From a virus, in the IMG/VR virus record IMGVR_UViG_3300030442_000019: 54,054 nucleotides of DNA; one strand, given 5' to 3'. The position numbers and the translations under genes are program-made. Every line of letters starts with the position of its first letter. Position 1 is the stretch's first letter. Below are positions 1 to 54,054 of the stretch, piece by piece. Under the pieces are notes generated by a model. It ran no database searches. It was not told where the DNA came from and saw only the letters and a list, made by a program, of their open reading frames with translations.

Positions 1-99
1 ACTTTATTAATGGCCGGAATCAGAATCTTTGCATCTTTTTTCCAATCCATAAGTTGCGGTTTTTTCTTATCTCCCTTAAATCCGCAGTCGATAAACTCT
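1..99. repeat. Terminal overlap: bases 1-99 are identical to 53956-54054
   Basis: Found by direct comparison of the window ends. The repeat lies inside one continuous ORF, so it reads as the assembly overlap of a circular or circularly permuted genome. Confidence 0.9.
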
Positions 100-335
100 T
101 TCGCCGTCTTTAAAGCTTCTTCCCAGTCTTCCATTGGAAGATTATCAAAGTCTTCGTAGAATATAGCCAGAATCGTTGTGTATATCTCTAAGTTTTTCTC
201 TTCTTCGGACATTCCGGCTACTATATCGGGATCATTAATAGCACAAAGAATATCTAACACGGCTCTGTAATCTGAGCGTATTCGATATTCTTTGCCGTTT
301 ACGTTAACGGATTTCGGAAGTTTCCAGACATCCAT
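1..335 (-). CDS. Tail assembly chaperone, Phage_Gp15-like (5' part; continues in frame into 53700-53955; 196 aa in total)
   Basis: The ATG at 335 overlaps the upstream stop (TAATG). My own translation, MDVWKLPKSVNVNGKEYRIRSDYRAVLDIL..., has no stop down to base 1 and joins ORF 53700-54005. The gene lies between the major tail and tape measure genes. Confidence 0.75.
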   Translation of the reverse strand, partial: MDVWKLPKSVNVNGKEYRIRSDYRAVLDILCAINDPDIVAGMSEEEKNLEIYTTILAIFYEDFDNLPMEDWEEALKTAKEFIDCGFKGDKKKPQLMDWKKDAKILIPAINK

Positions 336-778
336 TAGTTATGGTACTTGGCCACGTACTTATTTACACGGCGCTGTACCTTTGTTACGTTTGTGTTCAA
401 TTTTGTTTCAATGACTTTTGCAACACTGTCAATTACAATTTCGAGGAAAATTCTTCCATCATCCATTGGAGAAAACGGTCCGAGAACCTGGAAAAACGCT
501 TTTTCTGCATCTCCATTAATCAGATAAGACATTTTCTCTGCAATTTCCTTTTCTGCTTTTCTGGCAGCTTCAATGCTGTCATCTTCCGGCATCTTGTAAT
601 TTTTCCAAAATCGAACGACTTCTTCGTATCTGTCAACAATGTTAGTGTCAGTCGGTGCGAACACTATACTTCCAAGAGTTTCACCAAACTGGTTTTTGAT
701 CGGAATTTTGACTCGGCCATCATTTATCTTAATAACCAGTTCGCTATCATTTCTTTTTTTTGGTAACTTGTTGCTCAT
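335..778 (-). CDS. Tail assembly chaperone-like protein (by position)
   Basis: 147-aa ORF directly downstream of the major tail gene and coupled to the Gp15-like gene. Confidence 0.6.
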   Translation of the reverse strand: MSNKLPKKRNDSELVIKINDGRVKIPIKNQFGETLGSIVFAPTDTNIVDRYEEVVRFWKNYKMPEDDSIEAARKAEKEIAEKMSYLINGDAEKAFFQVLGPFSPMDDGRIFLEIVIDSVAKVIETKLNTNVTKVQRRVNKYVAKYHN

Positions 779-802
779 ATTATTCCTCCTGTTAATAAAG
801 CG

Positions 803-1339
803 TTACAGTACTTCTTTTCCTGTAGAAAGACTATGTGGAATTGCTCCGGCTGTAAATTCTGGGTTTCCAGAAGCGAGCGAAGTGGCACTTACATATCCCT
901 CTGTTCTCTTACCGTCAGAAGATACTTTAAACGGAATGTTTACGCCAGATGTATCTCCACCATAAGACTGAGGTTTTACCATAACCTCTTCGACATATGC
1001 AAGGTGGTTTTCCGCACTTGTATCTTCCACAAGGACTTCCAACATAAGTGTTTTGCAGTCCGCTCCTTTCAATCGTTTCATTGCAATATCCCTAATCTTC
1101 GGATACAGCTTTTTGTCCGGGTTTGCATAGTATGTATCTGCATCCATAGACGGTTCATATCCATTATCTGTTGTTTTTGTCTGACCAAGAATGTTCTTCT
1201 TCGTCTCTGTATCCGGGTTCAGATCAACCGACATATCGTCAATGTCATCACCAAGAATTTCCCACGTAGCACTTGCTACTGCCTGTTTGAAACTATAGTC
1301 CAGATAATGTGCGAGTGCTTCTCTACTAAGATTTCCCAT
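803..1339 (-). CDS. Major tail protein
   Basis: 178-aa ORF after the head-tail joining genes and before the chaperones and tape measure. Preceded by an RBS and the conserved 5'UTR motif. Confidence 0.7.
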   Translation of the reverse strand: MGNLSREALAHYLDYSFKQAVASATWEILGDDIDDMSVDLNPDTETKKNILGQTKTTDNGYEPSMDADTYYANPDKKLYPKIRDIAMKRLKGADCKTLMLEVLVEDTSAENHLAYVEEVMVKPQSYGGDTSGVNIPFKVSSDGKRTEGYVSATSLASGNPEFTAGAIPHSLSTGKEVL

Positions 1340-1350
1340 ATTATAATCCT

Positions 1351-1405
1351 TTCTACCGTTAGCTTTTTACGGTCAGCGAACATCTCTAATTGATGTCCGG
1401 TTAAT
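1351..1405 (-). promoter_or_regulatory. Two-hairpin 5'UTR motif, copy A (upstream of the major tail gene)
   Basis: About 80 percent identical to 53651-53705. Stems ACCGT/ACGGT and GGACATC/GATGTTC, with conserved linkers AACCGG and CGCTG, followed by AGAAAGGA and the ATG. Confidence 0.6.
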
Positions 1406-1919
1406 TAGTTCTTATGAATACATTTCTGTATTTAAGAGACATACTAATCACCCAGTCTTGCACATTGTTTTCGTAAGTTTTGTCAAGGTATGATGGTGTG
1501 ATTCTTGTAATCTCTTCTATTTTTCGTTCTTCTGTAAGTGTTGGGTAAGATGTAAGCCTATGCTTTTCGCCATCAATCACGACTGTTTGTCGTTCCAGCC
1601 ATTTACCTACACTATCAAGAAATTCCTTGATATCCGCTTTCATATTCGGAGAATCACGGGATGTCCTGTACACGATATAAAATGGGTAGTTGCAAAGCTG
1701 ATTCACCTTGCCTGTTACCGATTTTTTCTCCTGTGCAATCACCGCACCGGATACCGGATAGAACGCCATTCCATCATCTTCTTTCAGAGTGGAGAATTTA
1801 AACACTTCTCCGGTTTCCAATCCAGGATACTTATTCAGCAAATCTTTAAGTGCATTTGTTACAATGTCGTATCCGTCAACATCGTATTTCACTGTTTTTT
1901 TACTATCCACCGCCTGCAC
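1401..1919 (-). CDS. Tail completion / minor capsid-like head-tail joining protein
   Basis: 172-aa ORF in the connector gene run. Confidence 0.5.
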   Translation of the reverse strand: MQAVDSKKTVKYDVDGYDIVTNALKDLLNKYPGLETGEVFKFSTLKEDDGMAFYPVSGAVIAQEKKSVTGKVNQLCNYPFYIVYRTSRDSPNMKADIKEFLDSVGKWLERQTVVIDGEKHRLTSYPTLTEERKIEEITRITPSYLDKTYENNVQDWVISMSLKYRNVFIRTN

Positions 1920-2361
1920 GTTTCTTCACTCCTTTTACCCATGTATCACCAAATTCATCTTTAGCAGCATCAAACCAATGGTCTGTTGCAAAAGGATTTG
2001 GCACTTTCGAAAACTGGATATCACGGTCTGTCACGATCTTTTTTGCTTTTGGTCTCGCCCACGGTGAACCTGTTTCCTGGTCTACCATGACTTTTCCCAT
2101 GTACAAAAATCTTGCGTAAGGGCCATATCCGGCATAAACCTTTCCACTACCTTTCAAGGCTTCGTTCTGCGTATTGGTTGTATCAATCAGCATCCCGTCT
2201 CTTTGTGGAATATACTTTTTTGTGCCTGTCCATACCTGTTCATCTAACCAAAGTTGAGCGTCTTGGAATTGCTTTTCGAATCGGTCAAGATTCACATTCA
2301 CTTTGATGTCAGCTTCAACTATCGAGACGTTCGGAAAATGGAACATTCTACTACGTGCCAT
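1903..2361 (-). CDS. Head-tail joining protein (HK97 gp10-like by position)
   Basis: 152-aa ORF that overlaps its neighbours within the connector run. Confidence 0.5.
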   Translation of the reverse strand: MARSRMFHFPNVSIVEADIKVNVNLDRFEKQFQDAQLWLDEQVWTGTKKYIPQRDGMLIDTTNTQNEALKGSGKVYAGYGPYARFLYMGKVMVDQETGSPWARPKAKKIVTDRDIQFSKVPNPFATDHWFDAAKDEFGDTWVKGVKKRAGGG

Positions 2362-2823
2362 TTACTTTCCCCCTATCTCAAAATGCGGGATAAGTGTGTA
2401 TGTTCCGACATTGGTGATTAAGAATACATTGTCGTGATTTTTATTCATGTAATCATAAAAACCACCGTCTCTCCGGCTCTGATAGTCTTCATCCGATATC
2501 AGTCTTTCGTCATATTCGCCCTCAATGAAAAAGTCACTGCTTGCAAATGTGATGGTATGTCCAAGCGTATCGTTAATTTGTTTCGCCCATTTTTTAGGCT
2601 CAAGATACTTTTTGCCAGATACTACTTTTTCAGCGGATACCATGCGATACAGAACATGGAGCGTTGCCGTGTCAGCCGTATCAAGTCCTGTCTTTTCGAT
2701 GTTTGCGGATTTATCAACAATGAGTTGAACACCTTTAATTACGGTCGGATACCAAAATATTTCATCCTTTTGATTCACATATTTGTTGAATACAGTTATA
2801 GTTTTGTCATACATTGGTATCAC
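2362..2823 (-). CDS. Head closure / head-tail adaptor-like protein
   Basis: 153-aa ORF, contiguous with the next gene. Confidence 0.45.
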   Translation of the reverse strand: MIPMYDKTITVFNKYVNQKDEIFWYPTVIKGVQLIVDKSANIEKTGLDTADTATLHVLYRMVSAEKVVSGKKYLEPKKWAKQINDTLGHTITFASSDFFIEGEYDERLISDEDYQSRRDGGFYDYMNKNHDNVFLITNVGTYTLIPHFEIGGK

Positions 2824-2829
2824 CTCTCG

Positions 2830-2967
2830 TTAATAAAACTTCTTACCGCATTTTTCACACTTCCATATGTGCCTTGTTTCTTTTATCCCGTTTCCGATAT
2901 CTTCCAGATACGTTCCGGCATGGATTTTCTTTTTGTGTTTGCAAAATAATCTTTTAATAATTCTCAT
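2830..2967 (-). CDS. Small Cys-containing protein (45 aa)
   Basis: My own translation is MRIIKRLFCKHKKKIHAGTYLEDIGNGIKETRHIWKCEKCGKKFY. It fills the gap between two connector genes. Confidence 0.45.
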   Translation of the reverse strand: MRIIKRLFCKHKKKIHAGTYLEDIGNGIKETRHIWKCEKCGKKFY

Positions 2968-2970
2968 TGT

Positions 2971-3441
2971 TCAAATCCCTCTATATAGCAAGTACACTCC
3001 GTTATCATCGGTAACGTTAAAAAGATAGCTAACCGCTGCTTCAAGAAGTATTCTTTTCTCTTCTTGCACATTGGTAGCTGCTACGGTATACCGATTGCTC
3101 TGGCTGTTCCCGTTAGCGTAAGATATGCTTTCATTTCCAGAAGAAACAGAAGAGACGGTCTTATTTACGACCGTCCCATCTTCTCTCTGTATGGTTCCTA
3201 TGGCATCCATAGAAGCTTTTTTAGATTGATCTATCTTATACATTTCATCAGCTACTGCACATACAGCTTTTTGAACTTTTGTTTCTGCTCGCTCATTTTC
3301 TGGAAGCCCATCAACAAGGCGATCCATAGTGTAGTTGTCTATGCAGTCACTAGCACGTTCAGCATATTCACGAAATTCGCTTTCTGGAATTGTTTTCCCG
3401 AAAAATTTTTTTGTATAAAACTTATAATCTGTGTACGTCAT
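2971..3441 (-). CDS. Head-tail connector (gp6-like) protein
   Basis: 156-aa ORF downstream of the capsid gene. The N-terminus, YTDYKFY..IPESEF..YAERASDCID, is typical of connector proteins. Confidence 0.55.
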   Translation of the reverse strand: MTYTDYKFYTKKFFGKTIPESEFREYAERASDCIDNYTMDRLVDGLPENERAETKVQKAVCAVADEMYKIDQSKKASMDAIGTIQREDGTVVNKTVSSVSSGNESISYANGNSQSNRYTVAATNVQEEKRILLEAAVSYLFNVTDDNGVYLLYRGI

Positions 3442-3460
3442 AGTGTTTCACCTAATTTTC

Positions 3461-3604
3461 CTACTTTCTTGGATTCGATCTCGTCTTTGGCTTTACGTCA
3501 CTGACTTCTTTATATTTTTGTGGATTGTTTTCCATCAACTGAGCACTCGTTTCATGATCAGTTGATAAGATTCTTCCTGTTTCCAAGTCTTCAAACCGTC
3601 TCAT
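3461..3604 (-). CDS. Small hypothetical protein (47 aa)
   Basis: My own translation starts MRRFEDLETGRILSTDHETSAQLMENNPQKYKEV.... It begins 3 nt after the capsid stop. Confidence 0.4.
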   Translation of the reverse strand: MRRFEDLETGRILSTDHETSAQLMENNPQKYKEVSDVKPKTRSNPRK

Positions 3605-3606
3605 GC

Positions 3607-4458
3607 TTACTCACCTTTCTTGTTCTTGAAGATAAGGTCTGGCATTACAGATTTTGTTCCGTAATGGTAAAAGAGTTCGATGCCATATGCTTCTGAAAGA
3701 GGAATCTTCTCAGCACTGTATGGTGTGGATTTAACAGGCTGTGCGATAGCTCCATCCACCATCACGATCACATCAACGTCTGTCGGCATGTGCACGCATG
3801 AGAATGTTTTTACGCCATGATAAGCGTAGAACTCTTCGTCAGCCACGCCAACACCCGGAACTGTAACCTTGTCCAGATATGTGCGGATTTTTCCGTAGAA
3901 TTTTGGCGTACAGATCATGTTCATCATAGAACGTGGTACTCCGTCCACATATTCATTCTTGGTGGTTTCGCACTGCTGAATCATGGTTTCAGCCTGTTCC
4001 TCAATAGCTGTAATGCCTGTCAGATCAACTTCTGTCGCATCTGTTCCGGCAACTTTGAAGAACTCAGTGTCGAGTTCTGCGATCATTCTAAGTGCATGGT
4101 TTGCTGTTCTTTTTGCGATAAGTCCCTCTACTCCGAGAAGAGATACGTCTTTCTGTTCAACCTCTTCTACGATTTCCTTATCTACATCAATCGGAATCGT
4201 AACCGGCTTTCCTTTTACTCCATCACCTTTAGCTGCACCTCTGGCTGTTCCGTAATTCTTAGATGTCGCATTTGCGAATCGTTTTGCTTCTACGGTTCCG
4301 GCTGACGGATCACCGGAAAGTTCGGTATTCTTCATTTTTCCAGAAATAGTGTTCTTCTGGACGTTTTCAATGACCTTTCCGTACTCTTCTGCAAGAAGCA
4401 TTTTTCCGGTTGGGTCAAGTAACATGTTTAATGATGTAATTCTTGTTGTTTCTGCCAT
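3607..4458 (-). CDS. Major capsid protein
   Basis: 283-aa ORF immediately after the GP20-like scaffold gene, with a strong RBS. Confidence 0.8.
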   Translation of the reverse strand: MAETTRITSLNMLLDPTGKMLLAEEYGKVIENVQKNTISGKMKNTELSGDPSAGTVEAKRFANATSKNYGTARGAAKGDGVKGKPVTIPIDVDKEIVEEVEQKDVSLLGVEGLIAKRTANHALRMIAELDTEFFKVAGTDATEVDLTGITAIEEQAETMIQQCETTKNEYVDGVPRSMMNMICTPKFYGKIRTYLDKVTVPGVGVADEEFYAYHGVKTFSCVHMPTDVDVIVMVDGAIAQPVKSTPYSAEKIPLSEAYGIELFYHYGTKSVMPDLIFKNKKGE

Positions 4459-4465
4459 TTTTGTT

Positions 4466-4516
4466 CTCCTTTAATTCTTTAAGGTCAACGACTATCCTCT
4501 ATCGATAGCCGGTTCA
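4466..4516 (-). promoter_or_regulatory. Two-hairpin 5'UTR motif, copy C (upstream of the major capsid gene)
   Basis: Same architecture as copies A and B, with different stem sequences (CCTT/AAGG and CTATC/GATAG). The 9-nt and 7-nt loops and the linkers GGTCARCG and CCGGTT are conserved. Confidence 0.5.
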
Positions 4517-4526
4517 CAATATGGTT

Positions 4527-5135
4527 TTACCAAACAGTTCCAGGAACAAACGGCTCTGCTTTCTGTTCACTTCCACCTTTTTCTGTAGGTGTTGTGAATA
4601 CCGGTGGTGTCTTACCATCCGTCACGAAAGCATCTTTCTGAGATTCTTTCAGCTCTTTCATGTAATCATCAAGACCGAGAATCTTTTCACCCTCACGTTT
4701 CAGACCCTTGTCTTTAATCATGTTGATGATTCCTGTTTTTGCAAAATCAGAACTGAATTTCTCGCCCGCAAGAGCCTTTGTCAGAACGTCATTGAAGTCT
4801 CTTTCTTCAATCTTCTGGTTGTACTCTTTTTCACTGGCATCAAGCTTGTCTTTCCATTCTTTTTCTGCGTTCTCGGCTTTCGTCTTCCACTCATCACGTT
4901 CTCTTGTGATCGCATCGAAGTCTTTTCCTTCGAACCCGTCCAAAGTCTCTTTCGCTGTTTCATACTGTGTTTTAAAGTTGTCACGTTCCTGTGTCAGAGT
5001 TTCTACTTTTCGTGTCTGCTTATCATAGTCAGATACGCTTTTGTAATTCTCTTTCACTGCATCTTCGATTGTCTTTTTCTGCTCATCTGTAATTTCAAGA
5101 CCAGCATCCTTGATAATCTGAATAATATTTTTCAT
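4527..5135 (-). CDS. Scaffolding protein (Phage_GP20-like)
   Basis: Charged coiled-coil ORF. The start is refined to MKNIIQII, which has the RBS GAGGAGG. It lies upstream of the capsid gene. Confidence 0.75.
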   Translation of the reverse strand: MKNIIQIIKDAGLEITDEQKKTIEDAVKENYKSVSDYDKQTRKVETLTQERDNFKTQYETAKETLDGFEGKDFDAITRERDEWKTKAENAEKEWKDKLDASEKEYNQKIEERDFNDVLTKALAGEKFSSDFAKTGIINMIKDKGLKREGEKILGLDDYMKELKESQKDAFVTDGKTPPVFTTPTEKGGSEQKAEPFVPGTVW

Positions 5136-5216
5136 GTTGCATATCCTCCTCAACGTCTCTTATTAACCGCTTCGTCTGCGGTAGGGATTCAGGCAGATGA
5201 ACCTCTGCCGGGGTAA

Positions 5217-5309
5217 TCGGGATACACGGAATCGAACCGTGGACATAAGTCTTTTTTTTCAAAGAGATGATGGATTGTGACTTTTGTTCTACCATTGAAC
5301 TATATCCCG
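5217..5309 (-). tRNA. tRNA-like element with an expanded (27-nt) anticodon loop; possible pseudo-tRNA or atypical tRNA
   Basis: Acceptor stem CGGGATA/TATCCCG, D arm GTTC-AATGGTA-GAAC and T arm CACGG-TTCGATT-CCGTG. The anticodon stem AAGTC/GACTT encloses 27 nt instead of 7. Confidence 0.5.
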
Positions 5310-5689
5310 TTAGTGGTTGGTGTAAGTGTTCCCTCTATACAGTTCCAACCACTGTTACGGCTATTTGACGGTCAATCTGCATATTGTTCCGTAACTAACT
5401 CTATACAGAAAAAGGATAGCCGGAAATGAATCCATGCACCATACTGTGCACTATCCTTTGCGGAATGAAAATTTATCATATTATATCTTTAGGAGGTAAC
5501 ATAAGATGACGATTCCCCAAGTCCGCAACCTTAGGGGAAAGCCTAACGGGCGTTTGACCGCCCTTTAATCAGCATTCCGCTATTAGGCTTTATTGAAAGG
5601 AGGTGTATCAAGCAAGAAAAGAAAATGTCCTATGTGATTCACCGTATATATCGTAACATTAATATATATAGTACTCCGTACCCATGTTT

Positions 5690-6112
5690 TTACATTTCCG
5701 CAAGCTTCTTGATTTGCCTTTGAATCTCTTTCCGTTCTTCTGCAAAATCTGAATCCATCACCATAGAGGAAAGCATGTCGTACACTTCTACCATAAGTTT
5801 CCCGACACTTTCCATCAGTTTGTCTCTGTGTGCTTGATCTCCGTTCTGCTGATACATCTCTTTCGCCATAATGTACTGGTCGTATAGCGCATCAATGTTT
5901 TTATCGTACTTTCCGTTACTGTATTTCTTGATAAGGTTTTCCGATGCATCCGCAATCATCCCCGGTACGCTTTCGCATTCCAAAGATTTCATATTACACA
6001 ATGTAGATGTAATCATGTACATTGCCTGTAAGTTAGACATATTTAAGTCTTTCTTTGCAGATGCTTTCTCGCGTTCAAGCTGTTCTTCCAAAATCTTTTT
6101 GATCTCGCTCAT
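5690..6112 (-). CDS. Hypothetical helical protein
   Basis: 140-aa ORF with an RBS. It is the last gene of the accessory island. Confidence 0.65.
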   Translation of the reverse strand: MSEIKKILEEQLEREKASAKKDLNMSNLQAMYMITSTLCNMKSLECESVPGMIADASENLIKKYSNGKYDKNIDALYDQYIMAKEMYQQNGDQAHRDKLMESVGKLMVEVYDMLSSMVMDSDFAEERKEIQRQIKKLAEM

Positions 6113-6115
6113 TTA

Positions 6116-6706
6116 TTACACCTCGATTCCTTTCATTTTCTTTTTGTATTTGTCGTGAATCTCCGATTGAATTTCTGTGATGTATACCATGTCGTATCCG
6201 GTAGATATGAGGTCGTTAATCATACATTCTACAGTTTTTAATTCTTCGCTTACATCCTCTACCAAGCATTCCACGAACATAGCATCAGCCACATGACCGT
6301 TTTCTCTTAGCGTGTGTGCGTACTGTTCGTACGCTTCCTTTGTTTCAGATTCCCAATTGTGGTACTCAACAAATCCATCTTCTACGGCTTTCTGCTTTGT
6401 GCTTTTCCCAACGCTTAACCGTTTGGCCGTTCGCCACGCATCCGGGATAACATTCACTTTTCCTTCAAATGCATCATCAATAAGCTGATTGTGATGGCTT
6501 ATAAAATATCTGCACACTTTCCTACGTTCCAAACTTTCCGCAAGGTGCTGGTACTCATGCATCCGATTAAAGCCTTTTAAGCCAAGGAAATCGAAGTAGT
6601 CCGCAAACTGTCCGTGCATCATGACTGCTCCAATAAACCGTTCATTGATTTCGGCAAAGATTTCTTTCGGAGTTTTGACATCTAGGTTGCTTTTAAAATC
6701 AATCAT
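6116..6706 (-). CDS. Ferritin-like / four-helix-bundle protein (tentative)
   Basis: 196-aa ORF. The segment HGQFADYFDFLGLKGFNRMHEYQHLAESLERRK resembles ferritin-like di-iron helices. Confidence 0.4.
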   Translation of the reverse strand: MIDFKSNLDVKTPKEIFAEINERFIGAVMMHGQFADYFDFLGLKGFNRMHEYQHLAESLERRKVCRYFISHHNQLIDDAFEGKVNVIPDAWRTAKRLSVGKSTKQKAVEDGFVEYHNWESETKEAYEQYAHTLRENGHVADAMFVECLVEDVSEELKTVECMINDLISTGYDMVYITEIQSEIHDKYKKKMKGIEV

Positions 6707-6723
6707 AGAAACTCACCCCTTTT

Positions 6724-7152
6724 CTATGAGAGCTTTTTGATGATGATATTCGCATCCTTAACCAATGTGTCAACTGTGCCAACGTTGCCAACCGATATAG
6801 TGACGCTACTTCCGGCCGGAACTGCAATCAATGTAGCTGCACCGACATTCTGATACACATTTGCCGTTGCTACTGTATAGTCCATTTCCGTACCAGAAAC
6901 CGGTTCCCCGTTCTGTTTGATAGATAACGCTACCGCTCCTATTGCAGATGCCGTAACGTTTCCGTTAAACTCAATTTCGACTGCCATCGGCAGATTTCCA
7001 CGGTTTGTGATTTCAAAAAGTCCACTGCCGTTGTCATGTGCAAGCCACCCTGTGTTACAAGCACATCTACGGCTTTTCACTCTTGTTTCCGTAAATAATA
7101 CATTCTGATTTGTTGCTACTGTCTGAGCATTTTTAGCAATAGAATTTAACAT
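6724..7152 (-). CDS. C1q/TNF-like (BclA C-terminal-like) beta-sandwich protein (tentative)
   Basis: The start is refined to MLNSIAKNAQ, which has the RBS AAAGGAGA. The alternating beta pattern ends in ANIIIKKLS. Confidence 0.35.
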   Translation of the reverse strand: MLNSIAKNAQTVATNQNVLFTETRVKSRRCACNTGWLAHDNGSGLFEITNRGNLPMAVEIEFNGNVTASAIGAVALSIKQNGEPVSGTEMDYTVATANVYQNVGAATLIAVPAGSSVTISVGNVGTVDTLVKDANIIIKKLS

Positions 7153-7214
7153 ATTTTTTCTCCTTTCTAAAAAAGAGAGCAAGCGCATGCCTACTCTCTT
7201 TTATGTTCGCAAGA

Positions 7215-7421
7215 CTACTTTTTCGTAGATATGGATTCTTCCAACATGCTTATGATTTTGTTTTGGTTTTCAATTATTTTTAAAAAATACTTACTGTCTT
7301 GCTCATGCAAGTGTTTTTCGATGTCAGAATTGCTCGCCTGTGATAGATCACTGTTAAAATTCGCTATCTGTAAAGCAACTCCGTACACTGTCAGAAAGTC
7401 AAGTAGTGATATATCGTTCAC
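7215..7421 (-). CDS. Small hypothetical protein
   Basis: 68-aa ORF with a GTG start directly after the upstream stop. Confidence 0.45.
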   Translation of the reverse strand: MNDISLLDFLTVYGVALQIANFNSDLSQASNSDIEKHLHEQDSKYFLKIIENQNKIISMLEESISTKK

Positions 7422-8090
7422 TTACATCACATTCCCACTTGCACAGCAACCATTACCAAATGCGTTATACGCAAAGTATGGACTGCAAGACATATAAGCC
7501 GGTTTTGGTGTCGGTCTCACTGCATCAATAATGTTATTGGTCTGTGATACCTGTGAAATCTGCCAATATGCTGTCTGCAAATCTCTGTCACGATCAGCAA
7601 GCTTGTCTCTCAAGTTCTGAATCGTGTTATCCTGGATTAACTGGCGTGTAGCCTGTCCATCTGCTAAGATGCTTTCTTTTATATCACAGCAACACTGTGC
7701 CATCTGTGCCTGCATGTTCTGTGCCTGTAATGCTGCATCATATCTACTCTGTAAGATCTCTTTCTGTGTGTTGCAGCAACACTGAGACTGCTGAGCCTGT
7801 AAGTTCTGCAAGCCGAGCTGTGTGTTATAGCGGTTCTCTAATACGTCTCTCTGTGTCTCGCAAGCTGTGTTAGACACATTCTGATTTGTATTAAAGATAT
7901 CTCTTTTCACGAATTCGTCAGAGACAAAAGCGTCCTGTGCTCCGTTGTTGTTTCCCCATCCGTTACCGCAAAACAGGAAAGCAAGAATGATGATCCAGAA
8001 CCATCCACCGTCACCCCACATATTTCCATCGTTGTTTCTTGTGACTGCTGCTACATCGGCAGCACTAAGTGTGTTTAATCCCTCGTTCAT
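7422..8090 (-). CDS. Membrane-anchored Gln/Asn-rich protein with internal repeats carrying CCC triplets
   Basis: 222-aa ORF. It has a hydrophobic segment GGWFWIIILAFLFCGNGWG and about three 30-aa repeats, two of which end in QCCC. Confidence 0.65.
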   Translation of the reverse strand: MNEGLNTLSAADVAAVTRNNDGNMWGDGGWFWIIILAFLFCGNGWGNNNGAQDAFVSDEFVKRDIFNTNQNVSNTACETQRDVLENRYNTQLGLQNLQAQQSQCCCNTQKEILQSRYDAALQAQNMQAQMAQCCCDIKESILADGQATRQLIQDNTIQNLRDKLADRDRDLQTAYWQISQVSQTNNIIDAVRPTPKPAYMSCSPYFAYNAFGNGCCASGNVM

Positions 8091-8142
8091 GTTGGTTCTC
8101 CTTTTCTTTTATTTATCAAGACGTGTGCACTCCGTCCGGATA

Positions 8143-8397
8143 TCACTTTATTTTATTAATAATATCGTTTGGATTCATGCCATTTTGCTGGCACATCTCC
8201 ATAAATACATCTTTCGGGTTTCTTCCTTGGCACATATCCATAGCCTTTTTGATGTTCGGGTTGCTCTGCGCCATATTCTGCAACATTGCTCCGGGATTCT
8301 GTGTATTTTGCATCATCCCCATCATTCTTTGAATCATTCCGAATGGACCGTTGCCACCCGGCATACCGCCCATCATTCCCATTAACGGATTACTCAT
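8143..8397 (-). CDS. Low-complexity Met/Gly/Asn/Gln-rich small protein
   Basis: 84-aa ORF with RBS GGGAG. It overlaps the upstream gene by 8 nt. Confidence 0.55.
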   Translation of the reverse strand: MSNPLMGMMGGMPGGNGPFGMIQRMMGMMQNTQNPGAMLQNMAQSNPNIKKAMDMCQGRNPKDVFMEMCQQNGMNPNDIINKIK

Positions 8398-8815
8398 GTG
8401 TCAGCTCCCCTTTCTGTTCTTCCGACTGAGGTCTCAATGTATCCAGTAATTTGTTGAATTCTTCTCTTGTTACGTACTTAGCGTCCATGTTTTCCGCTAC
8501 AGGTTGTGGATTGTTCGCCTGTACCTCATGAAATTCAAAAGCTTTAAACGTAACACTTCCCACACCGTCAACAGATTTAACATAGAAATACGGTGCATTG
8601 TTATCCATCATCCAAGCCGTAGTTCCCGGTTGTACGATCTGATTTCTTGCCCCGTCAATTCCGGCCACCTGTATCCAGTTTACATTCGGCTGTGGCTGTG
8701 CCTTGTATTGCTGTTGAGCCTGTGATAAGTTGTCTATCCGTTGTCGTAATGCCATCTGATCTTGCATATAAGCATCCTGTGGCATGTACGGTGTATATGA
8801 CATATATGGATTCAT
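8390..8815 (-). CDS. Hypothetical protein (first gene of the accessory island)
   Basis: ORF track gives 143 aa. The second ATG has better spacing from AGGAGGT. Confidence 0.6.
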   Translation of the reverse strand: MNPYMSYTPYMPQDAYMQDQMALRQRIDNLSQAQQQYKAQPQPNVNWIQVAGIDGARNQIVQPGTTAWMMDNNAPYFYVKSVDGVGSVTFKAFEFHEVQANNPQPVAENMDAKYVTREEFNKLLDTLRPQSEEQKGELTHE

Positions 8816-8870
8816 ACTCATACCTCCTGTAAATTAGTATTTCTTGTTCTCTATGCTTTCATTTTACGCA

Positions 8871-8905
8871 TAAAAAAGAGACCTTAACAGTTCGTTAAAG
8901 TCTCT
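8871..8905 (-). terminator. Rho-independent terminator
   Basis: Stem AGAGACTTTAAC/GTTAAGGTCTCT (11 of 12 bp) followed by T6 on the minus strand. Confidence 0.7.
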
Positions 8906-8939
8906 AAAAAGTATCACTTATTATTTTGTGCTTTCGGTA

Positions 8940-9602
8940 TCATTCTGCAAATACCCAATCTTCCGCAAGCATATCTGTCTGAGACGGTGCCCACGGCACT
9001 TTATTTTTAGGCGAATAAGGATTTTCTGTCTGTAATCCAGTAGTGTTGATATATATGAACGAATGCGTCATATAATTGAATGCTTCAATAGTTGTTCTTG
9101 CTGTAACTCTGTCGTATTCTTTCACTTCTTCACTTAGTTCAGAATACGGAATCATATCCGGGTGATCTGTAACTCCTTGTTTTTTCTTTTCTTCCCACCA
9201 TGCGTTATGCACTGCTTCTGCAATAGTTTCAAGATTGACTTCTGGCGAATACATTTCCAGATAGATTCCTTTACCATTCCAACCTTTACGAGCTACCTTA
9301 AGTCCTCTTTTTAGATAACGGATAGCATCACCGAATCCAAATGTTGACTGACCGCCGAGAATACCGCAATTCTCTTCATCTGCAATCATCCAGTCATCCC
9401 TCTGCGTGTGCATGAAAGTATATTCCACTCTCTGCGTTTCACGAATATCAAGAACATCTCCCTGTCCTTTGTCGGAATCCTTTGGTCTGCAATGAATCAT
9501 AATCGTCTTTTTATCATCATCCCAACACCAGTAACCATTCCATCCAGGCAATTTCACTTTCGCACCTTGTTTCATTAATTCAAACGCTTCTTTAAAAATC
9601 AT
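8940..9602 (-). CDS. Tandem DUF2829 (Tad2-like) protein with an inserted RyR-like segment
   Basis: Two DUF2829-type N-terminal motifs: FKEAFELMKQGAKVKLPGW and FGDAIRYLKRGLKVARKGWNGKG. The C-terminus has WAPSQTDMLAEDW. The inserted segment is AVHNAWWEEKKKQG..IPYSELSEEVKEYDR. Confidence 0.6.
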   Translation of the reverse strand: MIFKEAFELMKQGAKVKLPGWNGYWCWDDDKKTIMIHCRPKDSDKGQGDVLDIRETQRVEYTFMHTQRDDWMIADEENCGILGGQSTFGFGDAIRYLKRGLKVARKGWNGKGIYLEMYSPEVNLETIAEAVHNAWWEEKKKQGVTDHPDMIPYSELSEEVKEYDRVTARTTIEAFNYMTHSFIYINTTGLQTENPYSPKNKVPWAPSQTDMLAEDWVFAE

Positions 9603-9604
9603 AT

Positions 9605-10066
9605 TTATTCCTCCACTAATTCAAATCTGTACTTCTGCTTCACATTCGGGTATTTCTTCCTGTCTACTTTGCTTACGAACATTCCGTAAGGTCTGCACCA
9701 CACGCCATTAGAGCATTCGTAAACTACCTTGAACTGTCCCGGCATTTCGCTATCTTGTGCAATATACAGAACTTTCACTGTTTCGCCCTTGAAGTGCCTG
9801 TACACCTGTCCGGGTTCAACTCTTCTATTGCTCACTGTCGGCGGTTCGCTGTTGAAATACTTCTCACATTCTGCCAAATCGCAATTCTCTTGCATGAGTG
9901 GATGCTTTTCATCCAGCTTCTTAATCTCTGCTTTCTGTACGTGAATATGCTGTCCTACAAGTGGAAATCCACATCCGTAAAGCATTTTCGCCTTAATGTG
10001 GTGTGGCTCAAGTCTTCCTGTCGGGTCTATGAGATATCCACTTATTTTAAAAATCTTAGGTATCAT
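9605..10066 (-). CDS. DUF1653-like protein
   Basis: C-terminal motif YRHFKGETVKVLYIAQDSE..VVYEC..GVWCRPYGMF. Confidence 0.5.
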   Translation of the reverse strand: MIPKIFKISGYLIDPTGRLEPHHIKAKMLYGCGFPLVGQHIHVQKAEIKKLDEKHPLMQENCDLAECEKYFNSEPPTVSNRRVEPGQVYRHFKGETVKVLYIAQDSEMPGQFKVVYECSNGVWCRPYGMFVSKVDRKKYPNVKQKYRFELVEE

Positions 10067-10070
10067 AGAA

Positions 10071-10697
10071 TCACCTCTCCAATCTTATAATTGTGTGAAA
10101 TTCTTTTTCAGATAAGGCACTTTCAGTCACGAGCCAAAGGCTATCGTCAGCAATATTCCTAGAAGCATATACTTTGAATAAAAGTCCAGAAACAATAACA
10201 TTTTGGGATTTATTTATCATTGACAAACCGTCAAGACTTTTTTTAGGGACAGCAAACGACAGAGTATATGTACTTTCTGCACCGGTTAAGAGCTTTTGAT
10301 AGTCCATGTGCTCAGAAATAATTGTTTCCCCAGTTTCATAAAATTTAATATTCCACCCAATACGGTTTTTGAGATCAATCATTTCATCTGCCGTAATGTT
10401 CGGCGTTTCATCGACTACCGTTTCCTCTGCCGGATACATTTCCCAATCCTCAGCAAGCATATCTTCTTGTGTTGGTGTCCAGTTTGGCTGAAAGCTTCCT
10501 TTTCGCGTATAACCCATAATGCAGTCCGAAAAACATTCTTCTTCTGGTAGAATTGCAAGAAACGTTTTTGTTGTTAAACCTTTGTTTTTTCCAATAAAAA
10601 TAAACTGTTTTCTCCCATTAAAAAAGTTTTCTTTCCATACATTACGTGTAACTTTCTTTCCCTTTTTCATGCATTTTATGGCTTCTCCGAAGTTCAT
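10071..10697 (-). CDS. DUF2829 (Tad2-like) N-terminal domain protein with an unknown C-terminal domain
   Basis: Motifs MNFGEAIKCMKKGKKVTRNVW and WTPTQEDMLAEDW. Confidence 0.55.
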   Translation of the reverse strand: MNFGEAIKCMKKGKKVTRNVWKENFFNGRKQFIFIGKNKGLTTKTFLAILPEEECFSDCIMGYTRKGSFQPNWTPTQEDMLAEDWEMYPAEETVVDETPNITADEMIDLKNRIGWNIKFYETGETIISEHMDYQKLLTGAESTYTLSFAVPKKSLDGLSMINKSQNVIVSGLLFKVYASRNIADDSLWLVTESALSEKEFHTIIRLER

Positions 10698-10699
10698 GC

Positions 10700-10900
10700 C
10701 TATACCACCCTTTCAATCTTATCATTCACTCTTCTACTCAATCTCTTGACCGTAGACACACTCACATTCATTTCTTCCGCACAGTCTTCTAAAGGCATAG
10801 CTTTAGCACGGAGCCGGAACAGTTTCAATTCATCCGATGTGAAGTTGCATTCTAACTCAAAATAGTCAAGTTCTGGTCGTGTAAAAGAGTATATTTTCAT
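10700..10900 (-). CDS. Small sigma-70 region-4-like HTH protein
   Basis: 66 aa, with LKLFRLRAKAMPLEDCAEEMNVSVSTVKRLSRRV. Confidence 0.5.
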   Translation of the reverse strand: MKIYSFTRPELDYFELECNFTSDELKLFRLRAKAMPLEDCAEEMNVSVSTVKRLSRRVNDKIERVV

Positions 10901-11262
10901 AATTCCTTTGGTTTCTTGTCCGTCATAGCATTTACAAGCTCTTCCCGAGTTTTTTTTAAACCCTCAATGTTATTCCCTGTGATTTTGTTTTCGATCAAAT
11001 TAAACATACTTCTCATTAATAGATTCATATCATCCCTCGTATTCCTTATGTTCTTATAATCATTATCAAGTTTCTGATTAATCCCTGTGATAGATGTTTC
11101 AATGTTCGTTATTCGCTTTTCAATCTGTTCTATACGGTTGTCCTGTTTTTCTTTTGGTGCTTTCCATGATTTGTACCACCCGGAAAGCACCGCAACAGCA
11201 CCGCCGACAACAGATATAGCACCGCATATAGCAAGTATCTGTGTTATTAGTTCCATATTCAC
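10897..11262 (-). CDS. Membrane-anchored coiled-coil protein
   Basis: 121 aa with an N-terminal TM segment. GTGA overlap with the upstream gene. Confidence 0.55.
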   Translation of the reverse strand: MNMELITQILAICGAISVVGGAVAVLSGWYKSWKAPKEKQDNRIEQIEKRITNIETSITGINQKLDNDYKNIRNTRDDMNLLMRSMFNLIENKITGNNIEGLKKTREELVNAMTDKKPKEL

Positions 11263-12485
11263 TTTTCCTTTGAATTGATATATCTTTGTGCTGCTTTTGC
11301 TGATCTAACAGCTTGTGACCTATCCCACTGTGCTACACGTAGCCGTTCCGAATATTCTTTAAGACCATTATCTTTGCAGTAATCACGATACTGCTTATTC
11401 TGCCGTCTGAGTACCGCTGATTTGCGGTCATACATTTGTTGCAATTCGAATTTAAGCTTATCATCTCCGCTTGCATCTATAGCAGTCTGCAAATTCTGAA
11501 TCTCTCTCTTGCTGTTGCGAATGCGTCTTTCCATAAGCCGTTGCTTTTTCGCACGCTCTTCCGCTTTGATATTGTCTTCGCCAGAAAGGTTGATATCTGC
11601 ATACGGATTGTTTTCACCGTCACCGGATCCGAAAGAGTGCCGACAGTTCACGCCACACAACCCTGTCACTGTTCCGTAGCCTGTTGATGTTCGGAAGTCC
11701 GAGAACCTCTTGTCTTTGCCTGTCCTGGAATAAAATTTGCCTTGCCACCAAAAATGATTCGTCGGATTGTTGCCACCATCACCAATTCGTGCTCCTACAT
11801 GTGCAGATACCAAGATAGTATCCCATTCTAATTCTTCCATTCGTTTTAGTGCAATTGCTCCGGCACACTGGCTTATCCCTGTGCGGACAGTCATCATTGT
11901 GGCTGATTCAATGCTCATTTCTCTACCGGACGGATAGGATACTTTAACACCTTGCTTTACAATCCTGTCAACAGCATCTCTAACAGCCTGTGTGTATGAT
12001 ACAGCACCGCTTGATGCCATGCGGTAAGCTGTGTCGACCTCTTTCAAAAACAACTTCTGCGCTTCATCTGCCGTTGTTCGTGTAAGGTTTCTCCATTCTC
12101 CACACGTAACGTTATAATCTCTTTCCAGTATTCTGAGCAATGTCGGAGATTGCAGCAAGGGCGTAGGTGATAGTCCTACCGCCCTATATATTGCATCGTC
12201 TCTCTCGATAGCTTTTATACCGGCTTCTTCAAATGCGCTTTTCAGCTCGCTCTCTTGCTTCTTCGTTTTGTCAGCGATCTCTTTTTGTATGTCTTCCAGT
12301 AAGTACCCGGATTCTTGTAACACCAGTATCTGCCACCTGTCCGTAGCCGTAAGGAGATAATCTTCTCCACGGCCTATACGCACCATTATACGTTCAACGA
12401 TCATGTCCATGATATTCTTGTGCATATCCGATGTTATCTTTTCCGCACCCTCGGTCACATGAAAGAGATATTCTGGTGTAAGCAT
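11259..12485 (-). CDS. Head morphogenesis protein (SPP1 gp7 / Mu F-like)
   Basis: 408 aa with the MuF-type motif CGVNCRHS and a basic coiled-coil tail. Confidence 0.8.
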   Translation of the reverse strand: MLTPEYLFHVTEGAEKITSDMHKNIMDMIVERIMVRIGRGEDYLLTATDRWQILVLQESGYLLEDIQKEIADKTKKQESELKSAFEEAGIKAIERDDAIYRAVGLSPTPLLQSPTLLRILERDYNVTCGEWRNLTRTTADEAQKLFLKEVDTAYRMASSGAVSYTQAVRDAVDRIVKQGVKVSYPSGREMSIESATMMTVRTGISQCAGAIALKRMEELEWDTILVSAHVGARIGDGGNNPTNHFWWQGKFYSRTGKDKRFSDFRTSTGYGTVTGLCGVNCRHSFGSGDGENNPYADINLSGEDNIKAEERAKKQRLMERRIRNSKREIQNLQTAIDASGDDKLKFELQQMYDRKSAVLRRQNKQYRDYCKDNGLKEYSERLRVAQWDRSQAVRSAKAAQRYINSKEK

Positions 12486-12568
12486 TATTTGTCCTTTCTG
12501 TTTGGAATTATCATCACAAGAAGCAGAAACACACAGATTACAATAATATTAATTGTACTTGTTGCCAT
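12485..12568 (-). CDS. 27-aa hydrophobic peptide
   Basis: My own translation is MATSTINIIVICVFLLLVMIIPNRKDK. TAATG overlap with the MuF-like gene. Confidence 0.35.
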   Translation of the reverse strand: MATSTINIIVICVFLLLVMIIPNRKDK

Positions 12569-12570
12569 GA

Positions 12571-12864
12571 TTATTCATCCTTCCCAATCTGCTTAATAAT
12601 CTGATTAACGTATGTACTCAGTCCGGCTACCATGATGCCTTGTACTATAGACGTGAACAGTGCCATAAAAACGTTTTTCATGCTGTCCAAATCGCAAGTT
12701 GCTGTTACATACATTCCGCAAATAATAATTCCAATACCTCCGAGAGAGAGTGGAATGTCTTTATCCTTAATTCTCTTTGAACTTTTCATCCATTTCCCAA
12801 GAAAATACAAGGCAAAAGAAACCACCATTAACTCCGGCTTTACATAACTAATAATCTGTTCCAT
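12571..12864 (-). CDS. Holin (LL-H / Hol44-like)
   Basis: 97 aa with multiple TM segments and a charged C-terminus. RBS AAAGGAGG. Confidence 0.65.
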   Translation of the reverse strand: MEQIISYVKPELMVVSFALYFLGKWMKSSKRIKDKDIPLSLGGIGIIICGMYVTATCDLDSMKNVFMALFTSIVQGIMVAGLSTYVNQIIKQIGKDE

Positions 12865-12919
12865 TTTTTAGTCCTCCTTTACAGACATTATCATTTATCT
12901 TTCGGATTGACGTGTCCCC

Positions 12920-13312
12920 TTATACCTCTTCCCATCCATACACGCCCGGTTCCCAGACATTCCCGTCTGCCGTGCTAATCCATGTCTTGCCATTGTGTGT
13001 TACCTTGTCTCCTTTGGCGTAAGGGTTGGTGCTGTCTGGCTGTTCCCATTCTGGCACTGTACTACTATCTGGAATAAGTACCTTGGCGAACAAAGACGGC
13101 GCATCCGGCGGTGTCCATGTCTCTTGGCTTGTATGGGCTTGTAATACCTTGTAAATGGTGCCATTATACTCCAACCGCTTTCCAACTACATATTCCTTTC
13201 CAGACTGCCATTTCTCCACAAAGTCTGGATATTCAAGAATCTGTTCATCGGTCATGTTGGCTGTCTGGTTTTCCAACAACTTCCGCAACTGCTCTACTTG
13301 TTCTCTTGTCAC
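12920..13312 (-). CDS. Protein with two CBM5/12-like carbohydrate-binding repeats
   Basis: Start refined to the GTG in a GTGA overlap. Repeats are YVVGKRLEYNGTIYKVLQAHTSQETWTP and YAKGDKVTHNGKTWISTADGNVWEPG. Confidence 0.6.
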   Translation of the reverse strand: MTREQVEQLRKLLENQTANMTDEQILEYPDFVEKWQSGKEYVVGKRLEYNGTIYKVLQAHTSQETWTPPDAPSLFAKVLIPDSSTVPEWEQPDSTNPYAKGDKVTHNGKTWISTADGNVWEPGVYGWEEV

Positions 13313-13602
13313 TGTACCACCCCCATTATGATATTGAGTGCTTCTTCTGCACTTAAATCTGGCTCTGGATAGACTGGGTTGTCTACCAGTGTCCACACCT
13401 GCCTAATCGCATTCTCTTCCTCTTCCCAACTGGATTCCCAGTGCTTACCCTCTGTTACCTCAATAGGCATATCTGTGTACATCACAGGCTTGTAGCCTAA
13501 CTGTTCCAGTTCTTCCGGGAGCGGATTGTTGATTGTCTTGCCATCCAAAGTTATCGTCTTCGGTGCACTGTGCAAGAATCCGTTTTGTAGTTTTGCGTGC
13601 AT
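13309..13602 (-). CDS. Hypothetical protein (tail-fibre-associated, by position)
   Basis: 97-aa ORF with RBS AAAGGAG. Confidence 0.6.
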   Translation of the reverse strand: MHAKLQNGFLHSAPKTITLDGKTINNPLPEELEQLGYKPVMYTDMPIEVTEGKHWESSWEEEENAIRQVWTLVDNPVYPEPDLSAEEALNIIMGVVQ

Positions 13603-13606
13603 TTAA

Positions 13607-14032
13607 TCACTCCTTTCTTATTCGAATATAATCACCATCGAAGCAATTAGCTTTATAACCTCCATGCGCTACATTGGCATTACTTCCAACACCAACATAT
13701 AATGTACCGTCTGCCGGAATGGTAATCTCGATAGTTCCTGACGCATCGGGTATACCATCGTGCCCGCTACCGTATAGCTTATATGTTCCACCGCATCTGC
13801 GCATATCATAGATGTATTTACTCACCGTTCTTACATTGCTCCATTCGATTAAGTACTGTTCTCCTTGCTTAACATTAAATACAATAGCCGGACATCGCTT
13901 GCCGTACCACTCTCCAGTATCGGTTAGGTAAGCTTCATAAAGCCATTCGCTTGTTTCTTCTTGTGCACTTGCAAGCAACCTACGCCTTAAGCTGTGCTGT
14001 GCTGTCGACATTTTAGCATTTCTCTCCATCAT
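13607..14032 (-). CDS. Hypothetical protein
   Basis: Start refined to the ATG in an ATGA overlap with the upstream stop. Confidence 0.55.
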   Translation of the reverse strand: MMERNAKMSTAQHSLRRRLLASAQEETSEWLYEAYLTDTGEWYGKRCPAIVFNVKQGEQYLIEWSNVRTVSKYIYDMRRCGGTYKLYGSGHDGIPDASGTIEITIPADGTLYVGVGSNANVAHGGYKANCFDGDYIRIRKE

Positions 14033-15156
14033 CTCACACTCCAATTCTGGCTCGTCAGCAAGCCCTCTAAGATTGATACCTCATATACCTTGTTGCTCTC
14101 GACCGAAAAGCTACCGATATTGACATTGGATGGATGTACCACCCTTGTGGCTGTAGAGCCAGAACGAAAGATAAAATGCACCTCACCAGTTCCCTCACCG
14201 ATGGTATATGCAAGACTTTCCATCTCTGGGAATACGTATAGCTTATTCGGTTCGAGCGTTACTGTGGTATCTGTGGATAGCTTTTCTATTCTTTCGATGC
14301 CACTTGTTTCTATGGTGATGGCAATGGCTTCTGAACCATCGTAAGTGTACTCTTTACCGCCATATGTGATTGTTAAGGATTGTGGGTTTGGAAGATTGGT
14401 TGGTACTGTGGGGATTGTTGGCTTTCCTTTTAAGTCTTCATAGTTGCCAGAAAAATTACTCTTGTCGTTCCAACTCTGTTTTTCTGCGTCTGTAACAGTA
14501 CGGTGTTCTGAATCATCCTGTAAATCGGACAGATTTTTCGGGATTTCCGTTGTGTCCGGCAGTGCTCCGACTTCTTCTGCGGTATAAGTAGGCTTTTCTT
14601 CCGCTTTTGCCCATGCTGGTACCGTTGGATCCGTCTCTTCTATAGGATTCTTTTCCAGATAGCTTTTTACAGATTTCTCTATCTGTTCCTCGGAAATAGG
14701 CTTTTTCTCCAATGTGTCTACTCTGGATATAAGGTCAAGAATGACATCGGCGTGAGTATCTTCAATCTCTGTATCCGTGTCTATCGTCTCTTTGGCCTTT
14801 CCGGTAGCCGGACTGGTTCTGAACACTTCTACTTTATCTTTGTTTTTCGCTTCTACTGCAAAATATATAGATGTATCCTCGTTTGCGTCAAAGATGTGTT
14901 GCTTTAGCTCCCACGAAAAAGTGATATTCTCCCCGTCTACCTTCACATCTTTTACGGTATATTTCCCCGGCAATCCTTTTGCAGTATAGTAATTTACGAA
15001 AATGTAACAGTCAGACAAGTCGACATTATCTCCTATGATTTTAGGGCATTTAAAATGCTTTCTCTCTATATTGCCCTCTCCGTACACTCCAAAAAGTTGT
15101 TCGCTTTTGGGGATTGTGATTTTTCTAGTTGATGGGTCTATGATAAGATATTCCAT
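14029..15156 (-). CDS. Tail-fibre-like / BppU-N-like protein
   Basis: 375 aa. The N-terminus resembles a baseplate-upper-protein Ig domain. The central motif KPTYTAEEVGALP is typical of fibre proteins. Confidence 0.45.
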   Translation of the reverse strand: MEYLIIDPSTRKITIPKSEQLFGVYGEGNIERKHFKCPKIIGDNVDLSDCYIFVNYYTAKGLPGKYTVKDVKVDGENITFSWELKQHIFDANEDTSIYFAVEAKNKDKVEVFRTSPATGKAKETIDTDTEIEDTHADVILDLISRVDTLEKKPISEEQIEKSVKSYLEKNPIEETDPTVPAWAKAEEKPTYTAEEVGALPDTTEIPKNLSDLQDDSEHRTVTDAEKQSWNDKSNFSGNYEDLKGKPTIPTVPTNLPNPQSLTITYGGKEYTYDGSEAIAITIETSGIERIEKLSTDTTVTLEPNKLYVFPEMESLAYTIGEGTGEVHFIFRSGSTATRVVHPSNVNIGSFSVESNKVYEVSILEGLLTSQNWSVR

Positions 15157-15173
15157 TTTGGTTCACCTCTTTC

Positions 15174-16568
15174 CTATTCTTCGTACAATCCACTGTCCGG
15201 CTTATTCTGTTCCTGTGCTTCTTCAATCATTGCTTTCGCTTCTTGTTCTGTCATTCCCTCGAATTTCACAAAATACATCCATGCCGGAACCTTGCCCTGT
15301 ACCACATAGTTCCACCACCGTGCACGATCATCCTCTAAGTTATATACAAGGTCTTCAAAATCACATGCTGTTTGGTAGTTCGTTGCCGGAATAGTTCCGT
15401 TTGCTGTGCCTACTGCATACAGGATATAGATGATTCTGTGCAATACTCCGTCATGGTTCTTTCCGTCCAAAATGTTTCGGAATGCCTGGATGGTATGCAG
15501 TGTACGCCTATCGTCAGATTCTACCTGTGTTGCTGTCTGTATGCCCTGATTCTGATCGAAAGAGAAATATCCGTTTGAGAATCCACATTTATATCCGATG
15601 ATGGATAGGTAGAAGTTAATAGCACTCACTCTATCTGTTACAAGCAGAGTGGGCACATGTTCATGAATGGTATTGTCTTCATTTATCCCTTGTTCCAATC
15701 CACGTACAAATCTTGGTAGTGCAATCCCCTGTGCGTTTGCGAATTGGATAGCAGACTGTGATACAAATGTCATGTGCTGACTGTCTTCCTGTTCGTCTCC
15801 CATCTTGCTAAGGGCAATATCCAACCATCTCAATTCTTCGATACATTCCGAAAATGCCGGAACAGTCAGTGGAGATTCCTTGTCAATCGCATTTGCGTAA
15901 GGATTTCGCCAGTAGACAAACAGTGGATATTCTAACCCATGTACGTAAACTTCTGGCTCAATGTCTTTCCACTCATCCACCCTGTCAAGCGTAATCTCTG
16001 TACCAATCATATCTTTGTTGTCTGATTTATAGGCCTTGCTGGATATATGGTATACACGTTCCAGTCCGACATCCTCAAATCTGTGGTACTCAGCTTTTGT
16101 ATAGTATTTGTCGTTTTTCTTAAGGTAAGAGAAAAAGATAGCTGCTAACGCATCCCCGTCCGTGTTGGTGTCTGTAATCAAAAAGTAATCTGGGTCTAAA
16201 AATTCCACATCATCACCATTACTCTTTACCATCATTCCACAGGTCGCACAGCTTTCCTCTTGCTTCTCCTGTAACGTGTTCATTACTCTGTCGAATCTCT
16301 TTTGCAGTTCGTTATTCCCTGTAATCTGGATATCCGTATTAAACAGCGTGAGGTTTGCTATTTCACGACAGATTACGTTCGAAAACCTTGTTGGCTTTAT
16401 TTTTCCACTGGTACACCACTTTGGCACACCCGATCTCATGCTTTTATATAATGACAGGGCGGTATCCATATCAGAAGACCGCCCTGTTTCAATTCCGAAT
16501 ATGCTTTTAGCGTCATTTACTTTAACCATTTTATTCCATACCGCCTTAATCTTTTCTATCAGTCTCAT
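15174..16568 (-). CDS. Portal protein (SPP1 gp6-like)
   Basis: 464 aa, directly downstream of terL. Confidence 0.85.
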   Translation of the reverse strand: MRLIEKIKAVWNKMVKVNDAKSIFGIETGRSSDMDTALSLYKSMRSGVPKWCTSGKIKPTRFSNVICREIANLTLFNTDIQITGNNELQKRFDRVMNTLQEKQEESCATCGMMVKSNGDDVEFLDPDYFLITDTNTDGDALAAIFFSYLKKNDKYYTKAEYHRFEDVGLERVYHISSKAYKSDNKDMIGTEITLDRVDEWKDIEPEVYVHGLEYPLFVYWRNPYANAIDKESPLTVPAFSECIEELRWLDIALSKMGDEQEDSQHMTFVSQSAIQFANAQGIALPRFVRGLEQGINEDNTIHEHVPTLLVTDRVSAINFYLSIIGYKCGFSNGYFSFDQNQGIQTATQVESDDRRTLHTIQAFRNILDGKNHDGVLHRIIYILYAVGTANGTIPATNYQTACDFEDLVYNLEDDRARWWNYVVQGKVPAWMYFVKFEGMTEQEAKAMIEEAQEQNKPDSGLYEE

Positions 16569-16580
16569 TGTTTCACTCCA

Positions 16581-17903
16581 TTAATATTGCCATCTTAAGC
16601 GCCTTCTTAAGAATGTGTAGCAGAAATACCTTGTATCATCCATAGCGTGGTCATTTTCTTTAATAACTGCATCCTCACTCTTTTCTTCATCCCATCGGTA
16701 CATACCGAATTCGTTAATACAGTCTTTGCAGTCTTCGTATATCTTAAGCATGCCTTTGTTTAGCATGGTTGTAACCACACGGATACCGTCAAGCACATCA
16801 TTATCTGCTTTCTTTACTGTATATTCTCCGTATTTCTTAATGACTTCGATGAATGATGCAGCAGACGGATCTATGATGATGCAATACACCTTTCTATCAC
16901 CTATCAGCTCTTTCAGCATCTTATAATATGCTTCATCATCCACTCTCTTCCCGGTCTCACGGCTGTTATAATACACTTCTGCTTCTCTCTGTGCCGTGCG
17001 TCCATTGAACGCCCACAGTCCGGCAGAGAACGGATTGACTGTACCGTAGTCAATAGATATGATGTATTCTTTCGCTCCTGTCATGTGTTCGTGTGCTACG
17101 TGCTTTTCTTCATCAAACATCTGATAGACAAGTCCCTCGGCCACACACCACAATCCTAAGATATACCGTTTGAAGAACACACCTACATACATGCTTCGGT
17201 ATCTCTTCTTAATTGTTTCAGACAGAGACAGGTTATCATCCATCGTAAAATGCAGATACAAAATATTCTTCTGATCGCACTTATCAATCCAGTTGACTTT
17301 GAACCAGTGTCGAGGCCCGTCCGGGTTACAGTTGAACCAGTACTTAGAACCTGTCACTGAGCAACGGCCTGTTGCCTGGTTAACAAACGATTCCGGCATC
17401 AATGCCACTTCGTCAAAAAACATTCCGGCAAGGGTGATTCCCTGTATCAAGTCCTGTGAACGTTCATCTTTGCCACCGAATATATAGAAGAAGTTCTGCA
17501 CATTTCCCTTGCTGACCACAATAAGGTTGTCCGACCGATGGTCTACCACCGTATATCCACGGCTTTTTAACATCAGTTTCAACCAGAACAGTACATTACG
17601 CCGAAATGATCCGATAGTCTTTCCGGCCATACCGAAATTCTGTTGATTGAATGTACTCATCGCCCATAGAACATAAGATAGTGACATACACAGTGTCTTA
17701 CCGCTTCGGATAGCTCCGTCAGCTATGATTCCCTCTTTGTTCTTTACAGGACTGGATTCACACCACCAGGTAAGTACTTTCTTCTGTTTAACAGAAAAAG
17801 GCTTGAACTCAAATCCTTGCTTCTTAGCCTTTTCTTTCATGGCAACCGCATGCTTCATAATGCTTTGCCGGATGTTCTGTATTCTGTTCTCAATACTACT
17901 CAT
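16581..17903 (-). CDS. terL: Terminase large subunit (PBSX-like)
   Basis: Walker A motif GAIRSGKT. The track ORF extends to 17930, but the ATG at 17903 has the better RBS. Confidence 0.9.
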   Translation of the reverse strand: MSSIENRIQNIRQSIMKHAVAMKEKAKKQGFEFKPFSVKQKKVLTWWCESSPVKNKEGIIADGAIRSGKTLCMSLSYVLWAMSTFNQQNFGMAGKTIGSFRRNVLFWLKLMLKSRGYTVVDHRSDNLIVVSKGNVQNFFYIFGGKDERSQDLIQGITLAGMFFDEVALMPESFVNQATGRCSVTGSKYWFNCNPDGPRHWFKVNWIDKCDQKNILYLHFTMDDNLSLSETIKKRYRSMYVGVFFKRYILGLWCVAEGLVYQMFDEEKHVAHEHMTGAKEYIISIDYGTVNPFSAGLWAFNGRTAQREAEVYYNSRETGKRVDDEAYYKMLKELIGDRKVYCIIIDPSAASFIEVIKKYGEYTVKKADNDVLDGIRVVTTMLNKGMLKIYEDCKDCINEFGMYRWDEEKSEDAVIKENDHAMDDTRYFCYTFLRRRLRWQY

Positions 17904-18360
17904 CCGTCCATACCTCGCTCGCTGTTGCATTTAGGGCATCCAAGAAGTTATCAGTGCTTTCTTCCTCTGGTGTAGAATCTTTGTATTGTGCTTCTAATTT
18001 GGCAAGTTCGATATCCATTCGTCTATCGTCCATATTGCGCTTGAGTAATTCTTGCGCACACCTTGTGCGTTCGGATAATGGAGCGTCTAAGTCGAATTGA
18101 TCTTTCACTTCTCCGCGCATGACAGATGTAAGATACTGCATAATCTCAGTGATATCTGCGATACGTGCATCATCTATTTGTTTTTGTCGTTTCTGTATAT
18201 ATTCCAAAACGACAGGTTTTTTCATATTCTCCGCTCCGGCTTGTCTCGCCGTCTTCTCACTATATCCGGCTCTCTTTGCAGCTTCTGTCTGATTCCCGCA
18301 CTTTAAGAATTCATCAGCAAACGCTTTCTGCTTCGGAGTAGGTTCTTTCCCTTTCGGCAT
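17896..18360 (-). CDS. terS: Terminase small subunit (Terminase_2 / P27-like)
   Basis: Motif KQKAFADEFLKCGNQTEAAKRAGYSEKTARQAG. Confidence 0.85.
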   Translation of the reverse strand: MPKGKEPTPKQKAFADEFLKCGNQTEAAKRAGYSEKTARQAGAENMKKPVVLEYIQKRQKQIDDARIADITEIMQYLTSVMRGEVKDQFDLDAPLSERTRCAQELLKRNMDDRRMDIELAKLEAQYKDSTPEEESTDNFLDALNATASEVWTDE

Positions 18361-18391
18361 CTACCCACCCTCTTCCATATATCCATCCATG

Positions 18392-18712
18392 CTACTCACC
18401 GCCCTTGCCTGTTCTACACAGTCTCTTTCTGAGGTTACTGTATCTGTCTGTAATAACATCCAGTGCAATGTTAAGTGCTTGTATTGTTCCGTTCTGTCTG
18501 TTGTGTTCTTCTACCAGTCTCTTATTTTTTTCAGTAAGTTCCTGTACTTCGCACAGTGCCCGTTCTCCGACAGCCTTTGCGTCTTCTACCTCTTTTTGCA
18601 GATACTCATTCTTTTCTTTCAGCTTTTCATTCTTTGTAATCATGTCAATGAGTTTCTTCTGCATTTCTTCTTTAATCATGTTTTCTGTTTCTTCCGCATA
18701 AGTCTCAATCAT
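18392..18712 (-). CDS. Coiled-coil hypothetical protein
   Basis: Start refined to the ATGA overlap with the upstream stop. Confidence 0.55.
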   Translation of the reverse strand: MIETYAEETENMIKEEMQKKLIDMITKNEKLKEKNEYLQKEVEDAKAVGERALCEVQELTEKNKRLVEEHNRQNGTIQALNIALDVITDRYSNLRKRLCRTGKGGE

Positions 18713-18966
18713 TCTTTCACCGCCTTCCATATATCGTTTAAACAATTTACAATCTCTATCTGTGATGCTGTTCGGAGAATTTCATAATCATAATATTTCC
18801 ATTCCCCGTTTTTCTTTCGCTCTAGCACTCTAGTAGATAGGATGTGCATGGTGATAAGTCTATTTTGCTCCACGGAATAAAACTGACTTGTCCCCATCTT
18901 TATAACTAATCCTTTTTGCAGTATTGCTTTCTGTAGCTTCTTTGCAATGCTATTTAGATTTGCCAT
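18709..18966 (-). CDS. Hypothetical protein
   Basis: Start refined to MANLNSIAKKL, which has the RBS AGGTGAG. Confidence 0.55.
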   Translation of the reverse strand: MANLNSIAKKLQKAILQKGLVIKMGTSQFYSVEQNRLITMHILSTRVLERKKNGEWKYYDYEILRTASQIEIVNCLNDIWKAVKE

Positions 18967-19107
18967 ACACTCACCTACCTTTTCCGCATACAAAAATAGC
19001 ACCTCCCACGATAATTACATCTTACCGTCAGAAGTGCTATTTCATTGTCCCCGTTATTTAGTTTTGATACTTATATTTTACCATAAAATGTACATTTTTT
19101 CAACTTT

Positions 19108-19902
19108 TTATAAGTTTGGACTATAATTTGTGATCGTATCCATATGCTCTATATATGCCACACCATTTTTTATCCCAAACGCAAGTATTATTCCACCTTT
19201 TATCTTTATATTCGGTGTCTCTCCGTTTCTTAATGGCAAAAATATACCATCTGCCACTACAAGCATGCTGTACCCTCTGCATTTTAATCCCTTTAAAATA
19301 TCATAAAAGAATTTTATTTGCAGCCCCTCTTCTTTTTCCACAAGATACATTCTGCTAAAAGTATAAGGCTTTTTTACATTATATGTGCAGCCAATAGGAT
19401 ATCCCTTTCCTTTTTGTTCTTTTGGTATGTTCTTCTCGCTTATAGATTTTTCCGTCCAATTCTCCAAGCCATATTTCCTGTATAGCTCTGGTTCTTCAAG
19501 CAAGAAAAACTTTACCACGTCTTTCTTTGTCTTCTTTATATTTCTAATATTATCTTTTATGTATTCCTTATACCAGTTGTATTTTTCCGGGAGTCCCGTT
19601 CTTTCGAAATATTCATCAATTTCAGAATTTTTTAATTTTTCGACGTTCCGACAGAAGAACGACATCCAGTTGTTGCTAAGTATAAGTTTGCTTTTTATCG
19701 GTTTCTGCATGGATACCAATCCCGAATAGTAGTCCATCATCTTGTATTTGCTGTTAAATTCTACTCTTTTCTCATTCCTTATTATTTTTGCATCTTTCCC
19801 GTTTGTGTTCACATAGATGTATATAGCTGGTGCCGGGTAATGCTCCTGTACCGCTCTATCTTCCAAGTTATCAATTCCTATGTATTCTATTGCTTCTCTC
19901 AT
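19108..19902 (-). CDS. AT-rich accessory gene of unknown function
   Basis: Start refined to MREAIEYIG, which has the RBS GAGGT. The region is visibly more AT-rich than its surroundings. Confidence 0.6.
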   Translation of the reverse strand: MREAIEYIGIDNLEDRAVQEHYPAPAIYIYVNTNGKDAKIIRNEKRVEFNSKYKMMDYYSGLVSMQKPIKSKLILSNNWMSFFCRNVEKLKNSEIDEYFERTGLPEKYNWYKEYIKDNIRNIKKTKKDVVKFFLLEEPELYRKYGLENWTEKSISEKNIPKEQKGKGYPIGCTYNVKKPYTFSRMYLVEKEEGLQIKFFYDILKGLKCRGYSMLVVADGIFLPLRNGETPNIKIKGGIILAFGIKNGVAYIEHMDTITNYSPNL

Positions 19903-19912
19903 TTTTCTACCT

Positions 19913-20200
19913 CTACAATAATTCAATTTCTGTAATTCTTACAATTGTATCTAATGGGTTCTCTTTCTTCTCCACCACTTCGAAGCTGTAGTTAATCCAT
20001 ACCGGGCAGTTCGACTCTCCGTCTACTCCACAATCCGATATCTTATAGCTTACTGATCCGGCATCAGTTGGATCATCACCATTTCCATCCCATATATCAT
20101 TAATCTCTACTTCTTCCCCGACTTCCACTTCTGGCAAGTACTCAATTTTGCAATCTCCATTTTGATTAATGTCATAACCTTCTTGTATAATACTATTCAT
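19913..20200 (-). CDS. Acidic small protein, paralog of 20289-20519
   Basis: 95 aa. It shares EVGEE...D.W...FE.V....ENP..T.V.IT.I with the 76-aa ORF. Confidence 0.65.
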   Translation of the reverse strand: MNSIIQEGYDINQNGDCKIEYLPEVEVGEEVEINDIWDGNGDDPTDAGSVSYKISDCGVDGESNCPVWINYSFEVVEKKENPLDTIVRITEIELL

Positions 20201-20218
20201 CTTATTGTCCTCCTAAAT

Positions 20219-20260
20219 ATAAAAAGATGTATAGATAGCCTGTCTGTGTATCTATACATC
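20219..20260 (-). terminator. Rho-independent terminator
   Basis: Perfect 12-bp stem GATGTATAGATA/TATCTATACATC with an 11-nt loop, followed by T5 on the minus strand. Confidence 0.75.
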
Positions 20261-20288
20261 TCATGTTACGGTTTATCATATCTTTATA

Positions 20289-20519
20289 TTATCTTATGCC
20301 TGTGATTTTTACAAGTGTGTTAACTGGATTTTCTTCGTCTTCTGCTACGATTTCGAAATCTGCAATGATTGGTTCGTCATCTTCTCCGTTTGCAACGTGT
20401 ACGCATTCGCTTTCGAGAAGTTCCTCTACGTCTCCGTCTTCTGTCTGCCATAAATCTGCAAATCTGATTTCTTCTCCAACCTCTAATTCTGCTCCATTAA
20501 ATATTTCAACTTTCATCAT
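20289..20519 (-). CDS. Very acidic small protein (anti-defence candidate)
   Basis: 76-aa ORF with RBS AGGAGGT, driven by promoter copy 1. Confidence 0.7.
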   Translation of the reverse strand: MMKVEIFNGAELEVGEEIRFADLWQTEDGDVEELLESECVHVANGEDDEPIIADFEIVAEDEENPVNTLVKITGIR

Positions 20520-20552
20520 CTTTCTTTACCTCCTGTAATGTTCTCTGTTTTT

Positions 20553-20593
20553 TTAACTGTCTTTATTATAGCATAGTGGTGTCCACTAGTCAA
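20553..20593 (-). promoter_or_regulatory. Consensus sigma-A-type promoter with an embedded palindromic operator (copy 1)
   Basis: On the minus strand: TTGACT, a 17-nt spacer, then TATAAT. The spacer contains the 15-bp palindrome TAGTGGACACCACTA. The 41-bp block is identical to 21471-21511. Confidence 0.8.
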
Positions 20594-20599
20594 TAGTTT

Positions 20600-20782
20600 T
20601 TATTTATTTTTCTTAATAGTTATCACACCGTCTTTTTCTTCTAAGACAACACTTCTATCCTCTTCCGTAACGCCCAGTGCCTTTATCATTCCTACCGGAA
20701 TAGAAATACGGTAGTTCTTTGTATTCTTGCCAGATGTTCCCCCGGCTTTGTTTATCATGACGTTTCTTTTTGCTTTCTCCAT
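20600..20782 (-). CDS. AbrB/SpoVT (MazE-like) DNA-binding protein
   Basis: 60 aa with YRISIPVGMIKALGVTEEDRSVVLEEKDGVITIKK. Confidence 0.65.
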   Translation of the reverse strand: MEKAKRNVMINKAGGTSGKNTKNYRISIPVGMIKALGVTEEDRSVVLEEKDGVITIKKNK

Positions 20783-20796
20783 TACTATCTCCTTTT

Positions 20797-21015
20797 TTAT
20801 CGCAATATTGCAATCACTTCCGCGTTTCTTATAATGATTTCGTCTTTATCGTTTCCGTATTGCATTACGTTTCCACCGATTAAGTATGTTTTTTCTACGT
20901 AAGATTTTACGGCTTCAATCATTTCTTCGATATTGTTTTCAGATACTTTAAGTGCACATGTGCCGTCAAGTTCTCCACCGTCGTAGAATCCGACATAAGG
21001 ACCGTCTGAAATGCT
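20797..21015 (-). pseudogene. Start-less 72-codon open frame, in frame with the upstream gene after TAATAA
   Basis: My own translation is SISDGPYVGFYDGGELDGTCALKVSENNIEEMIEAV...AILR. There is no ATG, GTG or TTG before codon 32. Confidence 0.35.
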
Positions 21016-21018
21016 TTA

Positions 21019-21441
21019 TTAAATCATTATGCATGTTTCGTTTTCGCCCTCGTAATTGTCTTCCGCTTCTTCCGCTTCTTCCAGGCTTGAGCAGATCGCT
21101 ATTGTTTCATGGCTAGGTATTTCAACGACTTCAATTTTCATCTCTGTGCTTTCTAATGTGTCAATAAAATCTGTCTGTACAAATTTGCTTTCGTCTTCGT
21201 CATATTCAAATTCATTTTCTTCAATTACATACTCTTCAACCTTGTAGAATGTCATTCCGTGGCAAGAAAATTTGCTAACATCTGTTTTACGTTTTGCAAG
21301 TTCCTTTTTCGCTTCCTCCAGTGTATCGAATGTTTTTATATATTCCGGCGAATCGTCAAAAGCCGTGCATCCTTCTTCAATTTCTTTTCTATCTTTATAC
21401 TTAATTTCTGCCGTTCTTTTTACTAAATCATATTTTTTCAT
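21019..21441 (-). CDS. Highly acidic protein (anti-defence / DNA-mimic candidate)
   Basis: 140-aa ORF with RBS AGGAGGAA, driven by promoter copy 2. Confidence 0.7.
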   Translation of the reverse strand: MKKYDLVKRTAEIKYKDRKEIEEGCTAFDDSPEYIKTFDTLEEAKKELAKRKTDVSKFSCHGMTFYKVEEYVIEENEFEYDEDESKFVQTDFIDTLESTEMKIEVVEIPSHETIAICSSLEEAEEAEDNYEGENETCIMI

Positions 21442-21470
21442 TTTTCTTCCTCCTGTGATGTGTTCCTTTC

Positions 21471-21511
21471 TTAACTGTCTTTATTATAGCATAGTGGTGT
21501 CCACTAGTCAA
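21471..21511 (-). promoter_or_regulatory. Consensus sigma-A-type promoter with an embedded palindromic operator (copy 2)
   Basis: Identical 41-bp block. The -35 is at 21506-21511, the -10 at 21483-21488 and the palindrome at 21492-21506. Confidence 0.8.
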
Positions 21512-21512
21512 G

Positions 21513-21551
21513 TAAAAAAATAAAAGATTTCAATTATTTTCAAAATCTTTT
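21513..21551 (-). terminator. AU-rich hairpin plus T-run after the integrase gene
   Basis: 9-bp arms AAAAGATTT/AAATCTTTT with a 12-nt loop, followed by T7 on the minus strand. Confidence 0.4.
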
Positions 21552-21687
21552 TCTCTTAATCTATATATTTATATTTCCGGCTCCCGTCTTTATTTTCTTA
21601 ATCATATAATAGAATCTTGGTCTTTTCTTCCTTTTCTCCACTTCCTACCGCTGTTGGGATGATGGTGGGAACACGAGAAAGTACCTA

Positions 21688-23043
21688 TTAATATATGCTA
21701 AAATGTATGTCTATGTCATCTTCTGTGATAACCACCTTTTCAACACACTCTTTTAGCACCTTGTTTTTCTCGGAATCCGTCAGTGTATCCCACACGTTGG
21801 ACATCTCTTTTATTTTCTCTATTTTTTCTCCCCGTCCAGCTTTCTCCCGGATGTCTTCTGCCTTTAGTTCTTCCTGTAGATTTTTCAGTTTTTTTTCTTC
21901 TGTCTGGATAACATCAAAAAGTGTATCTGTACCGGAACTACCGCTTGCATACAATGTGTATAGGCGTTTCAGTTTTGCTTCGCTTAGTGATATCTCTTTT
22001 TCTATCATCTTCCTGGTGCTTTCGGATTCATTCTCTTTTTCTTCGACATTAACGATGAATCTTTTAAAGCAGTCCTCTACTTCTTTTTCTACCACATCTG
22101 CCCGCACCTTTTTATTCTTGCAAGGGTTCCCTGTCTTAGATATATGCTCTTTTTCCTTGTACTGTGAGTAACATACTATCTTGGTGTACTTTCCCCACTT
22201 TTGCATCCGCATTTTGGTGCCACATTTTCCGCAGTAACACAAACCGGTAAGCATATGCTTGTTGCTTACATAAGCATTTGTGGATCTCTTTTTTATCTCT
22301 TCCTGTACTTCGTAGAATAGTTTTTCGTCTATGATTGGTTCATGCAAGCCTTGGTATGTTTTTCCTTTATATTGTATTTTACCTACATAAGCTATTCGCC
22401 TAATAATGTTCGATACAAGCTTCTCTGAATGCATCCCGAGGATTTTTTGAATCCTATCACACGAATATCCGTCCCGGAACATCTGAAAGATAGCTTTTAC
22501 CTTTTCCGCTTCTTCCGGGATGATATGTAATATCCCATCGTTCCTGTCGTACCTATATCCGTACGGTATCGTACCACCACCCATCCACAGTCCACGCTTT
22601 ACACGCTCCACCATCCCGGCTCTTGTACGCATATAGATAACCTCACGCTCATACTGCCCCATGACCGCATTAACGCCCAGCATCACACGATCCATCGGTG
22701 TCTCATTCCGCAAATCCTCTGTAGCCGATACTACCTCTACATTGTATTTTGGTAAGAGCTTACTCACAAGCGTAAGAGTATCTACAACATCACGGCTCAT
22801 TCTGTCAAGCTTATAGATGTATACTGCCTGTATTTCTCCGGCTTCTGCATCTTCCAGAAGTTTCTGTATGTTCGGTCTTTGGATATTGCTCCCGGAATAT
22901 CCCCCGTCTACATACCATCTGGCTATCTTCACGCCCCTTTTCTTGGCAAGTTCCTTTATCTTGTCTTCTTGGACATCAAGACCATACTTTTCGGCCTGTG
23001 CTTCTGTAGACACTCTCATATAACCTACATTTAATTTTTTCAT
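21688..23043 (-). CDS. int: Large serine recombinase (integrase)
   Basis: The resolvase-type N-terminus is GYMRVSTEAQ...YKLDRMSRD. It also has a recombinase domain, a Cys-rich zinc ribbon and a coiled coil. Start refined to MKKLNVGY. Confidence 0.9.
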   Translation of the reverse strand: MKKLNVGYMRVSTEAQAEKYGLDVQEDKIKELAKKRGVKIARWYVDGGYSGSNIQRPNIQKLLEDAEAGEIQAVYIYKLDRMSRDVVDTLTLVSKLLPKYNVEVVSATEDLRNETPMDRVMLGVNAVMGQYEREVIYMRTRAGMVERVKRGLWMGGGTIPYGYRYDRNDGILHIIPEEAEKVKAIFQMFRDGYSCDRIQKILGMHSEKLVSNIIRRIAYVGKIQYKGKTYQGLHEPIIDEKLFYEVQEEIKKRSTNAYVSNKHMLTGLCYCGKCGTKMRMQKWGKYTKIVCYSQYKEKEHISKTGNPCKNKKVRADVVEKEVEDCFKRFIVNVEEKENESESTRKMIEKEISLSEAKLKRLYTLYASGSSGTDTLFDVIQTEEKKLKNLQEELKAEDIREKAGRGEKIEKIKEMSNVWDTLTDSEKNKVLKECVEKVVITEDDIDIHFSIY

Positions 23044-23106
23044 GTCAATTCTCCTTTCAATTAAAAAAGAATTGACCAAGATTCTATCAAGGTCAATTCT
23101 AAAATA

Positions 23107-23229
23107 TCACTTATTTTTTGTCAACTTTTCTGAAAGAATCCTTTTTACCGCCTTGTTATGGATTTCATATTTGGAAAGTTCTTCTTTTGTCACCTGTTTT
23201 CCGTTCACATAGATTCTTACCATCCGCAT
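23107..23229 (-). CDS. 40-aa basic protein upstream of int
   Basis: My own translation is MRMVRIYVNGKQVTKEELSKYEIHNKAVKRILSEKLTKNK. TGATG overlap. Confidence 0.35.
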   Translation of the reverse strand: MRMVRIYVNGKQVTKEELSKYEIHNKAVKRILSEKLTKNK

Positions 23230-23612
23230 CACTCCTTTTCGGTAGTATTCCCGTGTTTGTGTCTTTTTATTCCGAATAGCCTTTCTGCCATCTTTCCATC
23301 GTCATGTTCTCCCCAAAGTATCCACCTATACATTTCATCTAAGACTTTCCTCCGATATCCTTGGAAGTCTTTTCTTGCAATCGGTATCCAGTAACGCTTA
23401 CTTATATAGTCGTATCCGATTCCCGTGATAAGTGAAAAGAACAATATCCCCGATAAGTCATTATTCGCATTTTGACACCATTTCAGTAATTCAAGCTGAT
23501 CGTTTCCACGCATCCTATGACATTCGTTCAACATCTTTTTTTCATCTTCTTCGCTTATGTAGTAGATGTCTTTATGTGCCCCTCTCAGATATTTGTCTCT
23601 TACTCCGGCCAT
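23229..23612 (-). CDS. Hypothetical protein
   Basis: 127-aa ORF with RBS AAGGAAGG. Confidence 0.6.
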   Translation of the reverse strand: MAGVRDKYLRGAHKDIYYISEEDEKKMLNECHRMRGNDQLELLKWCQNANNDLSGILFFSLITGIGYDYISKRYWIPIARKDFQGYRRKVLDEMYRWILWGEHDDGKMAERLFGIKRHKHGNTTEKE

Positions 23613-23751
23613 TAATCAATCCCTTCCTTTTCGCATATCCTAATACATCACTTTTGACCAAATAGTAGTTTTTCTTTCTTTTTACCGTCTTCTCCTTTGT
23701 TTTTTCTTCCAATGCATTCATCATTAAGTTCATCCTTTAATATCATATTCT

Positions 23752-24213
23752 TTACTCATAGCTGTCCACTACCTCCAACTTCTTCAAGTCCTCGATAAGC
23801 CACGGTGAATCATCCGACCACTTGACCGTTGGGAAGTCTACGGAAAACCCACAGAGATTTTTAAAAACGCCAGAATCATATACCCAGCCATACTTTCCTT
23901 TTTCGATTGCACGTTCATAGGCAAACAAAGCTCCGCTTTTATCTCTCGAAATGTATTTCAAATCTTTTCCAAGATACTCCAAAAACGTTCTATCTTTCTT
24001 GCTTATCACTGGCTTTTCGATGTATTCAGATTCAAGCCATGCTTTCATTTTTTCTTTGCATCTACTTATGCCCCTTTTTCTGAACAAACAATGTTCACAA
24101 ATTATTTCACTGCAACCCTTTAACTCTCCTGTTCGTTCATTAACAGCACCATATTTGCAAGCAATCTCAATAATCTCGCTTGCGTACTTCTCTTTATTCT
24201 TCATCTCTTCCAC
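23752..24213 (-). CDS. Hypothetical Cys-containing protein
   Basis: 153-aa ORF with an RBS. Confidence 0.6.
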   Translation of the reverse strand: MEEMKNKEKYASEIIEIACKYGAVNERTGELKGCSEIICEHCLFRKRGISRCKEKMKAWLESEYIEKPVISKKDRTFLEYLGKDLKYISRDKSGALFAYERAIEKGKYGWVYDSGVFKNLCGFSVDFPTVKWSDDSPWLIEDLKKLEVVDSYE

Positions 24214-24327
24214 CTCGTTTCACAATTTCAATTGCTCTATCCCGTTCCACCACCTAATGTTATTGGGTACTCTCTGGAAAGGATATATCCTTTCGCTCCG
24301 CAGAATGGACACAGCTTTAATCTTTTG

Positions 24328-24789
24328 TTATTCTGCATCTTTCCCTTCTCCTTTGTATGGTTCCGGCAACGGCATCCAAGCGATTACATCCAAAATTCTC
24401 CATCCATCCGTGAAATTAATTCCATTCCAAAAAGCTCTAAATGGATATACTTTGTCTTGGTCACTACTTCCGTATTTTGTTGTTACCAGATACAATTCAA
24501 GACTCTTTCCATCAAACACCGGATTTTCTTTTGGCTCTTCCGGTATCCGTTCACTGCATGGAATCCAGTCGCTTTCTCTTTCTACTACCTCAAAATATTT
24601 CTCTTTATATTCAAGAGCAACGTCCAAATAATAAGAGCTATATCCAATGTGATAGCATTTATCACCCACTTCTCTATACTTATTTTCGTAATATGGCTTG
24701 TCTCCGTGCATAGTCACTATGGTATCAATGCTCTCTACCTTTATTTTTTCCTGTTCTTCATTTTCCGTTGGTGCATATGTATTATCCAT
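24328..24789 (-). CDS. DUF551-like protein
   Basis: Motif WIPCSERIPEE...IAWMPLPEPY. Start refined to MDNTYAP. Confidence 0.55.
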   Translation of the reverse strand: MDNTYAPTENEEQEKIKVESIDTIVTMHGDKPYYENKYREVGDKCYHIGYSSYYLDVALEYKEKYFEVVERESDWIPCSERIPEEPKENPVFDGKSLELYLVTTKYGSSDQDKVYPFRAFWNGINFTDGWRILDVIAWMPLPEPYKGEGKDAE

Positions 24790-24790
24790 G

Positions 24791-25102
24791 CTATTCTCCT
24801 TTCTCACTCAGTTCTTTTATCTTCTCGTCATATTCTTTAGCTGGAACGGTTATGGCGCACAATCTAACATTGTTTCTATCCACGCCGTGATTTTTGAAAT
24901 GGCAATCTCTTTTTAGGTTTACATACTTATCGCCGACACAATATGCAAAATCTATCAAGCAGAGCGGGTTCTCTCCTATTATGTAACTCTCTATAATAAC
25001 TCCGTCCCCATAACCCCTTAAATATTCATAATATGCCCATAGAGGTTTATTTTTGTCTCTTTCATATACGATCTCGCCAGTGTTTCTGTCTACCCAGTAC
25101 AT
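24791..25102 (-). CDS. Hypothetical protein
   Basis: 103-aa ORF. Confidence 0.6.
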   Translation of the reverse strand: MYWVDRNTGEIVYERDKNKPLWAYYEYLRGYGDGVIIESYIIGENPLCLIDFAYCVGDKYVNLKRDCHFKNHGVDRNNVRLCAITVPAKEYDEKIKELSEKGE

Positions 25103-25420
25103 TTATTCCACCTCTTCATCTGCCGGGAATTGAAAAATGTTTTTCTCCGCAAACGTTTCTAAAAGTTGTTCTATTTCATCTGTTCTCCGAAAACTCATAG
25201 CCATAGTGAGTGAGTTCATTCCGTTGTTTCTCATTTTGCACCACGCATACCTGTTTCTACACATTTCCATAGCCTTTTCAGCTTTCGCTTCAGTGGAATA
25301 TTTAGCGAACTGTAATTCTTTAACCGCTAAGTTATCTGCGTATATTTTAGTTCCTATGTTCGTCAACATCGTTTGTTCATAAGGCATATCATAACATCCA
25401 TCTTGACTAATTATTCTCAT
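25103..25420 (-). CDS. Hypothetical protein
   Basis: 105-aa ORF. Confidence 0.6.
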   Translation of the reverse strand: MRIISQDGCYDMPYEQTMLTNIGTKIYADNLAVKELQFAKYSTEAKAEKAMEMCRNRYAWCKMRNNGMNSLTMAMSFRRTDEIEQLLETFAEKNIFQFPADEEVE

Positions 25421-25584
25421 ATTTTCTTACCTCTCTTCCGAAAATCTTTCTTGCAATATCCGGCTGAGCATTGTCCACTCATTCCGTAACCGAATCTTAT
25501 TTTTCCTGCTTGCTTCCAATATTTGCAATTCATACATTTTGCATCTGGCTGTGTAATATTTGCTCCGATTCCGATTCTACTCAT
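25417..25584 (-). CDS. Small Cys-rich protein (55 aa)
   Basis: My own translation is MSRIGIGANITQPDAKCMNCKYWKQAGKIRFGYGMSGQCSAGYCKKDFRKRGKKI. ATGA overlap. Confidence 0.4.
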   Translation of the reverse strand: MSRIGIGANITQPDAKCMNCKYWKQAGKIRFGYGMSGQCSAGYCKKDFRKRGKKI

Positions 25585-25774
25585 CTTCATTCTCCTTTAC
25601 ATAATCCGGGCATTCTTCCATATATTCGTAGCTGTCCAGAGAATCGCACACCATATCACAATGTTCATATTCTTCACATTTCAGACAACAACAGGTGTTC
25701 TCCTTATCTACTACACACCAAATTCTGCATCCCATGTACCGCCTCATCCCAATCAATATATCTTCCGCATTCAC
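25577..25774 (-). CDS. Small Cys-rich acidic protein
   Basis: 65-aa ORF. The start is uncertain because the ORF overlaps its upstream neighbour. Confidence 0.4.
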   Translation of the reverse strand: MNAEDILIGMRRYMGCRIWCVVDKENTCCCLKCEEYEHCDMVCDSLDSYEYMEECPDYVKENEDE

Positions 25775-26021
25775 TACAGTATTTCGGTTTATTATCTTTC
25801 GACACTATGTATTCCTTTCCACAGTGCGAGCATTTATAATCAATATCTTCCGTAGAATCGTCCAAGATAATCGGTCGTGTCGGAAGTTTTCCGTATTCTA
25901 TTAGTGCTTTTCGAAATCCTTCCAAATATGATTCTTCCTTTGTTACTTTTATCTCTCTTTCTTTCACTGCTATATAGACGCATAACATAATAATCACGCA
26001 AATAGTAAATACCGTTTTCAC
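25704..26021 (-). CDS. Membrane-anchored zinc-ribbon protein
   Basis: GTG start with RBS AAAGGAG. It has an N-terminal TM segment and CSHCG...CSECG. Confidence 0.55.
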   Translation of the reverse strand: MKTVFTICVIIMLCVYIAVKEREIKVTKEESYLEGFRKALIEYGKLPTRPIILDDSTEDIDYKCSHCGKEYIVSKDNKPKYCSECGRYIDWDEAVHGMQNLVCSR

Positions 26022-26035
26022 AATTTACTCCTTTC

Positions 26036-26464
26036 TTAATACCATTCAATCCCAGTTCCTGTATCCGCACCATCTTTTATCAACTGTTTAACATTTTTGA
26101 ATAGTACAGCTTCTATACCGCTACGATATCCATAGATAATATCATCATCATATCCTTTTATAATTTCGTATACAGATTTGCAGTGTTCTGCATCAGCTTC
26201 TCCGTGACTGTCGCTCGTGTATAAGAATTCAAGGACCTGTGTATATTTTCCATCGTACTTTTCATCAAGTTCCACGATTTTCTTGTCATACTCTGTGGAA
26301 AAGTTCTCTCCTTTGCTAACCAGTACATATCTCCAATCATTAAGTTTTTTATAATGTTCATAGATATCTGGTGCAGTTAACTCCGCTACTTTTACACGAA
26401 GTCGGTAGAATCCAGAATAGCTCAAGTCAATGCTGTGATTTTTGCTGTTTATTGTTAATCCCAT
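26036..26464 (-). CDS. Hypothetical protein
   Basis: 142-aa ORF. Confidence 0.6.
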   Translation of the reverse strand: MGLTINSKNHSIDLSYSGFYRLRVKVAELTAPDIYEHYKKLNDWRYVLVSKGENFSTEYDKKIVELDEKYDGKYTQVLEFLYTSDSHGEADAEHCKSVYEIIKGYDDDIIYGYRSGIEAVLFKNVKQLIKDGADTGTGIEWY

Positions 26465-26476
26465 AACACTCCTCCA

Positions 26477-27061
26477 TCAATCATGTATATCCAGTACAGT
26501 AAGGAATCCATCCATGTTATCAGCTACCGCTTTCTTATATTTCTCTTCGAATTTATCATCTTCGACAAATCCATTACCAGTCCACGATTCTCGGGCAATC
26601 GCTGATCCGTCTGGCAAAACGCATCCAAAGCATCCGAGATCGTCCAGATTCAAGATGTCTTTCTGTCTTGCTCCGTCAACAAGAATGTATCCATCACGGT
26701 ATCCCATATTCGGGAAATATGATTCTTCTGTATACGCAAATGGTACTTTTGCATTTCTTTTTAATTCGCTTAACAGTGCAGAATGGAACAGTCTTTCGTT
26801 TCTTGGATTGTTTTCCAAATACCCCCAGTTATAATGCTCTCTGTTTTCTGAATCTTCTCCATCTACTTTCAGTTTGAGATAAGCACTGTATCTTCCACCA
26901 ATCTGATACCAATCCCACGTAAACACCGGATATTCTATTTTTTTCTTCTCATCGTCCGTATCTTCATCGTCTATCGAATCCCAACTATATGGTTCCATAA
27001 TCTTTTCAATTTCCTTTTCTGTAGGTAATTGTTTAGTTAATAAATGTATACAGTAATGCAT
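26477..27061 (-). CDS. Hypothetical protein (WDWYQIGGRY motif family)
   Basis: Start refined to MHYCIHLL, which has an RBS. Confidence 0.55.
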   Translation of the reverse strand: MHYCIHLLTKQLPTEKEIEKIMEPYSWDSIDDEDTDDEKKKIEYPVFTWDWYQIGGRYSAYLKLKVDGEDSENREHYNWGYLENNPRNERLFHSALLSELKRNAKVPFAYTEESYFPNMGYRDGYILVDGARQKDILNLDDLGCFGCVLPDGSAIARESWTGNGFVEDDKFEEKYKKAVADNMDGFLTVLDIHD

Positions 27062-27153
27062 AATTTTCTTCCTTTCTCCCGGCAATTGAATACTGACTTT
27101 TACATCAATATTCAATTGTCAAGGTACGATAGCTGCTATTTTTAGCTGCTACT

Positions 27154-27555
27154 CTATTTCTCTTTGTACTTCTGCAAAATCTCTGTAATTGCTTTCATGT
27201 GTTCCGCTACTTCCGGCAAATCTTCATCACTGATCCTGTCTAAGCCTTTTCTTTTGAACTCATAAAGGTCATATACTCCGTCTCTTATCTGGCAAAATTC
27301 CTCTGCCAGCCCATTCTCTTTCTCGGCATTATAGTTATATTCATAGAATTTTTCATGCCTGTCATGGTCGCCGAATTTATCTGTCGTAATTTTTGTTCTC
27401 TTCGGTGTGATTCTGGTAATTGTTGCTGGAATGATGCGATCATGCCTAAAACTTGATATATATCCAGCTCCGACCTTTCTTGCAACACCAACCACATCCC
27501 CAACTTTCAATGTGTCTTTGTCTATCTCTTTTAATTCAATATTCATTCCTCTCAC
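27154..27555 (-). CDS. Hypothetical protein
   Basis: 133-aa ORF, contiguous with the radical SAM gene. Confidence 0.6.
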   Translation of the reverse strand: MRGMNIELKEIDKDTLKVGDVVGVARKVGAGYISSFRHDRIIPATITRITPKRTKITTDKFGDHDRHEKFYEYNYNAEKENGLAEEFCQIRDGVYDLYEFKRKGLDRISDEDLPEVAEHMKAITEILQKYKEK

Positions 27556-28464
27556 CTACCCTGTATAATCTTCAAACCGTTCACACGCCATAAATGCGTA
27601 TCTGGAATTTACCCATCTCTGCATTCTTTTCAGCTGATCACGCTTCTTCAATTTGTATTTGTCATAAATCATCACATATGGGGCATATCCTAAATCCCTT
27701 AGTGTGTATATCCGGTCAAGGTCTTGTTCCAATGTTGTGTTAAATCCGCATAAGACATACACCGTCATCTTCCCTCTGTTCCATCCAGTTAACTTTTGAA
27801 ACATCTTAAATTTTGGCACTATATTGTCTTTATCCTGGTATCTATCCCACGCAAAATGTATCTGCTTAATCTTCATCTGCTTGATATATTCCGCTTTTTC
27901 TTTGGTCATAATCCGAATGTCGCAACCTTGCGAAAAATCTATCCAAGCCTTGCTATCAATAAGTTGTTGGCTCAGATTTTCCCAGTCCTTGCAAGCGAAC
28001 ATATTTGGATCCAGCAAAACGATATTCTTCTGACCATTCCAGAATTCAGACAAATCAGCTACCTTACGGCTTTTCTGTCCCTCTTTTTCTTTCACGATGC
28101 AGAAATCGCAACCTCTTGGACATCCTCTTGTCAAGAATCCATATGCCATATTTCTGCATAATTCTGGATACAGGCTGTAATCTGGATAGATGTGTTCAAT
28201 TTTGTCCGGCAATGACTTGCCACCGGATGGATATTCGTATCCTGTACCGCCCTTAATTATTTCTCCAGCACACACTGGATGAGGATAATCCGGTGTAAAG
28301 GTAAATACCTTGCTCATATATACCCTGTCTGGTGGATTTAGCCATGCAGTCAGCGGATCATACCACTCTACTTGATCTCCGTTCTGCTTATGCCATGCCG
28401 ACAGCTTCATAAGTGGCAGATTTGGAAAATTGTGTCCGTCTACGTCAATTAGTGCTATTCTCAT
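27556..28464 (-). CDS. Radical SAM enzyme
   Basis: CxxxCxxC motif in GFLTRGCPRGCDFCIV. The N-terminal region is Rossmann/B12-like. Confidence 0.75.
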   Translation of the reverse strand: MRIALIDVDGHNFPNLPLMKLSAWHKQNGDQVEWYDPLTAWLNPPDRVYMSKVFTFTPDYPHPVCAGEIIKGGTGYEYPSGGKSLPDKIEHIYPDYSLYPELCRNMAYGFLTRGCPRGCDFCIVKEKEGQKSRKVADLSEFWNGQKNIVLLDPNMFACKDWENLSQQLIDSKAWIDFSQGCDIRIMTKEKAEYIKQMKIKQIHFAWDRYQDKDNIVPKFKMFQKLTGWNRGKMTVYVLCGFNTTLEQDLDRIYTLRDLGYAPYVMIYDKYKLKKRDQLKRMQRWVNSRYAFMACERFEDYTG

Positions 28465-28617
28465 TTCTTCACCTACGCAAATCTTAATTGTTCCTGTGTA
28501 TCATCTATAATCAAGTTCGGTACTCTCTCGCCGACCTTAAGATACGGACAGTTCGCTTCTCGAAAGGAGCCGATATATCTTTGCCCGGCCGGAGCTCCGT
28601 ACTCCTTTCTGTTTGTT

Positions 28618-28776
28618 TTAATCCAACTCTGTATTTTCATCTACAAGATCAATTAAGCCAAGTGGTGAAATATCTTCCAGTTTGTATTGCAGTCCATCAC
28701 ACAGTTCTTTGTGCTCACATTTGTCACAGTCAATTTCTATTGAATTGCAATATTCGGCTAACTCTCTGATTTTCAT
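28618..28776 (-). CDS. 52-aa acidic four-Cys peptide
   Basis: My own translation is MKIRELAEYCNSIEIDCDKCEHKELCDGLQYKLEDISPLGLIDLVDENTELD. RBS GAGGTGA. Confidence 0.45.
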   Translation of the reverse strand: MKIRELAEYCNSIEIDCDKCEHKELCDGLQYKLEDISPLGLIDLVDENTELD

Positions 28777-28809
28777 GTCACTTCACCTCATTTTCTCCTG
28801 TGTTCATAG

Positions 28810-29406
28810 TTACTCCTTTACTACACATCTTCTCTCAGTTAATTCATAGAATTTACCGTTATGTTCGGAACAGTATTTTGCAAGAATCTCTTTATTATTT
28901 TCCGAATATTCTTTGTTTGAACCTAATGGGGATTCAATGCGTTCTTCATGTACTATACTTCCTTTTTCATCCTTGATTACTGCATACCACGCAAACTCAA
29001 CCTCAACTTCTTTTTTCTCATGGTCTGCTTTCCACTGTTTGAGGATTTCAAGTACTTCTCCTTCTTTATCTCTTCGGAAGTTTTGACACGGCATTTTCCC
29101 TTTTGCTTCACTAATAGGACATTCAGCACAGACTTCGCTTTCACAACAAATTTTACCTAAAATCTTAGTTGCTTCTTCCGCACTCATTTCTTCTACTGGT
29201 TCAAGCATATCTTCATACCAATCGTAAAAGCCGTTATCCTCTTCAATTTTGTATTGATCTTTTTTCACTTCACTAACCGTAACTATCATTCCGTTATACT
29301 TCAATGTTTCTGGACTAAAAGTAGATACACAGTGAGCTTTCATATACAAAGGTAAGTTTTCTTTTACTCTTACCTTGTCTCCAACCTTATATTTCATCTT
29401 CCTCAC
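28810..29406 (-). CDS. Hypothetical protein
   Basis: 198-aa ORF. Confidence 0.6.
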   Translation of the reverse strand: MRKMKYKVGDKVRVKENLPLYMKAHCVSTFSPETLKYNGMIVTVSEVKKDQYKIEEDNGFYDWYEDMLEPVEEMSAEEATKILGKICCESEVCAECPISEAKGKMPCQNFRRDKEGEVLEILKQWKADHEKKEVEVEFAWYAVIKDEKGSIVHEERIESPLGSNKEYSENNKEILAKYCSEHNGKFYELTERRCVVKE

Positions 29407-30534
29407 CTACGCTTTCGTTGAAATTCCGTTAACTTCTACATAATCTACTGGCAGTACCATGCATTTTCTTCCGTCAACTTCCTTGATTTCTAAATTGCTG
29501 ATGGAATCTGCATCGATAGTTATCTTCCCCTCTGGAACCTGGATATTAACCACCTTGTTGTCGCAAATGTTACTTGCCATAACAGGCACATTCCCGATGT
29601 TCTCCCGGTAAGCACCCTCGAACATTTCCATCTTTTCATCCGGTACACTGCTGTTACAGAATATCTTTTTCAGTTCGTTCCTATCAATTTTGTACGGCTC
29701 CGGGTCTTCTGCATGGCGTTCCATCTCTTCGCTAATGCCCTCATAGATGTCTTTCACAATCTTACAGTCTGCATCTTCTCCAAATACATCCCTTAACAAC
29801 TTACCGAATTTATCTTTCTCTTCATCTGCAGATACCACCAAATCAATTCCAAGTAGCTCACGAACCATTTCTTCTTGTACCTCGGCAGACTTCCGGGTGT
29901 AATAGAGTACACTATGTACATCCGTCTGTCTGTCGTTAAATGCCGGGAATAGAAATCCTTTGTCCGGCATATCTACTACCCAATCACGGGTTCTCTCTTC
30001 CATCCGTTCATCTTTCCCATTGTAAGTAAGACCGGCTTTTGAAAGCTTCACTGGGCAGATGCAACAAAGAATGAAATCGTATACTTCCTCAGATGCATCT
30101 TCCAACATTTCTCCGTCCGATGTCTTTCCCGGTACGTCATATACTGCATGGATAAGTATGATGTAGTAATTCTCAGCACAGTCATAAGACGTAAGAATCT
30201 TTTCATAGAATTCGTCCAGTAATGCCGGGTCTCTCAGTTTGCTTTCTCTCAGATTCATTAACAGTTCATGTTCTTCGCCCTCTGGGTCACTGCTCCTACT
30301 TTCTTTCGGCTTGTATTCCAGGTTCAACAAGTTCTTTCCGATTTTCCCAGATAAGGTCTTCTTGAAAATATCAAAATACTTAAATGCCTGTTCTTCCGGC
30401 AGTGAAAGAAACGCTTCTTCTCTTTCCATGCGTTTCTCTTTTTCTCCATCCACGTAGCATCCGGCTATACGGGTGATCGCACAATTCTCCGGTGTGAACT
30501 GTTTTCTGATTTCCAATACTTCTTTTTTATTCAC
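29407..30534 (-). CDS. DUF4317-like protein
   Basis: The N-terminus MNKKEVLEIRKQFTPENCAITRIAGCYVDGEK...FKKTLSGKIGKNLLNLEY matches my memory of that family. GTG start with RBS AGGAGGGA. Confidence 0.55.
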   Translation of the reverse strand: MNKKEVLEIRKQFTPENCAITRIAGCYVDGEKEKRMEREEAFLSLPEEQAFKYFDIFKKTLSGKIGKNLLNLEYKPKESRSSDPEGEEHELLMNLRESKLRDPALLDEFYEKILTSYDCAENYYIILIHAVYDVPGKTSDGEMLEDASEEVYDFILCCICPVKLSKAGLTYNGKDERMEERTRDWVVDMPDKGFLFPAFNDRQTDVHSVLYYTRKSAEVQEEMVRELLGIDLVVSADEEKDKFGKLLRDVFGEDADCKIVKDIYEGISEEMERHAEDPEPYKIDRNELKKIFCNSSVPDEKMEMFEGAYRENIGNVPVMASNICDNKVVNIQVPEGKITIDADSISNLEIKEVDGRKCMVLPVDYVEVNGISTKA

Positions 30535-30653
30535 TTTCTATCCCTCCTAAACCAAAACTTTCGTTTCTTCTTTTCTCGTTTCTCTTTCTGCTTTTTAGAC
30601 CACTCTGCAAGATATTGTTCCTGTTCCTGATCTTCCTGTTCCTGTCGTGTCAC
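30531..30653 (-). CDS. 40-aa micro-ORF (MTRQEQ...) linking RT and the DUF4317-like gene
   Basis: The GTG overlaps the RT stop (TAGTG) and its stop overlaps the next GTG (GTGA). The N-terminus is duplicated at 33557. Confidence 0.35.
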   Translation of the reverse strand: MTRQEQEDQEQEQYLAEWSKKQKEKREKKKRKFWFRRDRK

Positions 30654-30664
30654 TATGTCACCTC
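30635..30664. repeat. 30-bp direct repeat, copy A (28 of 30 identical to 33539-33568)
   Basis: CCTGTTCCTGTCGTGTCACTATGTCACCTC against ...CACAAAGTCACCTC. Confidence 0.85.
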
Positions 30665-31681
30665 TTTCATCAATTCCTCTATATACAGATCCATACTATG
30701 AACCAACTTAATACAATTTCCATGCAATGCATGGTTCTTCCATGAATTATATTTCTCATAGAATTTTTCTTCCGTGAGTTTCCAAGCTTTCACGTCTTTC
30801 ACCAATTTTCGGAATTTCTTTTTGTTCTTCCGCTTATTCTCTCCTGTCAGCTTCCGAATATATTTCCCATCGGCCGTCATATAATGATGGAACCCTAAAT
30901 ATCGCATTCCTTTTCTAAACGGTATGATCTGTGTCTTTCCGTTCAATTCAAGTCCAAGTGTTTTTAGCATTTCTTTGATGCATTCCAAACACCATTTCAA
31001 ATATTCCTTATCTTGATGAATCAAGTAGAAATCGTCCATATATCTTCCATATTCAGTAATTCCAAGCTCGCCGGTTGCCATACAATCTACTGCATGGACC
31101 ATAAGCAGTGCATATACCTGTCCGGCTTGATTGCCAAGTGGTAAACCTGGATTCTTGCTACTATCAATCAGTGTATGATTCAGCCATGTTGTGTACGGGT
31201 CTGGGAAGAAATAATCTACAATATCTTTCAGTATTTCATGGTCAATTTCGTAAAAGAAATGTCTTATATCGCATTTCAATATCCATCCGTCTACGCCATG
31301 TCTCTGATAGAATGATTCCATGTGGTCCCTTAATCCATCTAATGCATACAGTGTTCCTTTTCCTATTTGTCCGGCAGAATTGTATTTTATAAATACATTC
31401 TTCAATTTTGGATGCAGAATGTTGTCACAGAGTATGTGTTGCACTACCTTATCTTTAAATGAACATGATTCAATTACTCTTTGTTTCGGCTCATATATTT
31501 CGAACCGGTTATACGGAGCAACTGTATATGTCTGATTCTCTAACTGCTCTTTTAGGATATTGATTCCGTCTAAAGCGACATTAGAAAATCTTGCAGTGCT
31601 GCTATTAAATTTCTTGCCAGACTTAGCTTTTCGATAAGCGTAATACAGATTCCCATAATCCGTGACAATTTCTCTATCCAT
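30653..31681 (-). CDS. DGR-type reverse transcriptase
   Basis: Motifs YMDDF and LPLGNQAGQ (the DGR form of the IGNxxSQ motif). It sits next to TR and avd. Confidence 0.9.
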   Translation of the reverse strand: MDREIVTDYGNLYYAYRKAKSGKKFNSSTARFSNVALDGINILKEQLENQTYTVAPYNRFEIYEPKQRVIESCSFKDKVVQHILCDNILHPKLKNVFIKYNSAGQIGKGTLYALDGLRDHMESFYQRHGVDGWILKCDIRHFFYEIDHEILKDIVDYFFPDPYTTWLNHTLIDSSKNPGLPLGNQAGQVYALLMVHAVDCMATGELGITEYGRYMDDFYLIHQDKEYLKWCLECIKEMLKTLGLELNGKTQIIPFRKGMRYLGFHHYMTADGKYIRKLTGENKRKNKKKFRKLVKDVKAWKLTEEKFYEKYNSWKNHALHGNCIKLVHSMDLYIEELMKEVT

Positions 31682-31774
31682 TGGTACTCCTTTATATTTA
31701 CCTCTATGAGGACGGTCCGTTTCCTTTTTGTATCTTTCCCGATTTCGGCTTGATGCCTACTCTGACTCCCTGTT

Positions 31775-31848
31775 ATACAGAATGGGCGCACCCCGTTACT
31801 GTTGTTGTAGTTATTGTTGTTGATGTTACCGGACGGAGAAACAACCGC
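31775..31848 (-). repeat. DGR template repeat (TR), non-coding
   Basis: The minus-strand sequence is GGTTGTTTCTCCGTCCGGTAACATCAACAACAATAACTACAACAACAGTAACGGGGTGCGCCC. The core has 19 adenines, mostly in AAC codons. Confidence 0.9.
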
Positions 31849-31874
31849 TTAACGGAAACGAACCTAAAGTGTAT

Positions 31875-32246
31875 TTATCTTTGCCGGTCTTTAGTTCTCC
31901 ATGCAATAGCCATATGTTTTACATCAGATACCAACTTTGACCAATATTCCACGCTTTTTTCACTGATGATATTTAGCTCATAGGACATCTCTATGTAGAA
32001 AAGTAGTTCATCGCAATACGTAATTGCTTTCGTCTGCATTTCAAGTCGATCTCTTTTATAATTCTTGATATCCGTTCTATTCGCTTCAAAGAGCATTTCA
32101 TAGATTTCCATTGACTTATTCTGCATTTTATCAACAAGTGAAAATCTATATTTTTTTGGATATCGGTTGGCATTGCTAGTCACTTTCAATGTATGTGTGG
32201 CCAGTTCCTTCGCCTTTTGAATTACTTTCAGATCATTCTCTGCCAT
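31875..32246 (-). CDS. avd: DGR accessory variability determinant (Avd)
   Basis: 123-aa basic helical protein between the target gene and TR. TAATG overlap with target 2. Confidence 0.8.
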   Translation of the reverse strand: MAENDLKVIQKAKELATHTLKVTSNANRYPKKYRFSLVDKMQNKSMEIYEMLFEANRTDIKNYKRDRLEMQTKAITYCDELLFYIEMSYELNIISEKSVEYWSKLVSDVKHMAIAWRTKDRQR

Positions 32247-32842
32247 TAATCATCATCTTCCTCACAAGATTCAAAGATTGAAGAGGAAAAGATACAAACT
32301 GGGCGCACCCCGCCACTGTAGTAGTAGCGACCGTAGCTGATGCTACCGGACGGAGAAACAACCCGAACAAAGGTGTCATCATTATTACAAGCCGTGCTGT
32401 CTGGTGTAAGTGTCCACCACCATTTACCCCTATTCGGCAGGAACTCTCTATACTTCCGGTATTCATCCACGGAAATAAGCGAAACATAATCTCTGCAAGT
32501 TCCATATTCCGTCTGACCATCTAACGAAAGTAAATTGCGTTCAAACTCGACCAGTGAATCTGCCCCTAATTCACTTTCAATCTTTTTGCGGAGATCAGTG
32601 TTTAACTCATTTCTCAAATCACTGGATTTCCAATCGTTGCAATTATCATCAAACTCTCTGTCTCCTCCGTAAAAATCTTCCGAAATTGCAAAATATCCTT
32701 TTTCAAGCTTGTCCAACACCAGCCACTTAATACCGGCAACCTCAATTGTCTTTCCGATTTCCGGCTGATATTTTTTTCTTAACTGTTCAAAAACTTCATT
32801 AAGATTTTTAAGGTTTTCTCCGAATTCTTTTAACGTCATCAT
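32246..32842 (-). CDS. DGR target protein 2 (DUF6273-like / C-type-lectin-fold C-terminus)
   Basis: 198 aa. The C-terminus WWWTLTPDS...VVSPSGSISYGRYYYSGGVRPVCIF contains VR1. Confidence 0.85.
   Translation of the reverse strand: MMTLKEFGENLKNLNEVFEQLRKKYQPEIGKTIEVAGIKWLVLDKLEKGYFAISEDFYGGDREFDDNCNDWKSSDLRNELNTDLRKKIESELGADSLVEFERNLLSLDGQTEYGTCRDYVSLISVDEYRKYREFLPNRGKWWWTLTPDSTACNNDDTFVRVVSPSGSISYGRYYYSGGVRPVCIFSSSIFESCEEDDD
32292..32363 (-). repeat. DGR variable repeat VR1
   Basis: 11 differences from TR, all at TR adenines. The flanks GGTTGTTTCTCCGTCCGGT and GGGGTGCGCCC are identical. Confidence 0.9.
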
Positions 32843-32845
32843 GTT

Positions 32846-33457
32846 TTACTCCTCCTCAACTTTGGATACAAAGATATTAGATTTTAATATACAAAATGGG
32901 CGCACCCCGAGACCGTCGTTGCAGTTAACGTAGTCGATGCTACCGGACGGAGAAACAACCGCTACTGAACACTTCCATCCTCTTTCTTTCGTACTCCAAG
33001 ATGTGCAAGTCCAGTACCAATCCGGGAGGTCTTTGTTTACAAGCAGATCATTGTATTCACGTGCTTCGTCAAATGTCAGAGGTCTTACTTTTGTCAAGAG
33101 TTTTCCAAATACTTCCTGTCCATCAACTGTTACTAATCCGGCTTCATTTGTACAAATATTTTCTTCTCCGAATTCATCAGAAAACTCATTGAGAATTTCG
33201 CCTTCGCACAGTTCTCTTAATAATGATTTCCTGTATTCCGTACAATCATCATCAAATTTCACATTTTCGCGATATAAGCCTTCTGTAATAACTACAGTGG
33301 AATCTTCTTTCTGTTCCAGTACAATGAATCTTCCGATGCCTGTAGCAAACTTCCCACCAATCGGAATATCTTTCAGCATCACTTTGTTTTTCTGGTCTTC
33401 TTTCTCGATAGCTGCTACTAATTTCTTTGCTAATTCCAATACATTACTTTTGCTCAT
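32846..33457 (-). CDS. DGR target protein 1 (paralog of target 2)
   Basis: 203 aa. The C-terminus WYWTCTSWS...VVSPSGSIDYVNCNDGLGVRPFCIL contains VR2. Confidence 0.85.
   Translation of the reverse strand: MSKSNVLELAKKLVAAIEKEDQKNKVMLKDIPIGGKFATGIGRFIVLEQKEDSTVVITEGLYRENVKFDDDCTEYRKSLLRELCEGEILNEFSDEFGEENICTNEAGLVTVDGQEVFGKLLTKVRPLTFDEAREYNDLLVNKDLPDWYWTCTSWSTKERGWKCSVAVVSPSGSIDYVNCNDGLGVRPFCILKSNIFVSKVEEE
32889..32962 (-). repeat. DGR variable repeat VR2
   Basis: 10 differences from TR, all at TR adenines. Confidence 0.9.
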
Positions 33458-33557
33458 TTTTACTTTCCTCCTGTTTCTTCTGCTTTAAGTATTCAAACGG
33501 ATCCGCATAATGTGACTTCCGTTTAAAATTCTCAATAGCCTGTTCCTGTCGTGTCAC
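33444..33557 (-). CDS. 37-aa micro-ORF (MTRQEQ...), paralog of 30531-30653
   Basis: GTG start 5 nt after GGAGGTG. My own translation is VTRQEQAIENFKRKSHYADPFEYLKQKKQEESKNEQK. Confidence 0.3.
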   Translation of the reverse strand: MTRQEQAIENFKRKSHYADPFEYLKQKKQEESKNEQK

Positions 33558-33568
33558 AAAGTCACCTC
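33539..33568. repeat. 30-bp direct repeat, copy B
   Basis: Matches 30635-30664 at 28 of 30 positions. Confidence 0.85.
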
Positions 33569-33714
33569 CGAACATCGTTCTTTTTGCTACGTCTTACTAT
33601 TCTCCGCTTTTTCTTTGTTTCTCCAGGTAATTCAGCTTTAGCACTCGCCCAACTACAGTCTGCCAAAGGACAGATAAAACAGTTTGGATAAGTGCATCCA
33701 TCCGGTTTTGCCAT
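33562..33714 (-). CDS. 50-aa Cys-containing basic protein
   Basis: My own translation starts MAKPDGCTYPNCFICPLADCSWASAKAELPGETKKKRRIV.... RBS AGGAGGAA. Confidence 0.45.
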   Translation of the reverse strand: MAKPDGCTYPNCFICPLADCSWASAKAELPGETKKKRRIVRRSKKNDVRR

Positions 33715-33724
33715 ATTCTTCCTC

Positions 33725-34447
33725 CTATGTAATAAGCTTTCTTTCTAAATCATTCATGTCATAGTTCCGTCCATCGAAATTATTGAATCCTTTTTTCTCC
33801 TGTCCGCTGTCTTCATATTGTCCCTCAGACACTTTTGTGAAGTTGTTCGGTAACACAAACCAGTCGAATGTTATCTTCCAGTTTTTCACTTTCCCTTGTA
33901 AGTACTTGCTTTTCTTCACGTTATCCACAGCTTGCAAGACATTTTCCAAACCGTTGCTTTCTAACCTCGCTTGCAAGTTCTGGTATCTCTTAGAAGTCTT
34001 CTCTATCTTCTTTACGGGTTTTATCCCGTAGTTTTCCAAATCGTTCCAGGCTTTTATGACAGCTTCAACAGATCCATTGTCTCTTTCCGGCTTTTCTTCC
34101 TGTCTGGTCGGCTTATCTTTTTTTTCATTCTTCTGTTCGGTCTGGTATCTTGCGTAGTTATTCACCGTGTATACGGTATATCGGTTTGTGGTTTTGCATG
34201 TAACCTCACCTGTTTTTCTAAGATGTGAAAGTGCTGTCCTTAATTCGCTCTCAGACAGCCCTGTTTCTTTCGAAAGAACGGATATCGAAGAGACAAATGA
34301 TCCTCTTTTAATCTCTTCTCCTCTGAAGCTTGCATCTTTCCAGTTGGCTTTTAATAACATGTGTAAGAATAACCGACACGTCTTTATATCTGGATACCAG
34401 TCCCATTCCAGTATTTTTCTGCTAAGTTTTATGTAATTCTCGCTCAC
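33725..34447 (-). CDS. Phage replisome organizer / DnaD-like replication protein
   Basis: The N-terminus YIKLSRKILEWDWY...RLFLHMLLKANW is typical of replisome organizers. Confidence 0.75.
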   Translation of the reverse strand: MSENYIKLSRKILEWDWYPDIKTCRLFLHMLLKANWKDASFRGEEIKRGSFVSSISVLSKETGLSESELRTALSHLRKTGEVTCKTTNRYTVYTVNNYARYQTEQKNEKKDKPTRQEEKPERDNGSVEAVIKAWNDLENYGIKPVKKIEKTSKRYQNLQARLESNGLENVLQAVDNVKKSKYLQGKVKNWKITFDWFVLPNNFTKVSEGQYEDSGQEKKGFNNFDGRNYDMNDLERKLIT

Positions 34448-34815
34448 ACCTCTTCAATATCCACCTCAATTCTCGGATTTTTCTTATCAACATAGAATTC
34501 ATCCGTGAATCCCACTATGTTTTTCCATCCATCGTCCTGTAAGACTTTGGTATATACTAATGCATCTTGGATACACTTTCGCCCAAATGCGCTCACATTA
34601 TCCAAATCACGTCTCTTATCCGGTTCATACCATCGGTAATGCATCCGTACCTTTCTTGTTATTCGCAATCTTCCAAATTGCTCATATATAGCTTGTATGA
34701 CACGGGATTCATTATCTTTCTTCATATCCGCACCCTTGTACCTGTTAGTATTCAGTGCCCGGATATAATCATTCATGTTGTTCAGTTTCCCTTTTATGAT
34801 TAGTATGTAATGCAT
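34444..34815 (-). CDS. rusA: RusA-like Holliday junction resolvase
   Basis: Start refined to MHYILIIKGKL, which has the RBS GGGGGA. Motif RRDLDNVSAFGRKCIQDALV. Confidence 0.7.
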   Translation of the reverse strand: MHYILIIKGKLNNMNDYIRALNTNRYKGADMKKDNESRVIQAIYEQFGRLRITRKVRMHYRWYEPDKRRDLDNVSAFGRKCIQDALVYTKVLQDDGWKNIVGFTDEFYVDKKNPRIEVDIEEV

Positions 34816-35176
34816 TGTATTCCCCCGCATCTTTCCAACTTTTGAATGTCTGTGACATACATTTTCTTTTTTTAAGTGTCGCCCTCGCCCTTGATAAATC
34901 TTTATTGACATATTCGTGATACATACTTGTGTCTATTGGGTCACTCGGTATTGGTCTGAATATCCCCTTTCCTGTATTTACGATGCAATCGCCATCACAG
35001 TTTGCTTTTTCTATCATTCTCCGTAAAATTCTATCCACATTTGGGTCTGCTGGTCTTTGTATTGCATTCCTATGCCCATCTGATATTCGGATAAAATAGC
35101 TTTCTGCCGTCTCTCTATTCTTTCCCACCGCTTTTCTCCTTTCTGCCGGAGTGTGGCTTCTCCGGCCGTGATACAA
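34769..35176 (-). CDS. Hypothetical protein
   Basis: 135-aa ORF whose 3' end overlaps rusA. Confidence 0.45.
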   Translation of the reverse strand: MYHGRRSHTPAERRKAVGKNRETAESYFIRISDGHRNAIQRPADPNVDRILRRMIEKANCDGDCIVNTGKGIFRPIPSDPIDTSMYHEYVNKDLSRARATLKKRKCMSQTFKSWKDAGEYNALHTNHKRETEQHE

Positions 35177-35267
35177 TATCTTGTGCTGTGCATATCGAAT
35201 GGATGAGATGATATGCGTTAGAACCTGTTAATAGTTCCTTTTGCCACATGAATCTATATTTATTTAG

Positions 35268-35564
35268 TTACAACCTGTTCTTTCCGAACACCTGTATGAA
35301 CTCTTCTCTTGTTCCGTAGTGTTCTTCAAAATATCTCTGTGCCATCTGCTTAAGTTCTAAGTCCAATCCCTTGTTTGGGTTCCCGTGTACGCTTTCTGGT
35401 GTAAATTCATGTAAATGTGGTGCTAACGGAATCACAAATCCGTATTCTTCCGATTTTTTTCTGTACGGACCATAGAAAATGTGGTGTCTGTGACAGTTTG
35501 GACTTCCCGTAAAGTAGCAGTGCTCCATATCGTCAGTGAATACACTTTTAAGTCTTTTCGCCAA
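35268..35564 (-). CDS. Small His/Cys-motif protein (possible HNH/His-Me-like)
   Basis: 98 aa with CYFTGSPNCHRHHIFYG...HLHEF..ESVHGNPN. Confidence 0.35.
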   Translation of the reverse strand: MAKRLKSVFTDDMEHCYFTGSPNCHRHHIFYGPYRKKSEEYGFVIPLAPHLHEFTPESVHGNPNKGLDLELKQMAQRYFEEHYGTREEFIQVFGKNRL

Positions 35565-36108
35565 TCTTCACACCCCACCTTTCTTTCATTTCGCTGATTT
35601 GGTTCGGTGTCATAGTCTCTATGCCAAGTTCTTTCGCTTCGTACACAGTCCCGTCAATCAGTTTTGCCATTTCATCGGTATCGTAAGTATGCGAACCTCG
35701 CATTACCAAGTTTACCCGGAATACTTTTCCTTTCTGATTGGTGGTTGTCCTAGATGTAGGTTGCAGATGAACAAATTTCACATCGTATGCGTCTATATCA
35801 TCGTCCAATATGAATGGAACTAATGCACCGTTAATGGTTTCGTACTGTCCGTATTCCGCTATTAGCTTATTCTTTATGTACACATTGCTATTCCCGGTCG
35901 CATCTGCAATCTTTCCAACCAGTACATGAAAGTAAGAGTTTGCATCGCGACTTCTTTTTTTCTTGTATGCCTTAATCGTTATTGCAATCTGCTTACCTCT
36001 AAGGTTCTCAAATGCCTGCCTAGCGTCTTCATTTAGCGTCAGACTGGCTTTTTGCTTATTGGTGGCAAAATCCACCGCTAAGCTATCAAAAGTCCCTGTA
36101 TAGTCCAT
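35548..36108 (-). CDS. NinB/Orf-like recombination mediator (tentative)
   Basis: The motif KKRSRDANSYFHVLVGKIA resembles RSLDQNRKLWACLGDVS of lambda NinB. The gene is adjacent to ERF. Confidence 0.35.
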   Translation of the reverse strand: MDYTGTFDSLAVDFATNKQKASLTLNEDARQAFENLRGKQIAITIKAYKKKRSRDANSYFHVLVGKIADATGNSNVYIKNKLIAEYGQYETINGALVPFILDDDIDAYDVKFVHLQPTSRTTTNQKGKVFRVNLVMRGSHTYDTDEMAKLIDGTVYEAKELGIETMTPNQISEMKERWGVKIGEKT

Positions 36109-36783
36109 TTACAAGCTGAACCCCGCTTTCACTTCTTTCTTGTTGTCAAAAATCCATTTATACTGGATTACGGTCAACTCTTCTATCTTTTTGATTTGAT
36201 ATCCGGCAAGAAGTTTGTTCTCGTCAATTCCTTCTTTTTCGAACATCTTTCTAAGCGAATTGATATGATACTGATTAACAAAAGTATCTTGTGTAGCCTG
36301 TTCTTTCTTTCCACCGTTCTTTTGGTCGGCTCCCGTCTGCTTTTTATATTCATCTGTATCCGGGTCCCTCACATCATCCAAGAGGAACAGTGCATTCATA
36401 GCGTATTTTCTTGCATAGCTTGATGATGATCCCGTAACCTGTGATTCATCCATCTTCGGCTTGCTCTCTGGCTCTCTCGCATATCCCGTAGTAGATATTT
36501 CCTCTCCGTTTTCGCAATCGATGAAAGTTGCTACTGACTTCACGTATACTCTCCCGGCTATTTCTACAACTTCATCTCTCAGTAAAAGTGATGAATTGTA
36601 TTCTCTGGCGTATTTTTTGAATTCGTTCAGAATACTTTCAGCGCTCCGATAGTCATAGCCACCGTAATTGCTGTGCTTGTCTTTCGGGACATTCATTTTC
36701 GTCTGAATCTCAGAAAGTTTTTCCCTTATGCCAAGTTTGCACTTATCCTGTTCTGTCTTCTGCTCTTTCTTTTCTTCTGCCAT
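36109..36783 (-). CDS. erf: ERF-family single-strand annealing protein
   Basis: Motifs YGGYDYRSAESILNEF and GSSSSYARKYAMNALFLLDD. Confidence 0.75.
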   Translation of the reverse strand: MAEEKKEQKTEQDKCKLGIREKLSEIQTKMNVPKDKHSNYGGYDYRSAESILNEFKKYAREYNSSLLLRDEVVEIAGRVYVKSVATFIDCENGEEISTTGYAREPESKPKMDESQVTGSSSSYARKYAMNALFLLDDVRDPDTDEYKKQTGADQKNGGKKEQATQDTFVNQYHINSLRKMFEKEGIDENKLLAGYQIKKIEELTVIQYKWIFDNKKEVKAGFSL

Positions 36784-37700
36784 TACACATCTTTCCTTTC
36801 AAAGTAAACGCCTAGAGAAGTTAATGCCATTTCAATCTCTTCCAGTTCTGCATCCGTAGCCTTAACCGTAAATACTACCGTCTTCGAATCTTCCGTGGTG
36901 AATTCCGCTGCTTTCACTTCGTCCACCGTCTTAATCTGGTCGATGGCTTTCTGTTCCGCTTCTGCCTTAAGTCTTTCCTCTTCACGGATTCTGGCACGTT
37001 CTTCTTCTCTTACACGCTCACGCTCTCTTTCGAGTTCACGATCACGTCTTTCCTGTTCCTCTTTCTCTTTTCTCCGTAAGATTTCCGCTTTTTCCTGTTC
37101 GTAGCGGTTAATAATCTGGATAGCAAGAGCAAGGTTGTTGTTCTCCATGTACAGGTTCAACGCCTGTTCCTCTTTTTCAGACTTCATAGCCTTAATGGTT
37201 GCAATATCCTGTCTGGTCTGCATAACCTTTAGGTTTATCTCTTCCCGGATAGATTTCATTGTGGTGGATGCATTTGTCCACTTCTCACCGTAGATTTTTT
37301 CCAACGGCATGTAATCATGCAGTTCTTCTTCCACCAGTTCGTTGTACAGGTTCTGGATTTCTGCTTTTTTCTCTTCTACACGTTTTGCTTCGAACTCTTT
37401 CACCTGTCCGTCAATCAGCGCGATAGGTCTATCAATCACTCCGATCAGCTCTTTCACCTTGCCCTCGAACACTTCATAAGGCTTCATGTACTCTTTCTTC
37501 ACTTCAACCTTGCGGTCGTTCACTGCCTTTCTCAGCTTTCTAAGGTCTGCCAGATCTCCTTTGGCTTTCTGCTTGTCCTCTTCTGCAAACTGCTTTGTCT
37601 CATACACTGCCATCTCTGTTTCAAGAGATTTCTTAATGTCCTCAAAGTTTCCGGTGATAACCCCCATCGTCTGATTTATGGTCAATTCCAATTTTTGCAT
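36783..37700 (-). CDS. DUF1351-like protein
   Basis: 305 aa with a charged coiled coil, in the conserved position upstream of the recombinase. Confidence 0.6.
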   Translation of the reverse strand: MQKLELTINQTMGVITGNFEDIKKSLETEMAVYETKQFAEEDKQKAKGDLADLRKLRKAVNDRKVEVKKEYMKPYEVFEGKVKELIGVIDRPIALIDGQVKEFEAKRVEEKKAEIQNLYNELVEEELHDYMPLEKIYGEKWTNASTTMKSIREEINLKVMQTRQDIATIKAMKSEKEEQALNLYMENNNLALAIQIINRYEQEKAEILRRKEKEEQERRDRELERERERVREEERARIREEERLKAEAEQKAIDQIKTVDEVKAAEFTTEDSKTVVFTVKATDAELEEIEMALTSLGVYFERKDV

Positions 37701-37800
37701 TTCGTTTACCTCCTAAAGTTCTTTCACGATTGTTTTACACTTGTTTTTTTCTGCTACCTTGTCGGCAAGCTTATGCACATAAGCCTTGTCCATATCTGTT

Positions 37801-38049
37801 TCATAGGCATATGCCCCGATACGGTATTCTAAGTCCGGTTTGCAGATCATCCATATCTCTGCCATCTTCTTTCCCTCCTGTGATCTCTTTCACGCATTCT
37901 TCACATAGTGTCTGTCCGTCAAATGTGTATAAGCTGTCACCACTGTATACAGGTCTTCCACAGCATGTGCAGTATTCCTGTTTTTCTTCTTCCGGCTCCG
38001 GCGGTATGGTCTTCCAATGGTCATAGCCTTTAATGCTTTCCATCTTCAT
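37801..38049 (-). CDS. Small zinc-ribbon protein
   Basis: 82 aa with CTCCG...CEEC. Confidence 0.5.
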   Translation of the reverse strand: MKMESIKGYDHWKTIPPEPEEEKQEYCTCCGRPVYSGDSLYTFDGQTLCEECVKEITGGKEDGRDMDDLQTGLRIPYRGICL

Positions 38050-38251
38050 CCCACCCCATCAGTTTTAAAATCATGTCTCGCTCAATATAGATGTTTTTGC
38101 AGACATATCTTTTCAGTGTGTCCAGTTGCGCTTTCAGGTAGGCATATTCCTCAACAACTTCTACGTAATCTTCAATAACGTCTGCTACCGCATCCATCAC
38201 GCTCTGTAAGCTATCTTTTTTCTCTTCTCCCATGTTCAAATCTCCTTTCAT
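38030..38251 (-). CDS. Small acidic hypothetical protein
   Basis: 73-aa ORF. Confidence 0.5.
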   Translation of the reverse strand: MKGDLNMGEEKKDSLQSVMDAVADVIEDYVEVVEEYAYLKAQLDTLKRYVCKNIYIERDMILKLMGWDEDGKH

Positions 38252-38318
38252 GTGTTATAATTTTCTTGAATGTTTTTCTGAGTGCTTGATTGGATTTTAT
38301 CCATCGGCACTCTTTTTT

Positions 38319-38402
38319 TTATACACATCCGGCTATCATAACCGCCAATGCGTATAGTGTTACCACAAGTGCTATTCTGTAGTAGTTAAGCTTGTCTTCC
38401 AT
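38319..38402 (-). CDS. 27-aa membrane peptide
   Basis: RBS AGGAGGT. My own translation is MEDKLNYYRIALVVTLYALAVMIAGCV. Confidence 0.4.
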   Translation of the reverse strand: MEDKLNYYRIALVVTLYALAVMIAGCV

Positions 38403-38414
38403 GCTCTCTACCTC

Positions 38415-38522
38415 CTACCCGATCATAAGTATCAGCATTGCGATGAATGTGACAAACCATAAGCAACGCCAAAAGATTATTTTTCTTTTCAGCTTACGGA
38501 TAATCTCTGTTGCCATTGTCAT
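38415..38522 (-). CDS. 35-aa membrane peptide
   Basis: RBS AGGAGGAA. My own translation is MTMATEIIRKLKRKIIFWRCLWFVTFIAMLILMIG. Confidence 0.4.
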   Translation of the reverse strand: MTMATEIIRKLKRKIIFWRCLWFVTFIAMLILMIG

Positions 38523-38668
38523 GTGTGCTTTTCCTCCTGTTCCTCAGATTTGCGAATTACAGGAGAATGTGTTATAATTAACCTGTATTCGCTAAGTGTT
38601 CTTTAGCGGTACACCGCCCTGTCTGGTATGTCGGTACCAGCGGGGCACTTTTTATGTCCCTTTTATCG

Positions 38669-39010
38669 TCAGACCGATTGTGTCTGACATATATATATAT
38701 TCTTTTTATTCTTATTCTTCTTTATATTCTTCTATTGTTGTCAACTGGCTTGCGAATTGATTGTTAATTGATTGTTATGTGGCTTGCTAACCGTTTTCAC
38801 TTGACAAGCAGTTTTGCCTTATTTTTCAAGGGTTTTAGCTTGTCATTTGCTTGTCAACTGGCTTGTCAAAATTTTCGATTTTTTGAAAATTTCTTTAATT
38901 TTGGCTTGTCAATTGATTGTTATCTGAGTGTCATTTGGCTTGCGACCAGTTTCCGTTTTCCCCTTATTTTTCAAGGGTTGTGGCTTGCTAAGTGGCTTGC
39001 GATTTGACCA
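38669..39010. repeat. Candidate replication origin / iteron array
   Basis: The ORF-free region contains, in order: hairpin GTCAGAC-N7-GTCTGAC, an (AT)6 tract, a T-rich tract, about 9 direct GGCTTG(C/T) motifs plus one inverted copy, three copies of ATTGATTGTTA, and two copies of CCTTATTTTTCAAGGGTT. Confidence 0.55.
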
Positions 39011-39075
39011 AAAATCAACTACCATTTTCACGTTTACCGCAACAATAATTTGAATACATTGAAAAATAAATATTT

Positions 39076-39747
39076 TTAGGCTTTTTTACTGCCTTTCGTA
39101 CCTGTTTTTTTCACCTTTTTATGTACGTTATTACCGCCAATGATGTTCCTGTTTTTGTCCAGTTCGTCCCAAACATAGCGCCCTTTACCTGAGTTTCGCC
39201 ACTGTGAAAAACCTCTCAATTCTCCGTAGTCAAGCCATTCTTTTATGAGTTTTACATGGCTATCTAACATGCACTGAACGGTAAATTCCATTGTTGTGCC
39301 AACCGGAACGGTCTCTGAACATGCAAGGGATATTCTTTCTCCCTGTGGCGTGTTTGCCCGGAGCGGTCTCTGACACGTTCCCATATCCCCGTCAAAAATC
39401 AGTGGAATTTTGCGCTCTTTCACAAAAATAAGACCGTCAATCTCTTTTTTGTACGCTTTGATTTTTGATGATTCGCTACCCTTGACTTTGCGAAGCATTC
39501 CGCATGAATCTTTGAACATTCCTTTTACCTGGTAGTCATATACGAACGGTTTTCCATCTTCGCTTTTGTGAAAAATCGTCATTGATTTCTCTTCTACTGC
39601 ATCTACACCTAGTGTTGCTACTTCGTCCTCACGGGACGGTGCGTCCGGTGCCTTTGATGCGATATACGTCCGGTGAATCTCCTTATCCGCACACTGAGAA
39701 CCTAATACTTCCTCAGTGAACGTAATTCTTACTTTCAGTTCTTTCAT
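39076..39747 (-). CDS. Hypothetical protein (first long gene of the leftward early operon)
   Basis: 223-aa ORF with RBS AAAGGAGAA. Confidence 0.65.
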   Translation of the reverse strand: MKELKVRITFTEEVLGSQCADKEIHRTYIASKAPDAPSREDEVATLGVDAVEEKSMTIFHKSEDGKPFVYDYQVKGMFKDSCGMLRKVKGSESSKIKAYKKEIDGLIFVKERKIPLIFDGDMGTCQRPLRANTPQGERISLACSETVPVGTTMEFTVQCMLDSHVKLIKEWLDYGELRGFSQWRNSGKGRYVWDELDKNRNIIGGNNVHKKVKKTGTKGSKKA

Positions 39748-40160
39748 GATACTGTTTTCTCCTTTTCAATTTGTTCTGGTTGCTTTACCACTCTACGCTC
39801 TTCGTTTCCTTGTCAAAACTGTGCTCAGCTTTTCCGATTCAAAGCATCTCCTTTCCTTTTCAAGGCTATTCCATGCTATTCCGTTTCAGAGCTTCTCTCT
39901 TCAATTCCTTATCTTTTCGTGTCTGTTCATGCTGATCTGATACTTTTCTTATCCGTGCTAAGCGTCACAAAGCCATATCATTTCTTTTCTAGTCTCTGCC
40001 ATTCATTTCCATCTCAGTTACATTCAGTGCTTAACATTTCAGCTCCATAGCCTATCATCTCTTGGCTCTTCCATTGCATGTTGTCTTTTCTTCTGGATTC
40101 TCCTATACTGTTTATACAGGCACTGCCATGCCGAGTAATTCAGAAAAGTGAAAAGGAAAA

Positions 40161-40325
40161 CTAATTAAACTTTGCTCTGGCAGACATCAGCTCAGCCAGA
40201 GCTTTTGTCATTTCGACCAATTCCTGACTTTCATAAATAGATGCAACACATTCTGTTTCTCTCTGCAAAAAGTCACACAGTTTTTCAATGGTGTTATCTA
40301 CTTTTAAAAGTTTGTCCTGTTCCAT
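40161..40325 (-). CDS. 54-aa hypothetical protein
   Basis: RBS GGGAGGTGA. My own translation starts MEQDKLLKVDNTIEKLCDFLQRETECVASIYESQELVEMTKALAELMSARAKFN. Confidence 0.5.
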   Translation of the reverse strand: MEQDKLLKVDNTIEKLCDFLQRETECVASIYESQELVEMTKALAELMSARAKFN

Positions 40326-40369
40326 GTTGTCACCTCCCTGTATTTAATTGTTATGTACTCCGGCATCCC

Positions 40370-40518
40370 TTATGTTTTCTTCGCCGGAGTGTCCGGCTTC
40401 TTTTCTGCTTCATCTGCCAGACTTTCTACTTTGCCGAGAAAATAACCTTTGTCAAATTCTGATAAGTTCGGCATTGCCTTTTTAATCTTCTCAACTATCT
40501 TTTTTTCTTTCTCACTCA
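40370..40518 (-). pseudogene. Small ORF interrupted at an A6 run
   Basis: An ATG with RBS AAAGGAAGTGAG reaches TAG after 7 codons. One extra A would give the 49-aa protein MSEKEKKIVEKIKKAMPNLSEFDKGYFLGKVESLADEAEKKPDTPAKKT. Confidence 0.35.
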
Positions 40519-40547
40519 TGCACTCACTTCCTTTCTGTGCTATACTC

Positions 40548-40563
40548 CTTGTATCAATACAAA
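40548..40563. promoter_or_regulatory. 16-bp perfect palindrome CTTGTATCAATACAAG (operator candidate)
   Basis: It lies between divergent small genes. Confidence 0.4.
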
Positions 40564-40578
40564 GGAGGTGCTCTTATA

Positions 40579-40776
40579 ATGGAAATCGATTCTAAAAAAC
40601 TTGCACAAATGATATCAGATTCGGCAATCAAGCTTTACAAAAAATCTTATTCTGATTGCTACGAAAAATATCTGGATAAATACGGTGCTGATATTGCAAT
40701 GTCAAGAGCAATAAACGAATCAATCCCGATTCTTGTTGAGTATTTAGTAAAAGAAATTATTGAACTTAATAAGTAA
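40579..40776 (+). CDS. 65-aa hypothetical protein
   Basis: Start refined to MEIDSKK, which has the RBS AAAGGAGGTG. Confidence 0.55.
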   Translation: MEIDSKKLAQMISDSAIKLYKKSYSDCYEKYLDKYGADIAMSRAINESIPILVEYLVKEIIELNK

Positions 40777-40903
40777 GCTTTTTCCCAGTAATGTTGTAAC
40801 TTTCTTTAATCTGCATAAGCTTTTTATCTATATCGTCAAATTTCCTTGAAATAACGATAATGAATACCGCCATTACTGATAATTCAATAATTTTATTTTT
40901 CAT
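40766..40903 (-). CDS. 45-aa membrane protein
   Basis: Start refined to MKNKIIELSVMAVFIIVI, which has the RBS GGGGGGGTGA. Confidence 0.45.
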   Translation of the reverse strand: MKNKIIELSVMAVFIIVISRKFDDIDKKLMQIKESYNITGKKLTY

Positions 40904-40942
40904 TTTTGCTATCACCCCCCCCTGTATTTCGTTTGCAATATC

Positions 40943-40971
40943 ATAATATATCATTTGCAATTATTTGTCAA
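40943..40971 (-). promoter_or_regulatory. Leftward promoter: TTGACA, 17-nt spacer, TATTAT
   Basis: Read on the minus strand. It is flanked by TTTGCAAT-type repeats. Confidence 0.6.
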
Positions 40972-40981
40972 TAGAAAAATA

Positions 40982-41010
40982 TTGCATTTGCGATATTTTT
41001 ATGTTATCAT
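40982..41010 (+). promoter_or_regulatory. Rightward promoter: TTGCAT, 17-nt spacer, TATCAT
   Basis: It is upstream of the XRE-type gene and back to back with the leftward promoter. Confidence 0.55.
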
Positions 41011-41034
41011 TTATATACAGAAAGGAGGTGCGAC

Positions 41035-41421
41035 ATGGAGTCAATAAACCAAAGAGTAAAAGAATTGAGATTAGCTCTTGAAATGAATCAGAAAACTTTT
41101 GGAGAACGGATCGGCGTTGCGCAAGCGTATTTATCTCAGATAGAAAAAGGAGACCGTGATGTTACAGACAAAATTTTCAGAATAATTTGTTTGGAAAATT
41201 GGAATGGGAAAACAGTTAGAGAAGAATGGTTCAGAAGCGGAAAGAAACCAATGTTTACCACTCAAACAAAAGACGAACAAATCACAGCGATGTTGGCAGA
41301 TATTCAAAGTATGGATGAATCTAATTTCAAATATAGATTAGTAGCTGCTCTATCAAAATTAGATTCTGACGGGTGGGATAATCTAGAAAAACTGATTGAT
41401 ATGATTTCAGAAGACAAGTAA
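41035..41421 (+). CDS. XRE-family HTH regulator
   Basis: Motif QRVKELRLALEMNQKTFGERIGVAQAYLSQIEKGDR. Confidence 0.8.
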   Translation: MESINQRVKELRLALEMNQKTFGERIGVAQAYLSQIEKGDRDVTDKIFRIICLENWNGKTVREEWFRSGKKPMFTTQTKDEQITAMLADIQSMDESNFKYRLVAALSKLDSDGWDNLEKLIDMISEDK

Positions 41422-41424
41422 AAG

Positions 41425-41465
41425 AAAAGTCAAGGGTAATGCGCAAACCCTTGACTTTTCTTTTA
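41425..41465. terminator. Bidirectional rho-independent terminator
   Basis: 12-bp stem AAAAGTCAAGGG/CCCTTGACTTTT, flanked by A-runs and T-runs on both sides. Confidence 0.8.
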
Positions 41466-41466
41466 C

Positions 41467-41577
41467 TTATTTTTTTAATCGACTTACGTATATATATACC
41501 AGCTTTAACCACGTAAGATTCGTTTGACCGTTTACAAGTTTCGTTATTTCTTCTTGATACCATTTAATTTCGTCCAC
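41467..41577 (-). CDS. 36-aa protein, paralogous to the C-terminus of 41646-41804
   Basis: GTG start 5 nt after GGAGGGA. My own translation is VDEIKWYQEEITKLVNGQTNLTWLKLVYIYVSRLKK. Confidence 0.35.
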   Translation of the reverse strand: MDEIKWYQEEITKLVNGQTNLTWLKLVYIYVSRLKK

Positions 41578-41645
41578 ATAAATCCCTCCAATATCCCGAC
41601 ACGTCATTCCAGTAGCGATTACTTGCATTATAGAACATATGTTTG

Positions 41646-41804
41646 TTATCTGTCAATGTTTTCACTGATAGCATCTTTTACAATAAGATAGATGTACCGC
41701 ATTAAGCGAGGGTCACGGATTCCTTTTATCATCCGCTTGATTTCGTTTTCGTAGGTATCAGTCCATGTTTTGTTGCTCTTGCTGTTCATTTCGTCCTTTC
41801 CCAT
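41646..41804 (-). CDS. 52-aa protein divergent from the repressor gene
   Basis: Start refined to MGKDEMNSK, which has the RBS AGGAGGT. Confidence 0.5.
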   Translation of the reverse strand: MGKDEMNSKSNKTWTDTYENEIKRMIKGIRDPRLMRYIYLIVKDAISENIDR

Positions 41805-41985
41805 TAGATTACCTCCTATCAATGGCTTGACAAGTGCCATTTTTGTTTTATAATGATACATTGTAATACTTAAATAAATTATAACTCGAAACTATAGTCA
41901 AGATGTTGGCTAAAATATCATATTTTTCTTATAAAAATAATGAAAAATAGCCAAGATATTAGCCTTTTCGACAGGATGTGACATA

Positions 41986-42720
41986 ATGCTAACGAAAAAT
42001 GAAATGCTGGATAACTTTGCACATAACATCGAAGAAGAGCGGAAAAGCCTTGATTTTACGCAAGTTCTCTTTTCTAAGATGCTGGGTGTGTCCGTGTCCA
42101 CATACAAAAACATCGTTTCACGGAAGACTAATAATCTTGACGTTTTCTTAGCACTAAGGTTGTCGGAACTAACTCATAAATCTATCCCTGATCTCTTAGG
42201 GTATTCTTCTAAGGAATACGAGGTATTGGGAAAGTACAGGCAATTGACTGACAGACAACGTGCGTATATTCTTGGTAAGATGGACTATGAAATCTCTATG
42301 AAAGTGTTGGAAACAGATCCCGAAAACATGTTGGATGTTCTATGCCCCACTGGTGAGATGGCTGACGGTATGATATTGGATTCTTCACACGAAGAACGGA
42401 TATACTGCCCGGAATACATAAAAAAGTACGGTGAGACATTACATTGTGGCATAAAGATAACGAGCAACCACTTGCTCCCTGTATATGTAAAGGGTGATAT
42501 CATCTGCATATCCAAAAGAGTGCCAAGAAACGGTGATACCGTGATTATTATACACAAAGAAACAGGACGTGCGTATATAAGGCGGTATGTGCAGAGAGGT
42601 AAGATAAAGTTAGTCCCGATCAACGGCTTCGGTGATGTCATAGAAGTTGATCCAAATAGTTTTGAAGACATGGAACAATGGGTAAGGTTTGGAGTTGTGA
42701 TTGCGGTATTAAGAAGATAG
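41986..42720 (+). CDS. CI-like repressor (XRE HTH plus S24/LexA-like C-terminal domain)
   Basis: The HTH is LDFTQVLFSKMLGVSVSTYKNIV. The C-terminal part, VKGDIICISK..PRNGDTVIIIH...YIRRY, is S24-like. Confidence 0.7.
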   Translation: MLTKNEMLDNFAHNIEEERKSLDFTQVLFSKMLGVSVSTYKNIVSRKTNNLDVFLALRLSELTHKSIPDLLGYSSKEYEVLGKYRQLTDRQRAYILGKMDYEISMKVLETDPENMLDVLCPTGEMADGMILDSSHEERIYCPEYIKKYGETLHCGIKITSNHLLPVYVKGDIICISKRVPRNGDTVIIIHKETGRAYIRRYVQRGKIKLVPINGFGDVIEVDPNSFEDMEQWVRFGVVIAVLRR

Positions 42721-42746
42721 CATACTATGTATGCGGAGGTACTTAT

Positions 42747-43232
42747 ATGCAGAATAAAAAGGTCTTGGAATTAGATAGCTTTTTCGGGAAACTTGTTGCT
42801 TGTGATGAATATGTAGAAATTATTCCTATGTATGTAACAGATTCTCGAAAACAAGGGAGAAAATTCTATTATCAAAACATTAGCGGTATAACATGCAAGG
42901 AACCAAGTGTTTGGTGGGGACCTGGATATATACAATTTATAATTCCGGGAGAACAGGCTAAGCAAATAAAATGGATGGATAAAGGCTGGAAGAAGACGGT
43001 TAAAAATGATCCAAATTCTTTACTTCTTTCGGTTGTAGGAAAAGATTACAAAAAAAGATATAAAGAATTTATGGATTTTCTAAACAAAAAGATAAGTGAA
43101 AAACCAGAATCTACCGCTGAAATTGTAAATGATCTAAATCAGTTAAAAGCATTGAAAGAACTTCTTGACTGTGGAGCAATCAATAAGCAAGAATTCGAAG
43201 AAAAGAAAAGAAAAATACTTAATAGAATATAA
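42747..43232 (+). CDS. Bacterial PH-like (YokE/DUF4429-like) plus SHOCT domain protein
   Basis: Start refined to MQNKKVLELD. The C-terminus is LNQLKALKELLDCGAINKQEFEEKKRKIL. Confidence 0.55.
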   Translation: MQNKKVLELDSFFGKLVACDEYVEIIPMYVTDSRKQGRKFYYQNISGITCKEPSVWWGPGYIQFIIPGEQAKQIKWMDKGWKKTVKNDPNSLLLSVVGKDYKKRYKEFMDFLNKKISEKPESTAEIVNDLNQLKALKELLDCGAINKQEFEEKKRKILNRI

Positions 43233-43280
43233 TCATAGCATACTATATACTTCTTAAAAAGATAATAAGGAGCTGTTAAA

Positions 43281-44345
43281 ATGCGTCCGAGCCAATACCA
43301 TTACATAAAACGTGCTGTAACAAGAACTGCGTACAACCGAAAAATGCAGAAGAAACGTGCTAAAAAGCGCAAGAAAGAACTCAGAAAGAAAAACAGGCGA
43401 AAAAAGCTCTATACTTTTCAAAAGAATTTAGAGAAATCTTCTGGCCAACATGATTCTCCTGGTTTTAAAATTACATTGCTTGTATTGGCGGAAATTTTAT
43501 TTGGAATATTAACGCTCTTTCAGACGATTAATTTTTTTGCAAACTGGACAAAGTATGTGAAAGAAAATGGTATAATTGGTACTATATTCTTATTCATAAT
43601 AAATATAGCATTTTTTGGCGGGTTAACATATCTATTCTCATATTTGATAAAAAAAGACAAGAAAAAAGACACTGACACTTTGCAATTTGATAATTGTATA
43701 TATCATCTTGCAAAAGAAAAATCTCTAACCGATCGTGCCAATGCTGTTCTTGAACATGAGTGCAAAACTCTTGTCGAAGACTTAAACAAATTGGATGTCG
43801 AAAGAAAAACTGTTTCAGAAAAAGAAATTAAGATAGATAATATAGAGATTCCATCTGAACATATTAACACAAGTGAGAAGCGTGATAATGAACATATAAA
43901 GGATTTTTCTACTGCTTTTGCTTCTCTGTGTGTTGCAAATTGTGAACTGGACAAAGAGCAAAATTATACAGACGATGTCACTGGAGGAAACGTAAAATAT
44001 AACGAAAAACGATTTGATAATCTTACAAACGATTCTGTCATAAGTCAAATAGTATCAGATAAAAAAATCAAAGAAGTTTCTGATAAAATATTGCATGTGT
44101 ATAGCGAAATTGGATTAATGGTTATGATAGATGGTTCATTATGCACGAATCAATATGTTGTTCTAAAATTAAAACCGATGCATGGGACCAGGATAAATGA
44201 CGTAATTTCCATTCAAAGCTCTATCGAAAGCGTAATTGGAATGAAATCACTAATGAATGTCATGTACAAAAAAGGATATATCGGAATTCTGCTTCCAATC
44301 TATCATTTTATAGAAAAAGAAAAAAATCCCACTACTGGCAAGTAA
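43281..44345 (+). CDS. Membrane protein with an FtsK-alpha-like C-terminal domain (superinfection-exclusion candidate)
   Basis: Basic N-terminus and about 3 TM segments. The C-terminus, GLMVMIDGSLCTNQYVVLKLKPMHGTRINDVISIQSSIESVIG...KKGYIGILLP, resembles the FtsK alpha domain. No ATPase motifs are present. Confidence 0.45.
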   Translation: MRPSQYHYIKRAVTRTAYNRKMQKKRAKKRKKELRKKNRRKKLYTFQKNLEKSSGQHDSPGFKITLLVLAEILFGILTLFQTINFFANWTKYVKENGIIGTIFLFIINIAFFGGLTYLFSYLIKKDKKKDTDTLQFDNCIYHLAKEKSLTDRANAVLEHECKTLVEDLNKLDVERKTVSEKEIKIDNIEIPSEHINTSEKRDNEHIKDFSTAFASLCVANCELDKEQNYTDDVTGGNVKYNEKRFDNLTNDSVISQIVSDKKIKEVSDKILHVYSEIGLMVMIDGSLCTNQYVVLKLKPMHGTRINDVISIQSSIESVIGMKSLMNVMYKKGYIGILLPIYHFIEKEKNPTTGK

Positions 44346-44393
44346 TCAGTAGTGGGATCTTTAGTATTGTATGCAAAGTGTAATGTTCTTATA

Positions 44394-45383
44394 TTATTTT
44401 ACAACGCCGGATAAGAGCCAGTAGGTTGTGACAAGTCCTACTTTTCTATCCGGTGTAAGTCCTCTGTTCCTCTGGAATACTTCTACGCACTTTCCGAGAT
44501 AATCCGTCCATCCCTCATTGTAAGACAGCTTCGTAAAGCCATATACGTCTCTGAGGGTACGTCTAAGCCATCTGATAGCCGTGATACAGTTGTGCGTCTG
44601 CCCTGCCCATAAGATATGCGTTTTAGCAAAATTCTGTGAGCCGACACCGAATTTGTCATCAACAGACAGTGCGTTGGTATCAAACCCTTTGTTCATGGCT
44701 TTCTGCCATTCTCCAACACGGGAATTATTGAGATAATACCGACTGTCACCTTTCCAAGATTCATCTACCGGTTTAGGTGCCGGTGCTACAGTCGGTTTCT
44801 GTACAGGCTTTGCAGTACCACCAAGATTCTTATACACATAGTTCACATCCACATAACCTGGAATGCCTGGAATAGAACCCTTTGACGTGTACTGCCACAT
44901 GTCGATTCCGTCTACTCCGGCAGATTTAGAGCCGTAAGATGCAATCCACAGAGAATACCCCCATGTCTGACCGATATAGTTCTTGTACCAAGATGTAGAT
45001 GCATAGATTCCGGCTTTGTAGCCATGTGACACCATTGCGTCACAGAATGCTTTTGCATTGGCTTTTGCAACGCCTTGTGTTCCCGGCTGTTCGCTGTCGA
45101 AATATACAGGCCATGCCGGAGAATGTCCTTTTAGAAGTCTTAATGCGTGGTTAATTTCTCCACGTACCGCACCTGTAGTCTTTGCGTAAGAATACAGATA
45201 TACACCGTAAGGGATGCCAAGACGCTCACATTCAGATACATTTCTCAGCCATTTTTTATCATCCTGTCCGGTCTGATCTTGTCCATATCCGCATCTAAGG
45301 ATAGCACCTACAATGCCGGATGCTTTTACTTTCGCCCAGTCGATGTTCCTGTTATGTTCAGAAACATCGACTATCCTATTCAA
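44394..45383 (-). CDS. Endolysin: GH25 muramidase plus two PG_binding_1-like repeats
   Basis: Motifs VDVSEHNRNIDWAKVKASGI and IDMWQYTS.G.IPGI.GYVDVN. The C-terminal repeats resemble PG-binding repeats. Confidence 0.85.
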   Translation of the reverse strand: MNRIVDVSEHNRNIDWAKVKASGIVGAILRCGYGQDQTGQDDKKWLRNVSECERLGIPYGVYLYSYAKTTGAVRGEINHALRLLKGHSPAWPVYFDSEQPGTQGVAKANAKAFCDAMVSHGYKAGIYASTSWYKNYIGQTWGYSLWIASYGSKSAGVDGIDMWQYTSKGSIPGIPGYVDVNYVYKNLGGTAKPVQKPTVAPAPKPVDESWKGDSRYYLNNSRVGEWQKAMNKGFDTNALSVDDKFGVGSQNFAKTHILWAGQTHNCITAIRWLRRTLRDVYGFTKLSYNEGWTDYLGKCVEVFQRNRGLTPDRKVGLVTTYWLLSGVVK

Positions 45384-45561
45384 TATATCCCTCCTGTTTT
45401 AAGTGTTCTTTCGTTTCCGTAATCTCTGATGCATGATCTTTCACAAACTTTTCTGCATCTGCTTTTTCCATTCCGTAGTGTTCTGCCAATTCGTCTACGG
45501 TGTATCCGTAGGCACAGCTTTTGACTACTTCGCAAATGGTTTCTTCGCTCAATTTTTCCAT
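45376..45561 (-). CDS. 61-aa acidic, non-membrane protein upstream of the endolysin
   Basis: ORF track. It has no TM segment, so it is not a holin. Confidence 0.5.
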   Translation of the reverse strand: MEKLSEETICEVVKSCAYGYTVDELAEHYGMEKADAEKFVKDHASEITETKEHLKQEGYIE

Positions 45562-45596
45562 AATTACTTAATTTCCTTTCTATAAAGATACTATAA

Positions 45597-46013
45597 TTAT
45601 GGAGAAAGTTCAGAAAAATATCGTCCCCGTATTTTTCTGAGTTAAATAAAAATATAACTGATAGGTATGTATACTCATATACTACTTATCTTGATGCCGA
45701 AAAAAGTACAAAAACATCACTGACACTTAAAAGCATCAAGGCGACTGAACATGGAAGAAAATGTATCCTAATGTGCTGTGGTGCTATCAAGGCAACAACT
45801 TTAACAGCAAGGCTGAGCGTATACGTCAACGGTAAGAATAGTTGTTCCGGAATAGCATCATCCGCAAGCTATGTGTCGGTATTCGACAGTAATATTATAA
45901 CCCTTCTGGAGGGCGAAAACGCGATTGAGATAAGACTGTCAGCACAAGCAAATACGACTACAGCATATCTTGGACGCTACCACAAACTCGGCTTCATTGT
46001 CGCAGAATTATAA
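45597..46013 (+). CDS. Silent alternative tail-fibre C-terminal cassette (start-less open frame)
   Basis: The frame is open from 45597 but its first ATG is at 45771. It is in codon phase with the left inverted repeat and lies tail-to-tail with gene 46018-46530. Confidence 0.55.
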   Translation, partial: LWRKFRKISSPYFSELNKNITDRYVYSYTTYLDAEKSTKTSLTLKSIKATEHGRKCILMCCGAIKATTLTARLSVYVNGKNSCSGIASSASYVSVFDSNIITLLEGENAIEIRLSAQANTTTAYLGRYHKLGFIVAEL

Positions 46014-46306
46014 CTAATTATCCGAAATAGAATATTGCATAATTTATTCTAAAACTACCAACACTAGTGTTTTGATTAAGTACTGCGTACCATATGCCTT
46101 TTAAGTAGGAACTACCTTCTACATGTGCTTTTTGAGCCTCTGCATCTCCGTTAGCAAATAATACTACCGTATTTGCATTAGAAGAATTAGTTACGCCGAG
46201 CATTTTATTTATCTCTGAATTAGTAAATACTTGTATAGATGTGATAGCACTTGCGGTTACAACTTTTGATCCAAATTTCATTTTAGCTATATTTTTATTT
46301 AACTCA
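45638..46306. other. Putative invertible DNA segment bounded by 19-bp perfect inverted repeats
   Basis: TGAGTTAAATAAAAATATA at 45638-45656, and its reverse complement at 46288-46306. Confidence 0.6.
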
Positions 46307-46530
46307 CTAGCATATTCCACGATAGTTTTGTTGTTTAGTTCTGCAAATCTCCAAGTAGATGCAATTCTTTTTTTAATGGAATCAAACAGCACTCCTATCT
46401 TCGCTCTGCTTGTTATTGGAGTAGAATCTTCTATGATAATATCATCCGTATCGTTCACTTCTGTGACTTGTGGAAGATCTTTTATGTATTTTCCATATAT
46501 TTTCTGCAATTTTAAATTTTCATTAGCCAT
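46018..46530 (-). CDS. Tail fibre / receptor-binding protein with a switchable C-terminus
   Basis: Last gene of the fibre run. The right inverted repeat encodes SELNKNI at residues 78-84 of the track ORF. Start refined to MANENLK. Confidence 0.65.
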   Translation of the reverse strand: MANENLKLQKIYGKYIKDLPQVTEVNDTDDIIIEDSTPITSRAKIGVLFDSIKKRIASTWRFAELNNKTIVEYASELNKNIAKMKFGSKVVTASAITSIQVFTNSEINKMLGVTNSSNANTVVLFANGDAEAQKAHVEGSSYLKGIWYAVLNQNTSVGSFRINYAIFYFG

Positions 46531-47257
46531 TTGCATCATCCTCCTTTGCTACTGCTAATGTTTGTGTGGCCATGCTTTCAAGTTCTGAAATTCTTCGTTC
46601 AAGTTCATAGATATCGTCTTCTGTAAGTATTTTTTTTAAATTTACTCCATTATGCCAATAAGGTTGTGAAAGGCTTTGAATAACAGTATTTGCATTAATA
46701 TCACCAACTTTTAATTTTACTGAAACGCCAGATTCTTCACTTTCTGTAGTTGCTTCAAACAAATTATAAATTGATCCATTTATTTCCCTTTTTAGGTTTC
46801 CTGTCATATTCCCTCCGGCTGTCGGGACATAAGGTTGTCCGGATCCGGAGAAAACTTCATTTGCCGGAAAATTAACATCTGTTTCTCCGTTTACTTTTCT
46901 TTCACATCCACCGATCGTTACAGTTCTTTCTGCTCCCCATCGTTCTGTAGTGATTCCCTCTGTTCCGTCAAATGCCGTTCCATTAATTTTAATACTATTC
47001 TTCAAACTTGAAGCTTTTATGTTCGATAATTCAATCAAGAGTGCCTCTCTACCATCTGTAGTTCCACTCCCGGTCGCATCTCCTGTTATAGATACCAAAA
47101 ACGGAGTAGCAAGCTTTATGGCTTTTTCTACTATCATTAAAGTTTTCAGCATTCCGATAGTTAGTTGTAAATCTTCGGTTTTGGTGTGAAGCAAGACAGT
47201 ATCGTCATCCGAAAGGCTATCCGCTTTATTTAATTCTTCTATATATACATCTGCCAT
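46523..47257 (-). CDS. Tail fibre protein
   Basis: 244-aa ORF, beta-rich with a C-terminal coiled coil. Confidence 0.6.
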   Translation of the reverse strand: MADVYIEELNKADSLSDDDTVLLHTKTEDLQLTIGMLKTLMIVEKAIKLATPFLVSITGDATGSGTTDGREALLIELSNIKASSLKNSIKINGTAFDGTEGITTERWGAERTVTIGGCERKVNGETDVNFPANEVFSGSGQPYVPTAGGNMTGNLKREINGSIYNLFEATTESEESGVSVKLKVGDINANTVIQSLSQPYWHNGVNLKKILTEDDIYELERRISELESMATQTLAVAKEDDANG

Positions 47258-47261
47258 TTTA

Positions 47262-47681
47262 TCACCTACTTACTATTGCGTCCGACAAATCATCTACCAG
47301 CGCCTCTACTTTTTTCACAAGTTTATCATACTCTGTTTTCTTTACATATATTTCATCACTTTTCTGTGAAGAATATACAGTTGACGTACTGGTCTGTGTA
47401 TCATCGATTCCGACCTTTCCGGCTATGATTTGGTTAGCCTTGTCGATAGCTTCATTCGCTGTCTTTGACGCTTCTCTTGCGTCTTCGATAGCCTGTTGAA
47501 TATTCGCCAAGTCTTGCTCAAAATCTTCTCTTGTAGCCAACGTCTTAAATGTTCCGGCCGAAAAACAGATAAATACTTTTTGGTTTTCTGGCGCTTCGTC
47601 TATAGTAACTGCAAATTCTCCGGGGAGCATCTTGTTTGCATCAAAATCTTTTAATTGCCCCCTACGCATTTGAATTGCCAT
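47262..47681 (-). CDS. Tail fibre N-terminal-type protein (IQMRRG motif)
   Basis: Start refined to MAIQMRRGQLKDFDANKMLPGEFAV. This resembles the N-terminal motif of HylP/Mtd-type fibres. Confidence 0.55.
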   Translation of the reverse strand: MAIQMRRGQLKDFDANKMLPGEFAVTIDEAPENQKVFICFSAGTFKTLATREDFEQDLANIQQAIEDAREASKTANEAIDKANQIIAGKVGIDDTQTSTSTVYSSQKSDEIYVKKTEYDKLVKKVEALVDDLSDAIVSR

Positions 47682-47695
47682 ATATATTCTCCTTT

Positions 47696-48220
47696 CTATC
47701 CAGGAATCCACTGTACAAGCGAAACTCCGGATGGCGGTTGTATTGGTTCCTGTCCTCCACTGCTACCCGAATCTCCACCGGCAGTATAACGTAGTACATA
47801 ATTCCATCCTCTCGAATAATTATAATATCTGCATACCCATATCTCTGTTCCCGTCTGATCCCCGGCTTCTGGATGTCCTCTTGTGGATGATGCTTGCACC
47901 ATCTGACCACCACCGATGTACATTGCAGTGTGATATTTAACATTTAGCAGTACATCCCCTCTTTGCATTCCAGCACCAGTGGCTCTGTTGCAGCTTGCCG
48001 TTACATCCGTGAATCCGCAAGCACGAAAAACATTGTACATATTTCCCGTATAAGTAGCTCCATTTGATTTTACTGGAACTCCGGCTTGCTGCCATGCAGA
48101 TATTACGAGTGATGAGCAATCATAGTCTGGATTCCCCCAACGGTTCGCTTGGCTGTAGCCATGCCTGTTGTCGTTGGCTATTCCGATAGCCCATTGAACC
48201 GCACTTTCTGTTTTTGTCAT
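47696..48220 (-). CDS. NlpC/P60-family cell-wall hydrolase (virion-associated)
   Basis: DYDCSSLV carries the catalytic Cys and a downstream His lies in KYHTAMYIG. The gene sits in the tail module. Confidence 0.75.
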   Translation of the reverse strand: MTKTESAVQWAIGIANDNRHGYSQANRWGNPDYDCSSLVISAWQQAGVPVKSNGATYTGNMYNVFRACGFTDVTASCNRATGAGMQRGDVLLNVKYHTAMYIGGGQMVQASSTRGHPEAGDQTGTEIWVCRYYNYSRGWNYVLRYTAGGDSGSSGGQEPIQPPSGVSLVQWIPG

Positions 48221-48232
48221 ATATCATTCTCC

Positions 48233-50506
48233 TTAAAATATCGTACCGCTTGCTGTTCTTCCAGCGACCAATTTCCCGTTTTTGTAATCTAAGTAACTTC
48301 CGTCTGAGAATACTGCACGTCCAGTTTTTGTTTGTCTTCCTCCGGTTATAAGCTTGTCTGTATTAATGCTAATTGAATTGCCCCATATCGCGGTAGTTCC
48401 ATTATTTTTAAGAATTACAGAAGAATGTCCACTACCGCCATATGCATACATACTCAGTCCTTCTGAACCATCGCTTGCATCTTTTACATAGCTTACTATT
48501 CCGACCAGTGTACCTTTGGCACCATATATTTCAACGAGTCCATTATTTATCCTAATGGCATATTTGTCACTCGGATCATTTGAGTAATATCCGTTTACCC
48601 CTAATGTTCCGACAACTTTTCCACTCGCATTTTCGATAGCGCAATGCCCGTTTGTGTTGTTGTAACCACCAAGCGTCAGAGTTCCAGAATGTATCCAGTC
48701 ACAGTTAATACCTACAGCGGAAAGTACATTAACTACTGCATTGCCATTAGAATCCAACCCGGCGTTCCATGTCTTACCACCATCTGTAGACACTGCAAAT
48801 GCATCACCAACCATTTTCCAGATAATGTTCGAATCTTCCAACCGTTCTTTGTTATGGAGATAAAATATAACTGATTTATCTTCTTTGATTTCTTCGGTCT
48901 TAAAAAATCCCATTCCCTGTGTCATTAAGGCTGTAAGGGACTGAACGGCTTCATCATATTTACTGATTTTTTTTTCGGTAATTTCCGAAGATTTTTGAAT
49001 AGCTTTGGTTTCTGCGCTTACATATTTACTACTGTTTCTCACAGAATTTTCAGCCGAGCATTTAAGTTGAGTAAATCCAAGGAAGTTAAATGTAATGTCT
49101 GTAAGAATCGTCCTGTTCGTCTTTCCGGCACGATCAATCACATAGGCAAGATCCATAAACTCTGCCAAAGGATAAGATAAATGTTCACCAGAAAAATTCA
49201 TAAATGTTAATCCTACAAGCTTTGCCCCCACTGTATTTACGAGAAGATTTTTATCTTTAATAAGTGAATTTTCTATTGACAAAATGTACCCATCAGTGCC
49301 GTAAGTATATGTGTTTTCATTATCCGTTGTTTGCACGCCTGTAATCTTTATGTTTTCAACTCCGGTTGTTAACCCGATCTTCCACTGTGTTAAAAAGTGG
49401 AAATTATCAGCCAGCTCAAATGTTCCATCATCGGCATTGTTTCCACTTGCGTAGTAAGTAGTGGCATCGGAAAGAATATATCCGCTTGCCTCTTCCGTAT
49501 CTACCGAATGAACGCCTAATGTACGTCCGTCTCTAAGCCGGAATCCATCATGTTGCTTTGATATTAAGTGATAAGGATTTCTCTGTTTGCGTTCTACCGA
49601 ACGATACATAATCCCGTAAGAATCATCCGTTAAAAGTTCTAATCCATTGTCAAAATAACCACCGTCCATGTTGGAACCGCTTGTGTACAATTCTTTGTTC
49701 CAGTCAAGATCATCATAAAAAAATTCATTAATATCATCGCCAAAACTTCCACCAGACATATCGGAATATGTCACATACTTTTCCGTGATGACATCTGTCT
49801 CAAATTGACCGCCGTCATAGTTTTGCCTTGGATCATCGAACCACCCACCATCAAGATCGGTCATTCCATCAAAAAGTGTCATGTCGTAATCTGTAATCTG
49901 TAAATGGTTGTCCGCATTCATCCATGCATTTCCGCAAGCGATCATGGCTATTAATCCAACAACCTGTCTGTGAGTAGTGTTTGTCGGTGCTTCTTTTACG
50001 GTTATATCTTCTCCGTTAAAATGCACTGTGTCTAACTGTACTCCGCACGTTCTGCAAGAATCTATCAATATTTCAGACAGTTTGAGGGGATATTTTAAAT
50101 GTGTCGTGTAATCACGATCAAGCTTATATGCATCATCGTAAGCAGAAAAGCTTACGGTATCCCCATAGCTTTCCGGGTCAATTACGGTATAAGTGCCACT
50201 TTTTATAGTCAGATCACCTATATCCGTGCTAATTGACTTATACAATGTTATCTTTGCGCCGAGAAAGCTATGAACTCTATATCTGTCATCTGCGTTGTAC
50301 AGTTTTACTGTAATTTTTCTGGACACAACATTACCGAGTGGCAAGCTTTGTGTACCAGCTCCATCAACAATGTTGTTGCCAGATATTAAAAATTCAGATC
50401 GGCCAAGATTTAGCACTGTGCCATCCAAGAAAGTAACCCTTGCAGATGGATACCAGTCACTACGTCCGTATATAGCTTTCTTATATGCATTGCTAATGTG
50501 TATCAT
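48233..50506 (-). CDS. Tail tip / prophage tail endopeptidase-like protein (Tal)
   Basis: 757 aa, directly after the Dit-position gene. Confidence 0.7.
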   Translation of the reverse strand: MIHISNAYKKAIYGRSDWYPSARVTFLDGTVLNLGRSEFLISGNNIVDGAGTQSLPLGNVVSRKITVKLYNADDRYRVHSFLGAKITLYKSISTDIGDLTIKSGTYTVIDPESYGDTVSFSAYDDAYKLDRDYTTHLKYPLKLSEILIDSCRTCGVQLDTVHFNGEDITVKEAPTNTTHRQVVGLIAMIACGNAWMNADNHLQITDYDMTLFDGMTDLDGGWFDDPRQNYDGGQFETDVITEKYVTYSDMSGGSFGDDINEFFYDDLDWNKELYTSGSNMDGGYFDNGLELLTDDSYGIMYRSVERKQRNPYHLISKQHDGFRLRDGRTLGVHSVDTEEASGYILSDATTYYASGNNADDGTFELADNFHFLTQWKIGLTTGVENIKITGVQTTDNENTYTYGTDGYILSIENSLIKDKNLLVNTVGAKLVGLTFMNFSGEHLSYPLAEFMDLAYVIDRAGKTNRTILTDITFNFLGFTQLKCSAENSVRNSSKYVSAETKAIQKSSEITEKKISKYDEAVQSLTALMTQGMGFFKTEEIKEDKSVIFYLHNKERLEDSNIIWKMVGDAFAVSTDGGKTWNAGLDSNGNAVVNVLSAVGINCDWIHSGTLTLGGYNNTNGHCAIENASGKVVGTLGVNGYYSNDPSDKYAIRINNGLVEIYGAKGTLVGIVSYVKDASDGSEGLSMYAYGGSGHSSVILKNNGTTAIWGNSISINTDKLITGGRQTKTGRAVFSDGSYLDYKNGKLVAGRTASGTIF

Positions 50507-50877
50507 AGTGGATTCACCCCGATTATGTTAAAACTAAGGGATTTGTACTTTTCTTCTCCCTCTTTTAATGTTCCGATATCTACACTTCCTTGTGTGACGT
50601 AAAACGGTGCTTCTCTCCATCTTCCGTAATACACAGAAAAATAATATAGTTGCACCTGCCTTTGATTTACAATCATCTGCAAAAGGCTTGCCATTTCTGA
50701 TATACTTATGTCACTTCCCTCATAAGCGTAAGATTCTACCGTGAACATCGGTTCATTGCACATAACGCCACTCATTAATCGCTCTGTTCCCTCTGTAGAG
50801 GTAGTGGCAAAACTGAATTTGAATGTGTCTGGCTGATGAATAGTCCGACCATTAATCTTAATCACTTGCTGTGCCAT
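50503..50877 (-). CDS. Distal tail protein-like (short)
   Basis: 124 aa, located between the tape measure and Tal genes. Confidence 0.5.
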   Translation of the reverse strand: MAQQVIKINGRTIHQPDTFKFSFATTSTEGTERLMSGVMCNEPMFTVESYAYEGSDISISEMASLLQMIVNQRQVQLYYFSVYYGRWREAPFYVTQGSVDIGTLKEGEEKYKSLSFNIIGVNPL

Positions 50878-50882
50878 TTTAC

Positions 50883-53639
50883 CTACCTCCCGAGTTCGAA
50901 TACATTCTGTCCATTTGACATCTGCATCTCTTTTGCTGTATCAATAAGCTGTTCAAGTACCGTTCTGCTGTCCAGATTTACCACAAGTTTTATCATTCCT
51001 GTACCTTTACCGCTTTCTTCACTTACGATTTTCCTCAACAGATTTTCCGGCATCTCTAAGTTGTTTCCTTTTGTCTGGTCACCAAGTACTGCCAAGAACG
51101 GATTTCCGGCCGGAATAACTGCCCCTTGTGCAAGATATGGAATTCTGGTGTAATTTGCATGGGAAAGATTAATTCCTTTACCGCCGATACCTGGAACCCA
51201 ATCCGGTACTTTAATGTGATTCAGTCCGTCTACCAACCCGTTAATTGCATTAATAATTGCTCGATTCAATCCGTTAAAAAGGGCAATAACCATATTTACA
51301 GGTGCTTTAAAAATTGAGTAGATTAAGTTAGCAGCTCCACGGAGTATGTTTAGTATTCCTTTTAGCGCCATATCTACATTCCCCGTAAATACTCCTTTTA
51401 AAAATGTGACAAACCCAGAGCATATCTGCTTAATGCTGTTAAAAATCCCTTTAAAGCTGTTAAGAAAAACTTCCACTACATCTCCAAATACTCCGAATTG
51501 AGCGTGCCAGTCAGTGGCAAATACTCCTTTTATCCAGTCCATAAGTTTCGACATTGCAGCTTTAAGCTGATCCCAGTGAGTAATTATTAATACAATAGCT
51601 GCAACAGCTAACGCAATGGCAATAGGTATTACATTTGAAGCAACTGCAAATCTATCGAAAGCCGCAACGATCATAGAAATTGCTCCAGATAATCCCCCGG
51701 CACCAGTGAATACGCCTATAAGACTTGTAATGGCACTTCTTATTCCAAGTACAAGAGGTGATATCTTCGATGATACAAAGGCTCCAAGCAGTGCAGCTCC
51801 AATGGCATCTATAATCCATTGATGCTCTCCGAGAAAATCAAACAAATCCGCAAGTAGATTAATAAGGAACGGAAGACCGCTCTCTATCAGCCATGTAAGC
51901 ATCGGTAATATAATGTTCGTATACAATCTTTCTAAGAAACTTCCAATAGCTTCTATCAGCGGTGACATAGATTCAAACAAATTCTTAATCGAATTAAGTA
52001 ACGGGTAAAAGTTCAATGATCCCGCCCACTGAGCCGTATCCCACACAAGACGATTGATGATATCAAGCACCTTTTGGAAAGCATCTGCTATAGCCTGTAT
52101 AATGGCCGTTCCTACGGCGTTTTTATTCCAAGCTATATCTAATTGCCTTGCGATGTTTCCGATCGTTGTAAGCAGTCCCTGTGCGATCTGTAACATGGTA
52201 GACAGTATCTGTGTGCCTGTACCATTCGTCCAGACTTCCAACATACTACTGCCGACACTCTTTGCCAGTGCTCCAAGCTCCGACAATGCATACTTAGCAG
52301 CATCAATTGTGTTCTTTCCCTCACGTTCCCACGCTTCTTTAAATGGTTGGAATATCTGCCCCAGTACATCCTTGATTTTTTCAAAAATCGGCGGTGCATC
52401 TATTGGAACTTCTTCAAACATTTTGCTGGTCGGTGTTCCGTTTGCACCGGATCCAGACGGTGTTGTGTCGGTATCCTTATTTGTCGTATACCGATTAATT
52501 TCATCCAATGGTGACAGGTAGTCTTTAGCTGCTTTTGTGGCTTTCTTCGTAGACTTGGCGGTCTTGTCCAGACTGGCAGCATAATCTTTTTGCACTGCCA
52601 ATGCCTTTGTGTACGTCTTATTCCCGGCAAGGTAACTGAAAAACATTCCTACGTAAGTTATGGCTGTGCTGATAAGGTCAATGAATCGCGACAGTATCGG
52701 TGTCACAACTGTCAGAATCGGACTGAAAGCTGTAGCAAATGCATTTTGCAATCTTATAAGGCTTCCCCACAAAGTAGATATATTTGCGTTTGTGGTTTTG
52801 GAGTATTGAGCGAGATTATTGAATCCACCTATTATTCCTTGTGTAAGAGCACTAAGAATTCGAAAAACACCGCTAAACAATAGAGACATCGTAAGCATTC
52901 TTCCGATACTCATTCTTGCTGATCCGGCTGATTTACTAGCGTCTTTAAATGACCTACTCAGTTTTGAATTGGAATTTGCAGTTTTGTTATTCGCACTGTT
53001 TACTCCAAAAAGTTTTTCTTTCAAGGAAACCAAACCAGTACCGTAACTTGCAAGTTTACTTTTAATGCCAGAATACGATGTGTTTAATCGGTTCTGCATA
53101 TCAGCAAGTCTTCTTTCTGCACTCGCAAGTCTTTCCATGTCTGCCTGCGCTTCTTTGGTGTTCACACCAGTCGAAAAGGCTTTTCCAGAAACTTCCAGGT
53201 CAATAAGCTCCGACCGTGCGTATTTAATAGTGTTCGCAAGTTCATCTATGTCATACTGCATTTTTTTATAAGTCGAAGTGTTCTTTTTCCCTCCGTTTGC
53301 TATAAAACGTTCCTGTGATGACGTAAGCTGATTGAGTTTTGCTTCTGCTTTTGAAATTTGGTCGGATATTTCCTTGTATTCCGTGGTTGGGATGCGCTGA
53401 TTTGCATAGGATGCTACCTTTTGCCGTAACGATTCTACCTTTTGTTCTTGTGCGCTGTATTCGTTATTCAGTTTTGCAAAAGCATCTATTTGCTTGTTGA
53501 TGGCGTTTTTTGCAGACACTCCCAAATTATTTACCCTATCTGCTGCTCTTCGCAATCCAGCTTCAATTTCTTGTGAACCCGCCTTTATGCCATCAGTTCT
53601 GATTTTTGTGTTAATAACAATACTTCCATCTTCTGTCAT
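50883..53639 (-). CDS. Tape measure protein
   Basis: 918 aa with a coiled-coil N-terminus and hydrophobic central segments. Confidence 0.9.
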   Translation of the reverse strand: MTEDGSIVINTKIRTDGIKAGSQEIEAGLRRAADRVNNLGVSAKNAINKQIDAFAKLNNEYSAQEQKVESLRQKVASYANQRIPTTEYKEISDQISKAEAKLNQLTSSQERFIANGGKKNTSTYKKMQYDIDELANTIKYARSELIDLEVSGKAFSTGVNTKEAQADMERLASAERRLADMQNRLNTSYSGIKSKLASYGTGLVSLKEKLFGVNSANNKTANSNSKLSRSFKDASKSAGSARMSIGRMLTMSLLFSGVFRILSALTQGIIGGFNNLAQYSKTTNANISTLWGSLIRLQNAFATAFSPILTVVTPILSRFIDLISTAITYVGMFFSYLAGNKTYTKALAVQKDYAASLDKTAKSTKKATKAAKDYLSPLDEINRYTTNKDTDTTPSGSGANGTPTSKMFEEVPIDAPPIFEKIKDVLGQIFQPFKEAWEREGKNTIDAAKYALSELGALAKSVGSSMLEVWTNGTGTQILSTMLQIAQGLLTTIGNIARQLDIAWNKNAVGTAIIQAIADAFQKVLDIINRLVWDTAQWAGSLNFYPLLNSIKNLFESMSPLIEAIGSFLERLYTNIILPMLTWLIESGLPFLINLLADLFDFLGEHQWIIDAIGAALLGAFVSSKISPLVLGIRSAITSLIGVFTGAGGLSGAISMIVAAFDRFAVASNVIPIAIALAVAAIVLIITHWDQLKAAMSKLMDWIKGVFATDWHAQFGVFGDVVEVFLNSFKGIFNSIKQICSGFVTFLKGVFTGNVDMALKGILNILRGAANLIYSIFKAPVNMVIALFNGLNRAIINAINGLVDGLNHIKVPDWVPGIGGKGINLSHANYTRIPYLAQGAVIPAGNPFLAVLGDQTKGNNLEMPENLLRKIVSEESGKGTGMIKLVVNLDSRTVLEQLIDTAKEMQMSNGQNVFELGR

Positions 53640-53650
53640 GTATTGTCCTT

Positions 53651-53705
53651 TCTACCGCTAAATATTTGCGGTCAGCGGGCATCTCCACATGATGCCCGGT
53701 TAATT
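53651..53705 (-). promoter_or_regulatory. Two-hairpin 5'UTR motif, copy B (upstream of the tape measure gene)
   Basis: Stems ACCGC/GCGGT and GGGCATC/GATGCCC. It shows compensatory changes relative to copy A. Confidence 0.6.
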
Positions 53706-54054
53706 ATTTACGAGTCCGAATACTCTTCTTAATTCTTCTTTTTCTTCTTCGCTTCGCTCTGGTGTCGCTTTAAGGTCAACAAGTTCTTTGTTGCTAGAAT
53801 AGAATTCTTTTTCCCAACTATCCAATTTCTTCCCTTTCGAGACTTTTTCACGAATGTTAGTGATAGTGCTGAACAGAGATTCTCCAATCTCCATAAAAAG
53901 TCCCATGAATGTCCACCAATGTAAGTACTCTTTCTCACGAATATCCTCATGTGCCACTTTATTAATGGCCGGAATCAGAATCTTTGCATCTTTTTTCCAA
54001 TCCATAAGTTGCGGTTTTTTCTTATCTCCCTTAAATCCGCAGTCGATAAACTCT
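53700..54054 (-). CDS. Tail assembly chaperone, Phage_Gp15-like (3' part of the gene that starts at 335)
   Basis: Same reading frame as 1-335 across the junction. The track ORF 53700-54005 is the portion from an internal Met. Confidence 0.75.
   Translation of the reverse strand, partial: EFIDCGFKGDKKKPQLMDWKKDAKILIPAINKVAHEDIREKEYLHWWTFMGLFMEIGESLFSTITNIREKVSKGKKLDSWEKEFYSSNKELVDLKATPERSEEEKEELRRVFGLVNN
53956..54054. repeat. Terminal overlap copy (identical to 1-99)
   Basis: Direct comparison of the window ends. Confidence 0.9.

Follow-up and report, generated by a model that had tools for sequence, protein, structure and literature searches.

Invertible tail-fibre tips are textbook knowledge for the enterobacterial phages Mu and P1 and are barely described for the phages of the dominant Gram-positive gut anaerobes. 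In the temperate phages Mu (G segment, inverted by Gin) and P1 (C segment, Cin), as in e14 (P segment, Pin), a constant N-terminal part is joined to one of two C-terminal parts by inversion of a segment of about 3 kb between short inverted repeats lying inside the fibre gene, the silent cassette having neither promoter nor start codon, and both orientations occur among prophages. The crossover sites of Gin, Cin, Pin and Hin measure 26 bp, a central dinucleotide being flanked by inverted half-sites of 12 bp each, and follow a family-wide consensus. The R64 shufflon, with the tyrosine recombinase Rci, and p15B, with the serine recombinase Min, likewise exchange adhesin or fibre C-termini in frame at short repeats; both are multi-segment systems served by their own adjacent recombinase, and the sites of Rci have one conserved and one non-conserved arm. 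Among gut Gram-positive temperate siphophages, Bifidobacterium prophages carry the Rin shufflon, with several cassettes and an adjacent tyrosine invertase, and a separate, recombinase-less inversion of ~500 bp for which a trans-acting invertase was proposed (Mavrich et al. 2018, PMC6109161). The latter locus comes from one comparison of two prophages, with an 8-bp site, and neither of its genes has an identifiable function (PMC6109161). Master invertases that act in trans are RecV of Clostridioides difficile and Mpi of Bacteroides fragilis (PMC5903667).

The locus described here lies in a 54,054-nt stretch of viral DNA (IMG/VR record IMGVR_UViG_3300030442_000019, the window), which is the complete, circular genome (99-bp terminal overlap) of a temperate siphophage of gut Dorea, the host, Dorea sp., being assigned from a prophage flank. 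Nucleotide and protein searches of 50,697 GenBank phage records returned no match, so that this family is absent from the annotated phages. The original prediction held that a segment reaching into the last fibre gene can invert and thereby exchange the C-terminus of a tail fibre, and its coordinates and copy numbers were reproduced in full. Thus, the 19-mer TGAGTTAAATAAAAATATA occurs exactly twice in the 54 kb, as distal repeat at 45638-45656 (plus strand) and as proximal repeat at 46288-46306 (minus strand), where shuffled sequence gives an expectation of 0.01 matches; the count stays at two with up to 2 mismatches allowed, the repeat reaches 22 nt if one mismatch is tolerated, and no other long perfect inverted repeat of this kind exists in the window. 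The distal repeat has a fixed, non-coding outer flank (...tttttc), and relatives keep this site together with the outer flank 'ttttct'. The proximal repeat encodes, as translation confirms, (S)ELNKNI, the last residues of the constant N-terminal anchor (46307-46539, minus strand; 84 aa including the repeat) of a fibre gene at 46018-46539 on the minus strand, which specifies 173 aa, or 170 aa if the start is at 46530. In the same phase, the distal repeat runs into a frame that opens at 45597, has its first ATG at 45771 and stops at 46011-46013. The 631-bp segment between the repeats (45657-46287) consequently holds two convergent cassettes with stop codons 4 nt apart, tail to tail as had been claimed: the now-expressed cassette A (46018-46287, minus strand; 89 aa plus stop) and the silent, start-less cassette B (45657-46013, plus strand; 118 codons plus stop), which is expressed elsewhere as a C-terminus. 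In silico inversion of 45657-46287 gives an in-frame fusion of 202 aa (84 aa plus 118 aa), in agreement with the predicted replacement of the 89-aa C-terminus on the 84-residue anchor.

This is the logic of the Mu G and P1 C segments, to which the locus had been likened, and the anatomy, the fusion proteins and the reversed interior of a relative (see below) all fit; the invertase gene is absent. Unlike Mu, P1 and e14, the window phage has no Gin/Hin-type invertase adjoining the segment or elsewhere in the genome, the segment measures 631 bp against about 3 kb and, unlike that of Mu, comes without tail-fibre chaperone genes (equivalents of Mu U and U'), and the 19-bp repeats vary between related phages and have weak internal dyad symmetry, with 14 of the 20 positions of AGTTAAATAAAAATATAACT self-complementary as read by eye from the repeat sequence. 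The setting differs too, with a siphovirus and a Gram-positive host (Lachnospiraceae), in which, to our knowledge, Fis is not expected. With the Bifidobacterium systems the locus shares the gut Gram-positive temperate siphophage background and variable receptor-binding-protein C-termini behind a short asymmetric repeat, but its proteins are unrelated to the Bifidobacterium ones, the several cassettes and adjacent tyrosine invertase of Rin are both missing, and the switch extends to at least four phage families and includes an isogenic flipped pair. As in the RecV and Mpi regulons, no recombinase gene neighbours the segment and inverted repeats vary from locus to locus, and RecV offers a precedent within the class Clostridia; those enzymes act on host promoter switches, whereas here coding sequence would be swapped in a phage gene. 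The arm asymmetry of Rci sites is reminiscent of the fixed-outer, variable-inner pattern at the Dorea phage repeats, although in place of the many segments and dedicated adjacent recombinase of R64 and p15B there are two cassettes and no such gene. With two copies of the 19-mer and two cassettes, the locus has fewer than the at least three repeat-separated cassettes that define a shufflon.

The tail-fibre or receptor-binding reading of the gene is borne out by its position and by a structure match. The gene order is tape measure, tail protein, NlpC/P60, fibre-like gene, switchable fibre gene and lysin, which places the switchable gene last in the tail module, just ahead of the GH25 lysin; the fibre-like gene upstream in the same tail-tip module (46523-47257, minus strand; 244 aa) has a weak match (E 9e-5) to the PHROG 'long tail fiber protein distal subunit'. 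Structures had been suggested for both C-termini, and cassette A was modelled well by AlphaFold (pLDDT ~90 over residues 85-173) as a beta-sandwich head; the structure search ranked an L-shaped tail fibre protein first (E 1e-9) and other tail-fibre heads after it, which supports the assignment of cassette A as a predicted tail-fibre head. A PDB fold search with cassette A gave nothing significant, the top entries being pyocin and tailspike tips at E about 0.1. The model of the anchor joined to cassette B, an all-beta module, reached a pLDDT of only 50 and for that reason was left out of the fold search. Neither the fibre protein nor cassette B matched any family in Pfam or PHROG. The anchor, predicted to be helical and poorly ordered, is probably the baseplate-docking and trimerisation part; a scan of species-representative genomes with it found no relative. 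Its first ~55 aa also begin a 546-aa lipase-like protein in two related loci (L036 and L038), in which a GDSL-type active-site motif can be seen by eye.

We compared the locus with 27 related IMG/VR loci of the same family (family 1), 25 of which were analysed for the repeat site. Across these 25, the anchor joins at least eight unrelated C-terminal modules, always exactly at the repeat, and in all but one a downstream inverted copy of the site with its fixed outer flank is followed by an in-phase, start-less cassette; the modules A, A' and C are mutually homologous. The frame from repeat to cassette is thus kept in relatives, where the original prediction had named its absence as a point that would count against it. 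Cassette B forms the C-terminus of 199-aa and of 293-308-aa fibre proteins in other phages, and the 199-aa proteins P0001 and P0002 cover 99% of the predicted anchor-B fusion at 85% and 80% identity, so that the fusion foreseen from the window exists in relatives. The opposite orientation, for which a comparison of related phages had been proposed, is seen in L004, both flanks of which are collinear with the window (88-94% identity) while the interior 45638-46299 is reversed; L001-L003 have the same orientation as L004, but their silent cassette A has a deletion. The loci encoding P0134 were considered as a closer flipped partner of L001/L004 and set aside, being only 77-94% identical and having a frameshifted silent cassette B.

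Homologous segments also occur in both orientations in sister families. In families 2-4, cassettes A and B again follow a repeat, AAATAAGGATTTGTCCAATAA, but the N-terminal domains are different; both states occur, and three phage families whose N-terminal domains are unrelated have this 21-bp repeat with identical boundaries. Within one sister family, the Dorea prophages L046 and L050 are an isogenic flipped pair: the interior is identical at 713 of 713 positions but reversed, and the matched flank stretches are identical at 1609 of 1609 positions on the left and 1500 of 1500 on the right. In these comparisons the switch is found in at least four Dorea phage families, with exchange of cassettes between them. 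The repeat itself is not constant, and at least six different repeats of 13-31 bp are found across lineages, all in the same fibre linker; L057 has nested pairs of 13 and 19 bp, L043 and L044 have a 31-bp repeat vs 21 bp in close relatives, and the 21-bp crossover region of family 2 lies upstream of, and does not overlap, that of family 1. Both family-2 junctions were sought in a metagenome scan, which returned 3 contigs only, too few for within-sample co-occurrence. A Logan contig, L008, breaks off within the distal repeat, at window position 45640, as do three family-2 contigs at the point where their own repeat starts. These ends were weighed as a sign of mixed orientations and set aside as ambiguous, as co-occurring relatives that diverge past the repeat break assemblies alike; contigs ending at or beside repeats may be assembly breaks.

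On balance we favour a reading in which the locus, at the end of the tail module, is an invertible host-range switch of two cassettes, flipped by a site-specific recombinase that is supplied in trans, likely by the Dorea host. Reciprocal, conservative recombination within the 19-bp repeat would flip the 631-bp segment, upon which cassette B (118 aa) would replace cassette A (89 aa) as the in-frame continuation of the anchor, leaving cassette A silent, with neither promoter nor start codon. Were both cassettes receptor-binding tips, as this reading supposes, two adsorption specificities would coexist in the phage population. We infer that the window phage itself still flips. A source of the enzyme outside the phage is indicated by the lack of an invertase in the genome together with the poor fit of the integrase, and by analogy with RecV and Mpi a Dorea recombinase probably acts on the prophage. 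One recombinase with one fixed crossover site is insufficient in view of the varying sequence and position of the repeats, a variation that homology-driven exchange would predict. Tentatively, a broader view is possible, in which temperate phages of Dorea and other Lachnospiraceae would share a portable repeat-cassette-cassette-repeat switch that needs no dedicated invertase, flipping being programmed by short in-frame linker identity and carried out either by the homologous-recombination proteins of the phage or by a general recombinase of the host that makes loose demands on its site; borrowed-recombinase or recombinase-free inversion of this kind would explain variable repeats within a constant architecture.

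Several other explanations bear on the enzyme and on the status of the silent cassette. The only recognisable site-specific recombinase in the genome, as the original prediction had it, is the large serine integrase at 21688-23043 (minus strand; 451 aa; Pfam Resolvase, Recombinase and Zn_ribbon_recom), ~23 kb from the segment. Pfam-annotated contigs that cover 71-52539 at 90-100% identity contain this large serine recombinase only, a six-frame scan of the genome found no second serine-recombinase domain, ten further unknown ORFs checked for a recombinase were all negative, and no Phage_integrase-family (tyrosine) match was found in the genes of the window or of near-identical annotated relatives. 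Neither was a small serine invertase (about 190 aa) found beside the segment, where the neighbours are a 61-aa ORF and the GH25 lysin, nor within 10 kb of the switch in families 2-4. The earlier statement that the genome has no small Hin/Gin-type invertase or tyrosine recombinase holds, and the integrase itself, which had been put forward as the possible catalyst, would have to double as invertase with the repeats as an inverted att-like pair. We consider this very improbable. PHROGs does align the integrase to 'DNA invertase' families through the common catalytic domain, and a large serine recombinase is present on switch-carrying contigs in families 1-3 of the four; yet enzymes of this class act on an attP-attB pair rather than on two copies of the same site, and run in reverse only with a directionality factor. 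Moreover, the attP core just downstream of the integrase gene (about 21650-21670, ending in GTTCCCACCATCATCCC), which we defined from phage vs prophage junctions, is GC-rich and resembles the repeat no better than shuffled controls do. The integrases of families 1, 2 and 3 are only 25-27% identical to one another, while families 2 and 3 share an identical 21-bp repeat and cassettes, and the prophages of these two families (L040/L043 and L133) lie beside different host genes. Inversion driven by homology, in which short linker identities would be recombined by phage functions during replication or by host RecA with no dedicated invertase, is the main rival and somewhat unlikely in our view, although much of the repeat variation would suit it: the 13-31-bp repeats are lineage-specific in sequence within a constant linker, the pairs in L057 are nested, the crossover regions of families 1 and 2 do not overlap, the 31-bp repeat of L043 and L044 looks like identity lengthened by a gene-conversion tract, and no recombinase co-varies with the repeat. 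The phage also encodes a candidate recombination function, an ERF-type annealing protein (36109-36783), alongside a RusA-like resolvase, for which the match on record is weak. Relaxed homologous recombination by Rad52-like phage recombinases reportedly exchanges DNA between phages (PMC3945230). Against homology-driven inversion stand the isogenic flip of L046 and L050, which is perfectly conservative, and the boundaries of the 21-bp repeat, identical in three families as for a discrete site. Repeats of 13-21 bp are below the efficient range for RecA-type exchange, and single-strand annealing between inverted repeats alone gives no clean reciprocal inversion.

A distinctly unlikely alternative is that the locus is a fossil, the inverted cassette having been acquired from other phages or flipped long ago in a phage that switches no more, with cassette B decaying or recently silenced. 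The five contigs encoding the exact 173-aa protein, like the closest IMG/VR relatives, all have A switched on; the junction of anchor, repeat and B is absent from IMG/VR and JGI metagenome contigs, and no flipped copy of the exact window phage was found, which is weak evidence as consensus assemblies give the majority orientation only. The best fusion protein among 5.8 billion sequences is only 85% identical, and the flipped family-1 relatives are 77-94% identical, for which a few ancient events could account. In many family-1 relatives the silent cassette is frameshifted or truncated and the repeats are mismatched, so the switch often decays, and repeat integrity follows silent-cassette integrity as a loose trend only, the silent cassette of L217 being disrupted despite a 21-nt perfect repeat. 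The window unit, in contrast, is the best preserved of family 1, with its perfect 19-bp repeat and intact 118-codon cassette, and the same cassette pair flips in the sister family without a single substitution. The dN/dS of window B vs expressed copies is 0.07-0.19 and that of B overall, whether silent or expressed, 0.07-0.38; the silent cassette B is intact, and these ratios indicate that purifying selection acts on it. Under a simple stop-codon model a frame of the length of B stays open with P about 0.003, but open runs of similar length lie nearby on the plus strand, so that for B homology decides and not frame length. It is hardly credible, finally, that the plus-strand frame begins at the ATG at 45771 as an unremarkable gene of 80 aa and that the repeat arose by coincidence in an A/T-rich linker. 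Public gene callers do annotate the 80-aa ORF here, but conservation of the protein runs 38 codons upstream of that ATG, up to the repeat, the same 118 residues form the C-terminus of the longer fibre proteins of other phages, no sigma-70-like promoter match is found upstream of the ATG, and the repeat is hardly expected by chance; together, the comparisons effectively refute an independent gene at 45771-46013.

For a trans-acted, two-cassette switch as favoured here, host-range prediction and strain-level virome analysis would have to allow for two adsorption states per genome, and searches for programmed inversions that demand a nearby recombinase will miss such loci. Whether the enzyme is a Dorea master invertase working on prophage DNA or a set of phage recombination proteins working on identities of <20 bp, it would inform how phages programme variation, and either catalyst could also yield a compact inversion module for engineering of Firmicutes.

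Two further features of the genome were recorded. The 61-aa acidic ORF adjoining the distal repeat (45376-45561, minus strand) is kept in family-1 relatives and is not a recombinase; we considered it as a DNA-binding accessory and dropped it, all helix-turn-helix matches in Pfam and PHROG being sub-threshold (for example HTH_Tnp_1 at E 0.02, below the cut-off), and the 123-aa gene that occupies this position in families 2-4 shows no resemblance to it. The phage also contains a diversity-generating retroelement (DGR), the second diversification device already counted in the original prediction, whose reverse transcriptase (30653-31681), TR (31751-31846) and two VRs were located.

The 54,054-bp window contains exactly two copies of the 19-mer TGAGTTAAATAAAAATATA, one at 45638-45656 on the plus strand and the other at 46288-46306 on the minus strand (dinucleotide-preserving shuffles give a mean of 0.01 matches); the arms reach 22 nt if one mismatch is allowed. 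The right arm lies inside the 173-aa open reading frame of the last fibre gene (46018-46539, minus strand), where it codes for ...A-S-E-L-N-K-N-I. The left arm is followed on the plus strand by a frame in the same codon phase, open from 45597, with its first ATG at 45771 and a stop codon (46011-46013) that only 4 nt separate from that of the fibre gene. Re-examination of the sequence bore out all coordinates and counts of the original prediction, and the in-frame exchange of C-termini that it proposed was reproduced in silico: inverting 45657-46287 yields a 202-aa protein comprising the same 84 N-terminal residues (the N-anchor) and 118 new ones (cassette B), with the present 89-residue C-terminus (cassette A) ending up start-less behind the other repeat. 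This hypothetical fusion was used as query against about 5.8 billion proteins. Two of these, P0001 and P0002 (199 aa each), align over 99% of its length with identities of 85% and 80%, and the 118-residue B module forms the C-terminus of several hundred proteins of 293-308 aa with other N-terminal domains. A further start-less B copy, the 131-aa gene call P0005, contains ...FPYFSELNKNI, the peptide encoded by outer flank plus repeat. Since B homologues occur in longer fusions and in P0005, the coding constraint on B spans repeat to stop and not ATG 45771 to stop, which removes B as an independent small gene starting at that ATG. The dN/dS ratio of B is 0.07-0.38 across all pairwise comparisons and 0.07-0.19 between the window's silent copy and expressed copies; the silent copy has accordingly experienced purifying selection, which can only be felt when B is expressed.

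Related phages with the opposite orientation, which the original prediction had suggested looking for, were found. In L004, the contig encoding P0001, both flanks run in the same direction as in the window (46550-46289 at 93.5% and 45658-44323 at 88.2% identity), and the interior between these collinear flanks, window 46299-45638, aligns in reverse. Contigs L001-L003 likewise express B, with about 160 bp deleted from their silent A. A second case is provided by L021, with module D expressed and A' silent, versus L023 and L024, with A' expressed and a remnant of D. The N-anchor (...EYASELNKNI) is found at 77-96% full-length identity in 22 of the 27 IMG/VR loci of this family (family 1). Across the 25 loci covered by site analysis, no fewer than eight unrelated C-terminal modules follow it, always with the junction at the repeat, and all loci except one carry a second, inverted copy of GAGTTAAATAAAAATAT downstream. 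The outer flank of this second copy is invariably 'ttttct', the proximal copy having 'gctagt', and behind it follows a start-less cassette in phase, which some loci have kept intact and others have in frameshifted or truncated form. In some A-type cassettes (L004 1017-1335, the L040 fibre gene, L217 3230-3290) the site peptide is present as a direct duplication of 10 residues (NKNITSVKSVNKNIT), giving two tandem copies of the motif AATAA(A/G)AATATAAC, of which the window's A cassette has one.

Tracing the B module further identified a prophage of Dorea longicatena (family 2), integrated beside carbamoyl-phosphate synthase genes. Here, the fibre gene consists of an unrelated N-terminal domain of about 160 aa, a linker ...TNKDLSNK... 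and then the cassette, for 293 aa with B or 275 aa with an A-type cassette, the other cassette lying convergent and start-less. The repeat, AAATAAGGATTTGTCCAATAA, measures 21 bp (31 bp in L043 and L044). Among 80 IMG/VR loci, L045-L047 have B on and L048-L050 and L073 have A on. Comparison of L046 with L050 reveals left flanks matching at 100% over 1609 bp, right flanks identical over 1500 bp and, between them, a 713-bp interior that is 100% identical and reversed. At the level of sequence, this pair has the appearance of a conservative inversion in an otherwise isogenic background and indicates recent flipping in family 2. Two more families, with other N-terminal domains and gene contexts, also have this 21-bp repeat and A/B pair. 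Contig L135 (10001-12729) has a B-on fibre gene (297 aa) and, tail-to-tail behind it, a second complete fibre gene (274 aa) whose upstream tail genes are on the opposite strand; either the shared cassettes have led to a chimeric assembly, or two prophages have undergone a large inversion with each other at the switch.

With respect to the window phage itself, A is on in all five contigs that encode the exact 173-aa protein, its recombinant junction was not found in IMG/VR or JGI contigs, and the flipped family-1 relatives have diverged from it. Decay of silent cassettes and repeats is frequent in family 1, the window having the best-preserved unit with a perfect 19-bp repeat and intact B, and we infer that the window phage is currently active in switching. 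Several public contigs (L008, at window 45640, L069, L070 and L072) break off within an inverted repeat or where it begins, possibly owing to mixed orientations or to the co-occurrence of related phages with different sequences past the repeat.

The switchable gene is the last in a tail-module series of tape measure, tail protein, NlpC/P60 and a fibre-like 244-aa gene, and is followed by a 61-aa ORF and a GH25 lysin. AlphaFold models residues 85-173 as a confident beta-sandwich (pLDDT about 90) and the anchor as poorly ordered and partly helical. The top match of this model in a viral structure library is an L-shaped tail fibre protein (E 1e-9), other fibre tips coming next; the PDB search returned no significant match, nor did the fibre proteins match any in annotated GenBank phages. 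Modules A, A' and C are homologous to one another, and B is a different, all-beta module whose structure model is poor. The first ~55 residues of the N-anchor also head 546-aa lipase-like proteins of other phages, with a GDSL-type motif by eye (L036 4001-5641 and L038 1170-2810). In L001 (3530-5698) and L217, a 722-aa GDSL-lipase/Big_2 protein lies immediately upstream of the switchable gene. These arrangements suggest a docking domain common to several tail-tip proteins.

The 99-bp terminal direct repeat (1-99 and 53956-54054) identifies the window as a complete genome, circular or circularly permuted, with a length of about 53,955 bp, and contigs with precomputed Pfam calls cover positions 71-52539 at 90-100% identity. 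These calls and our own scans returned a 451-aa large serine recombinase (21688-23043) as sole site-specific recombinase, a six-frame scan of the window revealed no second serine-recombinase domain, and the earlier statement that the genome holds no small invertase or tyrosine recombinase thus stands. Comparison of free-phage and integrated copies (L125 versus L126, L128 and L129, around position 4388) places the attP crossover at ...GTTCCCACCATCATCCC|, window about 21650-21670. In a Dorea sp., the prophage has inserted into a sigma-70-family gene of the host, with HAD hydrolase, pth and mfd as neighbours, recalling skin-type elements, which likewise interrupt sigma-factor genes. The hosts are Dorea: MAGs of Dorea sp. 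match the pth flank at 99% identity, and the proteins of family 2 carry the annotation Dorea longicatena. The integrase gene is bracketed by a 21-nt, 90% inverted repeat (21609-21629 and 23067-23087), with one arm at a distance of about 30 nt from the attP crossover and the other overlapping the gene start. This integrase is unlikely to be the invertase, because attP resembles the switch repeat no more than shuffled sequence does, and because identity among the integrases of families 1, 2 and 3 is just 25-27% and the prophages of families 2 and 3 adjoin different host genes, yet these two families share an identical 21-bp repeat. All four families lack a small invertase within 10 kb of the switch.

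We tentatively rank first a trans-acting, probably host, site-specific recombinase as catalyst, and second an inversion by homology-driven exchange. The latter would accommodate repeats that, across the superfamily, range from 13 to 31 bp in at least six different sequences, all within the same linker, as well as the nested 13-bp and 19-bp pairs of L057; the crossover region of family 2 is located upstream of the family-1 region, which leaves no one fixed point of crossover, and the phage encodes an ERF-type annealing protein and has a weak RusA match. In favour of a discrete site, on the other hand, are the perfectly conservative nature of the flip, the identical boundaries of the 21-bp repeat across three phage families and the very short length of the repeats. 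Precedents count in the same direction: in Clostridioides difficile, several switches with different repeats and no recombinase nearby are flipped by host RecV (PMC5903667), and tail-gene inversion without recombinase has been noted in Bifidobacterium prophages (PMC6109161). This unexplained Bifidobacterium inversion is also the nearest published parallel; the searchable literature describes no such switch in Dorea or Lachnospiraceae phages. The window switch follows the functional logic of Mu G and P1 C but falls outside that family, lacking both an adjacent serine invertase and chaperone genes within the segment, and outside the tyrosine shufflons, since a tyrosine recombinase is absent and the cassettes number only two.

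The second diversification device of the original prediction, a DGR, proved real and has two targets (region 30653-33457). It comprises a reverse transcriptase (30653-31681), a template repeat (31751-31846), a bAvd-like gene (31875-32246) and variable repeats (32268-32363 and 32865-32960), each of which lies at the 3' end of a small gene (198 and 203 aa) outside the tail module. Differences cluster where the template has T on the plus strand, that is, A on the coding strand. Two head/packaging-region genes (8940-9602 and 10071-10697) match the Tad2-like anti-Thoeris counter-defence family (PF11195), as read from L011, a contig 100% identical to window 71-20697.
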